Positions 1 to 64,000 are shown, counted from the first letter of the stretch. The stretch is 64,000 nt of DNA from Alphaproteobacteria bacterium (GCA_017642585.1 JAGCOR010000005.1:47529-111528), one strand, 5' to 3'. A program made the numbers and translations. Notes: generated by a model not told the origin, from the sequence alone.

Positions 1-973
1 GCGCATTATAAATATTGGAAAAGCCGGCAAAAATCGGCATAGACACAGACACACCGAATTTTCCACTGATATGTCCTGACATATCTTTGAATAAACCACC
101 GACTGTTTTTTCATTTAATGTCGCAGTCCCGTTTATCGAAAAAGAAGGTAAATTTTTCAAAAACATACTGTTTCTTCTGTGCCATGCAACACTGGTTTGT
201 GCATTTGCTTTTAATAAATCTGGTCTTTGTTTTTTTGCAATAGAAATCAGTTTATCTAAATCTTCGGCTTCTGCATCACCACCAAAACTGGACGGCATAT
301 CTTTGATTTTTATATCTTGGCTGGCGGGGAAAGATAAAATATTTAACAGGGTTCCTTTGGTAATTTCCCGGTTATTTTTAGATTGTTCCAATGATAATTG
401 AAAACTGGCCAATGTTGTATCCGCTTTATATACATCTGCTTTGGCAACTATGCCTGATTTATATTTTTTATCTGCGATATTTTTTGCGGTTTGTGCAACG
501 GTCAGTGCAGATTCTGCGGACCTAACATCTGCGTCTGCATTCAGCAACGCGTAATAAGCACCTATGATTGAATAAATAAAATTTTGAATTGTTTCATCAT
601 AATCAAAACCTGCTGCACGATATGTCGCTAAAGATTGTGCAAAATCAGATTCTCTTTTTCCAAAATCAAATATTAAATATGAAGCAGACAAGGATGCGGT
701 ATAATCCCAATCATCATGTATGGTATGTGAACGCTCTGCATTACCAGATGCAGAAACACTTGGTAAATAATATGAATATGTTGAATTTTTTGTGAACCTT
801 GCTGATTGTAATGCCATATATGCTGCCGCAGTTTGTGGATTACGACACAGTCCTATATTTATAACCTCTGGCAATGACATTTCTTGATCCGGGATATAAC
901 GCATGGTCGCACAATTTTCTTGTGCCACCGCGGACATCGAAAAAAACACGAAAAGGCCGGTAAAATATCTCAT
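1..973 (-). CDS. TolC-family outer membrane efflux protein (partial, runs off window start)
   Basis: Not in the ORF track. ATG at 973 preceded by AAGGGGG. Translation MRYFTGLFVFFSMSAVAQENC...MSLPEVINIGLCRNPQTAAA...YYLPSVSASG has a signal peptide and OEP/TolC-like helical repeats. Confidence 0.75.
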   Translation of the reverse strand, partial: MRYFTGLFVFFSMSAVAQENCATMRYIPDQEMSLPEVINIGLCRNPQTAAAYMALQSARFTKNSTYSYYLPSVSASGNAERSHTIHDDWDYTASLSASYLIFDFGKRESDFAQSLATYRAAGFDYDETIQNFIYSIIGAYYALLNADADVRSAESALTVAQTAKNIADKKYKSGIVAKADVYKADTTLASFQLSLEQSKNNREITKGTLLNILSFPASQDIKIKDMPSSFGGDAEAEDLDKLISIAKKQRPDLLKANAQTSVAWHRRNSMFLKNLPSFSINGTATLNEKTVGGLFKDMSGHISGKFGVSVSMPIFAGFSNIYNA

Positions 974-1117
974 ATATCCCCCTTGTTTGTATATAAAGAT
1001 ATCTTTTTAAACGCTCAAAAAACAGGGGAATGAATTCTTGGGTTTTATGATTTTTTTATTTATTGAATTTTTATGTTGAAATGTGTTTATTTTTTGCCTA
1101 ATATGCTGTTACGCGAA

Positions 1118-1191
1118 GGCCAGGTGGCAGAGTGGTTATGCAGAGGACTGCAAATCCTTGGATGCCGGTTCGATTCCGACCCTGGCCTCCA
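1118..1191 (+). tRNA. tRNA-Cys(GCA)
   Basis: GGCCAGG/CCTGGCC acceptor stem, anticodon arm GAGGA-CTGCAAA-TCCTT, GGTTCGATTCC T-arm, U73, encoded CCA. Confidence 0.97.
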
Positions 1192-1200
1192 AATTTAGAA

Positions 1201-2289
1201 ATGATAAAACAAATCACTATTACCAATTTTCGAAATCACAAATCTTCCAGAATAAATATTCAAGATTATAAAAATGTCATTATCACGGGATTAAACGGTG
1301 CCGGGAAAACCGCTATATTAGAGGCAATTTCTTTATTATCAGGCGAACGTGGTTTACGTGGTGTGGAAACCCAGGTTATGGCACGATTTGATGGTGATGG
1401 TGGTTTTTCTGTATTCGCAACAACAATTGATGAATCTGATATTTGCGTGTTTTTAAATCCAGGCGAAACAAACAAACGCATTAAAATAGATAATGAAAAT
1501 TCCAGCTCGGCTGAATTGGCAAAAAGATTACGCATAGTTTGGTTGACCCCACGTGAAGACAGAATTTTTACAGAATCTGTTTCGGACAGACGCGCATTTT
1601 TTGATCATCTGGTTGCCAGTTTTGAACCGTCGCACCTGGGTCGTATTACCCGTTTAAATAAATTATTATCGGAAAGAGCCGGTATTTTGAAATCTGGCGG
1701 GGATAAAAATTGGTTGGATATATTGGATAAACAAATTGCATCTACCGCTATTGCGATTGGCGCGGGCCGAATCAGATATGCCGCGGAAATCAACTATTTC
1801 TTTGAAACTGGCGCGGTTTCTGTTGATGGTCAAATTGAAAAATTACTATTGGAAAACACATTGACCAATGCTGAAAATATTTATTTTGAATATTTAACAA
1901 AAAATCGCGAATTGACCGGGGATAAGATGGTAATTGATGGTGCCCATAAATCAGATTTTGGTGTATTTAATAAATTATTAAATCTGCCCGCGAATATAAC
2001 GTCAACCGGTCAACAAAAATCTATTTTGATTGATTTGATTTTGGCACATGCAAAATTGATTCACATAAAAACCAACCAAAAACCTTTGATTTTGTTGGAC
2101 GAAGCGGCGGCACATTTAGACAATATGGCACGTGAAAAACTATTCGCTGAATTGAATAAATCAGATGCCCAGGTTTGGGCAACAGGTCTGGACGAATCTG
2201 TATTTAAAAATATACCGAATGCTGTATTTGTCACTTGCCAAAATGGCGAAATAAGTAATATAGTTACAACGGAGAAACAAGATGCATAA
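1201..2289 (+). CDS. recF: DNA replication/repair protein RecF
   Basis: MIKQITITNFRNH, Walker A GLNGAGKTAILEAI, STGQQK signature, ILLDEAAAHLD. Start moved to ATG 1201 because the longer ORF overlaps tRNA-Cys. Confidence 0.93.
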   Translation: MIKQITITNFRNHKSSRINIQDYKNVIITGLNGAGKTAILEAISLLSGERGLRGVETQVMARFDGDGGFSVFATTIDESDICVFLNPGETNKRIKIDNENSSSAELAKRLRIVWLTPREDRIFTESVSDRRAFFDHLVASFEPSHLGRITRLNKLLSERAGILKSGGDKNWLDILDKQIASTAIAIGAGRIRYAAEINYFFETGAVSVDGQIEKLLLENTLTNAENIYFEYLTKNRELTGDKMVIDGAHKSDFGVFNKLLNLPANITSTGQQKSILIDLILAHAKLIHIKTNQKPLILLDEAAAHLDNMAREKLFAELNKSDAQVWATGLDESVFKNIPNAVFVTCQNGEISNIVTTEKQDA

Positions 2290-2752
2290 AATAGATTATC
2301 AACAATTATTAGATAACGCATTAAAATCTGTTGTCAAAGAAGCCCTGATTTACGCACAATTCAACGGACTGGGCGATGATGCGGGTTTTTTCATAACATT
2401 TAAAACACGCGATCCAGGTGTTGTGTTGCCTGACTTTTTGAAAATCAGATATCCTGATGTTATGACAATTGTTTTACAATATTCTTATAATAACTTAAAT
2501 GTGTCAGACAAAGAATTTGGTGTTCAATTAACATTTGATGGACGTCCATTTTTTATACGCGTTCCATTTTCTGCTTTGGTTGAATTCAAAGATCCGTCCA
2601 CAGAATTTATGTTATCTTTCCATCCCAAACAACAATCATCTGCCAATATGGACAAAGATATCGAATTACCATTGGAAGAAAAACCCGGATCGGTTCCAGA
2701 TGATAAACGTGTTGTTTCTTTGGATGAATTTAGAAAGAAAAGAAATTTATAA
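2282..2752 (+). CDS. sspB: ClpXP adaptor SspB, alphaproteobacterial type
   Basis: IDYQQL...FFITFKT..PGV..P..L..RYPD.MTIVLQ, F.DPS.EF.L.F and C-terminal VVSLDEFRKK motif. Confidence 0.88.
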   Translation: MHKIDYQQLLDNALKSVVKEALIYAQFNGLGDDAGFFITFKTRDPGVVLPDFLKIRYPDVMTIVLQYSYNNLNVSDKEFGVQLTFDGRPFFIRVPFSALVEFKDPSTEFMLSFHPKQQSSANMDKDIELPLEEKPGSVPDDKRVVSLDEFRKKRNL

Positions 2753-2761
2753 AAATTTAAG

Positions 2762-2790
2762 AAAATACCGGCAAATGCCGGTATTTTTTT
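2762..2790. terminator. Bidirectional intrinsic terminator between convergent sspB and accC
   Basis: AAAATACCGGCA-AA-TGCCGGTATTTT inverted repeat with A and T tails. Confidence 0.8.
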
Positions 2791-4162
2791 ATTCTTCTGT
2801 TTTAACTTCTGCCTGCTTTTTTTCAGCCAGATAATGTTCCAACCAATGATTGTCGGTTTTTAACTGTCGAACATCAGAGTTATTTAACAATTCTTTCTGC
2901 AAAGGTATTGTTGTTTTAATACCTTCGATTGTGAATTCATCCAACGCACGTTCTGCACGCATTATACATGCAGGTCTGGATTGTGCATGAACGACCAATT
3001 TCGCAATCATAGAATCATAGGTGGATGGAATTGTATATCCAGTATATGCCGCAGAATCAACACGAACGCCCAAACCACCAGATGGTGCATATAATGTTAT
3101 CAATCCAGGATTTGGAACAAATGTTTCAGGATCTTCCGCATTAATACGGAATTCAATCGCATGTCCATGGGCAATTAAATTAGATTGTGTATAACCCAAT
3201 TTTTCACCCGCAGCAATTCTGATTTGTTCACGCACCAAATCAACACCATATACCATTTCGGTTACAGGATGTTCCACCTGTAATCTGGTATTCATTTCCA
3301 GAAAATAGAATTTTCCATCTTCGAACATAAATTCAAATGTACCCGCATTTGAATATTTCATTTTCTTGGCCGCGTTCTTACAGATTTCAATCATATCATC
3401 ACGCTGTTTTTGTGTTAATATGGCGGCAGGGCATTCTTCCATGACCTTTTGATTTTTGCGTTGCAGGGAACAATCGCGTTCACCAAAAATTACAACATTA
3501 CCATGTTTGTCGCCCAATACTTGAAATTCAATATGACGCGGATGTAATAACAATTTTTCCATATACAAAGTGTCATCACCAAACGCAGTTTTAGATTCCG
3601 CTTTGACCAATGGGAATGCTTCGCGTAATTCGTTTGCATTATTCACAGCGCGCATACCACGACCACCACCACCTGCGGCGGCTTTAATCATGACCGGGTA
3701 TCCAATTTTATCGGCCCAAACAAGAGCGTCATCTAAATTTTTGATTGCGCCGTCTGACCCTGGAACAACCGGCAAACCACATTTAATAGCGGTTTGTTTT
3801 GCGTTAACTTTGTCGCCCATTTTGCGAATCATATTTGCATCAGGCCCAATCCAAATCAGACCATGTTGTTCAACTTTGTCTACAAAATCGGCACGTTCTG
3901 ATAAAAATCCATAACCAGGATGTATCGCATCTGCATTTGTTAACAGGGCAGCAGTTAAAATTGCCGATTCGTTCAAATAAGATTCAGAAGATTGTGCAGG
4001 CCCAATACACACAGATTCATCCGCCAATTTAACATGCATAGCGTTTTTATCTGCAGTAGAATAAACCGCAACAGTTCTGATTCCCATATCGCGACATGCA
4101 CGAATAATTCGCAGTGCAATTTCACCACGATTCGCGATTAAAACTTTTTTAATTTGAGGCAT
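2789..4162 (-). CDS. accC: Acetyl-CoA carboxylase biotin carboxylase subunit
   Basis: [58 protein letters not shown]. Confidence 0.97.
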
Positions 4163-4172
4163 GATAAAAAAC

Positions 4173-4604
4173 CTATTCGATTACAATGATTGGTGTATCA
4201 AATTCCACAGCAGCGCCGTCTGTGACCAAAATTTCTTTCACAACACCATCAATATCCGTCTTTATTGGATTAAATGTTTTCATTGCTTCAACCAACGCAA
4301 CAGTATCACCCGCATGCACCGTATCACCGATTTCTACAAAATGTTTTGCACCTGGTTCTGGGGACAAATAAACAACCCCAACCATTGGAGATTTCAAAGC
4401 ATGTCCAGTAACAGCACATTCTTCGTTTGCTTTATTTGGTTGTGCAACAAAACCGACAGGGGCAGCAACCGCCTGTTGTTTTGATAAATGAATATGTTTA
4501 CGGTATAAACCTAAAAACAGTTGACGTTCTAAATCAAGTTCTGTTATGCCCATTTCATCCATTAATTTGGACATATTTTCAACTGTTGAACGAAAAGATG
4601 TCAT
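4173..4604 (-). CDS. accB: Biotin carboxyl carrier protein
   Basis: KSPMVG and biotinylation motif EAMKTFN; directly upstream of accC. Confidence 0.95.
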   Translation of the reverse strand: MTSFRSTVENMSKLMDEMGITELDLERQLFLGLYRKHIHLSKQQAVAAPVGFVAQPNKANEECAVTGHALKSPMVGVVYLSPEPGAKHFVEIGDTVHAGDTVALVEAMKTFNPIKTDIDGVVKEILVTDGAAVEFDTPIIVIE

Positions 4605-4662
4605 AATTATAAATCCTTTTTATAAACCTTATGTATAAATTTTATCACAATGTTTTATTATG

Positions 4663-4899
4663 TCAAGGTACAGGATCATATCCGCATCCCCCACCAGGTC
4701 TGCATCGTGATATTCGTTTTATTCCCATCCAAATCCCGTGAATTAAACCATATTTGTCGATTGCTTGGCGTGTATATTCACTGCAAGTTGGAACAAATCT
4801 GCATGCGCAACGCCCACCAATAAAGGGCGATATACAGATTTGATACAGACGCACAAAACCACATCCAAATTTGGTAAAAATGTTATTTTTATTCGGCAT
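4663..4899 (-). CDS. yidD: Membrane protein insertion efficiency factor YidD
   Basis: YQICISP...CRFVPTCSEY...AI.KYG...RISRCRPGGGCGYDPVP; start at ATG 4899 overlaps the rnpA end. Confidence 0.92.
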   Translation of the reverse strand: MPNKNNIFTKFGCGFVRLYQICISPFIGGRCACRFVPTCSEYTRQAIDKYGLIHGIWMGIKRISRCRPGGGCGYDPVP

Positions 4900-5239
4900 T
4901 TGTTTGGGATAATTGAATAATTTTATCAAATGCTTTCTTGGTTTCACGACGGCCATCTTCACGATTTGTTTCTAAAACACGGGCTTTTGCGATAAAAACA
5001 TAATCAAATTCAGGCATCATAAAATCTTCATTGAAAGCAATCCAATCACGCAATAAACGTTTGGCGCGGTTTCTGTGTACCGCCAATTTAAACACCTTCT
5101 TGGATGCGATAATTCCATATCGCGGATCACTTTTTATTTTTACAGGTTTAACCTTTAAAACAAAAGAGGGCAGTGCCACTTTCAATACATCTTGTGGCGT
5201 TATAAAATCCCTGTGATTGCGTATTGTATGACGTTTCAT
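4889..5239 (-). CDS. rnpA: Ribonuclease P protein component
   Basis: RYGIIASKKVFKLAVHRNRAKRLLR (RNR motif), DYVFIAK; upstream of yidD. Confidence 0.92.
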   Translation of the reverse strand: MKRHTIRNHRDFITPQDVLKVALPSFVLKVKPVKIKSDPRYGIIASKKVFKLAVHRNRAKRLLRDWIAFNEDFMMPEFDYVFIAKARVLETNREDGRRETKKAFDKIIQLSQTNAE

Positions 5240-5360
5240 AATGCCTTATAATACCAGAATATAAATATTTTCAAATAAAAAAGAAAAAAGAGTCCCCAAC
5301 ACTTGATTTTTAAAATGCCTGTTTTATAATGCAAAAAAAACGAAACCAAGGGAAGTATAA

Positions 5361-6410
<1,050 letters not shown>

Positions 6411-6424
6411 TTCAAAAATATTCG

Positions 6425-6453
6425 AAAACACCGGTAAATGCCGGTGTTTTTTT
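6425..6453 (+). terminator. Intrinsic terminator after mreB
   Basis: AAAACACCGG...CCGGTGTTTTTTT hairpin plus T-run. Confidence 0.8.
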
Positions 6454-6545
6454 ATATAAAAATTTATATAACCACAGGAATTTACACAAAATATCGTGTT
6501 TTTATTTGCAAATCTGATTTTTGTTGTTATAATCTGTGTTGTTTT

Positions 6546-6622
6546 GGGTGGTTAGCTCAGTTGGTTAGAGCGTTACGTTGACATCGTAAAGGTCGTTGGT
6601 TCGAGTCCAATACCACCCACCA
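6546..6622 (+). tRNA. tRNA-Val(GAC)
   Basis: GGGTGGT/ACCACCC acceptor, TTACG-TTGACAT-CGTAA anticodon arm, GGTTCGAGTCC, CCA end; TTGCAA-16-TATAAT promoter upstream. Confidence 0.97.
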
Positions 6623-6631
6623 GGATAAAAA

Positions 6632-6708
6632 ATGAAACGAATGCAAATTTAATTTTATAAATAAATTCAAACGGGATTATTTGGACGCCCCGTTTGCGTC
6701 CATTTTTT
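6632..6708 (+). promoter_or_regulatory. Putative metG attenuator: leader peptide MKRMQI (6632-6652) with alternative terminator/antiterminator
   Basis: AGGA SD at 6622-6625. Terminator TGGACGC(6682-88)/GCGTCCA(6696-702) plus T6. CAAACGGG(6668-75) is complementary to CCCGTTTG(6689-96). Confidence 0.55.
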
Positions 6709-6729
6709 ATAAAAAAGGGTTAAAACACA

Positions 6730-8355
6730 ATGGCAAAAAAATATCTTATAACATCTGCATTACCATATATAAATGGGGAATTACATATCGGTCATTTGGT
6801 TGGCTGTTGGTTGCCAAGTGATGTCTATGCCAGATTTTGTCGGGCACAAGGACGTGATGTTTTATACATTGGCGGGGCCGATGAACACGGAACGCCTGCT
6901 ATGGTTGGTGCATGGAAAGAAAATATGCCTGTGTTAGAATATACAAATAAATATTATGAAAAGCATTTACGTGCTGTGTCCGATTTTAATTTATCCTTTG
7001 ATTTATACGGCCGCACACATACTGAATTACAAGAAAAATTGATTCATGATTTGTTTAAACGCCTGGAAGAACGCGGTTTAATTGAAGAACGTGAAACAGT
7101 TCAACCTTTCTCTGTCGATGACGATATGTTTTTAGCGGACAGACAGTTAGAGGGAACATGTCCAAAATGTGGTTATGAAAAAGCACGTGGCGATCAATGT
7201 GATAATTGCAGTGCCACATATGAAGCAGATGAATTAATAAACCCACGTTCTGCGATTTCAGGTTCAACAAATATTGAAATGCGTAAAACAAAAAATTTGT
7301 TTTTCATGGCATCTAAAATTGAAGGCGATTGGCGCAAATGGTTGTTGCAACACGCGCCAAAATGGTCAAAAACAGCCTCCGCTATCGCTATGGGTTGGGC
7401 AAACGAAGGCCTGCACGATACCAGTATTACCCGCGATTTGAAATGGGGTATTCCTGTGAATAAACCGGGATATGAAAACAAAGTTTTCTATGTTTGGTTT
7501 GATGCACCATGGGGTTATGTTTCTATATCCCAGGCCGCAACAAAAGATTGGGAATCTTGGTGGAAAAATCCAGATTGTTTCTATGCACAATTTATGGGCA
7601 AAGACAATGTAAAATTCCATTCGGTCTTTTTCCCAGAACAACAACTGGCCATGAATGATAATTGGAAAACTGTCGATTTATTAAAGGCGGTTAATTTCTT
7701 GAATTTTGAAGGTGGCAAAGTTGCAAAATCAACTGGTAACGGAATCTTTTTGGACAATGCATTAAATATTGCACCATCTGATTGTTGGCGTTATGCATTG
7801 ATGGCATCTGCACCTGAAACAGACGATACAGATTTCACAATGGCGCGCTTTGTTGATATCGTGAACAAAGATTTAAATGGTTTGTTGGGTAATTTTGTTT
7901 CACGTGTTTGCAAACTAAGTGCAAAGAATTTTGGTGAAATTGTACCAAACGGAACTGAAATTGATTCTGAATTGGCAAATAAAATAAACGAAAAAATCGA
8001 AGAATTAACAAATGCTATGGAAAAATGCGAATTCAGAAAATCTATCGTTGCGTTACGTGAAATTTATGGTTTGGCAAATGAATATATGACAATCAAAGAA
8101 CCATGGGCTTTGGTGAAAAATGGTGATTTGAACGGTGCTGGCGCTGTGTTAAATGAATGTTTTCAATTAATTGATTTGTTTGCACGTGTATCTTCACCTT
8201 TTATCCCAGATGCTGTCGCAAAGATTCAAAATATATTTGCAAATGAACATGATTTATCATGGCCAACAAAATATGAACACAGAATTTCAAATGGCGAAGG
8301 ATTTACCGTTCCTGAAAATCTGTTTAACAGACTTGAATTATCACAAGACGAATAA
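6730..8355 (+). CDS. metG: Methionyl-tRNA synthetase (no C-terminal dimerisation domain)
   Basis: LITSALPYING.LHIGH, GADEHGTP, Zn knuckle CPKC..CDNC, YVWFDA, KVAKS (KMSKS variant). Confidence 0.96.
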   Translation: MAKKYLITSALPYINGELHIGHLVGCWLPSDVYARFCRAQGRDVLYIGGADEHGTPAMVGAWKENMPVLEYTNKYYEKHLRAVSDFNLSFDLYGRTHTELQEKLIHDLFKRLEERGLIEERETVQPFSVDDDMFLADRQLEGTCPKCGYEKARGDQCDNCSATYEADELINPRSAISGSTNIEMRKTKNLFFMASKIEGDWRKWLLQHAPKWSKTASAIAMGWANEGLHDTSITRDLKWGIPVNKPGYENKVFYVWFDAPWGYVSISQAATKDWESWWKNPDCFYAQFMGKDNVKFHSVFFPEQQLAMNDNWKTVDLLKAVNFLNFEGGKVAKSTGNGIFLDNALNIAPSDCWRYALMASAPETDDTDFTMARFVDIVNKDLNGLLGNFVSRVCKLSAKNFGEIVPNGTEIDSELANKINEKIEELTNAMEKCEFRKSIVALREIYGLANEYMTIKEPWALVKNGDLNGAGAVLNECFQLIDLFARVSSPFIPDAVAKIQNIFANEHDLSWPTKYEHRISNGEGFTVPENLFNRLELSQDE

Positions 8356-8412
8356 TTTCGGTGATATCCCAAAGGGAGATTTTGAGAATGTAAATAACAA
8401 AAAGGAAAAGTC

Positions 8413-8916
8413 ATGGCTTTCAAAGCAACCGTTTCTTTTGTATTTACACATATCAACCTTGGACCATTACCACCATTGAAAGATATTCATAATCTGGACC
8501 AATTTAAATCATTTATAAATTCTTGCAATATAACTTTGCCATACAAAGTGTCTGTGGTGCGTATGATAAATATAACAAATGAAAAAACCAACCAAATCAC
8601 ACAAATCAAAGATGATGAATTGGTTTTTTATGTTGCAGATAAAATATCATATCCCGCCCAGGTTCATACATATATGCAAAAATATTATGATTCTGAAAAG
8701 TATTTCTTTGCTCCTGTACCAGATGATGCCCCGGGTTTATTAGATGCGGTTGTTCCCGAAGGTGGCAGTGCTTGTGCAAAATGGCATATTTTGACCGATA
8801 CGGATATTGTTGTTGATAAAAACTTGCATCAAATTTGGCGAAATAAAACTGGTACTGTGCCACAAATTTTGATAGATTTCTTCAAAAGAACCAAAGAATA
8901 TATCCGCACAGAATAA
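8413..8916 (+). CDS. Hypothetical protein
   Basis: 167-aa ORF with AAGGA SD; no recognisable motif. Confidence 0.7.
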   Translation: MAFKATVSFVFTHINLGPLPPLKDIHNLDQFKSFINSCNITLPYKVSVVRMINITNEKTNQITQIKDDELVFYVADKISYPAQVHTYMQKYYDSEKYFFAPVPDDAPGLLDAVVPEGGSACAKWHILTDTDIVVDKNLHQIWRNKTGTVPQILIDFFKRTKEYIRTE

Positions 8917-8929
8917 AAAGGGTGAATAT

Positions 8930-9355
8930 ATGAAAAAGAAACACAACAGATTTGATACCGAATTCAGTGATTTTTATTTCACAGAATCTGATTTAAACGG
9001 CAAAGTTTTAAATACATTTAAACGCAAATATGCGGGCCGATTTGCTGACTATGCGAAATCTTTAAAAACACCATGTCATATTCATTCTGTGTATTCGCTG
9101 AATTTTGTTGATACATATCAAACAGATGCAAATGGTTTACACCCTATTGTTCATATTGTTCAAAGACCTATCGATTTTTATGTCGTCAGCAATGAAGAAG
9201 AATTAAATAAAGTTTTGGAACAAGTTCCAAATAAAAATATCAAAGTTGTGAACAAAAGATTACATCCTGTACACCCATACCAAGATGACAGCTTAGATGT
9301 ATCACTTTGGTGTTTTTTCAACAGGGCTGAAAATTTAAAAAAACATGTCAGATAA
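8930..9355 (+). CDS. Hypothetical protein
   Basis: 141-aa ORF with SD AAGGGTG; overlaps the queH start. Confidence 0.7.
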   Translation: MKKKHNRFDTEFSDFYFTESDLNGKVLNTFKRKYAGRFADYAKSLKTPCHIHSVYSLNFVDTYQTDANGLHPIVHIVQRPIDFYVVSNEEELNKVLEQVPNKNIKVVNKRLHPVHPYQDDSLDVSLWCFFNRAENLKKHVR

Positions 9356-9884
9356 AATAAAATTGATTTTAATGTCTTGTTGTGCACCGTGTTCTTGCGG
9401 TGCTATTAAGCAAATTGTAGACGGTGAAATTCCAGGTATAGATGATTTTATTGTTATGTTTTTTAACCCAAATATTTACCCATTGGTTGAATATCAAAAA
9501 AGATTAAATGAACAAATAAAATATTGTGAAAAGTTGGGTGTTAAATACGTGATTGGCGATTATGACCATGATAAATGGCGCGAACATATTGCAGGATTGG
9601 AAACCGAACCCGAACGTGGTGCACGTTGCAGTAAATGTTTTGCCTATCGTTTTTGTTTTGCGCGCGAATATGCCAAAGAACACGGCTTTAATGCGATTGC
9701 GTCAGTATTCGGTGTATCACGTCACAAAGATCAATCCCAGGTTGACGCATCAGCAAACCAATCATGCGGCGATATAAAATATTTGCCTATTAAATGGAAC
9801 GAAAATTTACGCCAACAAATAAATCGTGAATCTGAATTTTATCGTCAAAATTATTGCGGTTGCGAATTTTCTGTGCGTAAATAA
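9345..9884 (+). CDS. queH: Epoxyqueuosine reductase QueH
   Basis: SCCAPCS, FFNPNIYP, EPERGARCSKCF, YRQNYCGCEFS (DUF208 family). Confidence 0.92.
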   Translation: MSDKIKLILMSCCAPCSCGAIKQIVDGEIPGIDDFIVMFFNPNIYPLVEYQKRLNEQIKYCEKLGVKYVIGDYDHDKWREHIAGLETEPERGARCSKCFAYRFCFAREYAKEHGFNAIASVFGVSRHKDQSQVDASANQSCGDIKYLPIKWNENLRQQINRESEFYRQNYCGCEFSVRK

Positions 9885-9956
9885 AATCGCATATAATAAT
9901 TTGATTTTTGCTTTTTATCTTCTATAATTTCAAAGTAATAAAACAAAAGGACAATT

Positions 9957-10832
9957 ATGTCATCTATACTGGTTTTCCCAGGTCAGGGGTCCCAAACGGT
10001 CGGTATGGGACGTGAATTATACGAAAACAATCCGATTGCCCGTGCAGTATTTGACGAAGTTGATGAAGCTTTGGGTGAAAAATTATCAGATATTATTTTT
10101 AATGGCCCAATCGAAGAATTGACTTTGACCCGTAATGTGCAACCTGCAATTATGGCAACATCAATTGCTATGTTTCGTGCATCGAATATTAAATTAACAG
10201 AATTTGTCGCTGGACATTCATTGGGTGAATACACCGCATTATGTGCAGCGGGCGCTTTATCTTTGGCGGATACGGCAAAATTATTGCGTTTGCGTGGCGA
10301 AGCTATGCAAAGGGCGGTTCCTGTGGGTCGTGGTTTAACCGCTGTTATATTGGGTTTGGACATAGATGTTGTTCGTGATATTTGTGCAAAAACTGATGCA
10401 GATGTCGCAAATGATAATTCACCGGGCCAGGTTGTAATTTCAGGCGAAAAAGAAATTGTTGAAAAAACATTGGAATTGGCAAAAGAAGCGGGTGCAAAAC
10501 GCGCTATGCCACTGGCCTTATCTGTGCCTGTTCACTGCAGAATTCAACAACCTGCGGCGGATGAAATGCGCGCCGCATTGGAAAAAACCGAAATCAAAAC
10601 ACCAATTGCGCCATTGATTTCGAATAAAACATGTACACCTTTGTCGGATGTAAACGAAATTCGCGAAGCATTGGTTTATCAAATGACCCATGGTGTCCGT
10701 TGGCGTGAAAGTGTTTTAGAAATGGCAAAACTGGGCATCACAGAAACTATCGAAGTTGGCCCTGGCGCCGTATTAACAGGTTTAACAAAACGCATTTGTC
10801 CAGATATGATTGGCAATAAATTAGAGGTATAA
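9957..10832 (+). CDS. fabD: Malonyl-CoA:ACP transacylase
   Basis: FPGQGSQ, AGHSLGEY, ANDNSPGQVVISG, IEVGPG. Confidence 0.96.
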   Translation: MSSILVFPGQGSQTVGMGRELYENNPIARAVFDEVDEALGEKLSDIIFNGPIEELTLTRNVQPAIMATSIAMFRASNIKLTEFVAGHSLGEYTALCAAGALSLADTAKLLRLRGEAMQRAVPVGRGLTAVILGLDIDVVRDICAKTDADVANDNSPGQVVISGEKEIVEKTLELAKEAGAKRAMPLALSVPVHCRIQQPAADEMRAALEKTEIKTPIAPLISNKTCTPLSDVNEIREALVYQMTHGVRWRESVLEMAKLGITETIEVGPGAVLTGLTKRICPDMIGNKLEV

Positions 10833-10833
10833 C

Positions 10834-11037
10834 ATGCAAAATCTTATTTATAAAACAGGTAGGGGGACAGATATAACACAGGCGGCCAATGACGCGGTTT
10901 CTTTGGCAAAAAAACAACAAAAAAACATTCTGTTTATGTATAATAACGTCATGATGAACGTGGATAGATACTCAACAACCCGTGGTGTTATCAACAGATT
11001 CTTTTCCCAAACAATCAATGAAAGGGTGAAAATTTAA
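10834..11037 (+). CDS. Small hypothetical protein
   Basis: 67 aa, directly after the fabD stop with GAGG SD; similar to the C-terminal part of 11097-11375. Confidence 0.65.
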   Translation: MQNLIYKTGRGTDITQAANDAVSLAKKQQKNILFMYNNVMMNVDRYSTTRGVINRFFSQTINERVKI

Positions 11038-11096
11038 TATTGACAATATTTGTTTTTGTGCTATATTATAGGTACACAAAACAAAAGGTGGTTAAT

Positions 11097-11375
11097 ATGA
11101 AAACAAGAGATTTTGGTTTAATTGCTTACATTGAAGTTGTTAATGACAGCACCGATGAACTTATCGGGCATGCATGGGCAACTAAACGCAGAGCAAGATT
11201 TATTCCAAACGAAGGTGTCAGCATTGATCATGCGGCACATGCTGTGTTACACATAGTTCAAAAGTATAATGTTCCTGTGACTATGCGTTTTAATTCTGTC
11301 AAAGTTAAAGTACCAAATAACAAACAATTGACAGTTCAAAAAATCAAAGACCAATATTTTGATTTATCCAGATAA
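11097..11375 (+). CDS. Small hypothetical protein
   Basis: ATG 11097 with AAGGTGG SD and TTGACA...TATTAT promoter upstream; apparent paralog of 10834-11037. Confidence 0.65.
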   Translation: MKTRDFGLIAYIEVVNDSTDELIGHAWATKRRARFIPNEGVSIDHAAHAVLHIVQKYNVPVTMRFNSVKVKVPNNKQLTVQKIKDQYFDLSR

Positions 11376-11402
11376 ACCAAAGAAAACATGGGGGGATATA
11401 AA

Positions 11403-12131
11403 ATGTTCGATTTATCAAATAAAGTTGTTTTAATAACTGGTGCCACCGGCGGAATTGGTGGTGTTATCGCACAAAAAATGAAACAAGCTGGCGCAACAGT
11501 TGTTATCAGCGGACGTAATGTTGAAAAATTAAACACCGCTTTTGATGACAGTTTTATCAAAATACCATGTGATTTATCTGCCGAAGACGGCGCAGAAAAA
11601 TTGATTAACGATACAATCGAACGCACAGGCCGTATTGATGTTTTAATCAATAATGCCGGCATCACAGCGGACACTTTGATGATGCGCATGACTGATGAAC
11701 AATTTGATAATGTTATAAATACTAATTTGCGTTCAACTTTCAAAATGTGCCGTGCGGTTATCATGCCTATGATGAAACAAAGATTTGGTCGTATTATAAA
11801 TATGGCATCCATAGTTGGTGTTGTTGGTGGTGCGGGGCAAACAAATTATGCTGCATCCAAAGGTGGTATGATTGCGATGACAAAATCTATCGCAGCAGAG
11901 GTTGCATCACGCGGAATTACTGCGAATGCTGTTGCACCCGGATTTATAAAAACACCTATGACAGATGTATTACCAGAAGAATTAAAGAAAACATATTTAT
12001 CACAAATACCTGCAGGTCGTTTTGGTGAACCGGAAGATGTTGCAAACGCATGTGTGTTTTTAGCATCTGATGAGGCATCTTATATCAATGGCCAAACAAT
12101 TCATGTAAATGGCGGAATGGGTCGCTTTTAA
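11403..12131 (+). CDS. fabG: 3-oxoacyl-ACP reductase
   Basis: [35 protein letters not shown]. Confidence 0.95.
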
Positions 12132-12133
12132 TC

Positions 12134-13786
12134 ATGCAAGAATTTGATGTTATTGTTATCGGTGGCGGACATGCTGGCGTTGAAGCCGCTGGAGCATCTG
12201 CGCGCCGTGGTGCAAAAACATTATTAATTACTATGCGTGAATCTGATATTGGTGCAATGTCTTGCAATCCGTCTATTGGTGGGCCGGGTAAATCTCAAAT
12301 GGTTGCAGAAATGGCTGCGTTTGGTGGTGTTATGCCAATGGCTGCTGATAAATCTGGTATTCATTGGCGAACATTAAATGCAACCCATGGTGCCGCGACC
12401 CAGGCTCTGCGTGCACAAATTGATAGGAATTTTTATCATGATAATGTGATGAAAATTTTAGAAAACACCGGTAATTTGACGGTTGTTTTTGAAAAAGTCA
12501 CCGATTTAGATTTACAAAAAAAATCTGTTAATAATAAATATTTTGGTAAAGCATTGGTTTTAACAACCGGGACTTTCTTGGGTGGTTTGGTAACACGTGG
12601 AAATGAAAAAATTGAATCTGGTCGTTTAATGGATAACGGCGAATACCAAGAAAACGATTCATCTATTTCAAATGTTTTGAAAAAATCTGGATTTGAATTA
12701 TTAAGATTAAAAACCGGAACTCCCGCACGTATTTATCGCGACAGTATAAATTTTGATGTATGCGAAGAACAACCTGGCGATTTTCCACACGATTGGTTTG
12801 CGTTTGGGGATGCGAATAATAATTATACAGAAAAATGTTTTATCACCCACACAAACGAAACAACACATGAAATTATTCGTGAAAATATAAAAAACGCACC
12901 TATGTATAATGGCGATATCAGGGGGCTGGGGCCGCGTTATTGTCCATCCCTGGAAGATAAAGTCATGCGTTTTCCAGAACATACTTCGCATCATGTATTT
13001 TTAGAACCCGAAGGTTTCCACAGCAATATAATTTACCCCAACGGTATTTCAACCAGCTTTGGCGCAGATATTCAAGATAAATGGATTCGCACCATACCAG
13101 GTTTGGAAAATGCAAAAATTGCGCGCTATGGTTATGCGATTGAATATGATGCAATTGATGCACGCAAATTAAAATCAACTTTGGAATCTAAAGATATATC
13201 TGGTTTATTTTTTGCAGGGCAAATAAACGGAACTTCGGGTTACGAAGAAGCCGCGGCCCAGGGTTTAATCGCTGGTGCAAATGCGGCGGCACATGCTTTG
13301 AATCTGGAAAATCTGGAATTAAACAGAACCAATTCTATGATTGGTGTATTGATTGACGACATAACAACATTGGGTGTTGATGAACCATATCGTATGTTTA
13401 CTTCACGTGCAGAATACAGATTAAATCTGCGTGCAGATAATGCGGTGTTCCGTCTGGGCGATATGGGTAATAAATTGGGTTTAATCGACCCAGAATCTTT
13501 GAATAAATTAAAAGAAATTCACGAACAAACCGCAATTGAAAATGATAAATTTTACGCGGGTTATATTTCACGCAACGAGCGCGAAATTGAAAATTACAAA
13601 AGGGATGCCGAATTAAAAATTCCAACAAATTTTGACTATAAATCTTTATCTGGTTTAACCAATGAATTGGTTGAAAAATTAACAAAAACCCGTCCTGAAA
13701 ATATTGCATCACTGTCCAGAATCCCTGGTATGACCCCGGCGGGCATTATTGTTGTTTTACACAAAATTAAAAGTGGAAATAAATAA
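12134..13786 (+). CDS. mnmG: tRNA U34 5-carboxymethylaminomethyl modification enzyme MnmG/GidA
   Basis: [70 protein letters not shown]. Confidence 0.96.
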
Positions 13787-13812
13787 AAAAATATATTATT
13801 ATTCGGCCATGC

Positions 13813-13888
13813 GCCGGTTTAGCTCAGCTGGTAGAGCATCTCATTCGTAATGAGGGGGTCGTAGGTTCAAGTCCTATAACCGGCACCA
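13813..13888 (+). tRNA. tRNA-Thr(CGT)
   Basis: GCCGGTT/AACCGGC acceptor, TCTCA-TTCGTAA-TGAGG anticodon arm, GGTTCAAGTCC, CCA. Confidence 0.97.
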
Positions 13889-13897
13889 TAAAAATTT

Positions 13898-13932
13898 ATA
13901 GCCCATACTTGTTTTGTATGGGCTGTTTTTTA
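13898..13932 (+). terminator. Intrinsic terminator after tRNA-Thr
   Basis: AGCCCATAC/GTATGGGCT hairpin followed by GTTTTTT. Confidence 0.8.
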
Positions 13933-13942
13933 TCAAACCTAT

Positions 13943-15289
13943 CTAAAAATCTCGTGGATCCTCTTCAAAAAAACGAGATACTATTTCATCTACGTCGTTT
14001 TTATGTTTAACCAAATCTATTTCTGTTGTATCAACATCAGATGGCGCGAGTTCACCATGGTGTGTACGATTTCTAATTTTCTTTGTTTTCATTATTTCAT
14101 CAACATCTTGTTGTGATATAATGGTGTTCAATTTTTTTAATGAATGTTTTGTTTTTGGAAAAAGATAATCTGCCAACATAACTAAATCTTCTGTTGTTTG
14201 TTGAACATCTGCTAAAAAAATATTTCTATCAACATCTATTGAATCTTCAGATATTTGTATAAATTCTTTCAATGAAGACATTATATACATTATACATTTC
14301 GTATATTCAATTAAGTATAATAAACCATATTCATGTAAACAACGTGTGCCCAGACGGAAACCAAATGAGTTTTTATGAGAAAAATCGTCCCTATCTTTGG
14401 TGGCATAAAACAAAATATCTGGGGCGTCACAATAGCCAAAATCATAAGCATAATTGTACAAATTTCGGAGATATTTGTTACGGTCTTTTCTGTACAATTT
14501 TACGCCATAAAATTGAAGTATCTTGTTTAACATTCTTCTTACATTTTCAACAAGTCCGCATAACGGTACCCGCATACTCTGTGTTAGTTTCCACTCTGAT
14601 TCCATCCGATTTGTTGGTGTGGGCGATACTAATTCTGGTTCAAAAAGATTATATATACCAATACATTCTCCCAAACATTTAACAGATTGGTTTAACAGTT
14701 TTAAAAATTCTTCATCGCACGGAATGGTTCGTCTGAATTTCAATCTTTCTGCTTTTGCTTTACGTTCCATATCGGACAAATCTTTATCTTTTTGTACCAA
14801 TATTCGTGAAAGAGTTGATATTCCTTGATTAAAACGTTGTATCATTTGTTTACGTTTTTTATGAGAACATGTATTTGCAGCCTCTACTACTTTTCTCACA
14901 TCAGCGCGCGTGGCAAGAGAATATTCATCTTTATGACACAAAACGTATTTTGCATCAATATGCCTTGGTGTTTTTTTGAATATTCTTAATACACTATCTA
15001 CTTCTTTTTTGCTTGGTAGAAATTCACGCCAAAGAAAATTAGCATCTTTATAATACTTATCATGCCAAAAATATATTACTTGTCGTTTTTTATGTTTAAT
15101 ATCAGAAAGCGCACTAAAAACCCTATCACGTTTAATTTTTGTTAGTTTTAATTCATTATTCGCCTTTTCTAAATCGCTACGAACAGGGTAGTATTCCAAC
15201 GGTAAAACAACAAGTTGCCCTTTTATTTTTTTACCAATAGGGCTATAAGAAATATTCTTTAAAACATAATTTATATACAGTTCTTCCAT
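13943..15289 (-). CDS. Hypothetical helical, basic protein with two RxxxxH (HEPN-like) motifs
   Basis: 448-aa ORF convergent on tRNA-Thr; RDDFSH (aa 300-305) and RNRTHH (aa 406-411); TTAACA-17-TATACT 8 nt before the ATG. Confidence 0.6.
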   Translation of the reverse strand: MEELYINYVLKNISYSPIGKKIKGQLVVLPLEYYPVRSDLEKANNELKLTKIKRDRVFSALSDIKHKKRQVIYFWHDKYYKDANFLWREFLPSKKEVDSVLRIFKKTPRHIDAKYVLCHKDEYSLATRADVRKVVEAANTCSHKKRKQMIQRFNQGISTLSRILVQKDKDLSDMERKAKAERLKFRRTIPCDEEFLKLLNQSVKCLGECIGIYNLFEPELVSPTPTNRMESEWKLTQSMRVPLCGLVENVRRMLNKILQFYGVKLYRKDRNKYLRNLYNYAYDFGYCDAPDILFYATKDRDDFSHKNSFGFRLGTRCLHEYGLLYLIEYTKCIMYIMSSLKEFIQISEDSIDVDRNIFLADVQQTTEDLVMLADYLFPKTKHSLKKLNTIISQQDVDEIMKTKKIRNRTHHGELAPSDVDTTEIDLVKHKNDVDEIVSRFFEEDPRDF

Positions 15290-15342
15290 TTATGGTAAGT
15301 ATACCACAAAGAACCAATATTGTTAAATATTTGTTTTATGGT

Positions 15343-16017
15343 TTATTCTTTTTTATCTTTCGAATTACACCATTTTGCGACTGGGCAATTCGCACAATTT
15401 GGGCGAAGTGCTTTGCATGTATAACGACCATGCAAAACCATTACATGATTTGTAATTGCATGATATTTTTGTGGAATAATTTTCAATAATTTTGTTTCTA
15501 CTTTTTCGGGCGTATTATCGTTTTCATCACACCAACCAAATCGATGCGACAGACGGAAAACGTGAGTATCCACACCTATGTTTGACGCACCCCACAAAAC
15601 ATTAGATATCACATTGGCGGTTTTTTGACCGACCCCTGCTAATTTCATCAATTCATTTCTGTCGTGATATTTTGTTGGGAATTTATAATTTATATCGTCG
15701 CTGTTTTTATCTTGCAATTGTTGCGACAATAAAATTATGTTTTTCGCCTTGTTATTAAAGAAAGAAATTACTTTGATATGTTGTTTTAATCCGTCAATCC
15801 CCAACTTCAGCATTTTATCGGGCGTTGGTGCTATACGGAATAATTCTGGGGTAACTTCGTTAACTTTTTTATCAGTTGCCTGGGCTGATAAAATCACAGC
15901 CACCGCAAATGTAAATTCATTTGTGGAATATAATTCAGACCGGATATTCATATTCAATGTTGGACAAACATTTTCAAAATAAATATCCGGACTAAGAATT
16001 ATTTTTTGTTTACGCAT
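15343..16017 (-). CDS. nth: Endonuclease III
   Basis: VAVILSAQATDKKVN, HhH LAGVGQKTAN, VDTHVFRL, 4Fe-4S motif C..LRPNC.NCPV..WC; start at ATG 16017 overlaps the ileS stop. Confidence 0.93.
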   Translation of the reverse strand: MRKQKIILSPDIYFENVCPTLNMNIRSELYSTNEFTFAVAVILSAQATDKKVNEVTPELFRIAPTPDKMLKLGIDGLKQHIKVISFFNNKAKNIILLSQQLQDKNSDDINYKFPTKYHDRNELMKLAGVGQKTANVISNVLWGASNIGVDTHVFRLSHRFGWCDENDNTPEKVETKLLKIIPQKYHAITNHVMVLHGRYTCKALRPNCANCPVAKWCNSKDKKE

Positions 16018-19000
16018 TTGCTTTTTCAATGTTGATAGACAAATTGTATTCTTCGATTTTATCACTGAATTGATTTGCATCACCGAACGTCATTTCAGTT
16101 ATCAACGCATCATGCATTATGCGTTTTTTGTGTGCTTCTATCGCGTTGTGCAGGGCAACATCAGCGGTATATGTCAATTTTATTCTGTCTGACACATCCA
16201 GATTTGCCGCTTTGCGTGAATCTTGGATGAAACGCAACGCATCATTTACCAAACCTTCTTCTTGTAATTCAGCGTTCAATTCTGTATTCAATACAACGAC
16301 CGCTGTGTTGTCTGGTAATGTTGCACCCGACACACCATCTTTGACGGTTAAACGATTTTCAAATTCGTCGCTGTTCAAAACATATTCACCAACGACCAAT
16401 TTATCATTTTCGATTTTATAATCACCACGTTTTACCATTGGGATAATGTCTTTCAAAGCACCGCCCAAACGTGCACCGATTTTTGGTGTAACCAAATATA
16501 CAAATGAATCAGCCACATCATTTATATTTTCGATGAATTTAACAGCTTTGACATTTAATTCATCTTTGATAATGTCGCCGTATTCACGCATATCAACACC
16601 TGCGATTGTAACATCAGCCAAAGGCAAACGATTACGCAATTTATATTGTTCACGTAATTGTTTACCCACAGACACGATTGATTGAACACGACGCATGTCG
16701 TTTACGATTTTTTCATCAACATCTGTTGCTGTTGGCCAATCTTGTAAATGCACAGATTCTTCGCCTGTTAAATTCTTGAATATATATTCAGCGATAAATG
16801 GTGCAAATGGCGCCAAACATTTACAGAATGTAGTTAACACATAATGTAATGTTTCAAATGCTTCCATATCTTCGTCCCAAAATCTTGTTCTGTTACGACG
16901 TATGTACCAGTTATTCAATATATCCAAAAATCTTACAAATTCTTTAACAGCGATATCTGGTTTGTATTCATCCAATGCAGATGTAGTTGTTTTTATTAAA
17001 TCATTTAATTCAGATATGATGTATTTATCCAATACATTTTCCGAATTCGGTGTTTTTGTTACAACTATGTTTGCCGCGTTCGCATATAATGTAAAGAAAT
17101 GATATGCGTTCCACAAAGGTGTTAATATAGTTTTAATTGTATCATTAAATACAACACCTTCTTTATCAACACTGACTGGTTCGGCCTTCATGAAATTGCT
17201 GCCTTGGATAAACAAACGAACCGCATCTGCACCATATACTTCCAATTGGTCAGATGGGTCGACATAGTTATGCAAAGATTTTGAAAACTTTCTTTTTTGT
17301 TCGTCCAATATCATACCGTTCGCGGAAACTGTCTTGAACGCAGGTTTATCAAACAAAGCAATTGCCATAACCATCAAAGAATAAAACCATCCACGTGTTT
17401 GGTCTTGCCCTTCGATAATGTAATCGGCAGGGAATGTTTTTTCGAACACATCTTTGTTTTCAAACGGATAGTGCAAAGATGCAAATGGCATAGATCCAGA
17501 TTCAACCCAACAATCTAATACGTCAGGTATACGGTGCCATCCGTCTTTTTCCAATTTATCCAATGTTGGACGGTGTAAATCTTTGATTTCAACACCAAAG
17601 AAATCTTCCATTTCTTTGATAGAACCAAATATTTTGTATTCGCCGTCTTTTTCCCAAATTGGTAATGGAACACCCCAGAATCTGTTTCTGGAAATTCCCC
17701 ACGGACGTGCATTTTCAATCCAATCCATAAAACGATTACCTGCAGATGTCCAATTTGTTTGTGTCTTGGTCACTTCAACCAAACGTTCACGAATCTTTGG
17801 AACATCGATATACCAAGAATCAGTTGCACGATATATCAATTTTTCTTTACTGCGTGGACCGAAAGGATAGCTGTGTTTGTGTTGATCTTTTTTAACCAAC
17901 AACCCATTTGCACGCAAATAATCTATGATTTTTGGATTTGCGACAAATATGTTTTCACCCGCCCATTCTTTAACAGTTGAATCAAAATTACCAAATTCAT
18001 CAACGTTCAAGATTATTGGGAAATGTGGTGATATTGCCTTTGCAACAAAATAGTCATCGTCACCATATGCAGGTGCGATATGAACTATACCTGTACCGTC
18101 GCTGTCGCTGACATAATCACCAGGGATTATTTGATATAATAAATCTGACAGACCTTCGTAATAATTAAACAAAGGTTTATAATGCATACCAACCAATTCA
18201 GCACCGCTGACTGTGCCCAGGTTTTCAGATGTAGCAAATATTTTTTCATATGCCTTTAAACGACTTTGTGCCAAAACATAAACATGTCCATCATCATGAC
18301 GCATGCGAACATATGTCATTTTTGGATTCACAGCCAATGCAGAATTCGCAGGCAATGTCCATGGTGTTGTTGTCCATGCAATCGCACGATCACCATTATC
18401 CATTTCAAACCAAACTGTTACAGTGTCATCAACGATGTCTTGGTATTCGCTGGACGCTTCGGAATTCGATAAAACAGTTCCCAATTTCCAATCAAATGGG
18501 TTTACTTTGAAATCTTTATATAACAAACCACGATCATATAATTCTTTCAAAGCCCAGATAACAGATTCCATATAATTGGTATCCATTGTGCGATAGCCCA
18601 AACCTTTACCACCATCAACCCAACGTCCCACACGTTCTATGAAACGAACCCATTCATTTGTATATGTTTCAACATCATCGCGGCACATATCACAGAAAGC
18701 AGCGATACCATCTGTTGCAACTATATCTTTTGCCCTGCGACCTTGCTTTTTTTCAACAGAACTTTCCGCAGGCAATCCATGGCAATCCCAACCCAGTACG
18801 CGTTCTACATATTCGCCACGCATAGTGTGGTATCTGGATACCATATCTTTAATAGCAGAAACACCTAAATGTCCCCAATGTGGTAAACCGTTTCCAAACG
18901 GGGGACCATCATAAAAACTGAACGGATGACCCTGTTTAGTTTTATTCAACGATTTGTGAAATGTGTCATCTTGTCTCCAAAATTCTAATATTTCGTTTTC

Positions 19001-19045
19001 CAATTTTGGAAAATTAGTTTTTGGTTCTGTCTTTGGATATGCCAT
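16010..19045 (-). CDS. ileS: Isoleucyl-tRNA synthetase, type 2 (archaeal/eukaryote-like)
   Basis: FYDGPPF.NGLPHWGH, GWDCHGLP, AWTTTPWTLP, W.ISRNRFWG, LDCWVESGSMP, EGQDQTRGWFY, KFSKS; type-2 C-terminus without a Zn finger. Confidence 0.96.
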   Translation of the reverse strand: MAYPKTEPKTNFPKLENEILEFWRQDDTFHKSLNKTKQGHPFSFYDGPPFGNGLPHWGHLGVSAIKDMVSRYHTMRGEYVERVLGWDCHGLPAESSVEKKQGRRAKDIVATDGIAAFCDMCRDDVETYTNEWVRFIERVGRWVDGGKGLGYRTMDTNYMESVIWALKELYDRGLLYKDFKVNPFDWKLGTVLSNSEASSEYQDIVDDTVTVWFEMDNGDRAIAWTTTPWTLPANSALAVNPKMTYVRMRHDDGHVYVLAQSRLKAYEKIFATSENLGTVSGAELVGMHYKPLFNYYEGLSDLLYQIIPGDYVSDSDGTGIVHIAPAYGDDDYFVAKAISPHFPIILNVDEFGNFDSTVKEWAGENIFVANPKIIDYLRANGLLVKKDQHKHSYPFGPRSKEKLIYRATDSWYIDVPKIRERLVEVTKTQTNWTSAGNRFMDWIENARPWGISRNRFWGVPLPIWEKDGEYKIFGSIKEMEDFFGVEIKDLHRPTLDKLEKDGWHRIPDVLDCWVESGSMPFASLHYPFENKDVFEKTFPADYIIEGQDQTRGWFYSLMVMAIALFDKPAFKTVSANGMILDEQKRKFSKSLHNYVDPSDQLEVYGADAVRLFIQGSNFMKAEPVSVDKEGVVFNDTIKTILTPLWNAYHFFTLYANAANIVVTKTPNSENVLDKYIISELNDLIKTTTSALDEYKPDIAVKEFVRFLDILNNWYIRRNRTRFWDEDMEAFETLHYVLTTFCKCLAPFAPFIAEYIFKNLTGEESVHLQDWPTATDVDEKIVNDMRRVQSIVSVGKQLREQYKLRNRLPLADVTIAGVDMREYGDIIKDELNVKAVKFIENINDVADSFVYLVTPKIGARLGGALKDIIPMVKRGDYKIENDKLVVGEYVLNSDEFENRLTVKDGVSGATLPDNTAVVVLNTELNAELQEEGLVNDALRFIQDSRKAANLDVSDRIKLTYTADVALHNAIEAHKKRIMHDALITEMTFGDANQFSDKIEEYNLSINIEKANA

Positions 19046-19070
19046 GTTTTTTCACCTTTTTATTTGCATT

Positions 19071-19119
19071 AAAAAAGGGCACCCAACGCGCCCCAGCCAC
19101 CGCCAAAGCGCAGTGCCTG
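19071..19119 (-). promoter_or_regulatory. ileS transcription attenuator (terminator/antiterminator)
   Basis: Minus strand terminator GGGCGC-GUUGG-GUGCCC plus U6 (19093-19071). Alternative helix GCGCUUUGG/CUGGGGCGC sequesters the terminator 5' arm. Confidence 0.8.
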
Positions 19120-19152
19120 TTATTTAATGATAATTATTGTTTTTTGTTTCAT
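19120..19152 (-). CDS. ileS leader peptide MKQKTIIIIK
   Basis: ATG AAA CAA AAA ACA ATA ATT ATC ATT AAA TAA has four tandem Ile codons 75 nt upstream of ileS; TTGATT-17-TATAAA lies 7 nt before the ATG. Confidence 0.85.
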   Translation of the reverse strand: MKQKTIIIIK

Positions 19153-19208
19153 GGCACTATTTATACAATGAATTTTTATGAAAATCAAGTTTTATATATA
19201 AATTTTAT

Positions 19209-19240
19209 AAAAAAACCGGTGTTTTTCACACCGGTCTTTT
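19209..19240 (-). terminator. Terminator after pheT
   Basis: ACCGGTGT...ACACCGGT inverted repeat with A7 on the plus strand (U7 on minus). Confidence 0.75.
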
Positions 19241-19253
19241 ATTTCTTGCGATT

Positions 19254-21575
19254 TTATGCACGCAATTTAGCACCACATTTTGATTCAACATTTCTGATAA
19301 CGTTTTCTTGAATCTTTAACAAATCAGTATCTAACATGTTTTGTTCAGGATAAATCGTTATTGTAAATGCAACAGATTTTAATCCGTTTTCCATATCAAA
19401 TGAATCGAATATAACCGCATTTGATATATGTGAATCTGCACCCATTGCTGTCGCAATCATTTTTTGTGATTCATATTTTGCATCGACTACGAAAGCAAAA
19501 TCACGTGTGATTGGCATAAAATCGGTTACAGGTATTTTTTTGTGTTTTGGATTTTTTGGTAAATTTTCTATATCGTCAATCAAACCAATCATCACAGGTG
19601 TTTTTATGTGTAATTGTTTTGCGACAGATGGATGTAATTCACCAAATTGTCCAATGACACGTTGTCCCTGGGTAATTGCACCGTATCTGTATGGGTGTGC
19701 CCAACGTGGCGCATTCTTGGTATCTATATTGAATTTTTGTGAACCCAACAAAGATACAATATCTGATTTTACATCGAATACATCAACAGGGCGATTGCGT
19801 TTTTGCCAATGCTTTGGAGATGTATTCCCGGTGCGAACTATACAAATAGACGTGTGTTGTTCACCTGGTTTATCACCATCAAACACAGCGCCCATTTCAA
19901 ACATATTCAAATCAGAAAAACCACGTTTTTCATTATTTGCCACTGCAATCAATAAATTTCCCAACAAATTATTTCTTGCAGTATCTAAATCAACAATAAT
20001 TGGGTTTGCAACTTTGATTAAAGGTTTATCAGTTACCAATTGTTCAACTTTGGAATTACCAAAACCAAAAGTAATCGCTTCGTTCAAACCTAAATTTGCT
20101 AATTTTTCCTTTAAAGGTATATTCAAATCATTATGTTCCGCAGGAACTGTTTTTTCAGGGACATAATTCAAACCAACCTTGTCATAGCCATAGATACGGA
20201 TTAAATCTGAAACGATATTTTCAGGAATCACAACATCTACACGTTGTGGGTTTGGTGTTATAACCCAATCACCTTTTTTGTTATTGGCAACTTTGAATTG
20301 CAATCTTTCAAGTATTTCACGTTGTGTATCTGCATCCAAAGTTAAACCTGTTTTTTGTTGGAAATATGATGGGTTGTATACGACTGTTTCCGGAACATAT
20401 TTTTCACGTCCCGCCACAGAAACATTTACAATTTCACCACCACATTGATCCATGATGATTTTAGCAGCCAACGCCAAAGCTTTGGCTGTGCCATCTGGGT
20501 TAATACCACGTTCATATCTGTATGAAGAATCTGTTGATATCCCATGACGTTTTGAAGATTTACGAATAAACACAGGATCAAAATATGCAGATTCCAATAT
20601 AATATTTTTGGTTTCATCTGTAGTTGAACCGCGTTCCCCACCAACAACACCAGCCAAAGCCAATATACCGGCATCATCGGTTATAACCAAATCTTTTTCA
20701 CATAACACATGTTCTTTGCCGAACAGGTCTGTAAATGTTTCGCCATCTTTCGCCATACGCACAGTTATATCGCCAACGATTTTATCTGCATCAAAACAAT
20801 GCATAGGTTGTGCCAAATCATAACAGATATAATTAGTAGCATCGATTGCTGTGTTCTTTGGATTTATATCCGCACTGCGCAAACGATTTTGTATTTTATC
20901 AGAGGACGGAACATTTTTAATTCCATGTATTTCACAAAAGCGATATGTTGGACATGCCTTTTCGGCAATCAAATTCACTTTGCGAGAACCAGATTTTAAT
21001 TCCAATTCTTTGATATCTTCTGCGATATATTTACCAGCCCCAGCTGCACTTAAATCCAACGCAATACCACGTACAGATAAATAATCAGGGCGATTTGGTG
21101 TAATAGATGTTTCCAATACTGCAGATGCACTGTTACGCATAGCAGATATAGGTTCGCCGATTTTTTCTTGTTTTTCATCTAATTCGATAATACCGGCATC
21201 ATCATCACCAATTCCCATTTCGGCAGCACTGCACATCATACCGTTTGAATCAACACCGCGTAATTTACCAGGTTGAATTACAAAATCACCGATTTTGCAC
21301 CCTGGCAAAGCCAACGCAGATACCAATCCAACGCGTGCATTTGGTGCACCGCAAACAACCTGGCGCAATTTGCCCGTGCCATCATCAACTTGCAATACAT
21401 GTAAATGATCGCTGTTTGGATGTGGAACACATTCCATAATTTTTGCAGCGATTGGCAAAATTGGTGTTGATAAATCTTCAACTTCCAATCCCACAGCTGT
21501 TAATTTATCAGCAATTTGCTCTGGGGTTAAATCTGTATCTAAATATTCTTTTAACCATTCATAAGACCATTTCAT
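19254..21575 (-). CDS. pheT: Phenylalanyl-tRNA synthetase beta subunit
   Basis: HPNSDHL..VVCGAPN, KLRGVDSNGMMCS, SITPNRPDYLS, STDSSYRYERG, RDFAFVV ferredoxin-fold C-terminus. Confidence 0.96.
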   Translation of the reverse strand: MKWSYEWLKEYLDTDLTPEQIADKLTAVGLEVEDLSTPILPIAAKIMECVPHPNSDHLHVLQVDDGTGKLRQVVCGAPNARVGLVSALALPGCKIGDFVIQPGKLRGVDSNGMMCSAAEMGIGDDDAGIIELDEKQEKIGEPISAMRNSASAVLETSITPNRPDYLSVRGIALDLSAAGAGKYIAEDIKELELKSGSRKVNLIAEKACPTYRFCEIHGIKNVPSSDKIQNRLRSADINPKNTAIDATNYICYDLAQPMHCFDADKIVGDITVRMAKDGETFTDLFGKEHVLCEKDLVITDDAGILALAGVVGGERGSTTDETKNIILESAYFDPVFIRKSSKRHGISTDSSYRYERGINPDGTAKALALAAKIIMDQCGGEIVNVSVAGREKYVPETVVYNPSYFQQKTGLTLDADTQREILERLQFKVANNKKGDWVITPNPQRVDVVIPENIVSDLIRIYGYDKVGLNYVPEKTVPAEHNDLNIPLKEKLANLGLNEAITFGFGNSKVEQLVTDKPLIKVANPIIVDLDTARNNLLGNLLIAVANNEKRGFSDLNMFEMGAVFDGDKPGEQHTSICIVRTGNTSPKHWQKRNRPVDVFDVKSDIVSLLGSQKFNIDTKNAPRWAHPYRYGAITQGQRVIGQFGELHPSVAKQLHIKTPVMIGLIDDIENLPKNPKHKKIPVTDFMPITRDFAFVVDAKYESQKMIATAMGADSHISNAVIFDSFDMENGLKSVAFTITIYPEQNMLDTDLLKIQENVIRNVESKCGAKLRA

Positions 21576-21590
21576 TTTTTACCCCCTTGA

Positions 21591-22541
21591 TTAAAAACCA
21601 CTATTTTTCAACCAACGAATATCGCTGTCTGTAAAGGCACGAATATCGTTCAGCCCATATTTCAACATTACTAATCTGTCCCAACCAAAACCGAATGCGA
21701 AACCTTGGTATTTTTCAGGATCTATGCCGCAGTTACGCAAAACATTTGGATGAACCATACCACCACATAATAATTCCAACCATTTATCACCCCATTTCAT
21801 ATCTATTTCAATAGATGGTTCTGTAAAAGGGAAGTATGAAGGACGAATACGTAAATCAACTTCTTTGCCAAAGAATTTAGAAGCAAATACACGCATAGTT
21901 CCCAGCAAATCAGATAAATTTATATTCTTTTCAACTGTATCTATGCATAACCCTTCCAATTGATCAAACATAGCAGAATGGGTCGCGTCTAATTCTTTGC
22001 GGTAACAATTACCCAATGCAAATATCTTGATTGGTGCGCCTAATTTTTCCATAGCACGAATTTGAATCGCACTGGTTTGTGTACGCATAACATTTCCGTT
22101 TTCCAAAAAGAACGAATCTTGCATATCGCGGGCAGGGTGATATTCAGGAGTATTCAACGCAGTAAAATTATGCCAATCATCTTCGATTTCTGGCCCCGTC
22201 ATCAGTGTATACCCCATAGATTCAAATATAGCGATAGCTTCTTTGAATGATTGGGTCACAGGATGTATCGTTCCGCGATTTTTTGGTTCTGTGTCCAATG
22301 TTACATCAACATATTCTGTTGCCAATTTAGAATTCAACACCGCCAATTCTAATTCCGCCTGTTTTTCTTTGAACAACTGGCGCAATTCGGTGTTTTCTGT
22401 GTTCACAACTGCACGTTCTTCGTTGGATAAATTCGCCATATTTTTTAACTTTTGGGTCATAGTCCCATTTTTACCGAATGTTTCGGTGTATAAACTTTGC
22501 AAATCTTCCAAAGAATTTACATTTTTAATTTTATCTTTCAT
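21591..22541 (-). CDS. pheS: Phenylalanyl-tRNA synthetase alpha subunit
   Basis: NFTALNTP.YHPARDMQDSF, RTQTSAIQIR, RPSYFPFTEPS, GFAFGFGWDRL; start at ATG 22541 with GGGG SD. Confidence 0.96.
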   Translation of the reverse strand: MKDKIKNVNSLEDLQSLYTETFGKNGTMTQKLKNMANLSNEERAVVNTENTELRQLFKEKQAELELAVLNSKLATEYVDVTLDTEPKNRGTIHPVTQSFKEAIAIFESMGYTLMTGPEIEDDWHNFTALNTPEYHPARDMQDSFFLENGNVMRTQTSAIQIRAMEKLGAPIKIFALGNCYRKELDATHSAMFDQLEGLCIDTVEKNINLSDLLGTMRVFASKFFGKEVDLRIRPSYFPFTEPSIEIDMKWGDKWLELLCGGMVHPNVLRNCGIDPEKYQGFAFGFGWDRLVMLKYGLNDIRAFTDSDIRWLKNSGF

Positions 22542-22558
22542 TTGTTTTCCCCATCTTA

Positions 22559-22615
22559 TAAAAAAGCAAGGCCGCATATATACGGCCTTTTTTATATTTT
22601 AAACAAAACAAACAC
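22559..22615 (-). promoter_or_regulatory. Terminator-like hairpin between rplT and pheS, preceded by a possible pheM-like mini-ORF (GTG-FVLFKI, 22615-22592)
   Basis: AAGGCCGUA-UAUA-UGCGGCCUU followed by GCUUUUUU on the minus strand. The mini-ORF has two Phe codons and no SD. Confidence 0.4.
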
Positions 22616-22626
22616 GCCGTAATGTG

Positions 22627-22995
22627 TTATTTAACAGATTCGGCAATAAATCGTTTTGCAGTGTCAACCAATGTTTTGAAGTTTTTATCGGCATCATATG
22701 CCATTTGGGCCAAAACTTTGCGATCCAAAGTAACACCCGCTTTCTTCAAACCATTCATAAATTGACTGTATGTTAAACCTTCAGGACGAACAGCTGCATT
22801 GATACGCACAATCCACAAAGAACGGAAATCGCGTTTCTTTTGACGGCGATCACGGTATGCATATTGACCCGCTTTTTCGGTTTTTTCACGTGCTGCACGA
22901 TAAGTAGAATGATGACGACCCAAATAACCTTTGGCTCTGTCCAGAATCTTGCTGTGTTTTTGTTTAACAGTAGTTCCACGTTTTACTCTTGCCAT
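22627..22995 (-). CDS. rplT: 50S ribosomal protein L20
   Basis: MARVKRG...AKGY.G...[24 protein letters not shown]. Confidence 0.97.
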
Positions 22996-23006
22996 GATAG
23001 CCCCCT

Positions 23007-23210
23007 TTATTTCAATCCATATGGAGCCAAGATTTTAGCCTGACCTTCCATGTTTTTGTTCAGATACTGTGGCTTGGTCCCCGCGTTATTAGCGCGTTTG
23101 GATTTATGCAACAGACATTTGTGGTGGGCGTTTCTTGCAACGCGAATTTTACCGCTTGCAGTCATGGACGCACGTTTTTTCATATATGATTTTGTTTTTA
23201 ATTTTGGCAT
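23007..23210 (-). CDS. rpmI: 50S ribosomal protein L35
   Basis: MPKLKTK...KKR...TASGKI...LAPYG; upstream of rplT. Confidence 0.92.
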
Positions 23211-23337
23211 TTTTTATCCTTTTTTATAAACCTCGTGGCAACGCCTTGCCATGTCGGCTGATGCTTATTTTGACATATTAAAAAGAAAAATCAAGTTTTT
23301 ATTGAATATTGGAATTTTTGCGTTTAAAGTATTTTTC

Positions 23338-24159
23338 ATGACGAAAGACAAATTATCTTATAAGTTGATAAAAATCCTGAAATCCACTTTGGCGGCTATC
23401 GCGGTTCCTGTCTTTTTCATTTATGTTATGATTTCAAAGCCAGATTATACAATTATGAACGGTTTGGCACATGTTGTGTTGCCCGTGGCTAATTTCGTAG
23501 GCGATGTTGTTACATGGCCCATACATGTGGTTGGGGACGGTATAACCTGGGTGCGAGAAACATCCCAAATCCGCGCAGAAAACAAAAGATTGCGCGAAAA
23601 ATTAGATACTTTGTTAAGTCAAAAATATGAATATGAAGTTGCTTTGGCAGAAAATAAAAGATTAGAACAAGAATTGGATGTAAAAAAATCATCGCCTTAT
23701 TCAACTGTTGTTGCAGATATACAATTTAATGATTCTGTGTTTCATCATACTGCATTTTTGATAAACCGCGGAACACAATCAGGATTAGAACGCGGAATGG
23801 TGGTCGTTTCTTTTGATAACAGAATGGTTGGTATGATATCTGATTGTGGCTCTCAATTTTGTAGGGTTCGTGCTTTAAGTGATTCTGATTCAAATATCGC
23901 TATACGAATTGCAGGGGCCGATGTTGCCGGATTTTTACAGGGAAATGGTAAAACAGGTGCTTCGGTTGGTTTCTTCAGCGATACACAATTTTCAGGTCGC
24001 CAGGGATTAAAAGTTATAACCAGTAATATCAGTGGTATTTTACCTTCGGGAATATATGTTGGGGACATGATTGATGAAAACCGTGTTGATGTTTTATCAC
24101 CGAACAAAATTTCCAGGGTATTGGTATTAAAATTTGATAACAACGGTTCATATAAATAA
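23338..24159 (+). CDS. mreC: Rod shape-determining protein MreC
   Basis: N-terminal TM helix, coiled coil (AENKRLRE..ENKRLEQEL), INRG..SG...GM.VV, TS..SG..PSGI.VG. Confidence 0.88.
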   Translation: MTKDKLSYKLIKILKSTLAAIAVPVFFIYVMISKPDYTIMNGLAHVVLPVANFVGDVVTWPIHVVGDGITWVRETSQIRAENKRLREKLDTLLSQKYEYEVALAENKRLEQELDVKKSSPYSTVVADIQFNDSVFHHTAFLINRGTQSGLERGMVVVSFDNRMVGMISDCGSQFCRVRALSDSDSNIAIRIAGADVAGFLQGNGKTGASVGFFSDTQFSGRQGLKVITSNISGILPSGIYVGDMIDENRVDVLSPNKISRVLVLKFDNNGSYK

Positions 24160-24635
24160 TGAATAATGTAAAAACTGTATTTTTTACACTGTTTCCCTTC
24201 TTGGTCACCATATTTTTATGGCGGTTAAGTGTGTATTTTTGGAATCCCGGTGGAATCTTGGCCTTGATTCCAATTTTTTATTATACTTTTGTTAAACAAA
24301 CAGATTGGTTTGCGGGTTTTGCATTACTGTTTTGCTTTTTAATAGATTACAGATGTGGACTGCCTTTGTTTTGGACATCTATTTTTTGTTTAGCATATGC
24401 AATAAACGGTTTTCAAAAATATGTGGATGTTCCACATATGGACAGAAACGCGATGTATTTATTTATGTTGTTTACTGGGGCAGGAATTTTTATTTTAATT
24501 TTTGCAAATTTAACCTGGAAAAATTTAATAAATAATTTATGGTTATTCGTGTGGTTAAATGTTTTATACATGCCAATAACATCTATTGATAGTTTGTTTA
24601 AATACAAAAGGAAAAGTATAACAGATACGCGATGA
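24159..24635 (+). CDS. mreD: MreD-like membrane protein
   Basis: About five hydrophobic segments; positioned between mreC and mrdA. Confidence 0.65.
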   Translation: MNNVKTVFFTLFPFLVTIFLWRLSVYFWNPGGILALIPIFYYTFVKQTDWFAGFALLFCFLIDYRCGLPLFWTSIFCLAYAINGFQKYVDVPHMDRNAMYLFMLFTGAGIFILIFANLTWKNLINNLWLFVWLNVLYMPITSIDSLFKYKRKSITDTR

Positions 24636-24639
24636 AAAA

Positions 24640-26406
24640 ATGATAGATACAGAAGTTGCACGCACTTTTGACAGACGTAGTGCCTTGTTTTTAACAGGTG
24701 GTGTGGCTTTTACTTCTTTTTTGATATTGCGCATGTTACAAATGCAGGTGTTTAATTACAAAGAATACACAAAAAAAAGCGAACATAATTCATTTAGAAC
24801 CCAGGCTATAATTGCACAGCGTGGCAATATATTATCTGAATCTGGGTCAATAATTTCCCGCGATACACAAACATACAGAATTTACGTTATACCAGAAGAA
24901 ACGAACGATTTAGATGGTTTAATAGAAACTGTAAAAAATGATTTGAACCTGCGTAAAAAAACCGTTGATAGAATTTGGCGAACAATAAAAAAACAAAAAG
25001 CTTTTCAACCTGTTTTAATCAGTGAAAATTCAAATTGGAATACATTGGCACGTTTGGCTGCTAAAAATATTCCAGGCCTGCACGTAAACACAGGCTTTTC
25101 CCGCGTATACGAAATGGGACCTGCGGGTGCACAAATATTTGGTTATGTTGGTGCCCCTAAAAAACCGGTTCCAAATGCACCATTTTTTACAACGGGTATA
25201 AATGGTCTGGAAAAAAGATTTAATGACAATATCGCCGGCACAATGGGACAAAGTGTCTTGATTGCTAATGCTGTGGGACGAATCACAGGCGAAGATAAAA
25301 CACAGTATATTTCACCTATACCTGGTCATGATTTAAAAACAACTATTCGTGATAATATACAAAAAATTTTATATGATTCTTTAACTATGAATCGTGCGGG
25401 TTGTGGTGTTGTTTTAGATATAGAAACAGGTGCTATATTGGCAATGGCTTCGACCCCCAGTTTTGATCCAAATAATTTTAGAACAGATGATGGCGAAGAA
25501 TACATTTCTTCACTTTTAACAGATGTTGCAAAACCATTTATGAATAAAACCATTGAGGGTTTATATCCACCTGGATCTACATTCAAAATTGTGGTGGCTT
25601 TGGCAGCGTTGGAAAGTGGCGCGATAACCCCGAAAGAAAAAATCTTTTGTCGTGGATATTGGGAATATGGAAATCATAAATATCATTGCTGGGAAAAAAA
25701 GGGTCATGGTTGGGTTGATTTGGCTGGCGCATTAAAACATTCTTGTGACGTATATTTTTATCAGGTTGCCCTGCGTATAGGTATAGATGCAATTAAACAA
25801 ATGGCATTAAAATTGGGTTTAAATCAAAAATATATGGATGATGTTTTGGCACATGAAATGGCTGGTGTTATACCTGACAGATATTGGAAAGAACAAAACA
25901 TAGGTTCTTCGTGGGTTCATGGGGATACAGTTATTTCCGGCATTGGCCAAGGATTCATCCTGACAAATTGTTTGCAATTGGCCGTGATGATGGCACGCGT
26001 TGCATCCAACAAACAGGTTGTGCCCCATTTGATTTACAGCAATTCAAATCCTGGTTTTGCGGACCTTGGTATCCAAGAGAAAAATTTAAGATTTGTATTA
26101 AATGGTTTGGAACAGGTTACCCAAAAAGGTGGTACCGCATCGGGCAGTGCTATAAATGTTAACGGCAAAAAAATGGGTGGCAAAACAGGAACATCCCAGG
26201 TTCGTAATATTTCAAAATCTGAACGAGAAAAGGGCGTTTTAACAACCGAACAATTAAAATGGAATTTACGAAATCATGGTTTATTTGTGGGGTACGCCCC
26301 AACAAAAGACCCAAAATATGCCGTATGCATAATAATGGAACACGCAGGTGGCAGCAGTCCTGCCGCACGTGCAACCGCAAGAATTATGAAGGAATTATTA
26401 AAATAA
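24640..26406 (+). CDS. mrdA: Penicillin-binding protein 2
   Basis: YPPGSTFK (SxxK), SCDVYFY, GGKTGTSQV; followed by rodA. Confidence 0.94.
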   Translation: MIDTEVARTFDRRSALFLTGGVAFTSFLILRMLQMQVFNYKEYTKKSEHNSFRTQAIIAQRGNILSESGSIISRDTQTYRIYVIPEETNDLDGLIETVKNDLNLRKKTVDRIWRTIKKQKAFQPVLISENSNWNTLARLAAKNIPGLHVNTGFSRVYEMGPAGAQIFGYVGAPKKPVPNAPFFTTGINGLEKRFNDNIAGTMGQSVLIANAVGRITGEDKTQYISPIPGHDLKTTIRDNIQKILYDSLTMNRAGCGVVLDIETGAILAMASTPSFDPNNFRTDDGEEYISSLLTDVAKPFMNKTIEGLYPPGSTFKIVVALAALESGAITPKEKIFCRGYWEYGNHKYHCWEKKGHGWVDLAGALKHSCDVYFYQVALRIGIDAIKQMALKLGLNQKYMDDVLAHEMAGVIPDRYWKEQNIGSSWVHGDTVISGIGQGFILTNCLQLAVMMARVASNKQVVPHLIYSNSNPGFADLGIQEKNLRFVLNGLEQVTQKGGTASGSAINVNGKKMGGKTGTSQVRNISKSEREKGVLTTEQLKWNLRNHGLFVGYAPTKDPKYAVCIIMEHAGGSSPAARATARIMKELLK

Positions 26407-26407
26407 A

Positions 26408-27553
26408 ATGTCAACAACAACACGTGTTTCTAATGCTAATATGATGACTTTCGGTGAAAAGCTGTCGCGTTTTTCATGGGTATTATTTATTCCTATGTGT
26501 GTTGTTTTAATTTTGTCTTTGGTTGTATTGTTCAGTGCGGGTGGTGGTTCATGGCATCCCTTTGCTATGTCCCAATTATTAAAAATTATGTTGGGTATGT
26601 TTATCTTCTTCTTGGTGGCTTTTTCAAACATCAAATTTTGGATAAAAACAGCATATTTTTGGTATGCAATCGCGCTGATTTTGGTTTTATTGGTAACTTT
26701 TGTTGGTAATGTAGGTATGGGCGCACAAAGATGGCTGTCGCTTGGGTTTATAAATTTACAACCATCTGAAATCATAAAGCCTATGTTGGTTTTGGCGCTG
26801 GCGCGTTATTTTGCATGGAAAAATTCAGTTGAATTATTACAGATAAAAAATTACATAGTCCCAACATTATTGTTGTTGGTTCCTTTTGGTTTAATTTGTG
26901 CACAACCCGATCTTGGAACAGGGGTGTCTTTGGGTTTAATTACACTGGGTATGTTTTATATAGTTGGCGCAAATAAAAAATGGTTTTTAATTGCGTTTGT
27001 GTTGGGTTTATTGTCTTTGCCTGCGGTTTGGTATGGTGCGATGCACGATTATCAACGCGACAGAATTATAACCTTTTTGAATCCAGACAAAGATTCCAAG
27101 GGTGCGGGTTATCAAATAAACCAGGCAAAAATTGCATTTGGTTCGGGGGGAATAATCGGCAAAGGTTATTTATCTGGAACACAATCTCAACAATCATTTT
27201 TACCTGAAAAACAAACTGATTTTATATTCACTATGTTGGGTGAAGAATTTGGGTTTATAGGTGCGTTTATTTTATTAACAATATATACATTTATAGTTGC
27301 TATTTTATTCTGGTGCGCTAAAACCTGCAGAAATCGTTTTGGTCAATTGGTCTGTTTCGGTTTTATGTTGAACTTTTTCGTTTATTATTTTATAAATATA
27401 TCCATGGTATTGGGATTGGCACCAACAGTTGGTGTTCCTTTACCGCTTATGTCTTTTGGTGGCAGCAGTTTGATATCTTTACTTTTTGGTTTTGGATTAT
27501 GTCAAAATGCACACATATACAAAGACCAACAATTATCATCCAAGGGGTTTTAA
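26408..27553 (+). CDS. rodA: SEDS glycosyltransferase RodA
   Basis: GAQRWL..LQPSE..K, QPDLGT, GYQINQAKIAFGSGG, FLPEKQTDFIF, GVPLPLMSFGGSS. Confidence 0.95.
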   Translation: MSTTTRVSNANMMTFGEKLSRFSWVLFIPMCVVLILSLVVLFSAGGGSWHPFAMSQLLKIMLGMFIFFLVAFSNIKFWIKTAYFWYAIALILVLLVTFVGNVGMGAQRWLSLGFINLQPSEIIKPMLVLALARYFAWKNSVELLQIKNYIVPTLLLLVPFGLICAQPDLGTGVSLGLITLGMFYIVGANKKWFLIAFVLGLLSLPAVWYGAMHDYQRDRIITFLNPDKDSKGAGYQINQAKIAFGSGGIIGKGYLSGTQSQQSFLPEKQTDFIFTMLGEEFGFIGAFILLTIYTFIVAILFWCAKTCRNRFGQLVCFGFMLNFFVYYFINISMVLGLAPTVGVPLPLMSFGGSSLISLLFGFGLCQNAHIYKDQQLSSKGF

Positions 27554-27556
27554 AAA

Positions 27557-29809
27557 ATGAATCTTTTAATCGTAGAATCTCCATCAAAAGCAAAAACTAT
27601 TGAAAAATATCTGGGTAATGGATGGCGTGTTGTTGCGTCCATAGGACATGTTCGTGATTTAATTCCAGAATCTGGCAGTGTTGATACAGAACACGATTTT
27701 CAACCAAAATGGCAAATTATGCCTGGCAAAGAAAAACAATTAAAATTAATTACAGATGAATTAAAGAAAGCGGACGCGGTTTATTTGGCATCAGATCCTG
27801 ATCGTGAAGGGGAAGCAATTGCTTGGCATATCAATGATATTTTGAATTCCAGAAATGTATTAAAGGGTAAAAAAGTTTATCGTGTCGCGTTCCACGAAAT
27901 TACAAAAAACGCTATATTGGAAGCACTGAAAAATCCACGCGAAATAGATAATAATTTGGTTGATGCATATTTAGTGCGCAGAATCTTAGATTATTTAATT
28001 GGTTTTGGTGTATCCCCATTATTATGGAAAAGAAATTTGGGTAAATCCGCGGGACGCGTTCAATCTGTGGCTGTGAAATTAGTTGTGGATCGTGAAAAAG
28101 AAATTGAAAGTTTTAACCCTGTGGAATATTGGTCTGTGGCTGCAAATTGTGGCAAAGACAAAAATGAATTTAATGCAAATTTGGTAAAATTCGATGGTGA
28201 TAAAATTGAAAAATTAACCATTAAAAACAAAGATATGGTTGATAAAATTTTATCCACAATTGAAACACCATGTGTTGGTCGTGTTTCCCAGATAGAAAAG
28301 AAACAGGTTCAACGTCATGCCGCCGCACCATTTACAACATCTACTCTGCAACAGGAAGCGGCACGTAAATTGCATTTTTCATCTAAACGCACTATGGCAA
28401 CAGCACAAAAATTGTATGAACAAGGTTTTATCACATATATGCGTACTGATGCTACTAATTTATCTAAAGAAGCCGTTGATGAAATTCGCGAATATATAAC
28501 AAAAGAATATGGAAATAAATTTATTCCAAATCAACCAAACATATATGTTACAAAATCTAAAAATGCCCAGGAAGCACACGAAGCAATTCGTCCTACACAC
28601 TTCTTGAATCAAAACGCAGATTTATCTGGTGATGAATTGAAATTGTATAATTTGATTTGGAAAAGAACTGTTGCTTGTCAAATGTCAAATGCGATTTTTG
28701 ATTCTGTGTCTGTGGATATAGATGTAAAATCTGCAACTTTCCATTGTGTTGGAACAACCCGTATATTTGACGGATTTATGAAAGTTTATATCGAAGATAT
28801 GGATGATGAAAAAGAAGATGGCGAAATTAAATTGCCTGAATTAAATATAAATGATGAAATTCAAATTAAATCTTTGATTCCTGAACAACACTTTACTCAA
28901 CCACCTGCACGATTCACAGAAGCGTCCCTGGTTAAAAAATTGGAAGAATTAGGAATCGGTCGTCCATCAACATATGCAACTATTATGTCAACAATTGTCG
29001 ACAGAAAATATGTTGATCAAGATAAACAACACAGATTCCATCCAACAATTGCTGGTTGGGTTTTGGTTTCTTATTTATCTAATTATTTTAAAGATTTGGT
29101 TGATGTTAATTTCACCGCAAAAACAGAAGATACATTGGATGATGTATCAAATGGCAAGAAAGATAAATTGTCATCCCTGCAATCTTTCTGGACACCAACA
29201 AACGAAACTATTTTGACGGCCAAAGATATTAAAACCACAGATATTATTGAAAATATAAATGAATTTATGCATTCTCATTTATTCAAAGATGGTTCTGATA
29301 AATGTCCAAAATGTGGCGCAAAATTGGGTATAAAATTATCTAAATACGGTGCGTTTGTTGGGTGCAGTAATTACCCAAAATGTGATTTTACAATGAAAAT
29401 TGCTGACGGTTTAGATACAGAAAAAGAACCTGAACATATGGATGAAACAAAACCACAAACCGAAAAAGATTTGGGCGAAAATATATTTTTCAAAATTGGC
29501 AAATATGGTCCATATGTTACAAATGGCGAAAAAAATGTTACCGCTAAAAAATATAATTTTGAAACAATTACTTTGGATATTGCTAAAGAATTATTAAGTT
29601 CAGAAAAAAAGAAAATCGAACCAATAATTTTAGGTAAAAATCCAGAAACAGACAAACCAATTTATTATTATCCAGACGGCAGATATGGTCCATATTTGTC
29701 ATCTAATCGTGTAAATGTTTCTGTGAAAGAACAACCCAGTTTATCTGAAGCAATTGATTTAATTAACAGTAAAAAAACAAAAACACCTTTCAAAAAAAGG
29801 TCAAAATAA
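27557..29809 (+). CDS. topA: DNA topoisomerase I
   Basis: LLIVESPSKAKTI, ASDPDREGEAIAWH, SAGRVQS, ITYMRTD, GIGRPSTYA, one Zn ribbon and GKYGPY repeats. Confidence 0.97.
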   Translation: MNLLIVESPSKAKTIEKYLGNGWRVVASIGHVRDLIPESGSVDTEHDFQPKWQIMPGKEKQLKLITDELKKADAVYLASDPDREGEAIAWHINDILNSRNVLKGKKVYRVAFHEITKNAILEALKNPREIDNNLVDAYLVRRILDYLIGFGVSPLLWKRNLGKSAGRVQSVAVKLVVDREKEIESFNPVEYWSVAANCGKDKNEFNANLVKFDGDKIEKLTIKNKDMVDKILSTIETPCVGRVSQIEKKQVQRHAAAPFTTSTLQQEAARKLHFSSKRTMATAQKLYEQGFITYMRTDATNLSKEAVDEIREYITKEYGNKFIPNQPNIYVTKSKNAQEAHEAIRPTHFLNQNADLSGDELKLYNLIWKRTVACQMSNAIFDSVSVDIDVKSATFHCVGTTRIFDGFMKVYIEDMDDEKEDGEIKLPELNINDEIQIKSLIPEQHFTQPPARFTEASLVKKLEELGIGRPSTYATIMSTIVDRKYVDQDKQHRFHPTIAGWVLVSYLSNYFKDLVDVNFTAKTEDTLDDVSNGKKDKLSSLQSFWTPTNETILTAKDIKTTDIIENINEFMHSHLFKDGSDKCPKCGAKLGIKLSKYGAFVGCSNYPKCDFTMKIADGLDTEKEPEHMDETKPQTEKDLGENIFFKIGKYGPYVTNGEKNVTAKKYNFETITLDIAKELLSSEKKKIEPIILGKNPETDKPIYYYPDGRYGPYLSSNRVNVSVKEQPSLSEAIDLINSKKTKTPFKKRSK

Positions 29810-31444
29810 TTGTCAAAATTTGATAATTCTTTTACCGATGAATTAAGACAACGTTTATCCATTGTAGACGTGGTTTCCCGCTGTGTACCGCTTACTAAGA
29901 AAGGTCAAAATTATTGGGGATGTTGTCCATTTCATAATGAAAAAACGCCTTCGTTTTCTGTATCTGAAGAAAAAGGTTTTTATCATTGTTTTGGTTGCAG
30001 TGAACATGGTGATATTATTTCTTTTGTAATGAAATCTGAAAATGTAGATTTCAAAACAGCTATAACCGAATTGGCGGATATGGCTGGAATCAAGGTACCA
30101 GAGATAAAACAAAAATCACAAGAACAAATCGAAGCAGAACAAACCTATGTAAAAATCACTGAAGACAGCGCAAAAATATATCAAGATTTATTGTATTCTG
30201 AATCTGGAAAAATCGCATTAGATTATATAAAAAATCGCGGTTTCAGTGATGAAATGATAAAAAAATATAAAATTGGTTATGCACCAAAAAACAATATTAT
30301 TTCGTCCCATTTTGTAAATATTAAATCAGACAAATTGGTCGCAACAGGTTTGGTGCGTATTGGTAATTATGGCCCATATGATTTCTTTCGTGATAAATTG
30401 ATGTTTCCTATATTCAATGCACATAATCAAATTGTTGCGTTTTCTGGACGATCCTTGGATGGTTCTGAACCAAAATATATAAATACGACAGATACAGAAT
30501 TATTCCACAAACGTCAAACTATATTTGGTTTTAATTTTGCACGTGATGCAATTCATCGTCAAAACAGAACAATTATAGTCGAAGGTCAAATAGATGCAAT
30601 TCAAATGCAAAATCACGGGTTCCCAGAAACCGTTGCACCATTGGGAACCGCATTAACCGAAGATCATATTGCGATTATTTGCAAAGCAAACAGAAATATT
30701 ACATTTTGTTTTGATGGTGATGCCGCAGGACAAAAAGCTGCTGTCAGGGCGTGTATTTTGGTTTTACCGTTTTTGCGCGATAACAGTGACGTTCGTTTTG
30801 CTTTCGTAACTGGTGGAAAAGATCCAGACGAAGTTTTAAAAACACATGGCGAATCTGCTATGCGGGAAATTATTAACAAATCTGTCCCTTTGATTGATTT
30901 TTTGTGGGACAGCGCAAATAAAAATTATTTAATAAATACTCCGGGGGGCAGAACCCAAGCGGAAAAATTTTTGAAAGATTGTACATCTAAAATCAAAGAT
31001 AAAATTTTCCAAAATGAAATAGAACAAGATTATAACAATCGAAAATTTAATCAATGGCATAAATGGAAACAACAAAAATATACACCCGAAATTGATATTC
31101 CAGATATAGATACTATGACGTCACAAATTGTAAAATCTGTGGTTCAAACATATCCAGAATTGGCCGAAAAACACATGGATTTTTTAACAACATTAAATAT
31201 ATCTTTTGATGAAGATGTTGAAAAAACAGATTTAAGTTTGGCTGACGCAGAAAAATTTATTGCATCTCTAAAATTACAAAGATATATATCAAAATTAAAT
31301 AAAGAAAAAGAAGATATTATAAATGATGGTTTTAAAACCAATAAATCTGGTGAAGAAATCACAGAATTAACCAATCAAATCAATATCAAAATAAATGAAG
31401 CCAAAGAAAAACTTGATATGTTATTTGATATAGAAGATAAATAA
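29810..31444 (+). CDS. dnaG: DNA primase
   Basis: CPFHNEKTPSF..HCFGC, PKYIN, IVEGQID, CFDGDAAG, KDPD; TTG start directly after topA. Confidence 0.96.
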   Translation: MSKFDNSFTDELRQRLSIVDVVSRCVPLTKKGQNYWGCCPFHNEKTPSFSVSEEKGFYHCFGCSEHGDIISFVMKSENVDFKTAITELADMAGIKVPEIKQKSQEQIEAEQTYVKITEDSAKIYQDLLYSESGKIALDYIKNRGFSDEMIKKYKIGYAPKNNIISSHFVNIKSDKLVATGLVRIGNYGPYDFFRDKLMFPIFNAHNQIVAFSGRSLDGSEPKYINTTDTELFHKRQTIFGFNFARDAIHRQNRTIIVEGQIDAIQMQNHGFPETVAPLGTALTEDHIAIICKANRNITFCFDGDAAGQKAAVRACILVLPFLRDNSDVRFAFVTGGKDPDEVLKTHGESAMREIINKSVPLIDFLWDSANKNYLINTPGGRTQAEKFLKDCTSKIKDKIFQNEIEQDYNNRKFNQWHKWKQQKYTPEIDIPDIDTMTSQIVKSVVQTYPELAEKHMDFLTTLNISFDEDVEKTDLSLADAEKFIASLKLQRYISKLNKEKEDIINDGFKTNKSGEEITELTNQINIKINEAKEKLDMLFDIEDK

Positions 31445-31445
31445 T

Positions 31446-32039
31446 TTATCTTTGTTGGGTTTTTATAATTTTCAAAAGATTATCAGCTATTTTTTTCGTA
31501 GTATGTTGACTTGCTAAAAATGAAATTAAAAAAGATATTGCTACACATATAAAAATATAGATTTCGGCTGGTTGTATTGCATTATATAAATCTTTCCAAT
31601 ATACATTTATAACAAAATTTGCAACAGCCATAAACATCGCTATTTTTCCTGTGTATTTTCCACTTAAAAATAATGCGCGATCTATTTTAACCTGTTTTGA
31701 TACCTTCTTTAAAATATCTTTTTGTTCATCTGTCATTTCGTCGGTTAAATTTTTCTTTTCGGCATTTTCAAACACATTTAAATTATTTAATTTTGTACGT
31801 GAAATATAAGCACAAACCGACAGATTTAAATATTTTGATATAAGATCAGCATATTCTTCTATGATTTCATTGTCTGGTTCAGAATAATTTAACATATCCC
31901 ATTTAGTTTTAATATCTATAAAATCTTCTTTTGTATAATTTTTTGATAACATATCATCAACACTGGTTGTTTTTAATTTTTCCAACTTTTCTTCAACCAG
32001 TTTTTGTTGATATATTATTGTCTTGAACATATCTGCCAT
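31446..32039 (-). CDS. Hypothetical protein with two C-terminal TM helices
   Basis: 197-aa ORF with AAGG SD; charged N-terminus; ends KTQQR. Confidence 0.65.
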   Translation of the reverse strand: MADMFKTIIYQQKLVEEKLEKLKTTSVDDMLSKNYTKEDFIDIKTKWDMLNYSEPDNEIIEEYADLISKYLNLSVCAYISRTKLNNLNVFENAEKKNLTDEMTDEQKDILKKVSKQVKIDRALFLSGKYTGKIAMFMAVANFVINVYWKDLYNAIQPAEIYIFICVAISFLISFLASQHTTKKIADNLLKIIKTQQR

Positions 32040-32054
32040 TATTATAAACCTTTG

Positions 32055-32095
32055 AAAAAAATACCGGCTTTTTTTAAGAAAATACCGGTATTTTT
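32055..32095 (-). terminator. Terminator-like inverted repeat after ychF
   Basis: AAAAATACCGG...CCGGTATTTTT. Confidence 0.6.
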
Positions 32096-32098
32096 ATA

Positions 32099-33178
32099 TT
32101 AAACATTAAACAAGAAATGGCATATATCACCATCTTGCATAACATATTCTTTGCCGACCAGGCGCATTTTTCCGGCTTCTTTAACAGCAACTTCACCACC
32201 ATATTGTAAATAATCAGATGGGGAAATTATTTCTGCACGAATAAACCCGCGTTCAAAATCACTGTGGATTTTGCCGGCGGCCTGGGGTGCGGTCATACCT
32301 TTGGTAATTGTCCAAGCATGCGCTTCTTTTGGGCCAACTGTATAAAAGGTTTGTAAACCAAGTGTATCATAACCTGTGTGTATAACCTGATCCAGACCTG
32401 ATTCATTTAACCCCAGTTCATTTAAAAACATTTTTCTTTCTTCAACATCAACTATTTGGGCTATTTCCATTTCTATTTTTGAAGAAATTATCAACACAGG
32501 TGCTTTGTTTGAATATTTTTCACGAACTAAATCTGAATATTTATTACCAGTACTGGCGGCGGCTTCTTCCACGTTACATACATAAATTACCGGCTTTTTC
32601 GTTAATAAATTAAAAGGTGTGGCATCTGTTTCTTGATCGCGCGCCGGAACAGATTTTTCAAGTTGTGATTTAATAGATGTGGCATCAGCTAATAATTTAG
32701 CAGCATTTTTATCTTGGCCATGAACTTTTTTTTCTAACTTTTTAATTTGATTATCCAAACTTTCAATATCCGCCAACATTAATTCTGTTTCAATTGTTTC
32801 AATATCACTTAAAGGATCTATTTTTCCATTTACATGAACAATATCATCATTTTCAAAACAACGAACAACATGAATTATCGCGTCTGTTTCTAAAATATTA
32901 GATAAAAATTTATTTCCCAGGCCTTCACCACTGGATGCACCTTTGACCAGACCTGCAATATCAACTATTTCCAATTGTGTTGGTATAATACGTTCGGCAC
33001 CTGCGACCTTGGCCAGATTTAACAAAGTACTGTCTGGAACAACTACACGGCCGGTATTTGGCTCTATTGTGCAAAAAGGATAATTTTGCGCATCAGCCGC
33101 GGCACTTTGTGTTAATGCATTAAACAAGGTAGATTTTCCAACATTTGGTAAACCAACAATTCCACAATTAAATCCCAT
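32099..33178 (-). CDS. ychF: Ribosome-binding ATPase YchF
   Basis: GIVGLPNVGKSTLFNALT, NYPFCTIEPN, DIAGLVKGAS.GEGLGNKFL, IHSDFERGFIRAE. Confidence 0.97.
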   Translation of the reverse strand: MGFNCGIVGLPNVGKSTLFNALTQSAAADAQNYPFCTIEPNTGRVVVPDSTLLNLAKVAGAERIIPTQLEIVDIAGLVKGASSGEGLGNKFLSNILETDAIIHVVRCFENDDIVHVNGKIDPLSDIETIETELMLADIESLDNQIKKLEKKVHGQDKNAAKLLADATSIKSQLEKSVPARDQETDATPFNLLTKKPVIYVCNVEEAAASTGNKYSDLVREKYSNKAPVLIISSKIEMEIAQIVDVEERKMFLNELGLNESGLDQVIHTGYDTLGLQTFYTVGPKEAHAWTITKGMTAPQAAGKIHSDFERGFIRAEIISPSDYLQYGGEVAVKEAGKMRLVGKEYVMQDGDICHFLFNV

Positions 33179-33255
33179 ATCTTTTCACCAATTTTTTATT
33201 TGTTTTCAAATTTTTTTATTTTAATATGTTTTATATATCAACATCAGGATTAAAT

Positions 33256-33954
33256 ATGTCATACCTTTGGCAAGAATTCAATATAAAAACATTTCAGGCG
33301 GAAACTTTGGTTTTTCGTAATGGTGTTTTTTGCGATGAATTATCTGATTATGAAAATATAGTATATGATGCTGATAAAAATATAATATCGATAGATAAAA
33401 CACCAAAATTACCAATTCATATTATATATGTTGGTGAAATAACCGGTGATATTAATTTAAATATAGGTGTATTATCAGAAAATACAAAGGTTGTTTTGAC
33501 CACAAAAATAAAAAATAAAAAGCCGGCCTTTTTGAATATTTTTATCAAAAACACCGGGAAAAATAGTTTATTTGATGGGCAAATTGTTGCGCAAAATCAT
33601 AATAACCTGAAAATTGATGTAAATTGTAATCATTTATGTGAAAATACCGGTATTTTTGTAAAAACACGTGTTTTAGCACATAAAAATTCGACAACTATAT
33701 TAAATGGTTATGCAAACATAGAAAAAAATATGGAAAATTGTGATTCAGATATATCTTTTTCTGTGATGGCAGATGAAAACGCAAAAATTCAAATGAAACC
33801 TGTTCAGTATATAAAATCTGTTCCAAACAGTGCTAAACATTCTGCATCTTTGTATAAACCAAATGATAACCAAATAATCTATTTACGTAACGCGGGATTA
33901 TCTACATCTGAAATTCAAGATGTATTCAAGGAAGCGTTTTTATCAAATGAATAA
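33256..33954 (+). CDS. SufB/SufD-family beta-helix protein (short, stand-alone)
   Basis: Repeating beta-helix pattern ending AKHSAS..PNDNQIIYLRNAGLS, like the SufD C-terminus; AGGA SD before ATG 33256. Confidence 0.7.
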   Translation: MSYLWQEFNIKTFQAETLVFRNGVFCDELSDYENIVYDADKNIISIDKTPKLPIHIIYVGEITGDINLNIGVLSENTKVVLTTKIKNKKPAFLNIFIKNTGKNSLFDGQIVAQNHNNLKIDVNCNHLCENTGIFVKTRVLAHKNSTTILNGYANIEKNMENCDSDISFSVMADENAKIQMKPVQYIKSVPNSAKHSASLYKPNDNQIIYLRNAGLSTSEIQDVFKEAFLSNE

Positions 33955-34000
33955 AAAAATACCCGTTAAAAACGGGCTAAAAAATATCATCCAATTGGAC

Positions 34001-34135
34001 TTATTTTCTTTTGAATCCTTGCTTTGCCTTTAATTTTGGGTTTGCAGGATCAATTAAAATAACCTGTTTACCACGGCGAATTTGTTTAATGTTACCGCGT
34101 TTTTTCCAAGCTTTTAAAGAACTTAAAAATTTCAT
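34001..34135 (-). CDS. rpmJ: 50S ribosomal protein L36, Zn-independent (C-) type
   Basis: Not in the ORF track (44 aa). MKFLSSLKAWKKRGNIKQIRRGKQVILIDPANPKLKAKQGFKRK with AAGGA SD. Confidence 0.9.
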   Translation of the reverse strand: MKFLSSLKAWKKRGNIKQIRRGKQVILIDPANPKLKAKQGFKRK

Positions 34136-34447
34136 ATCAAAATCCTTTTTGCTGGCTTATTATAAACCAGTTTTATAAAAAATCAAATATTTATTATAAT
34201 TATTTGTTGTTTTTATTGGACCTGTTTATTTTGTTAAAAACCCGAATTAACTTTTTATAAACAAATTTTCAACAAAAAAATCCAAGTTTTTTGCGGATAT
34301 TTTAAATTTGTTGATATTTTAATACACCTATTCAAATTGTTAAAAAATAAGCAGTTTTTTATATATTAAACAAAAATCATTGTTTTTACTTTTATGCTTG
34401 TTGAGAAAAGTTGAAATTGATATAATAAATACATCGGGAGAGGGATT

Positions 34448-34744
34448 TTGAAACAAAAGGTTTTAAAAGCTTTGGCAAATCCGCCGCGCATATTTTATGT
34501 GCCTTATTCGCTTGCGATATTAAATTTTATAATTTTATTTATGTTATTTATTGTGGCAATTCTTTGTTTTTTGCTGATAACCGGCAATATTCCCACTTTA
34601 TTACCTTTGATTTTCATTGGTATTTTATGTTTAACACACAGTATCTTAGGGATATATTCAAAAAAAGATTCACAAATCGCTCAACTGATATTTTCAAGTT
34701 TCTTTCTGTTTAAAAACAAAGTACCAAGGAAATTAGTAGTATAA
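34448..34744 (+). CDS. VirB3-like type IV secretion protein
   Basis: KALANPPRIFYVP followed by two TM helices and KKD; immediately upstream of virB4; GGAGAGGG SD with TTG start. Confidence 0.75.
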   Translation: MKQKVLKALANPPRIFYVPYSLAILNFIILFMLFIVAILCFLLITGNIPTLLPLIFIGILCLTHSILGIYSKKDSQIAQLIFSSFFLFKNKVPRKLVV

Positions 34745-34745
34745 A

Positions 34746-37160
34746 ATGCAATATTTATTTGATTATTTTGCCGGCAGTAATACATCAACAATATTAACTT
34801 TTGTTATTATTGCGATGTCTATTTTATTGGTATTTATTGTTTTATTAATATATTTACCTGTATTAACTAAAAAGATTTTACCAAAATTTGGTTATACAAA
34901 ATATTCTGATTATTTACCTTTCAGGACTGTTTATAACGATGACACTATGTCCACAGATGATGGCTCGTTGATGCGTGTTTATAAAATAAACGGCGTTCAA
35001 ACCAGTATGATGGATGAAAAAAATAATGAAAAATTATTGGATTTAAGAACCCAGTTATTTAATCAAATTCAAGATCCGGCTGTGTATATCAGATTTTTTA
35101 CAGTTCGTGACGCGGCAGATGAAAAAACAAATTACGAATTTCATCAACCTGTTTTACAAAGTATTTATGATAAATGGAATAACCAAGGTTTAAAGATTTT
35201 CACAAATACTTATTATGTTGTTATTTCTGTCAAAGGCGCAAATAACCGCGAAAAATTAAATCAATATTGTAATTATATTGAATCAATGTTGTCTGTGTAT
35301 AAACCAGAATTATTAAAAAATAATACTGTTAATAATATGGCGACATTTTTTGGCCGTATATTATCACCTGTTACAAAACCTATCATAAAAAATTGCGATG
35401 ATAATATAAGAAATTTAGTTACTGTTGATAATGTAGAATTTTTAAGAAACGGTATCATAGAATATTCAAGTGGTGAAAAAACATATTATGCTGCGGCTAT
35501 GTCTTTCAAAACTGCACCAGATTATCTGGATGAAGAATTTTACAATACTATTTCGACCATACAATGCGAAATGATAAATATGAACGGTTTTCATATTTTA
35601 AGACCAAATGACATAGAAGCATTGATGCGTCAACACAGATCCACAGTCACAGAACAAACAGAAGATTCTACATTGGAACAAATCAGCGAAGCTGAATCAT
35701 CTATGGATGAAAATATAACCGGTGCTCAAACTCTGGTTGATTATTATCCTTTGTTTATTTTGTTTGGATATAATAAAGATGAATTAAATAAAAATGTCGC
35801 AGAATTCAAAAAAATATGCGCTTCGTTTGGAATATCACCAGTGGTTGAAACATTTGCGTCCAAGGTATCATTTTTTGCGCAAATACCGGGATTTGATGTA
35901 TTCCCCAGAATATTTAAAATGTTATCAAAAACAGCCGCAATCAGTATACCTTTGTCCAGTATGCCAAAAGGTATCAAAGATTGTGATTGGGGTCCAGGAC
36001 CTCTTGTTACATTCCCGACTGCCCAAGGTACACCATATCAATTCCAATTCCATGTATCTGATAAACCTGTTGCTGTGGGTCATACATTAACAATTGGACC
36101 AACTGGTGGTGGTAAAACAACATTATTCTCGTTTTTAATCGCACAATCTTTACGTCATCCAAAACTGAAAGCTTTCTTCTTTGATCGTAACAGAGGTGCA
36201 GAAATATTTACATTATCTATTGATGGTAAATATATAACTATGAACGGTAAAGAAAAAGATGCGGCACAAAATACATTTTTAACTCACTTGAACCCATTAA
36301 AAATGCCGGATACGGCGGCAAACAGGGCTTTCTTGCGCAGATGGTTTGCAATGATAACTGGTCAAACAGACGTGTTATCTGGTGATGAAATTGCGCGTGC
36401 TGTATCTGTGAATTTTGATTATTTGTCAGACAAGGACAGATTATTAAAGAATTTATATGAAAGTTGTTTTTCATCATCTGGAACTATGCGTGGTGAATTA
36501 AAGAAATGGATTGACCCATTACAATATGGCGATATCTTTAATGAAGATGAAGATACTTTGGATTTAAATTCCAGATTAACAACATTTGATTTTACAGAAA
36601 TTTTACAAGATGAAGTTTTGGCACCTGCGGTTATATCTTATATCTTGCACAGAATTAACAATGTTACTGTATCTGGCGGAAATCCGTCACTTATTATGAT
36701 TGACGAAACTGCACCTATGTTGGAAAATAAAATGTTCCGCGATAATTTCATAGCTGGATTACAGGAAGGTCGTAAAAACCGTCAGGCATACATGGTTGCG
36801 TTCCAACGCGCAAATGTTTTGGATAAATTAGGCATAGGTGATGTGGTTCGTGGCCAGGCACAAACAGTTTTGTTCTTCCGTAATCCTGCGGCAGATTTAA
36901 GTGATTATGAAAAATGGAATTTAAATCCTTTGGAAATGGCATTTATCCAGGGTAAAGCATATCCAAATTTGAAAAGGGCAGTATTGTTATCACGTCCAAT
37001 AAACGGTGAATCTGTTATTTTGAATACAGAATTAGGTGGTTTGGGTAATTTGTTAAGATTGTTTGAATCTGGTCGTTCATCTGTGTTGTTGGCGGAAGAT
37101 TTATACAAAATTTATGGAAATAAATTTGTAACAGAATATCTTAAAAAACAAATAATGTAA
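34746..37160 (+). CDS. virB4: VirB4-family type IV secretion ATPase
   Basis: T.QGTPYQFQFH, GHTLTIGPTGGGKTT, FFFDRNRGAEIF, LNPL, IMIDE, EGRKNR. Confidence 0.88.
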   Translation: MQYLFDYFAGSNTSTILTFVIIAMSILLVFIVLLIYLPVLTKKILPKFGYTKYSDYLPFRTVYNDDTMSTDDGSLMRVYKINGVQTSMMDEKNNEKLLDLRTQLFNQIQDPAVYIRFFTVRDAADEKTNYEFHQPVLQSIYDKWNNQGLKIFTNTYYVVISVKGANNREKLNQYCNYIESMLSVYKPELLKNNTVNNMATFFGRILSPVTKPIIKNCDDNIRNLVTVDNVEFLRNGIIEYSSGEKTYYAAAMSFKTAPDYLDEEFYNTISTIQCEMINMNGFHILRPNDIEALMRQHRSTVTEQTEDSTLEQISEAESSMDENITGAQTLVDYYPLFILFGYNKDELNKNVAEFKKICASFGISPVVETFASKVSFFAQIPGFDVFPRIFKMLSKTAAISIPLSSMPKGIKDCDWGPGPLVTFPTAQGTPYQFQFHVSDKPVAVGHTLTIGPTGGGKTTLFSFLIAQSLRHPKLKAFFFDRNRGAEIFTLSIDGKYITMNGKEKDAAQNTFLTHLNPLKMPDTAANRAFLRRWFAMITGQTDVLSGDEIARAVSVNFDYLSDKDRLLKNLYESCFSSSGTMRGELKKWIDPLQYGDIFNEDEDTLDLNSRLTTFDFTEILQDEVLAPAVISYILHRINNVTVSGGNPSLIMIDETAPMLENKMFRDNFIAGLQEGRKNRQAYMVAFQRANVLDKLGIGDVVRGQAQTVLFFRNPAADLSDYEKWNLNPLEMAFIQGKAYPNLKRAVLLSRPINGESVILNTELGGLGNLLRLFESGRSSVLLAEDLYKIYGNKFVTEYLKKQIM

Positions 37161-37166
37161 AACCAT

Positions 37167-37781
37167 ATGCTTAAAAAATCTGTATTTTTAACACTGTTTT
37201 TTTTACCAACAATATTATTTGCAGATGATTGTTTAGATTATAAATTAAAACCCAAAGTTACAGTTAATGTGCCGTCTTGGCAAAAACAGGTTGTTCAGCC
37301 TTTACAACATATGGACGTTTTGCATGGTGATGTAATTGCAACTATGGTTGATAATTATGATATAACCAGTGATATTACGTCCATAGAAGACGGTTTTTGT
37401 GTCGCATTAAAAAGTGTAGAAGCAACGATTGGATACAGTGATTTTCTGGTACAAATCGATATTTCACATAAACCAAATACGTGTTCTTATGATGCAATTT
37501 TAGCACACGAAGACCAACATATACGTGCATATTTATCAGTCATAGATGATAATGATGAATTATTAAAAAAATCTTTATTTAATGCGGCGAATTCTATTAC
37601 ACCTATATTTGTAAAAAACAAGGAAGATATAGAATCTGCGATTGATAAATTAAACGAAGAAATACAAAGTCATCCTGATATAGTTTTGCTTAAACAACAA
37701 TTAAAAGCGGATGAAGAAATCCGCAACAAACGCGTTGATCAAAACGATACAGGTGAAACACTGAAAAAGTGTTTGAAATAA
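37167..37781 (+). CDS. Secreted protein with HExxH motif (DUF922-like putative Zn protease)
   Basis: Signal peptide; CSYDAILAHEDQH. Confidence 0.55.
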   Translation: MLKKSVFLTLFFLPTILFADDCLDYKLKPKVTVNVPSWQKQVVQPLQHMDVLHGDVIATMVDNYDITSDITSIEDGFCVALKSVEATIGYSDFLVQIDISHKPNTCSYDAILAHEDQHIRAYLSVIDDNDELLKKSLFNAANSITPIFVKNKEDIESAIDKLNEEIQSHPDIVLLKQQLKADEEIRNKRVDQNDTGETLKKCLK

Positions 37782-37783
37782 AT

Positions 37784-38482
37784 TTAACCGAAACAAAACC
37801 ATATTACGATTGGCGCAACAACCGCAGTCATTAAACCAGATAACACAATTGCCAAAGAACTGAAAGACCCCTCGATTTTTCCCATTTCCATGGCTTTTAC
37901 TGTTCCGGCTGCATGTGCAGCATTTCCAATGGCCAACCCGCGTGATATAGGGTTTTTTATACGCGCCCATTTGCATAATTTGTCGCTGACTGATGCTCCC
38001 AAAATACCCGTGATAATAACCGCAGACACAGTCAAAGAAACCATACCACCTAATTTTTGTGTGATACCGATAGCCAAAGCGGTTGTTACAGATATAGATA
38101 CCAAAGAACGCGCAATAATATCTGATAATCCCAACACAATAACAATTATACACACTGATAATACAGATGCCATTACACCGACAAACATTGCGAATAATAT
38201 TGAATAAATATGCTTTTTCAAAAGGGGTAATTGCCGATACATAGGAACTGCAAAGCATACAGTTACAGGCACCAGAAAATAAGTTAAATATTTTGCAGAT
38301 GCGTTATACATACTGTATGGAATATTAAATGACAATAATACAGCGGTAACAAAAACCGTTGCCAAGAACAAAGGTGTTGTAAAAGGGTTTTGCCATTTTT
38401 TATTTATGAACGAAGCAATCACAAACATAAGTATAGTTATGGTTGCGCCAAAATATGTAGAATTTGCAATCAAATCTATCAT
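37784..38482 (-). CDS. lrgB: LrgB-family membrane protein
   Basis: FLVPVTVCFAVPMY, S.SVTTALA, RGLAIGNAAHAAGT..A.E.G.IEG. Confidence 0.9.
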   Translation of the reverse strand: MIDLIANSTYFGATITILMFVIASFINKKWQNPFTTPLFLATVFVTAVLLSFNIPYSMYNASAKYLTYFLVPVTVCFAVPMYRQLPLLKKHIYSILFAMFVGVMASVLSVCIIVIVLGLSDIIARSLVSISVTTALAIGITQKLGGMVSLTVSAVIITGILGASVSDKLCKWARIKNPISRGLAIGNAAHAAGTVKAMEMGKIEGSFSSLAIVLSGLMTAVVAPIVIWFCFG

Positions 38483-38838
38483 TTTTTCTTATCCTTGTTC
38501 GTTCCTATAAAATAATCAGCTGTTTTTCCAGTTGTAATCATTGTTACAACATATGTAGCGACCAGTAAAAACACCAAATAATACCAAATATCAGATATGT
38601 CGCCCCAAATATCTATAACCGCGACAGCAGGCGCAATAAAAAACAAAGCCATTACACTGTGAAACCAATCTGCAATATCTGAAACCCATTCCAATTTAAC
38701 AATATGTAAACACAGGGCAATAAACAACAATAATAACCCGTAAATACTGCCTGCGATGGGCAGGGGTATAAAATGTTCGCATATTTCCCCAAGAAACACA
38801 AAAAACAAAACAATCATAAATTGAAACAGGTATTTCAT
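38479..38838 (-). CDS. lrgA: CidA/LrgA-family holin-like protein
   Basis: FLGE....IPLPIAGSIYGLLLLF..L, MALFFIAPAV; coupled to lrgB. Confidence 0.88.
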   Translation of the reverse strand: MKYLFQFMIVLFFVFLGEICEHFIPLPIAGSIYGLLLLFIALCLHIVKLEWVSDIADWFHSVMALFFIAPAVAVIDIWGDISDIWYYLVFLLVATYVVTMITTGKTADYFIGTNKDKKK

Positions 38839-38959
38839 CTCTCCCCCGCTGTCTGTGATATATTTTACCACTTTTGAAAAATTTTTATAATATGTTTTTT
38901 ATGAACATATTGACAATTTATATTTTTGTATTAAAATAATATAAAACAAGAGGTCAAAA

Positions 38960-40474
38960 ATGTCTCAAAAGAAAGTTTTGGTTGAAAAAGTTGTTTTTGA
39001 TGATGATGAAAATATGACACCAATATCATTGGCGCGTTTAAATCCATTGCAATTACCAGAAATAACCGAAGAATTCGGATTTTATTTAATCTATGAAAGT
39101 GTGAATATTCGTGGTTTTATGCCGCAAAAGGGTGCCCCGATGCCGTTTTTCAAACATGTTGCGGTCAAGGGCGATTTTGTCGCATCAAAACATATTCAAA
39201 TATTTCCTTTCTTGGTTACAGGTGGTGTTTTTGATTGCAGTAATTGTGGTAAAGATTATATAACCGAAGATACAGCTTTGCCTGTGTTTGCGGAAAAAAT
39301 GGATTGTTCATACAGTATCAGAAGTTTGGATGTTTTATTGGATAAATTACCACAAAAAATTGAAGAATTGATTGTTCAACCCGACTTGATTTCTAAACAA
39401 GCAATGAAAGATCCAAATAATTTGGAATCTGCATTGAAATTTATGTCAATGTATAAACACGTAAAGGTTTACAGCAGAAAAGGTAATATAAATTTACAAA
39501 ACTCTGTGGCAGAATACTTTTTGGATAAAATTATACCTGAAAAACAGAAACCAACATCTGCAAATCCAAAAACAAAAGAAATCGCGATTAAACCGGAAGT
39601 CATGGATAAAAAAATATCCGGACAACACATCGACAAAAGAGATATTTTAGATTTGTGTAAACAAGATGCTGAAATATCTGCACTGGATTTATCAAATGAC
39701 GATTTGAACAGATATATTCGAATAATTTTATCTGATCAACGCAGAAACGGTATAAACAAAACTGTTAAATTGCGTGAAGATGGTGTTCCTGTGGCTTGTG
39801 CAGATGCATCAGATTGGAATTTAATTCGTCAGGAAATTTTGGCTTTGCAAAATCAAGAAACCCAAAAGAAAGAAGAAGAAAAACAAAAACAACCACAAAA
39901 TAAACAGGTTAAACCTGATAAGGTGATCAAAACAACCCAGGAATATAAACCTGTTAAAATAACAAAATACATAACCAAGAACCAATTAAAACAAATAAGT
40001 ATTGGTCGTCAAAGATATGTATTGGATGCTATTAACAAAATCAATATAGATCCGGCTGATTTTGTGAATTACCAGGGTCCTGTGTGGGTGTTAAAAGATG
40101 GTATTTTGACAAATGTTCAAACCGTTGAAAAAGAAAACGGCTGCACATTGGTGCAAAGTGTTGACAGCAATACAAACAACGACAGAAAACGTTTAGTTTG
40201 GACTGTGGGTGATGGTCCAAATGGCGTTGTTATTGTTTGTATGGGGGTTTTGAATGAACATGGCGAAACAATGAAAAAATATAATAAATATTCTGAATTG
40301 TTAAGAGATACCAGCAAACGCAGAACATTTACAGAACAAGATTTAGAAAAATACAGAGATGTTACCGAAGTTTTATCTGAATTAAGAAAAACAGGTGTCG
40401 AAGATATCCCTGTACCAACAAATCAAAATCTGATAAATAAAAAATTCCAAGAACTGTTTGGTTTGGGATTATAA
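38960..40474 (+). CDS. Hypothetical multidomain protein
   Basis: 504-aa ORF with TTGACA-17-TAAAAT promoter, GAGG SD and its own terminator. Confidence 0.75.
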   Translation: MSQKKVLVEKVVFDDDENMTPISLARLNPLQLPEITEEFGFYLIYESVNIRGFMPQKGAPMPFFKHVAVKGDFVASKHIQIFPFLVTGGVFDCSNCGKDYITEDTALPVFAEKMDCSYSIRSLDVLLDKLPQKIEELIVQPDLISKQAMKDPNNLESALKFMSMYKHVKVYSRKGNINLQNSVAEYFLDKIIPEKQKPTSANPKTKEIAIKPEVMDKKISGQHIDKRDILDLCKQDAEISALDLSNDDLNRYIRIILSDQRRNGINKTVKLREDGVPVACADASDWNLIRQEILALQNQETQKKEEEKQKQPQNKQVKPDKVIKTTQEYKPVKITKYITKNQLKQISIGRQRYVLDAINKINIDPADFVNYQGPVWVLKDGILTNVQTVEKENGCTLVQSVDSNTNNDRKRLVWTVGDGPNGVVIVCMGVLNEHGETMKKYNKYSELLRDTSKRRTFTEQDLEKYRDVTEVLSELRKTGVEDIPVPTNQNLINKKFQELFGLGL

Positions 40475-40476
40475 AG

Positions 40477-40500
40477 AAAGCGGGGAATTAACCCCGCTTT
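40477..40500. terminator. Bidirectional terminator
   Basis: AAAGCGGGG-AATTAA-CCCCGCTTT between convergent genes. Confidence 0.75.
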
Positions 40501-41356
40501 ATAGTTTATGACGAATTTTTTCTGTCAGTTTAATACCACCGTTTTCATTACAATGGTCGGGTGAATCAAAATCAGAATCTGTGAAATCATTATCACGTTG
40601 TAAATTTAATAATTTTACATCGGTGTTTTCGTTCAAAAAATCAAACAGTTCACGATAAACAATTTTATCATCTGGTAAATATTTCAAATAATCAGATCTG
40701 TACGGCGGTAATACTATATAAACAGCATGTTTTTGTTTTCGTGCCAATTTAACAATATTATCCAGATATTGAATTTGATTATTATTTCGCGTAGTGTTTT
40801 TAAGATGTTGAGAAACAAGTATATCTGCAGGATCAATATGATTTTTATCATAACCTGATTTTCCGCGATAATCGTTTGGACAATTTGTTTTGGTTAATTG
40901 CTTTTGTATATATTTTATTGCGTATTTATCATATGGTTTAAAACCACAGGCATAATCGATATTAAATAATGCTTTATAAGGAATACATTTTTTAAATTCT
41001 TTGGTTTTTTCAAGTTGTAATCCAGGATGAAACACAGACCAAAAAATTATAACCTTTTTAATTTTGTTTAATCCGTGTTCCACAACGTATTTATATAAAT
41101 TCCAAATACGATATAAATCCAATGAAGAATTAGATAAATTAAAATCATTTTTTCCGGGAATAAAGCCATCACGACCATGTGAAGAACCTAATATTAAATT
41201 TTCAAAATCTTTATGTTTTTGCAAAGCAAGATATTTTAAAATTTCATAATAGCAATCTTTTACAACAATACGTTTGTGATAAGCAAATATTTTTACGCCG
41301 CAAAAATATATTTCTCTTAATCCATCAAAATGACGTATTTTATTAAAGATTTTCAT
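40499..41356 (-). CDS. SGNH-fold protein, probably surface-polymer modifying
   Basis: LILGSSHG, FNLSNSS.D, IVLPP, F.SPDH.N.NG (GSS...DxxH-like pattern). Confidence 0.55.
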   Translation of the reverse strand: MKIFNKIRHFDGLREIYFCGVKIFAYHKRIVVKDCYYEILKYLALQKHKDFENLILGSSHGRDGFIPGKNDFNLSNSSLDLYRIWNLYKYVVEHGLNKIKKVIIFWSVFHPGLQLEKTKEFKKCIPYKALFNIDYACGFKPYDKYAIKYIQKQLTKTNCPNDYRGKSGYDKNHIDPADILVSQHLKNTTRNNNQIQYLDNIVKLARKQKHAVYIVLPPYRSDYLKYLPDDKIVYRELFDFLNENTDVKLLNLQRDNDFTDSDFDSPDHCNENGGIKLTEKIRHKL

Positions 41357-41652
41357 TATTTTACCCTGTGCTGCTTTGCTTTCTTACGGTTTTGATAATA
41401 TTTGGTCAAAGTAAACATAATTACAGACATAGTCAAAATTGAACCCTGTAATAATATCAATCCTGCCTCTGGTGTTTCCAATAAAATGTATGCCAAATAG
41501 GATACTTCCGAAGTAATCCAAATAATCCAACTGTATAAATTTATATCGTCTGCAGATTTTGTTTTAATTAACTGCACAAATTGTGGCCAATAGGCAACTA
41601 TGTTGCATGTTGTACATATTATAACCAATATTAACGCGATAATACTTTTCAT
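41356..41652 (-). CDS. PQ-loop/SemiSWEET-family transporter
   Basis: Three TM helices; AYWPQFVQLIKTKSADDI. Confidence 0.75.
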   Translation of the reverse strand: MKSIIALILVIICTTCNIVAYWPQFVQLIKTKSADDINLYSWIIWITSEVSYLAYILLETPEAGLILLQGSILTMSVIMFTLTKYYQNRKKAKQHRVK

Positions 41653-41708
41653 CTATAAATCCTTTTTAGGAATTGTATCATAAAAATTTAATGTTTGAAA
41701 AATGTTTT

Positions 41709-42542
41709 CTATCTGGTTTGAACAACAACCAGATAAAATTTTAAACGTTCAGGCATTTTATGTATCGCATCGTATGACATGGCTTGATTGATATTGTCTA
41801 ATAAAGATTCTTTGCCGTCATCATTTGTGACAAAACATATTTTACCGTTCGGTTTTAAATGTTTTTGGGTTTTTTTCAATATATCAATAACTGTGTATGA
41901 ATACAAAAAATCACAAATATTGGAATAATATATAATATCAAATTTAGCATTACCTAACCTTTCATCCAGATTTTTAATGTCTGTCCAAATAAAAGGAAAT
42001 GGTGATTTAATAGAATCTCTTAATTTTTTATAATCTGAATCAGTAAAACTGTAAAGGTCGCACCATCTGTTTGTATAAAATATATCTATTTTTTCAGGTG
42101 CTGTGCGAATATAATTTTGTTCGTGTTCATTCAGTTTTTGAATGATGTTGGGATAATCATTTTTTAAAAAATACAAATGATATTCATCATACAAACAATC
42201 CAAGAATTTGTTGAAATCTTTCGCCTGGTCAAATGTTTGCAGGGCAATAGTTTTAAGTTTTGTCATTAAATAAGAATTGTATGAAATATCAAAAGTAGTT
42301 ATATGTTCTGCCCCAAACAATTTAAAAAACAAAGGTTGTTCCCCAGAACCTGATACGGTTAAAACCTTTGATTTTGGTATAACATAATTTTTGGTTTGTA
42401 AGATTTGGTTGTATTCGTTTGTTGTTGTAAGACAAGGATAATATTTATTATAAATCTCGAAACCACCATACCCACTAATGTCCTTGTAACAAGACAAGGC
42501 ATCTTTCATATTCGGCAAAGGTGTGTCATAAACTATATTCAT
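41709..42542 (-). CDS. Class I SAM-dependent methyltransferase-like protein
   Basis: KVLTVSGSGEQ..ITTFDI, KFDIIYYSNI.DF, HLKPNGKI. Confidence 0.7.
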   Translation of the reverse strand: MNIVYDTPLPNMKDALSCYKDISGYGGFEIYNKYYPCLTTTNEYNQILQTKNYVIPKSKVLTVSGSGEQPLFFKLFGAEHITTFDISYNSYLMTKLKTIALQTFDQAKDFNKFLDCLYDEYHLYFLKNDYPNIIQKLNEHEQNYIRTAPEKIDIFYTNRWCDLYSFTDSDYKKLRDSIKSPFPFIWTDIKNLDERLGNAKFDIIYYSNICDFLYSYTVIDILKKTQKHLKPNGKICFVTNDDGKESLLDNINQAMSYDAIHKMPERLKFYLVVVQTR

Positions 42543-42651
42543 GTCTCAAACATAACACAAAAATATAAAATGTCAACATTTTGACACAGGATTTTATTTA
42601 TGCTTGATGTTGAAACAAATTAAAATTATAACAGTATCAAAGGGTTTAATC

Positions 42652-43176
42652 ATGAAAAACGATTTCAAATTTTGTCCGAATTGTGCCAGCAAAAACATCA
42701 CCAATACAAATAATCGCAAATGGGAATGCGGTGATTGCGGTTTTGTTTTGTATAATAATTCTGCAACTGCGGTTGGGGTGATTATTGTAAATAAAGTGGG
42801 ACAAATATTGATGGAGGTACGTGCCAAAGAACCCAAATTTGGTATGTTGGATGTTCCCGGCGGTTTTGTGGAACATGGTGAAACAGCAGAAGTTGCATGT
42901 GTTCGTGAATGTCGCGAAGAATTAGGTGTTGAAATTAAAGATTTGAAATATTTATGCAGTTTTCCAAATACCTATGAATACAAAAATATTCAATATAAAA
43001 CATGCGATATGTTTTTTATTGCGAAAATAGCAGATGACGCAAAATTCAAATTACAGGCAGATGAAGTATCGAATATAAAATGGTGTGATTTGAAAAACAA
43101 ACAAGACCTATACAATCTGCCCCTGGCCTTTGACAGCGCGTATAATGCGTTAGTATTTTATTTAGGAGAGAAGTAA
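42652..43176 (+). CDS. NUDIX hydrolase with N-terminal Zn ribbon
   Basis: FCPNC..CGDCG; Nudix box PGGFVEHGETAEVACVRECREELG. Confidence 0.9.
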   Translation: MKNDFKFCPNCASKNITNTNNRKWECGDCGFVLYNNSATAVGVIIVNKVGQILMEVRAKEPKFGMLDVPGGFVEHGETAEVACVRECREELGVEIKDLKYLCSFPNTYEYKNIQYKTCDMFFIAKIADDAKFKLQADEVSNIKWCDLKNKQDLYNLPLAFDSAYNALVFYLGEK

Positions 43177-43257
43177 GAAATTATGATAGTCATAATAATA
43201 TTGAAAAAATGTACTGAAATGAATAGAATTTTTAATATAAAACAAAAAGGATTTTAA

Positions 43258-44223
43258 GTGAAAAAAGAAAAAACAACAAATTTTCCCATTTGGAGATTTG
43301 TTTTGGGTACTTTAATAGGTGGTACTTTGGTTTTTGGTGGTTTGTTGTTCGTGTTTATGCAACGAGGTATAAACGCAACTTTTAATTTGTTTTTGTTTTC
43401 TTATATAGGTATTTGTTTGATATGTGGTTTGCCAATGATGATTGCAGACATGAAGAATATACAGAAAAAAGAAACTGTATATTGGTTAAGTTTTTTGGGG
43501 GTAATGCTTCCTTTTGGTCCTATTTTGTGGTTAATCGGTCTACTTATATCTATAATCTCAAAAAGAAAAACTCAAAAATTATGTAAAAAAAATTTATTAT
43601 TGTTTTATGGGTGTATGTTTTTTATTGTCCTAATAGAGTTTTTTATTGGTGTCTCAATACGTAAAACATATGAAAATAGTTTTATTTTACCCAAATGGGA
43701 GGATAGATTTGAATTAAATGAAGAAGAGAAGAAATGTCATTTTATGGCGACATTAGGATTAAATCAAACTCGTCATCAACAAGATATAGAATATAGAAAA
43801 TGTTTAAAACAAACTAAAGAAAACAAAGAACGTGCGATATCACAAGAGAAAAAAAGAATAACAAATTTATCCAAAAAAGCGCAAACTAAAGAAGTTTTTG
43901 ATTTGTGTGTAAATATTCTAAAGCAAGATATAAAAAATTATAAAGTGAGCAAATATGACACTGTTGCACAAGAAAAGCTACGTAACAATGTTAATTATAT
44001 AAATAAAATCTCGAAAGAACTTTGTCAATGTGCAAGTAATTTATTTGTTGAAAAAGCATCTGATGATGAAATTATAAATTTGTTAGTTATATATAAACCA
44101 ACTTCACCAAAAGATTTATTTTTTTGGAATCATGATATGCCATTTCAGATATGTTTGAAGCAAAAATATAATTTTGAAACACAATATAAAATAAATCGTG
44201 CATTGCATATAAGTTTTTTTTAA
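43258..44223 (+). CDS. Hypothetical membrane protein
   Basis: Four N-terminal TM segments and a Cys-containing helical C-terminus; very AT-rich; GTG start with AAGGA SD. Confidence 0.65.
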   Translation: MKKEKTTNFPIWRFVLGTLIGGTLVFGGLLFVFMQRGINATFNLFLFSYIGICLICGLPMMIADMKNIQKKETVYWLSFLGVMLPFGPILWLIGLLISIISKRKTQKLCKKNLLLFYGCMFFIVLIEFFIGVSIRKTYENSFILPKWEDRFELNEEEKKCHFMATLGLNQTRHQQDIEYRKCLKQTKENKERAISQEKKRITNLSKKAQTKEVFDLCVNILKQDIKNYKVSKYDTVAQEKLRNNVNYINKISKELCQCASNLFVEKASDDEIINLLVIYKPTSPKDLFFWNHDMPFQICLKQKYNFETQYKINRALHISFF

Positions 44224-44252
44224 TTTGAATGCTAATAGTTTGTAAGTTTATT

Positions 44253-44269
44253 TTACGGGAGATGGATTT
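44253..44269 (-). repeat. Copy of the tRNA-fMet 3' end (att-like)
   Basis: TTACGGGAGATGGATTT vs tRNA 45261-45277 TTGCGGGAGATGGATTT (16/17). Confidence 0.75.
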
Positions 44270-44344
44270 CGCTTACGCTGCAACTGCGGTTCCCGAGCCG
44301 AATTGTTGGAAATAGGGCGAGAGATAAAAAGAGTTGTTTGTTAT

Positions 44345-44375
44345 AAAAAAATAGCGATGATATACATCGCTATTT
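44345..44375 (-). terminator. Terminator after the OMP gene
   Basis: AAATAGCGATG-ATATA-CATCGCTATTT with U-run on the minus strand. Confidence 0.8.
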
Positions 44376-44396
44376 ATTCTTATTGTTCGTGATATA

Positions 44397-45005
44397 TTAA
44401 AATGCGTAATTTGCACCCAGACGGAATTGATGATAATCCGTAGTAAATTTATAATCACGGTTAAGGTATTTATCAGAATATGTTGACGTTAAATATCTAT
44501 ATCCCAAATCAACAGATAAAGCATTGGTTATATTGTATGCAATCCCACCACCAATCTGCCATGCAAACGCATGTGGTGTCGTTGTTTTATCAAACAATTC
44601 TGTGTTTAAATGATTAAACTGATATCCTGCACCGGCACTGATATACGGTGTAAATGCAGACATTGTTTTGAAATCAAGATACGCGTTTGCTAAAATAGTA
44701 TGTGAACGCATCCATATAGTATCGTCCATTTCGGTGTTTTTGAATTTTTCTAAATAATCGTATTCTAATTCACCACGCAATGCGAAAGATTTTGATAAAT
44801 CGTATTTAACACCAAATGCCCCTGATACATCAAATGCAAATTTACTATCCATCCAATCACCAATTAAAAAATCGTCTCTTTCATCAGAAGTAAGTATACT
44901 TGCATGTGTATAGCCCAAATGTGCGGACACATATGGCGAAACCGCGGCGTTTGATGCAAATGTTGCCATTGCCACCGCAAATGAAGTTAAAAGAATTCTT
45001 TTCAT
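44397..45005 (-). CDS. Eight-stranded outer-membrane beta-barrel protein (porin/opacity-like)
   Basis: Signal peptide; LRGELEY, LANAYLDF, FTPYISAGAG, FAWQIGGGIAY, VDLGYRY; C-terminal YAF. Confidence 0.88.
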   Translation of the reverse strand: MKRILLTSFAVAMATFASNAAVSPYVSAHLGYTHASILTSDERDDFLIGDWMDSKFAFDVSGAFGVKYDLSKSFALRGELEYDYLEKFKNTEMDDTIWMRSHTILANAYLDFKTMSAFTPYISAGAGYQFNHLNTELFDKTTTPHAFAWQIGGGIAYNITNALSVDLGYRYLTSTYSDKYLNRDYKFTTDYHQFRLGANYAF

Positions 45006-45073
45006 ATTTTTTCTCCTTGGTTATAAGAATTATACCACAAAAAGTTCAAACTCGGTATACAAAAAGGTTATAC

Positions 45074-45257
45074 TTGCGGGAGATGGGTTTCCCTCGACAC
45101 TGCGTGTCTGCGGGGCAACCGTAACGATTTTGGTGCGCAGGTTTCCAAAATCTACTTGTTGTGAACCGGCAACTGTCGTTGCAGGCTACAAATCAACAAT
45201 CCACACAACAGAATTTAACAAAAAAAACACCCGTTCGGGTGCTTTTTTATTAAATCT
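45074..45257 (-). repeat. Folded tRNA-linked element (~187-bp period) ending in a copy of the tRNA-fMet 3' end
   Basis: Terminator GCACCCG/CGGGTGT, degenerate inverted copy of the tRNA 3' end, GGTTCA, hairpins GATTTTGG/CCAAAATC and GACAC/GTGTC, then AAACCCATCTCCCGCAA (45090-45074). Confidence 0.75.
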
Positions 45258-45334
<77 letters not shown>

Positions 45335-45460
45335 ATAAGCAAGGTTAATTATATCTCTTTTTGTCAAGGTGTCAAATAAAAAAACGCTTTTAATCTTATT
45401 TTTTCGCGATTCTTGCATTGTTTTATTTTTATTGCTAAAATCAAACACACAGGTAAAAAT

Positions 45461-46216
45461 ATGAAAAAATCAGTAAAAAGGACATTAAGACGGCTGTGGC
45501 TGCATATGTATGGATGGTCTGTGATTCAATGGCCAGCTGTTGTCATTTTTTGGATTTTAATTTGGTTTGTTTATTATACATCAAAGAAAGAAATTGTCGG
45601 TTATGATATTTTGAAAAAATACCGCAGAAAGCCCGCTATTTTCGTGTTTTGGCATGGGCGGACTATGATGTTATCACCAATCGTTGCGCGTGCTGGGGTT
45701 CGTGGTTATGCTGTTGCAGATCCACGACGTGATGGTCGTGCGATTGCTAAAATGGAAAAGTTGTTTGGGCTGAAAACTATATGGGGTTCATCAAAGAAAA
45801 ATGGTGTTTCTGTGTTGAAAAACGGTGTTCGTGTTTTAAGTAATGGGCGCTATTGTTTGGCTTTGTCGCCCGATGGTCCAACCGGGCCGTCTATGCGGTT
45901 TCATGATGGGGCGCTATATTTTGCAAAAATGACCGGTGCACCGATTATACCTGTTTGTTATTCTTGTTCGCGCCCTTGGTTTTTAAAACGTTGGGACAGA
46001 TATTTATTAACTAAACCTTTTTCCATAATCAAAGGTATTGTTGGGAAACCTATATTTATCGATAAAACAACCAAGATAGAAGAATTTGAATCTTTGCGTA
46101 AAAATTTGGAAGATATCATGGTAAAACAGGCCTATGATTTGGATAAAAATTTTACCGATATCAAGATAGAGCAAGATTTAACCGAAGATAATTACAAAAC
46201 CCAGGTAAAAAAATGA
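45461..46216 (+). CDS. DUF374 lysophospholipid acyltransferase-family protein (LpxJ-like)
   Basis: IFVFWHGR, RDG, WGSS..G, SPDGPTGP, WDR...KPFS; upstream of lpxK. Confidence 0.82.
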   Translation: MKKSVKRTLRRLWLHMYGWSVIQWPAVVIFWILIWFVYYTSKKEIVGYDILKKYRRKPAIFVFWHGRTMMLSPIVARAGVRGYAVADPRRDGRAIAKMEKLFGLKTIWGSSKKNGVSVLKNGVRVLSNGRYCLALSPDGPTGPSMRFHDGALYFAKMTGAPIIPVCYSCSRPWFLKRWDRYLLTKPFSIIKGIVGKPIFIDKTTKIEEFESLRKNLEDIMVKQAYDLDKNFTDIKIEQDLTEDNYKTQVKK

Positions 46217-47139
46217 AAACACCACGTTGGTTTTTAAAACATAATATAATTTCTTATTTGCTGTACCCTTTGACAGTGTTTTATTACATTGCATCACGCA
46301 TAGTGTTTAAGCTGAGAAAAAAACACGAATATGTTTCACGCAGAATTGTTATTTGCTTTGGTAATATTTTATCTGGGGGGGTGGGTAAAACACCTATTGT
46401 CAGAAAGATTGCAAAATATTTTGATGCGCCTGTGGTTATGCGTGGATATAAACAAACGGCGGATACAGATAACATTGGGGACGAGGCAAAAATGCTGTCC
46501 GCTGATGATATCCAGGTTCATGTTGGAAACAGAAAAAAGAATTTAATTTTATTAAACGAACAACAATCAAACACCCCAATTATCATGGATGACGGATTTC
46601 AAAATTCAGGAATCAAGAAAGATATTTCTGTGTTGGTTTTTGATGAAAGTATTGGTTTTGGAAATGGATTTTTATTGCCTGCGGGACCTTTGCGTGAATA
46701 TAAATCTGCGATAAGACGTGCTGATGCGATTATAGTTATCAAAAGAAAAAAGATTGCCAATAATTTTTATCTGCCGACCAGCATGCCTATATTTTATGCG
46801 AAAAACAAAGAAATATGTCCGTATGACGAAAACACAGATGTGATTGCGTTTGCTGGAATTGGATATCCTGAAAAATTCTTTGAAAATTTGCCTGTGCATT
46901 TAATTGAAAAACACGCGTACCCTGATCATTATCAATATACCGAAAAAGACATCAAAGATTTAATTCGTATTGCAGATGAAAAAAATGCGAAATTGTTAAC
47001 AACTGAAAAAGATTGGGTCAGATTGCCAGAATGGGCGCAAAAACAAATCAAATTTTCAAGTCTGGATATAGAAATCGAAGATGGTTTTTATGATTGGATC
47101 AAAGGAAGGATAAATGACATCAATTACAAAAAAAGTTAA
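46213..47139 (+). CDS. lpxK: Tetraacyldisaccharide 4'-kinase
   Basis: GNILSGGVGKTP, RGY, GDEA, MDDGFQ, GNGFLLPAGPLRE, PDH, TTEKD. Confidence 0.95.
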   Translation: MKTPRWFLKHNIISYLLYPLTVFYYIASRIVFKLRKKHEYVSRRIVICFGNILSGGVGKTPIVRKIAKYFDAPVVMRGYKQTADTDNIGDEAKMLSADDIQVHVGNRKKNLILLNEQQSNTPIIMDDGFQNSGIKKDISVLVFDESIGFGNGFLLPAGPLREYKSAIRRADAIIVIKRKKIANNFYLPTSMPIFYAKNKEICPYDENTDVIAFAGIGYPEKFFENLPVHLIEKHAYPDHYQYTEKDIKDLIRIADEKNAKLLTTEKDWVRLPEWAQKQIKFSSLDIEIEDGFYDWIKGRINDINYKKS

Positions 47140-48049
47140 ATTTTCCGGCGTTGGAATTCATTCTGGATTAAATGTGAATATGGTGGTTTTACCATCCACG
47201 AAGCCCGGAATTTTTTTCAAAAGGGTTGATATAAAAGATTCCGCCCCAATACCTGCGACATTTAATAATGTTGGCGAAACAAAAATGCGTAACACGACAA
47301 TTGGCGATAAAAATGGCGCGCACGTTCAAACCATAGAACATTTTATGGCGGCGCTGTTTTTACATGGAATTGACAGCGCTGTTGTTGAAATAGATGGTTT
47401 TGAAACACCCATTTTAGACGGCAGTGTATATGAATTTTACAAAGGTTTAGAAAAAGTCGTTGGTAAAAAAACAAAAATGAAAAAGATAATTGTTAAAAAA
47501 ACAATTGTCGCAACCCGTAATGAATTATCTAAAAATTTACCATTTTTTAAACGCCTAAAAATGTTTATTTTAAATCATACAATTTGGCGTCATGGAAATG
47601 GTTTTGTTAAATTATCGCCAAATGATAAGGGTTTGAAAATCAGTGCAACTTTGGTTTACAAAGACAAAATAATTGGGACACAATCTTTTTCTTGTGAATT
47701 GGATGGAACTAAAAAATCAACAAACAAATTTATTGATAAAATATCAAGATCCAGAACTTTTGGTAAACATTCAGAATGGGAATATTTAAAGGCACACGGT
47801 ATGGGGCGTGGTGCAAACGAACATAATATTATCGCAATAAATGATACTGGGGATGGAACGCTGAATAAATTACTATACCCAGATGAATTTGTTCGTCATA
47901 AAATAATAGATGCGGTTGGCGATATGTTCACATCTGGCGGTTTTATTTATGGAAATCTGGAATCTGTAAAAGGATCGCATGCGTTGAATAATTTGGTATT
48001 ACGCAAATTGTTCAGCGATAAATCAAATTATGAAATCGTGGAAGAATAA
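47114..48049 (+). CDS. lpxC: UDP-3-O-acyl-GlcNAc deacetylase
   Basis: GVGIHSG, TIEHFMAAL, E.PILDGS, SRTFG, DEFVRHKIIDAVGD, SH.LN. Confidence 0.95.
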   Translation: MTSITKKVKFSGVGIHSGLNVNMVVLPSTKPGIFFKRVDIKDSAPIPATFNNVGETKMRNTTIGDKNGAHVQTIEHFMAALFLHGIDSAVVEIDGFETPILDGSVYEFYKGLEKVVGKKTKMKKIIVKKTIVATRNELSKNLPFFKRLKMFILNHTIWRHGNGFVKLSPNDKGLKISATLVYKDKIIGTQSFSCELDGTKKSTNKFIDKISRSRTFGKHSEWEYLKAHGMGRGANEHNIIAINDTGDGTLNKLLYPDEFVRHKIIDAVGDMFTSGGFIYGNLESVKGSHALNNLVLRKLFSDKSNYEIVEE

Positions 48050-48065
48050 AACAAAGGAGAAAAAG

Positions 48066-48380
48066 ATGAAAAAAACAATGTTTGTTTTAGGTTTGTTGGC
48101 TTTGGCTGCATGTGCAGAATCTGGCACAAAAGAACCAGCTTTGGTTAGATTAAATGCAGAACCAAAAAATTGTGAATATTTGTACATGATTGATACAAAT
48201 GTTTCCAGTTATGACATAGATGATGCCTATAATTTCATAGAAAAACGTATTGTTGAAGAAAACAAATTGGGCGATTCTTATTTCATTTACACCGAAGATA
48301 TGGTGAAAAATGTTGGTGCAATTTTAGGCCCCAGAAACACATACAAAATAAAGGCCAAAGTGTATAATTGCAAAAAATGA
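48066..48380 (+). CDS. Small lipoprotein
   Basis: MKKTMFVLGLLALAAC lipobox; EPKNCEYL...VYNC; AAGGAG SD. Confidence 0.75.
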   Translation: MKKTMFVLGLLALAACAESGTKEPALVRLNAEPKNCEYLYMIDTNVSSYDIDDAYNFIEKRIVEENKLGDSYFIYTEDMVKNVGAILGPRNTYKIKAKVYNCKK

Positions 48381-48408
48381 AAAAAGTCGTAAATTTACGA
48401 CTTTTTTT
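48381..48408 (+). terminator. Intrinsic terminator
   Basis: AAAAAGTCGTAA/TTACGACTTTTT. Confidence 0.75.
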
Positions 48409-48469
48409 GTAAATTTCGGCTTTATTTTTTTTATCAATTTGTGTTATAATTATCAAATAAGAGAGAGAA

Positions 48470-49735
48470 TTGATAAAACAAGTTATAACCGTTAATCGTA
48501 AAAAGTATGCGGCAGGGTTGTTCTGGCAACCTGTCGCTGTTGGAAATGCGGTAAATATATATGCAAATCAACTCGAAAAAAACGCAAAAGTAAAATATAC
48601 TTTGTTCGTGGAATATAAATCCATGGTTGGATTGGCAACTTCCCACGAAGGTTTGCATGTTGGTATACCCAGTGCCGCTGCGGAAATAATGAATTCTTTG
48701 TCGGAATTTGTTTCTTTTTTAGGCGTTTTCAAGGCAGGAAAGAATTTTTATTTGTTGGCTGTTCGTAACGGCATGATTATCCGTGATATTTTACTGGAAA
48801 CAGAAAACGAGGCACGTAAAGCGTATGTAGATTTATCTGCCATGCCAGATTGGAGTGCTTTGTTTGCACCATCTGAATGGGGAATGCCAAGATCCCAAGA
48901 AAGAGATTTATCAAGATTAATAGGTGGGGTTGTTGGTGCAAAATTACAGCAGATAAATGTTTTAAAAACATTGGTTCCATCCGCGTTAATCTTTTTAGGA
49001 TTTTTATTGGCTGTGTTTTTGGTTGTTAAATTATCTGATTTGCGTAAAATTACACCACCTGTAAAAACAGAACTTAGTCCAGAAGTCATAGCGGAATATC
49101 AGCGCCAAATAGAAATTAAAAATCAAGAATTAGATAAAAAATTCAAGATTGAAAAAAAACAAGAACAAAAAAAACAGGAAAGTTTTTATCCATACAACAA
49201 ATTGCCTTATGTTATGGACAAAGCAAATTTGTGTTATAGGGCTATTGGTTTTGTAATGCAGCCTGTGTTGGGTTGGACACCAAGTGCGGTTGAATGCAAT
49301 CAAGATACTGTATCTGCAACTTTCAGACGTGAATATGGAACGTTAAATGATTTTTATGCTGTTGGTGCAGAAGTGATGCCTGGGGCCCAGGTTGAACAGT
49401 TATCAAACAACGAAGTCAGGGTTAGGGTAAAATTGCCCGGATTAAAAACACACAAATCAATTGATGATCGTGACCAGGCAACAGTTATGCGTGATTTGAT
49501 TTCTAAATATCAAAAATACAGTATGACAGCAGAAATAAAACCTGGTACAGAAATTATAAAAAAGGGTGTGGAAAAAGATATAATAAACGTTATACAGATA
49601 AATGCTTCATCCAAACTGATACCGCAAGAATACATGTTAATGTTTGATGGTTTTCAGGGTGTTCATTTAAAGACTGTTGATTGGTCAAACACTTCACGGA
49701 CTTGGAGATATAATATCAGTATTTACACGAAATAA
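48470..49735 (+). CDS. Type IVb pilus accessory protein, PilO-like
   Basis: N-terminal YAAGLFWQP, central TM helix, GW....VEC.....ATF.R..G periplasmic motif; first gene of a PilO-P-Q-R-like order. Confidence 0.65.
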   Translation: MIKQVITVNRKKYAAGLFWQPVAVGNAVNIYANQLEKNAKVKYTLFVEYKSMVGLATSHEGLHVGIPSAAAEIMNSLSEFVSFLGVFKAGKNFYLLAVRNGMIIRDILLETENEARKAYVDLSAMPDWSALFAPSEWGMPRSQERDLSRLIGGVVGAKLQQINVLKTLVPSALIFLGFLLAVFLVVKLSDLRKITPPVKTELSPEVIAEYQRQIEIKNQELDKKFKIEKKQEQKKQESFYPYNKLPYVMDKANLCYRAIGFVMQPVLGWTPSAVECNQDTVSATFRREYGTLNDFYAVGAEVMPGAQVEQLSNNEVRVRVKLPGLKTHKSIDDRDQATVMRDLISKYQKYSMTAEIKPGTEIIKKGVEKDIINVIQINASSKLIPQEYMLMFDGFQGVHLKTVDWSNTSRTWRYNISIYTK

Positions 49736-49747
49736 AAGGGGTACAAG

Positions 49748-50416
49748 ATGATTAAAAGATTATTGTTTGTTTTATGTTTGTGTGTGGGATTCCTGGCTGG
49801 GAATTCATATGCATTTGCAGAAGAAATTATAGAAGAGGAAGAAATAATCGAAGAAACAGAAGCCCCAGCAGAAGATTCTTCAACAACTGCTTTGGAAGAA
49901 TACCAAGTAGAAGGTTCTTTGTTTGAAAAAATAACAACTTTGGAACAAGAAAAGGTGTTGATGCAACTGGAAAAAGAACACGCCCAAATGGATTTGGAAT
50001 TGGACAAATTAAATGCTGAAAAACTAAGAATGCAAATCGAATTGGATAATATTTCAGGCAAAGCAGAACAACAACAACAAGAATTAGAAGCCGCCAAAGC
50101 AGAATTGGAAGCGCAAACAGAAAAACTGAAAAGACAAATGGAAGAAATGGAAGAAAGAGAAAACGAGGTTGTTGTGGCACCTGTGCAACAAGAAGAAGTA
50201 AAACCTGTGTTCAAAGCAAAATACAAATTGTTAAATGTTATCGGTGTTGGTAATCAATTACAGGCGACATTAGAAGAAATATCCACAGGTCAAAATAAAC
50301 GCATAGCGGTGGGTAAAAAATTAGATGGGTATACAATCAAATCAATTTCTTTGGATGATGGAATTATATTTGAAAAAGATGGTGTTTCTGAAAGTTTAAA
50401 TATTGGTGGAAAATAA
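49748..50416 (+). CDS. Type IVb pilus PilP-like periplasmic protein
   Basis: Signal peptide, long coiled coil, C-terminal beta domain VIGVGNQLQATL...VG..LDGYTIKSIS.DG. Confidence 0.6.
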   Translation: MIKRLLFVLCLCVGFLAGNSYAFAEEIIEEEEIIEETEAPAEDSSTTALEEYQVEGSLFEKITTLEQEKVLMQLEKEHAQMDLELDKLNAEKLRMQIELDNISGKAEQQQQELEAAKAELEAQTEKLKRQMEEMEERENEVVVAPVQQEEVKPVFKAKYKLLNVIGVGNQLQATLEEISTGQNKRIAVGKKLDGYTIKSISLDDGIIFEKDGVSESLNIGGK

Positions 50417-50417
50417 A

Positions 50418-52046
50418 ATGGCGAAACAAGACGCAATTGTTGAAGATGTATCGAAAAAACATTCTGTGCCATCAGGATTGGAATCTGCTGGTAACAAGGA
50501 TATTTTGACATACTTGTTTTCAGATAATAACAAACTGTTGACGGCGTTTGGTGGTGAATACGCTTTGCCAAAAGACACCCAAGGTTTGGTTGCGTATTTT
50601 TCTGGTGGTGAATTGATTATATCCAGAACACATAAATATGACGGACGTGTTCTGGCGTTTATAGATTGGTTAAATCAAAATCATGCTGTGGTGAAAAAAC
50701 CCTTCTATGCAGATTTGGGTTTGATTTCGGGTATTTACAAAACCAACGAAGAACGTGTAGGTGGTAAATTACATCAACGTGTTGATTTTGATAACCAGAT
50801 GCAGAAAGATTTCGTCGATGTTATTGCGCGTGCTGCTGCACAAAAGGTATCAGATATTCATATTGAAGTTGCAGATCAAACCACAATTTATTTCCGTATG
50901 GACGGAAGCATGCAACCAATTTTGGAATATAATTCTCAATGGGGTGAAGCTTTTGTTCGTGCTGCATTTGCATCTGCTGATATATCTAATTCCAGTTATG
51001 CACAAAACGAATACCAATCTGCCCAGAAAGATGGACGAACACCATTACGTGGCACAAAAGATTTGTATTTACCTGCATCTGTGTTGGGTATTCGTATGCA
51101 ATTTAACCCTATTGCGTTCGGCAGTCAATATGTGGTTATGCGACTTCTGTATGATAACCCAAGTGAAGGTATTAAAACAGAACAGGAATTTGGTGATTAC
51201 GAACAAAAATTATTAGCGCGCTTGCGTTCTGCACCAACGGGTTTGGTTGTGGTGGCCGGACCAACTTCGTCTGGTAAATCAACGACATTGGTTCGCAATA
51301 TGGCATTGATGTTGAAAGAACACAGATATGAAATTAATCTTATTACCGTGGAAGATCCTGCGGAACAGAAAATTTTTGGCGCACATCAAATGCCTGTGGT
51401 TAATGCTGGTAACGAAGAACAACGTGAAGATAAATTTACAGAAGCTTTGGCCGCCGCTTTGCGTAGTGACCCTGATACATTGATGGTCGGTGAAATCAGA
51501 ACCTTGTCTGCGGCGCAATTAACCGTCAAAGGCGCGTTGTCTGGACATAATGTGTGGACAACTTTGCACGCGAACTCTGCTATGGGTGCGTTGACTCGTT
51601 TGTTAGATATGGGGGTTGAAGCATTTAAATTGAAAGATGAAACCATGATGCGTGGTTTAGTGTCAATGCGTTTGTTTAAAAAACTGTGCCCATATTGTCG
51701 TGAAAGATTGATTGACAGATCTGATGATCCTGCGTATCACAGAGTTAAAGATGCGTTTGGTGATTTAGGTTTGCAACAGGTATTTATTCGTGGGCCAGGA
51801 TGTGAACACTGCAAAGGAACAGGTTCGGTTGGGCGTATCAAGGCCAGTGAAATAATTTTGACCAACAGTGAATTTTTAAGTTTAGCATTGGCTGGGGAAA
51901 CGGATGCTGCTTTGAGATTCTGGTTGGAAAAATTGGATGGACGAACATTAAAAGAAGCTGCAGAAGAATTAATGTTACGCGGAATTATCGGTGTTGATGA
52001 AGTAGAACGTTGGGTTGGATTACTCGACAGACCATGGGTGTATTAG
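50418..52046 (+). CDS. Pilus assembly ATPase (PilQ/PilB/GspE family)
   Basis: SDIHIE, GPTSSGKSTT, TVEDP.E, LRSDPD.LMVGEIR, GH.VWTTLHAN, CPYC..CEHC tetracysteine. Confidence 0.9.
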   Translation: MAKQDAIVEDVSKKHSVPSGLESAGNKDILTYLFSDNNKLLTAFGGEYALPKDTQGLVAYFSGGELIISRTHKYDGRVLAFIDWLNQNHAVVKKPFYADLGLISGIYKTNEERVGGKLHQRVDFDNQMQKDFVDVIARAAAQKVSDIHIEVADQTTIYFRMDGSMQPILEYNSQWGEAFVRAAFASADISNSSYAQNEYQSAQKDGRTPLRGTKDLYLPASVLGIRMQFNPIAFGSQYVVMRLLYDNPSEGIKTEQEFGDYEQKLLARLRSAPTGLVVVAGPTSSGKSTTLVRNMALMLKEHRYEINLITVEDPAEQKIFGAHQMPVVNAGNEEQREDKFTEALAAALRSDPDTLMVGEIRTLSAAQLTVKGALSGHNVWTTLHANSAMGALTRLLDMGVEAFKLKDETMMRGLVSMRLFKKLCPYCRERLIDRSDDPAYHRVKDAFGDLGLQQVFIRGPGCEHCKGTGSVGRIKASEIILTNSEFLSLALAGETDAALRFWLEKLDGRTLKEAAEELMLRGIIGVDEVERWVGLLDRPWVY

Positions 52047-52048
52047 TC

Positions 52049-53119
52049 ATGAACAAATTGGAATATTGGTACGCAAGATTGTCTTGCAGAATGGATACAG
52101 ATAAACGTATGTCAATCAGTAGTAAATTGGCATCTTTGTTGCGTAACAATTTCTCTTTGATGGATGCGTTACATCGTATTGAAATGATAGAATCTAAAAA
52201 TGGAAAAAGCCCAAATGAACCTTTTGCTATATATATGCGTGAAGTGCAAAAAGGTTTGGAACGTGGACTGAGTTTTTCCGAAGCGACACGCGGTTGGGTT
52301 CCACCCGAAGAAACATTGTTGTTAATGTCTGGAAATTTATCTGATTTGTTGGTTTCTTTGGAAAACATATCGACAGTGGTTAACGGTGTTAATCGTATTA
52401 AAAGGGCGGTGACATCCGCGTTTGCATACCCGTTGTTTTTGTTTGCTATGACAATTGGTATTATCGCGATGGTGGGTATATATTTGGTGCCACCTTTAAC
52501 GGAAGCTGCAGGTGGCGATATTGTATGGCGTGGAACAGCGGCATCTTTGATTTGGGTATCTGATTTCATGAATAAATATTTGTATATTATTTGTGCGGTG
52601 GTGGTTGTGGCAATTATATTAATAGTTGTGTCTTTGCCTATATGGACTGGAAAATTACGTGCAAAATTTGATGATTTTCCACCATGGAGTATTTATAAAT
52701 TACAATTATCGGTCAGTTGGTTGATGTCATTGGCGGCAATGGTTGCTGCAGATACATCTGTACCCCAGGCTATGCGTTTATTGGCTAATAATTCAAATCG
52801 CTATTTAGCCAGTATTTTAGAAGAAACATTACTGTATATTACAAATGGTGAAAATTTAGGTAATGCGTTGGCTGCCACGGGTAAAAATTTTCCTAATGCT
52901 GAAATTGTGGGAGATTTGGTCATTTATTCCGATATGAACGATTTCTCAAAGAATTTGAATAAAATCGCCACAGAATATATGAATGAATCTGTGCGCCGTA
53001 TAGAAAATTTATCCAGCACTTTAAACAGTGTGGGTATGGGATTGGTTTCTGGTGCGATAGGTTGGGTTGTGTTTGGAACCTTCCAGATGCAAGAGCAAAT
53101 TACCGCTGCGTTAACTTAA
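52049..53119 (+). CDS. Pilus inner-membrane platform protein (PilR/PilC/GspF family)
   Basis: LASLLRN..SL.DAL, G.SFSEA.RGWVP.EE, AFAYP, PPWSIYK, GE.LG.AL...G..FP. Confidence 0.85.
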   Translation: MNKLEYWYARLSCRMDTDKRMSISSKLASLLRNNFSLMDALHRIEMIESKNGKSPNEPFAIYMREVQKGLERGLSFSEATRGWVPPEETLLLMSGNLSDLLVSLENISTVVNGVNRIKRAVTSAFAYPLFLFAMTIGIIAMVGIYLVPPLTEAAGGDIVWRGTAASLIWVSDFMNKYLYIICAVVVVAIILIVVSLPIWTGKLRAKFDDFPPWSIYKLQLSVSWLMSLAAMVAADTSVPQAMRLLANNSNRYLASILEETLLYITNGENLGNALAATGKNFPNAEIVGDLVIYSDMNDFSKNLNKIATEYMNESVRRIENLSSTLNSVGMGLVSGAIGWVVFGTFQMQEQITAALT

Positions 53120-53120
53120 T

Positions 53121-53152
53121 AAAAAATACCGGTGTTTACCGGTATTTTTTTA
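53121..53152. terminator. Bidirectional terminator
   Basis: AAAAAATACCGGT-GTTT-ACCGGTATTTTTT. Confidence 0.85.
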
Positions 53153-53163
53153 CATATCTTTCT

Positions 53164-53733
53164 TTACGCCATAAACGGCAAGTTTTCCAAAGTTCCTTCT
53201 GTTACACGGACATTAACGTCTATTAACATAAACACGGAATCTGGTGTCTTTTCCATATCACAAGGGAACAGATTTTCCATCAAAAGGTGGCTGGTGTTAA
53301 CTGTTAATTTAGTTACCAGATGGTCATCGTCCAATAGGGTGTAAATAGGGCCAATATCACGTGGGGTATTTTGTCCTATTTCATGTTCATTTTGTGGGCA
53401 ACGCAGGCCGTCCAATATGGTTTTAACGCGATTATCAATATCGGAACGTGGCACACCTACAATTTCAGGGTGCATCAACAAAATGTCCAATTCCGCAATC
53501 ATTTTCAAATTTGGGGTAATGATAGGGTTCCAATCAATCCCGCCAATATGACGGGTTATAATAGGGCTTTTTGTGGGGCTGGGCATCATGAAATTAGTAA
53601 GGTTATTCCAGGGCTGGAAATTTATTAATTTTTTAAGCTGGGGGTGGAATTGCATACGAATATCCGCAATGTGTTGAGCCCGTTTTTTTGGGTTAGTTAA
53701 AATATCACCATAATATAACAATTTAAACTTCAT
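53164..53733 (-). CDS. Hypothetical protein with RusA-like acidic motif
   Basis: SDIDNRVKTILDGLR...LLDDDHLV resembles the RusA D-x-D-N-x-x-K-x3-D...DD pattern. Confidence 0.55.
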   Translation of the reverse strand: MKFKLLYYGDILTNPKKRAQHIADIRMQFHPQLKKLINFQPWNNLTNFMMPSPTKSPIITRHIGGIDWNPIITPNLKMIAELDILLMHPEIVGVPRSDIDNRVKTILDGLRCPQNEHEIGQNTPRDIGPIYTLLDDDHLVTKLTVNTSHLLMENLFPCDMEKTPDSVFMLIDVNVRVTEGTLENLPFMA

Positions 53734-53888
53734 TTTTTATACCCTTTTCCTTAGATATTTATACCTAAAAAATGCCTTTTTAGAACAGATATTTAACCCG
53801 TTCTTTTTTATCATTTTTCTTTTGTTTTCTCTTGATAATTATATCATAAATTGCTATGTTTTGTATAGCAAAAAGAAAGGATTTATAA

Positions 53889-56288
<2,400 letters not shown>

Positions 56289-56383
56289 ATTAAACAGGGC
56301 GTTCATAATGGGCGCCCAAAATTTTTGTAAAGGTATTGTTTTTTAGTAAGGGATATAAGATTTGAGATAGTGAAAGGAGAATC

Positions 56384-56665
56384 ATGGCGGACGATTTCAA
56401 AAAATCGAACGAAAGTTTTTCAAACAAAACAGATGTTTTGTTCGGGGAACAATGTCGCTTTGAATACGAAGTCCCAAATGATAAAAGGCGCCTGGCAAAT
56501 ATCCCCAGGGTTTTTATGGAACCACAAAACATAAGGGATAATTTAAGCACCAAATTAAACCAAGCTAAAGAGCGCCTGGAACGGATGATGATATTGTCTG
56601 ATGAATCAAAAGATAAAAATATCAGATTTACCGCTATGGCCAGTTTCAAAAAAAAGAAAATGTAA
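56384..56665 (+). CDS. Hypothetical protein
   Basis: 93-aa ORF with strong AAGGAG SD. Confidence 0.6.
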   Translation: MADDFKKSNESFSNKTDVLFGEQCRFEYEVPNDKRRLANIPRVFMEPQNIRDNLSTKLNQAKERLERMMILSDESKDKNIRFTAMASFKKKKM

Positions 56666-56680
56666 AAAAGGTATGAATTT

Positions 56681-57337
56681 ATGAGCGACATTTTCAGCAA
56701 ATCAAAATTAAAATTAAAAATACAAGAAAGAATACACCGACATTTGGGCGACAACAGTCCAATCAGTAATTCCAAATTTCCACATACCAGTAAAATATCT
56801 GCGGTTGTTTTAAATAATCAAGTGTACAAGACATTAAAAAAAATAGCCGATATAACAAACAAACAAAATTGCGAAGTTCCTTTTTTGTTGTTTGGTTTCA
56901 TAGATTTTGAAAATCAACAATTTGTTTTTAATGATATTATTGTGCAATATCCAACAAAATCAAATTCTTACGAGGCCGTATTTTCCAAATATCAAAATAA
57001 AAAATATGCCGAATATTGTATTAACGCAACCAAAGCAGAGGGCAAAATTGCTGCGCACGGGCACAGCCATCCGCGTGTTGGGGCGTGGTATTTAAAGTAT
57101 TCTTTGGCTGATGTTAATGCGTATATAGATATGGCTTTTTCAGATGTTGCAAAAAATGTTGGGATATGTGGATGCTTGTTGACTGGTGGTAATTTTAATT
57201 TTGTGTTTTGTAATGGGGTTGATTTATATCGCTGTGATAATGTTTTTGCAGAAGATTCAAATGGGGAATTTATTCAATTGCCTTGTTTTGGTCCTGATGT
57301 TTTAGCAAATACTAATGAACGCAACATGGAAAGATAA
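56681..57337 (+). CDS. JAB/MPN+ metallo-isopeptidase-like protein
   Basis: CEVPFLLFG (catalytic E) ... HGHSHP ... SLAD matches the E...HxH-x-S-x2-D JAMM pattern. Confidence 0.65.
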   Translation: MSDIFSKSKLKLKIQERIHRHLGDNSPISNSKFPHTSKISAVVLNNQVYKTLKKIADITNKQNCEVPFLLFGFIDFENQQFVFNDIIVQYPTKSNSYEAVFSKYQNKKYAEYCINATKAEGKIAAHGHSHPRVGAWYLKYSLADVNAYIDMAFSDVAKNVGICGCLLTGGNFNFVFCNGVDLYRCDNVFAEDSNGEFIQLPCFGPDVLANTNERNMER

Positions 57338-57338
57338 A

Positions 57339-57992
57339 ATGTTTTCTAAAAAATGGTTTTTTGATTTAGAATCTAAATTACGTGAAATGGGATTGGACAG
57401 TGATGAACAATCTTTTGATGAAATTTTAGAAAACTTGAAACACCCCAAACGCGTAAGTCCAAATCAATTTGCCGAGACAGTGTCTTATGTTATCTTGGCA
57501 TCTGGGTTTAACCAGAAAACAGCCAAAATAAAACACAGAATAATAATGGATTTGTTAAAAAATAATTCAAATAAATCTGAGATATTACCTGTGTTTAAAA
57601 ATGAATCTAAGATAGATGCAATTATAACAGTTTGGAATAATCGCCAAAGTTTATGCGATGGTTTTTATAAATGTCAAAATTTGGAAGAAAAAATAAAATA
57701 CCTGTTACAGATATCTTATGTTGGCGAAACTACCGTTAATCATTTGGCCAGAAATTTAGGTGAAAATCTTCCTAAATATGATAGGTGGATAAAAAGGCTG
57801 GGTGTTGTATTCAGTGGTAATAAAAGTCTTAATGAATTATTAGATAAACCAAAATTAAAACCAGAATTAAAACAAGCGTGTGATGCTATGTTTAATCATC
57901 TGGTCCAAGAAACAGGTTTACCAATTGGATACATAGATGTTGTTTTATTTCGTGCATGCCAAAATCATTTAATAGATATGGGTGATAAATAA
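57339..57992 (+). CDS. Hypothetical protein, HhH DNA-glycosylase-like
   Basis: VILASG, L.ISYVG.TT..HLARNLG...KYDRWIKR, ID.VLFR; translationally coupled to ung. Confidence 0.5.
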   Translation: MFSKKWFFDLESKLREMGLDSDEQSFDEILENLKHPKRVSPNQFAETVSYVILASGFNQKTAKIKHRIIMDLLKNNSNKSEILPVFKNESKIDAIITVWNNRQSLCDGFYKCQNLEEKIKYLLQISYVGETTVNHLARNLGENLPKYDRWIKRLGVVFSGNKSLNELLDKPKLKPELKQACDAMFNHLVQETGLPIGYIDVVLFRACQNHLIDMGDK

Positions 57993-58657
57993 TGGATGTT
58001 AAAATAGAAGAATCTTGGAAAAATGCATTATCTGGGGAATTTGAAAAAGAATATTTTCAAAAACTGACAGATTTTGTTCGTGGTGAATATTTAGCAGGCA
58101 AAACAGTTTATCCAGAACCTAAAAATATTTTTAATGCATTTAATTTATGCCCGTTGAATGAAGTGCGTGTAGTTATAATTGGTCAAGATCCTTATCACGA
58201 ACCAGGCCAGGCGCACGGACTATGTTTTTCTGTGCAAAATGGTGTTGATTTGCCACCTTCTTTGGTAAACATATATAAAGAAATTGAATCAGATATTGGA
58301 CACAAAAGTATTACAAATGGCGATTTAACCCAGTGGGCGCGCCAAGGTGTTTTATTATTAAATTCTACATTGACGGTCCAGGCACATCTGGCCGCATCAC
58401 ATAGTGGTAAGGGTTGGGAAACATTTACTGATGCTGTTATAAAAACAATCGCGCAAAATAAAAAACACGTTGTTTATATGTTGTGGGGATCTTTTGCTCA
58501 AAACAAAGCAGCGATTGTTGATAAAAACGAAAACCTAATTCTAACCAGTGCGCACCCGTCACCATTATCTGCATACCGTGGGTTTTTTGGAAATCATCAT
58601 TTTTCACGTGCAAATGAATATTTAATTGCACACGGTGATAAACCTATAAATTGGTAA
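57992..58657 (+). CDS. ung: Uracil-DNA glycosylase (family 1)
   Basis: GQDPYH, HGLCFSV, PPSL.NI, QGVLLLN, HPSPLSA. Confidence 0.97.
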   Translation: MDVKIEESWKNALSGEFEKEYFQKLTDFVRGEYLAGKTVYPEPKNIFNAFNLCPLNEVRVVIIGQDPYHEPGQAHGLCFSVQNGVDLPPSLVNIYKEIESDIGHKSITNGDLTQWARQGVLLLNSTLTVQAHLAASHSGKGWETFTDAVIKTIAQNKKHVVYMLWGSFAQNKAAIVDKNENLILTSAHPSPLSAYRGFFGNHHFSRANEYLIAHGDKPINW

Positions 58658-58664
58658 ATTGTGA

Positions 58665-59258
58665 TTAATAATTATATGTAACACCCAAACCATAAAACGC
58701 ATAGGAATAGTTATTATGGTCTGTGTTAGCATTGGAAAAATGTTGGGCATATATTTCCATAGCCCATTTTTTATTGAAACTGTATCCGGCTGTAACTTTG
58801 AATTGGAATAACAATTTTGTTCCCAATCTGTCATTTTCTTTGGCCTGTAATCCGGCACCTGCACCAGTGCCAATAAAAAATTTATCCAATTTGAACAGGG
58901 CGATATCTTCTGTGAAATAAATAATAGGAACTGAATAATCTTGCCATTCCCAACCGTTTTTTGCATGCAAACCAAATACCCCGGACAGATTTATAGAGCG
59001 TTTTGCAGGAACACGGAAAAAAGTTGTTGGTTGTGAATATTGAAATGTCGCGATATAAAACGGAACAGGTCGTACAGGTGGCGGTAACAGTATTCCTGTA
59101 TCAAAACCTTGGCCAATGCTGAAGCTGATCTGGTTTTTATATTTACCGAAAAACGGATTTTCTTCTGGTAAAACGCAAGAATCTGCCCATGCAACAGATG
59201 AACAGCATAAAAATATTAAAGATAAAACAATCTTTCTCACAACTCTGAATTGTACCAT
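58665..59258 (-). CDS. Lipid A 3-O-deacylase (PagL-like acyloxyacyl hydrolase)
   Basis: Signal peptide, beta-barrel pattern, catalytic QHFSNA (HxSN), terminal YNY. Confidence 0.8.
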   Translation of the reverse strand: MVQFRVVRKIVLSLIFLCCSSVAWADSCVLPEENPFFGKYKNQISFSIGQGFDTGILLPPPVRPVPFYIATFQYSQPTTFFRVPAKRSINLSGVFGLHAKNGWEWQDYSVPIIYFTEDIALFKLDKFFIGTGAGAGLQAKENDRLGTKLLFQFKVTAGYSFNKKWAMEIYAQHFSNANTDHNNYSYAFYGLGVTYNY

Positions 59259-59337
59259 ATAACAAAATCTAAAACAAATTGTTTTAATAAGAATTATTGT
59301 TGCAAACCAAAAAAAGTTTGATATAATCTTTTGCGCT

Positions 59338-59412
59338 GGCGGCGTAGCTCAGTGGTAGAGCAGAGGAATCATAATCCTTTGGTCAGGGGTCCGAATCCCT
59401 TCGCCGCTACCA
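59338..59412 (+). tRNA. Elongator tRNA-Met(CAT)
   Basis: GGCGGCG/CGCCGCT acceptor, GAGGA-ATCATAA-TCCTT anticodon arm, CCA. T-loop reads TCCGAAT (C55). TTGCAA...TATAAT promoter upstream. Confidence 0.92.
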
Positions 59413-59587
59413 AAATAACAAACGACCCTTGTGGTCGTTTTTTATTTTGATATAATCGCAACGTATGAGGACCCCTGGTCCGACAAAATAGCAGTTGAGA
59501 ACAAGTGAAACGCCGTTCGAAACGTTGCGATTTGGAAAGGGGCCCGTTGCGAAGCAATGGGAATATACAATCCCTTCGCCGCTACCA
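59413..59587 (+). repeat. 175-bp folded tRNA-linked element, copy 1
   Basis: Ends in a 19-nt copy of the tRNA 3' end AATCCCTTCGCCGCTACCA (59569-59587); homologous to 63285-63457. Confidence 0.9.
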
Positions 59588-59668
59588 AAATTCGCCGGCA
59601 TTTGCCGGTTTTTTTATATTTTTTTGTCATAGTAATTTTTTTGCAAAAATACAGATTTTTTAAATTGT

Positions 59669-59706
59669 TTCTACACAACCGATACACAAAGTTCTACACA
59701 AAGATT
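59669..59706 (+). repeat. Three tandem ~11-bp repeats (putative integrase arm-type sites)
   Basis: TTCTACACAA, GATACACAAA, TTCTACACAAAGATT; the same motif occurs at 63147-63172. Confidence 0.65.
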
Positions 59707-59804
59707 GACACCGTATTATGTTTAACGTTATACTAGTTTTTATATAATATACATACCGTAATGAATATGGTTGTATTAAACTGTAAAAGTTAGTGGTGTT
59801 ATAA

Positions 59805-60836
59805 ATGTTACCGATTATGGCCTCTGTTGCTGGTTATGAATTGACAGATGCGGAAAAATACTGGCTAGAGAAAAATCAGCCCGCTGGTATAAGTTTTTTT
59901 TATAATAATATAAAAAGCAAAAAACAGTTACAGCAACTTATAAAACAAATCAAAGAAGTAACCGGTAACGATAAAATATTACTTTATGTTGACCAAGAAG
60001 GTGGACAAGTATGCCGTTTGGTTGGGCAAGAATTTAAGACATATGCACCACAAAAACGACTGGGTGAGGTTTCACCCCAAGCAACGCGGTTGCATGCGGG
60101 TTTAATCAGCACAGATTTCAAAGAACTGGGGCTGAATATGAATAGTTCACCAGTTTTGGATGTTTTGCGTGCCAATACCAGTTCCGTTATTGGGTCGCGT
60201 TCTTTCGGCAGCGATAAAAAATTAGTGGCAGAACGTGGCAAGGAAATGATAGCAACCTTTATCAAAAACGGTGTTTGCCCGATAATGAAGCATGTCCCTG
60301 GCCATGGTTCAGCGGTGGAGGATTCGCATCTTGGATTGCCAATAATCAGTAAGAGTTTGGATGCACTGGAAACCGATTTTTATCCGTTTATGGCTAATCG
60401 TGATATTCCGGCAGCAATGACCGCACACGTTGTGATTGCGGCCGTAGATGATACAAAACCAATCACAATTAGTAAAAAAGGTATAGATACTTTGATTCGT
60501 GGGCATATCGGTTTTGATGGTTTGTTAATTTCTGATGCGATGGAAATGCGTTCACTTAAAGGTACAATCGGTGAGAAAACACGACAAGTTTTGGAAGCTG
60601 GTTGCGACTTGGCTCTTTATTGTAGTGGCGATATCAACGAGTTGAACGATATGGCTGCGAATTGTACGCCTATGAGTGATAAAACAGCGGAACGTTTGGA
60701 AAAAGTATATCAGGTTATTACAAAACCACTGTCGAATGAAAAATATGACTATGTCGAATACGTTGCTTTAACTGGTCCTTTACAGGCTTATTCCAAAGCC
60801 ACTGATATGACGATGGTTTTGGAAAACATGAAGTAA
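59805..60836 (+). CDS. nagZ: Beta-N-acetylhexosaminidase (GH3)
   Basis: VDQEGG.V.R, PVLDV, IGSRSF, KHVPGHG...DSH, MTAHV, ISDAMEM. Confidence 0.92.
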   Translation: MLPIMASVAGYELTDAEKYWLEKNQPAGISFFYNNIKSKKQLQQLIKQIKEVTGNDKILLYVDQEGGQVCRLVGQEFKTYAPQKRLGEVSPQATRLHAGLISTDFKELGLNMNSSPVLDVLRANTSSVIGSRSFGSDKKLVAERGKEMIATFIKNGVCPIMKHVPGHGSAVEDSHLGLPIISKSLDALETDFYPFMANRDIPAAMTAHVVIAAVDDTKPITISKKGIDTLIRGHIGFDGLLISDAMEMRSLKGTIGEKTRQVLEAGCDLALYCSGDINELNDMAANCTPMSDKTAERLEKVYQVITKPLSNEKYDYVEYVALTGPLQAYSKATDMTMVLENMK

Positions 60837-60856
60837 TTGTAAACAAGGAGAATTTC

Positions 60857-61390
60857 TTGTTTAAAGTTAGAAATGCCAAATTGACAGATGCAAATGCCAT
60901 TTATAACATATGGGCTGCTGGATGGAAATATGCGTATGCTAAGGTTTTATCACAAGAATTCTTGGCACATTATGTCAACGATACCATAGTTGAAGAACAT
61001 ATAAAAAGATTCCCAAAGACATTGCGTGAAGAAACAAAAAAAGGAAAGATTTTTCTTGTATTGTGTAGTAATAATAAGGTTGTTGGTTTTGTTTATGGTG
61101 GTTTGCCAAGTTTGCAAAAATACAAGTGCGACTGCGAATTAGACACAATGTATTTAAATACCGAATATATCGGCATGGGTGTTGGCAAATTATTGTTTCA
61201 ACAGTTTGCCAAAAGACTAAAAGCAAGGGGGGCAAGCACTCTGGGATTGTGGTGTTTTTCTGACAATGATAGTATCGGATTTTATAGAAAAATGGGAGGT
61301 GTTATCATTGATTATCAACGTAATACAAAAATCGAAAATGTTTTAGTTGCATACATTAAGTTTGATATAGATGAAGTTCTGAAAAAATAG
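60857..61390 (+). CDS. GNAT acetyltransferase
   Basis: VRNAK..DA, ELDTMYL..EY.G.GVGK.L, N.S.GFY.KMG. Confidence 0.88.
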   Translation: MFKVRNAKLTDANAIYNIWAAGWKYAYAKVLSQEFLAHYVNDTIVEEHIKRFPKTLREETKKGKIFLVLCSNNKVVGFVYGGLPSLQKYKCDCELDTMYLNTEYIGMGVGKLLFQQFAKRLKARGASTLGLWCFSDNDSIGFYRKMGGVIIDYQRNTKIENVLVAYIKFDIDEVLKK

Positions 61391-61450
61391 GCTTTTTAGT
61401 TCTAAAATGGATTTGAACAGATAAAAACACAGGGATAAAAACATAAAACA

Positions 61451-61477
61451 AAAAACCGGTCAAACGACCGGTTTTTG
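61451..61477 (+). terminator. Intrinsic terminator before the DUF3800 operon
   Basis: AAAAACCGGTC-AAAC-GACCGGTTTTT. Confidence 0.75.
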
Positions 61478-61527
61478 TTGATTATTCGCATGTTTTGTGT
61501 TAGGTTCTAATAACAAAAGGAAAAAAC

Positions 61528-62292
61528 ATGACGAACAAAATAAATATTTATTGTGACGAATCGTGTTATTTAGAATACGACAAGTGTCCGTCTATGGTAT
61601 TAGGTGCTATTATTTGTCCTCAAATCTATGTAAAAGAGTTGTCGAGAAAAATAAAAGATATTAAGAAAAAATATAAAATACCTACTACTTCCGAGATAAA
61701 GTGGACAAAAATATCAAAATCAAAAGAAAAACTGTATTTAGAACTAATAGATTTGTTTTGTCAAGTACCATATGTTAGATTTCGTGCAGTGAAAGCGATA
61801 AACAAAAAGCATTTGCATCACAGTGATTTTAAAAGCAGTCATGACGATTGGTACTATCGCATGTATTACATATTGCTTATATACATCATAGAGTACAAAA
61901 ATGATGAGTTTTTCACCTATATAGACATAAAAGATACAAAAAGTTCACAAAAAAGGAATAGGTTAAAAGAGTGTATTGCTAATACATACAATAAAGAGGA
62001 TAATGTTGGTGAAAAAATTGCGGATAGGATTAAAAATATACAGGCCGTGCGTTCAGAGGAATCACAATTACTACAGTTAGCAGATATTCTTATTGGTGCA
62101 ACAGGTTATGAAGAAAGAATCAGTAAAATAAAACAAGAAAAACCAAGTTTTGAGCCAAGTGAAACCAAGTTGAATATTTGTAAACATATAAAAAAATCAT
62201 TGAGAATAACATCGTTTGAAGAAAATATAAGATCCTCTAAGTATAACCTATTCATTTGGTCTCCAGATTACAAAAGGGCAACAAATGCTTAG
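61528..62292 (+). CDS. DUF3800-family protein (phage P1 RlfA-like)
   Basis: N-terminal IYCDES, EIKWTK, YIDIKD, C-terminal S.ESQLLQLADILIG (QxxD). Confidence 0.88.
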   Translation: MTNKINIYCDESCYLEYDKCPSMVLGAIICPQIYVKELSRKIKDIKKKYKIPTTSEIKWTKISKSKEKLYLELIDLFCQVPYVRFRAVKAINKKHLHHSDFKSSHDDWYYRMYYILLIYIIEYKNDEFFTYIDIKDTKSSQKRNRLKECIANTYNKEDNVGEKIADRIKNIQAVRSEESQLLQLADILIGATGYEERISKIKQEKPSFEPSETKLNICKHIKKSLRITSFEENIRSSKYNLFIWSPDYKRATNA

Positions 62293-62791
62293 TTTCCCTG
62301 AAATTATCCCGTTTGACTGGAATGATCCAGAAAACTTAAATAAATGTTACGACATTTATTTAAGGTCTTTATATTTGGGAAATCATTATTTTTTAGGTAA
62401 AAAAGTTCATTATGATGATAAAGAGATAGATGGAAAACACGCATGCTTTTGGCATTTGATAACTAGAAACGAAAAAGATTTTAATGAAAGATATCCAAAT
62501 AGAGAAAGATTAGAACGTATTCATTGGACAGCTTTCATGTTAGAAAATTCAGAATCAGAGGATATTACTTGTTGGGAAGAATTGGTACGAACAAAGAAGA
62601 GAGGAGAAAGATATCAAACTTTTTTATATTCAAAACAATATAAATTTGTAGTTATATTAGAATTACAAAGTCATGATCTTTATAGATTGGTCACTTCTTA
62701 TTATGTTGATGAAAAGTGGAGAAAAGACAGGTTTAAACAACATGCAAAAAGATACCGTGATCCGAGAAAAAGTATCGGGAGCGCAGTATAA
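62285..62791 (+). CDS. Hypothetical protein, phage P1 RlfB-like, possible RNase toxin
   Basis: FWHLITR...RYPN.ER.ERI.W...FVVILE....Y.LVTSY; overlaps the DUF3800 stop by 8 nt. Confidence 0.6.
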   Translation: MLSFPEIIPFDWNDPENLNKCYDIYLRSLYLGNHYFLGKKVHYDDKEIDGKHACFWHLITRNEKDFNERYPNRERLERIHWTAFMLENSESEDITCWEELVRTKKRGERYQTFLYSKQYKFVVILELQSHDLYRLVTSYYVDEKWRKDRFKQHAKRYRDPRKSIGSAV

Positions 62792-62874
62792 ACAACGCCC
62801 CCGGAATTCACTCTGTCTTTTAACAGACTTACCTTCGTAAACTATGAAATAATTTACTTCTACGGTAAGTGAAC
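62767..62874 (-). ncRNA. Putative ~110-nt structured RNA convergent on the DUF3800 operon
   Basis: Multi-stem junction (GUUCAC/GUGAAU, CUUACC/GGUAAG, GUAAAUUA/UAGUUUAC, CUGU/ACAG), 9-bp GC hairpin with U5 tail, dedicated promoter, no plausible ORF. Confidence 0.7.
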
Positions 62875-62880
62875 ACTTAT

Positions 62881-62909
62881 ATAATAACAAAAAAACACAA
62901 AATTGTCAA
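62881..62909 (-). promoter_or_regulatory. Sigma70-type promoter driving the putative ncRNA
   Basis: TTGACA (62909-62904), 17-nt spacer, TATTAT (62886-62881). Confidence 0.75.
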
Positions 62910-63146
62910 TATTTTTTACTTGACTTTTAAAAAATGCATGTTTTATGGAGATTGTAGTTAGTGTATTTATAGGATATAGAATACAAGAATATTCTAATTA
63001 TAATTGATTTTTATATAAAAACTATATTTATAACATTTATTAAATGTTTTTATCCTATTGAAAAATGAAAAAATCAATATTTTTGGGCGAGAGTGGAAAA
63101 TAGGTTGGTTTAGATGTGAGCACATATGGTATTTTTGTATGTGTTG

Positions 63147-63172
63147 TTCTACACATTCTCTACACAAAGATT
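63147..63172 (+). repeat. Two tandem putative arm-type sites near attR
   Basis: TTCTACACA and TCTACACAAAGATT; the latter matches 59693-59706 exactly. Confidence 0.65.
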
Positions 63173-63239
63173 TTTTATTGGTTAGAAAAATCGCTGTAAG
63201 ATGCAGAAATCTGCGTTATTTAATTTCTGGCTCAAACTT

Positions 63240-63284
63240 ATCATAATCCTTTGGTCAGGGGTCCGAATCCCTTCGCCGCTACCA
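63240..63284 (+). repeat. attR: 3' 45 nt of tRNA-Met
   Basis: Identical to 59368-59412; the 5' half of the tRNA is absent. Confidence 0.93.
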
Positions 63285-63457
63285 AAAATTCAAACCGGGT
63301 GTGTCCCGGTTTTAATTTTGGTATAGTCGCGAAAAATGAGGACCCTGGGTCCGACAAAATAGCAGGTTTTGCGAGCGTAAGCGTGGCGAAACCGTTGCGA
63401 TTTGGAAAGGGGCCCGTTGCGAAGCAATGGGAATATACAATCCCTTCGCCGCTACCA
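63285..63457 (+). repeat. 173-bp folded tRNA-linked element, copy 2
   Basis: Ends in AATCCCTTCGCCGCTACCA (63439-63457); last ~65 nt identical to copy 1 while internal stems are diverged. Confidence 0.9.
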
Positions 63458-63556
63458 AAATTTAAACCGGGTTTATCCCGGTTTTTTGTTTGAGTAATCA
63501 ATGATTTTATTGACAGTAAAGATTGATTTGTTATGCTGTGAAAAAAGGAATAATAA

Positions 63557-64000: not shown

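Follow-up and report, generated by a model that had tools for sequence, protein, structure and literature searches.

In the window (the whole 64,000-nucleotide stretch of DNA that was analysed), a tRNA-Met gene is followed by a folded unit, an island with four ORFs, a fragment of the same tRNA and a second folded unit. The features are as follows.

59338..59412, +: tRNA-Met, anticodon CAT, with encoded CCA (ARAGORN; 66.4 bits with the Rfam tRNA model)
59420..59440, +: terminator-like hairpin between tRNA-Met and unit 1
59445..59468, +: 5' arm of unit 1, a degenerate complement of the tRNA 3' end (from sequence, inverted repeat and family analysis)
59469..59482, +: tip hairpin of unit 1, GGACC-CCT-GGTCC, then G57
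59483..59568, +: insert M of unit 1, between G57 and A58, in the order Pa, GAAAGGGG, Pb, AAU, linker ATAC
59483-59534, +: Pa, the long irregular hairpin of unit 1
59543-59561, +: Pb, the CCC...GGG hairpin of unit 1
59569..59587, +: tail of unit 1, 19 nt, exact tRNA-Met A58-A76 with CCA end (direct repeat)
59588..63239, +: island between the units, 3.87 kb
59594..59609, +: terminator-like hairpin 3' of unit 1
59693-59706 and 63159-63172: TCTACACAAAGATT repeats close to both island ends
59805-60836: GH3 beta-N-acetylhexosaminidase-like gene (island)
60857-61390: GNAT acetyltransferase (island)
61528-62292: DUF3800 protein (island)
62285-62791: 168-aa ORF of no family (island)
63240..63284, +: tRNA-Met fragment, 45 nt, from anticodon loop to CCA (right-hand direct repeat of the island)
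63292..63312, +: terminator-like hairpin 5' of unit 2
63316..63353, +: 5' arm of unit 2 (TTTTGGTATAGTCGCGAAAAATGAG) and tip hairpin GGACC-CTG-GGTCC, then G57
63354..63438, +: insert M of unit 2
63439..63457, +: tail of unit 2, exact tRNA-Met A58-A76 (direct repeat)
63464..63484, +: terminator-like hairpin 3' of unit 2

The tRNA and its fragment are each followed by a terminator and a unit, ending at 59587 and 63457, which is the common layout reported in a preliminary description of this DNA. The two units align end to end, with 99% identity over the 3' 73 nt. The core and Pb of unit 2 (63405-63434) are identical to those of unit 1, and the centre of its Pa is unlike that of unit 1 with pairing kept. 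The alignment bears out the earlier statement that inner and terminator stems differ in sequence and still pair. Both units copy the tRNA-Met segment A58-A76 and end in AATCCCTTCGCCGCTACCA (59569-59587; 63439-63457). The T-loop was said to be split by a two-hairpin insert, and the split is exact in both: GGTCCG runs to G57, the insert follows, and the tRNA sequence resumes at A58.

Within unit 1, the 3' strand of the tip hairpin is the 5' half of the tRNA-Met T-stem/T-loop, GGTCCG, and GAAAGGGG is a conserved stretch leading from Pa to Pb. The 5' arm of unit 1 closes with the signature AUGAG, the G and A of which lie opposite A58 and G57, respectively. The window units read AUGAGGACC...GGUCCGA, fitting the unusual T-loop of the window tRNA-Met. 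Of the terminator-like hairpins, that at 59420-59440 has a symmetric build of A-tract, stem and T-tract and is predicted on either strand, while that at 63464-63484 shares its stem, but not its loop, with the hairpin preceding unit 2 (63292-63312).

Compared with dinucleotide shuffles, the sense folds of the two units have z scores of -2.68 and -2.57, but unit 1 folds equally well when read from its antisense strand (z = -2.58), a point against an RNA reading. ARAGORN and the Rfam tRNA, tmRNA and YrlA models call no unit. The chief weight for placing the window units beyond chance comes from their family, i.e. 132 units of one layout together with covariation.

The island between the units

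The 3.87-kb segment is an island separate from the units. A direct repeat of 45-48 nt of tRNA-Met lies at both of its ends, positions 59368-59423 and 63240-63295 being 95% identical (the last 45-56 nt of tRNA-Met repeated). The corresponding empty site, a joint from 59367 to 63240, is present in one contig of a sequencing run from a related strain (X1), with 48 letters fitting both sides. None of the four island ORFs is an integrase. The preliminary description was right to see an attR fragment at 63240-63284, but the island to which it belongs is distinct from the units. As with attL/attR of islands that integrate at tRNA genes, the tRNA is restored by a directly repeated copy of its 3' part. 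The units themselves are not plain att cores, having a folded insert in the T-loop and an inverted partial copy, and, unlike att repeats, they occupy mostly loci without any island.

A family of folded elements behind tRNA genes

Both window units belong to a large family, whose folded elements measure ~110-175 bases. The order was represented by 328 genomes, of which 188 have the core motif; the reversed control gave a single match. Outside the order no convincing case was found, and in a 401-genome sample of the phylum the matches were confined to G000, one genus-mate and three sequences that are not hairpins.

We collected 132 distinct units. For 105 of these, a tRNA gene lies on the same strand within 400 nt upstream, and 23 anticodon types are represented. 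The unit tail equals the last 18 nt of the upstream tRNA exactly in 70 of the 105, and matches it at 16 or more of the 18 positions in 84. No tRNA lies within 400 nt, in the piece examined, for 27 of the 132, and orphan units occur far from any tRNA, an example being C27, 20 kb off. A genome of ~1 Mb has at least 15 units. In the genome of the window (completeness 88.85%), about 8 of 44 tRNA genes bear units, and the bearing set varies among species.

The layout is constant. In the 5' part, a terminator is followed by the degenerate complement of the tRNA 3' end, (G)AUGAGRAC, the tip hairpin and the 5' half of the T-loop. In the 3' part, the two-hairpin insert sits exactly between G57 and A58, followed by A58-CCA and a second terminator.

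Units also occur as tandem arrays whose fixed periods are 143-182 bp, and both empty-site and tandem joints are seen in contigs of related strains. Presence/absence polymorphism, which the preliminary description had looked to as a check, was found in the genome survey and in these contigs, as was variation in copy number. At three tRNA loci of the genome of the window, 1-4 genes lie between units; most units are without such a cassette. Units at different tRNAs of this genome have Pa hairpins that are identical or 95% identical, compared to 68-75% for units of other genomes at the same tRNA.

Covariation, terminators and possible mobility

The insert hairpins covary strongly, with the sense strand favoured. 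In an alignment of the long class (53 sequences), 95.6% of cells are paired, compared to 80.8% in shuffles (0 of 500 reach the observed value) and 25-47% with slid partners, and compensatory double changes are seen in 13 of 21 pairs. Among 102 distinct Pb sequences, 101 are more stable than interior shuffles, and single mismatches comprise 35 G.U pairs versus 0 A.C. The sense strand gives the better fold in 115 of the 132 units. Pa falls into three size classes. These data uphold the claim that structure, not sequence, has been selected. Many of the loops are C-GNA-G triloops, which are especially stable in DNA hairpins, and this counts against an RNA reading.

The inverted copy of the T-arm/acceptor, claimed from the window sequence, does exist, but weakly: in 77 of 97 units, the complement of the own tRNA is a closer match to the 5' arm than are the complements of other tRNAs, with a median identity of 68%. 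The arm often extends to the complement of CCA, and in 67% of units A58 lies opposite a non-pairing base, corresponding to the GA signature. Relative to a perfect complement, most substitutions in the arm break a pair (G>T 102, G>A 60, G>C 58), with fewer that keep a wobble pair (C>T 49, A>G 25), a pattern that also counts against an RNA reading. The arm-tail helix is modestly specific, averaging 7.2 bp with the own tail versus 4.9 bp with foreign tails; across the 105 units, pairing with the own tail is greater in 56, equal in 18 and lower in 31.

Could the units be functionless scars, i.e. decayed duplications of tRNA 3' ends left by island integration or excision, or by unequal crossing-over? 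The tRNA repeat flanking the window island, the tandem arrays with their variation in copy number and the degenerate look of the 5' arm all fit such an origin. Decay, however, is hard to reconcile with the compensatory changes and with so many different Pb sequences, nearly all of which fold. The same degenerate arm is retained across species while Pa gathers compensatory changes, and the tail is exact whereas the arm is degenerate. Moreover, the 57/58 insertion site, AUGAGAA and several sequence blocks are common to E. coli and other classes. This explanation was already disfavoured, and we consider it very improbable.

A terminator-like hairpin with a T-run precedes 92 of 97 first units, and a terminator follows the unit in 77 of 97. 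Hexamers resembling a -10 element are not enriched before units (best 3.66, versus 3.97 in shuffled sequence; 4 of 114 strong). Given these preceding terminators and the lack of a -10 signal, any unit RNA would need terminator read-through. Both observations oppose the small CCA-ended RNA that the preliminary description offered as an alternative, which the annotation of a 171-nt RNA in E. coli favours. The only sequencing runs found are contig-level, with 6% of sampled words, and possibly DNA; their cover over related units does not equate to transcription.

The flanking terminators would also suit an element acting in cis within the tRNA transcription unit, either a read-through trap or a processing module, rather than a free RNA. 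In this scheme, read-through transcripts would have their upstream tRNA end paired to the complement of the tRNA 3' end, and the second tRNA-like end and second terminator would secure 3' processing and insulate downstream genes. Position and strand relative to the tRNA are invariant, Rfam types RtT as Cis-reg, and the 5' arm is symmetric about the terminator, such that it can pair with the upstream or the downstream tRNA end. We nevertheless regard a cis role as unlikely, since only a species-dependent subset of tRNA genes bears units, orphan and other units lie away from any tRNA, and a conserved, covarying insert of 45-100 nt exceeds the needs of a trap.

Better placed, though still rather doubtful in our view, is a non-autonomous mobile DNA element that folds as sense-strand single-stranded DNA, in the manner of attC, CTX-phage attP or REPIN. 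Its 5' arm and tail would re-form an imperfect T-arm/acceptor duplex, from which the insert would bulge at the crossover point, and a host or transient recombinase (e.g. XerC/D or a phage integrase) would insert units and cassettes at tRNA 3' ends. Sense-strand-specific hairpins are also expected of single-stranded DNA. Terminators on either side with no promoter, the fixed array periods, the 1-4-gene cassettes, the identical Pa at different tRNAs in one genome and the frequent C-GNA-G triloops are all in line with it, and extrahelical bases would result from the 2-nt deletion that recurs in the 5' arm across from the acceptor/T junction. A prophage end adjoins a tandem His-unit array. Yet of 17 matches on viral contigs just one proved to be a genuine unit, situated to the host side of a prophage end.

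The partner enzyme expected by this reading, and by the preliminary description, did not emerge. A Y1/HUH transposase (PF01797) was found neither in the genome of the window (0/1, at the completeness given above) nor in five unit-rich genomes (0/5), and the former is also without TnpB (PF07282, 0/1), IS110 or reverse transcriptase. Its tyrosine recombinases are two only, best matched to XerD and XerC, and no integron integrase was found in it, the models scoring 114 bits versus a cut-off of 265. In addition, a single recombinase would need to act at 23 tRNA types, both arms would require rewriting at each new tRNA, and the E. coli relative is annotated as RNA. With attC and REP/REPIN the units share the conservation of structure over sequence; a resemblance may extend to the strand-specific imperfect hairpins, the possible extrahelical bases and, at some loci, the short gene cassettes between copies. 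They differ from attC and REPIN in being tied to tRNA 3' ends and in having arms copied from the neighbouring tRNA, where attC and REPIN have family-wide core sites.

Relation to RtT and other known systems

The closest known system is the 178-bp repeat of E. coli tyrT, or RtT RNA (rttR; Rfam RF00391). That these repeats end in the last 19 nt of the tRNA was stated correctly in the preliminary description, and the link proves to be one of shared architecture, beyond analogy. Like the present family, the tyrT repeat immediately follows a tRNA gene in the same orientation, often in tandem, and its units end in tRNA A58-A76 (19 nt, CCA). They read GGGGAAGG-AUGAGAA-hairpin-GGUUCGA-insert-AAUCCUUCCCCCACCACCA, so that in both systems a partial complement of the tRNA end comes first and a structured insert separates G57 from A58. 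In a cross-lineage alignment, the blocks AGCG(N)AGCG, CGAA(A)GGG and closing ...A(A/G)UCC are common to E. coli RtT and the family, and one tip-hairpin pair column has A-U replaced by G-C in the Met units. The rttR annotation describes a 171-nt RNA whose 3' end is the CCA of the repeat. Copy number is strain-variable: of 5426 E. coli genomes, 4726 have the repeat, at 1-9 places each.

The Rfam RtT model scores E. coli units, and tRNA-Lys units in three other genomes of the f47 family, at 48.8-137.5 bits, above the gathering cut-off of 45 bits. RF00391 gave no match to the window region (E<=1), to 14 unit loci (E<=0.1) or to the whole genome of the window (E<=10). Conversely, a model built from 43 present-family units only (R1) matches four of four E. 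coli units weakly, though full-length and in register, in 66 kb (15.3, 12.4, 12.2 and 9.5 bits; E = 0.008-0.67), with the tRNA-derived flanks supplying part of these scores. The present units have the 3' same-strand position, the tRNA-end tail and the internal architecture of RtT, yet go undetected by the Rfam model, and hence they represent a new form of RtT-type element. They differ from E. coli RtT in the insert core (GAAAGGGGCCC-hairpin-GGGAAU, with the three Pa size classes), in the lack of a tpr-like ORF, in a 5' arm that frequently extends as far as the CCA complement, in the hairpin between tRNA and unit (present in nearly all first units here, none seen in E. coli tyrT) and in their far wider spread, across tRNA types and within a single genome.

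Our best explanation, which we hold with about as much belief as doubt, is that the units are a lineage-specific branch of RtT-like elements and encode a putative structured RNA, transcribed by read-through and CCA-ended. Transcription from the strong tRNA promoter would read through into the unit. The transcript of the unit may fold into a long imperfect helix of 5' arm with tail, the insert branching at a tandem G.A junction, and tRNA 3'-end machinery would trim it to the CCA end. The predicted product, comparable to the annotated E. coli rttR, is a small, stable RNA whose 3' tail is identical to that of the tRNA. Duplication of the 19-nt tRNA end together with its terminator would render the locus prone to unequal crossing-over, which is proposed to explain the tandem arrays, the changes in copy number and the small cassettes or islands between units. 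In the window, the island with its tRNA-Met repeat may have brought or duplicated unit 1.

Further RtT-like units lie behind Ser, Trp, Val and Lys tRNAs of other Proteobacteria. More tentatively, and with distinctly less confidence than for the structured RNA, we suggest that all RtT-like elements may belong to one proteobacteria-wide superfamily, in which a folded insert moves between tRNA genes by host enzymes only and gains, at each site, two copies of the local tRNA end, one direct (A58-CCA and the 5' half of the T-loop) and one inverted and partial. If so, retargeting would follow a mechanism that is not known from any mobile element, the unit products could be 'acceptor-end mimic' RNAs particular to each tRNA, and small gene cassettes could use the units as landing pads. 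The tyrT repeat, known for 48 years, would then be the first, unrecognised member of the superfamily.

A broader comparison is with RNAs that resemble tRNA. The present units have no D or anticodon arm, and their T-loop is interrupted. What they share with tmRNA, the YrlA Y-RNA-like RNAs and viral tRNA-like structures is a CCA 3' end and a helix derived from the acceptor/T-arm.

Anatomy of the two units and the island between them

Both units of the window lie behind a copy of tRNA-Met: unit 1, which ends at 59587, follows the intact gene, and unit 2, which ends at 63457, follows a 45-nt fragment of it (63240-63284).

tRNA-Met copies and unit features in the window
59338-59412, tRNA-Met(CAT) gene (ARAGORN, Rfam)
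63240-63295, repeat of the 3'-terminal 45-56 nt of tRNA-Met (repeat analysis of the window)
59420-59440 and 63292-63312, symmetric terminator-like hairpins after each tRNA copy (terminator prediction)
59569-59587 and 63439-63457, unit tails, an exact copy of the 3'-terminal 19 nt of tRNA-Met (repeat analysis)
59594-59609 and 63464-63484, second terminator-like hairpins, after each unit

Read base by base, the 5' arm of both units is a degenerate complement of the tRNA-Met 3' end, followed by AUGAG. In the tip hairpin (GGACC-loop-GGUCC), the 3' strand and the G that follows it correspond to the 5' half of the tRNA T-stem/T-loop; the T-loop of tRNA-Met, GGUCCG, is unusual, and the units copy the same form. 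An insert of 85-86 nt is placed precisely between G57 and A58, after which the tRNA sequence runs from A58 to CCA. The order within the insert is a long irregular hairpin (Pa), the conserved string GAAAGGGG, a second hairpin (Pb) closed by CCC/GGG, AAU and a short linker. Over their final 73 nt the two units share 99% identity; the terminator stems and mid-Pa are where they diverge, with pairing maintained in both versions. The preliminary description of the sequence was correct in each particular checked. TGnTATAAT-like strings are present in both window units and are not general in the family.

The island between the units (59588-63239) encodes a GH3 hexosaminidase-like gene, a GNAT acetyltransferase, a DUF3800 protein and an ORF without a family; no integrase was found within it. 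A 45-48-nt tRNA-Met repeat flanks the whole island, and the island is missing from one contig of a related strain, which together suggest that unit 2 is the resident unit and that unit 1 arrived with the island or by recombination. A Met unit of another species (L126) has the same Pa sequence as unit 1. Towards either end, the 3.87-kb island carries direct repeats, TTCTACACA.../TCTACACAAAGATT (59669-59706 and 63147-63172), which include a 14-nt exact copy (59693-59706 and 63159-63172) and could be either arm-type recombinase sites or repeats associated with promoters. At 61447-61555, Rfam gives a sub-threshold match to the Phe leader (36.5 bits versus a cut-off of 55); the GNAT and DUF3800 genes are separated here by a strong bidirectional terminator (61451-61476), which the match overlaps and which probably accounts for it entirely.

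A family of units behind tRNA genes

The genome from which the window comes (GCA_017642585.1; 968 kb in 30 contigs, 88.85% complete) contains 12 copies of the strict core motif. Downstream of tRNA-Pro(tgg), tRNA-His and tRNA-Arg(acg) are three further units, with variant cores. Single-gene inserts are found between units at tRNA-Gln(ttg) and tRNA-Gln(ctg), both ending just 5' of a short tRNA-end remnant (...ACAACCA). The units mark spots of small-cassette accumulation, and for annotation purposes their tRNA-end repeats can pass for island att sites.

Variant-core units and inserts elsewhere in the genome (contig:position)
C4:89967, C5:30195 and C16:8859, variant-core units, with cores GCCCCGCAGGGC...GCCCGAGGGAAUC and a third type, outside the window and missed by the strict motif
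C29:41400-42830, Gln(ttg) insert, an ORF of about 260-289 aa, endonuclease/exonuclease/phosphatase-like by eye
C4:50200-51350, Gln(ctg) insert, a 103-aa ORF

The strict motif occurs in 188 of 328 genomes of the order and 178 of 256 of the genus, at 0 to 12 copies per genome; these genomes are related and hence not independent, and the counts are lower bounds since the motif misses variant cores, such that 'zero' genomes may hold units. A reversed control pattern gave one match in the order's genomes. Among 401 genomes sampled from the phylum, the motif was present only in the genome of the window and one genus-mate, plus three non-hairpin matches. In a scan of 185,579 species genomes, the matches listed were all from Alphaproteobacteria, Candidatus Enterousia or MAGs of uncultured (proteo)bacteria.

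From this genome and the fetched loci we extracted 132 distinct units. A same-strand tRNA gene lies no more than 400 nt upstream of 105 of them, representing 23 anticodon types, and the tail is an exact copy of the 3'-terminal 18 nt of that tRNA in 70 of the 105 and agrees at 16 or more of the 18 positions in 84. The remaining 27 lack such a tRNA in the fetched piece, some of them being second array units, contig ends or orphans. The position of the insert, 57/58, is constant across units, and Pa comes in size classes of about 10, 18-27 and 49-57 nt.

Several loci are unusual. An orphan at C27:33715-33740 of the same genome has a tRNA-Ser(tga)-type tail, with that tRNA gene 20 kb away; upstream of the orphan come a short ...CTCCGCCA remnant and then a terminator. 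At two loci from family f3 of the order (L037 and L038), the same GAAAGGGGCCC-hairpin-GGGAAU core has other flanks (GGCGGAGGGTACAGGGAG... upstream, ATCCACTCGAACG downstream) and adjoins a tRNA on the opposite strand; this arrangement, which is tandem in L037, could represent another variant of the element. In two loci of relatives (L058 and L064), units at tRNA-Arg(cct) and tRNA-Trp have no terminator, and a near-perfect complement of the tRNA end begins right after CCA, so these may be young units. Finally, a covariance model built from 43 units of the family (R1) gave a weak full-length match at 9212-9282 of the window (12.6 bits, E = 0.066), which ends ...ACCCAUACCA and may be chance or a decayed unit.

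Conserved structure, the 5' arm and spread

Pb is represented by 102 different sequences in the 132 units, 101 of which are more stable than versions with shuffled interiors. In an alignment of long-class inserts (53 sequences), 13 of 21 consensus pairs show compensatory two-sided changes. These data uphold the earlier proposal that structure rather than sequence is conserved. Paired cells amount to 95.6%, compared to 80.8% in column shuffles (reached in 0 of 500) and 25-47% with partners slid by 1-3 columns, the shuffle controls ignoring relatedness of the sequences. Folding of the window's two units alone does not tell sense from antisense strand. Across the family, folding energy is lower on the sense strand in 115 of 132 units, and Pb pairs include 35 G.U and no A.C single mismatches; by these two measures, the structure belongs to the tRNA-sense strand.

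Other identities for the fold were considered and set aside. For Glu and Arg units, examined by hand, the long-hairpin fold fits better than a cloverleaf-like fold with two separate T-arms. A hammerhead-like reading of GAUGAG...CGA was rejected by eye, since the units do not conserve GAA behind stem II, and Rfam gives no match. Rfam searches of the units returned tRNAs only, and ARAGORN called no tRNA or tmRNA inside them. A relation to tmRNA was likewise discarded, given that a separate tmRNA exists elsewhere in the genome (C15:5420-5748, outside the window, tag AANDNVRIAMAA). ARAGORN marks this gene with an asterisk, which we take to denote a permuted tmRNA in two pieces, as in Alphaproteobacteria.

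In 77 of 97 first units, the 5' arm matches the complement of the 19-nt 3' end of its own tRNA more closely than those of other tRNAs (median identity 68%). At variable acceptor/T-stem positions, arm and own tail are pair-compatible in 55-90% of units, versus 36-61% for other tRNA types, a control biased by fitting. The bases facing G57 and A58 are G and A, not C and U, generating the widespread GAUGAGAAC string; several alignments (Glu, Arg and His tRNAs) contain a 2-nt arm deletion facing the acceptor/T junction; and the same degenerate arm is kept across species while Pa gains compensatory changes. These observations speak against simple decay of the arm, and, for all its degeneracy, we regard it as highly improbable that the units are functionless scars. 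Arm substitutions relative to a perfect complement are mostly pair-breaking rather than wobble-making, and the predicted arm-tail helix (7.2 bp, versus 4.9 bp with a foreign tail) has modest specificity, both of which argue against a simple arm-tail helix. How both arms come to be rewritten for each tRNA is a puzzle raised by these data.

Sequence comparisons indicate recombination of the units and their spread within genomes. Fixed-period tandem arrays are common, and the copy number of the E. coli tyrT repeat differs among strains. Contigs of related strains contain an island-free joint (59367->63240) as well as unit-unit joints. In the genome of the window, Pa is identical or 95% identical across different tRNAs, compared to 68-75% identity with same-tRNA units elsewhere. 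This comparison leaves out the C4 rows, in which a double GGTTCG misplaces the junction; rows in which an internal TTCG in a long Pa misplaces it are likewise noise. The exception is the Met units, whose Pa matches Met units of other genomes at 92-100%.

Such spread is in keeping with a role of the units as single-stranded DNA or as mobile sites. The HUH/RAYT partner predicted on that basis did not materialize: no Y1 transposase was found in this genome or in five unit-rich genomes. Tyrosine recombinases, also anticipated, are present in this genome, as XerC- and XerD-like proteins only. On balance, we consider this single-stranded-DNA or mobile-site role a live but less likely alternative. 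TnpB, IS110 and reverse transcriptase (RT) are all absent from this genome; RT was rejected as a partner; it occurs in 5/5 unit-rich and 3/5 zero-core genomes. One 342-aa RT (RVT_1) in a relative (G140, L306:2849-4200) lies directly after a 108-aa ORF and beside a DUF559 gene, with no tRNA nearby; it appears to be diversity-generating-retroelement-like and unrelated to the units. Phage carriage was also dismissed, with 16 of 17 pattern matches in viral contigs being chance and one a genuine tandem array of His units next to the end of a prophage. That predicted prophage contig (L167:1-400, minus strand) terminates in a degenerate tRNA-His-like 3' fragment, after which come a terminator and tandem His-type units, which adjoin phage genes and are not within them.

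Candidate function and relation to the tyrT repeat

At the RNA level, a unit would be transcribed by read-through and trimmed as a tRNA 3' end is, to give a putative small RNA. Four features favor this reading: the precedent in E. coli, structure on the sense strand, the proposed tandem G.A junction at 57/58, with which a UUCG-YGAA pairing would compete, and a CCA tail that is copied exactly. Against it are the terminators, which precede 92 of 97 units, and the lack of any enrichment of promoter signals before the units. Weighing these points, we hold the small-RNA reading, predicted from sequence, with about even confidence. At the DNA level, every unit contributes a terminator and a further copy of the tRNA end in direct orientation. 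A purely cis-acting role seems quite unlikely.

The E. coli tyrT repeat has reportedly been known since the late 1970s and RtT RNA since 1991, through Bosl and Kersten; we know of no accepted function for either. In the literature searched, the tyrT repeat and RtT RNA are mentioned by two papers only, each time in passing, and this limited search, which took in passages of 10.1101/2024.07.17.603846 and PMC3318445, yielded no published description of a wider RtT-like superfamily.

The suggested likeness to the tyrT repeat was confirmed at the fetched E. coli locus, which has an identical architecture, including the 57/58 split and the GA signature. Its 178-bp unit comprises GGGGAAGG (the complement of the tRNA-Tyr T-stem/acceptor), AUGAGAA, a hairpin, GGUUCGA, a structured insert and AAUCCUUCCCCCACCACCA. 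Rfam scores the E. coli units as RtT (RF00391) at 133-138 bits, and in RefSeq rttR is annotated as a 171-nt RNA with its 3' end at the unit's CCA. The RF00391 model has no match in the present units or their genome, and R1 recovers 4/4 E. coli units over their full length and in register, with weak scores (E = 0.008-0.67 in 66 kb).

The signature GATGAGAAS, 3-16 nt, GGTTCGR is found in 55 of the 401 phylum-sample genomes. Nine of the 30 loci listed hold bona fide units (14 matches, 13 with a 15-16/16 copy of the upstream tRNA end), behind tRNA-Ser, Trp, Arg, Tyr, Lys and Val; chance accounts for the remaining 21, most of which fall within coding sequence. Other Proteobacteria carry variants at Ser, Trp, Val and Lys tRNAs. 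In family f47, Tyr and Lys units exceed the RF00391 cut-off; the model does not score the Val, Ser, Trp or present units. Because the architecture is shared, RF00391 is silent and R1 matches E. coli weakly, the present units are a divergent, newly seen branch of an RtT-like kind that is broader than its Rfam family. Hundreds of natural variants are now usable for structure inference, and the kind gains an anatomical definition: a 57/58 T-loop insert, an opposing GA signature, an exact A58-CCA tail and a degenerate complementary arm. Collectively, these data place the tyrT/RtT architecture also in a distant gut lineage of Alphaproteobacteria with very small genomes, where its spread has taken in at least 23 tRNA types, with up to 12 strict-core copies per ~1 Mb.
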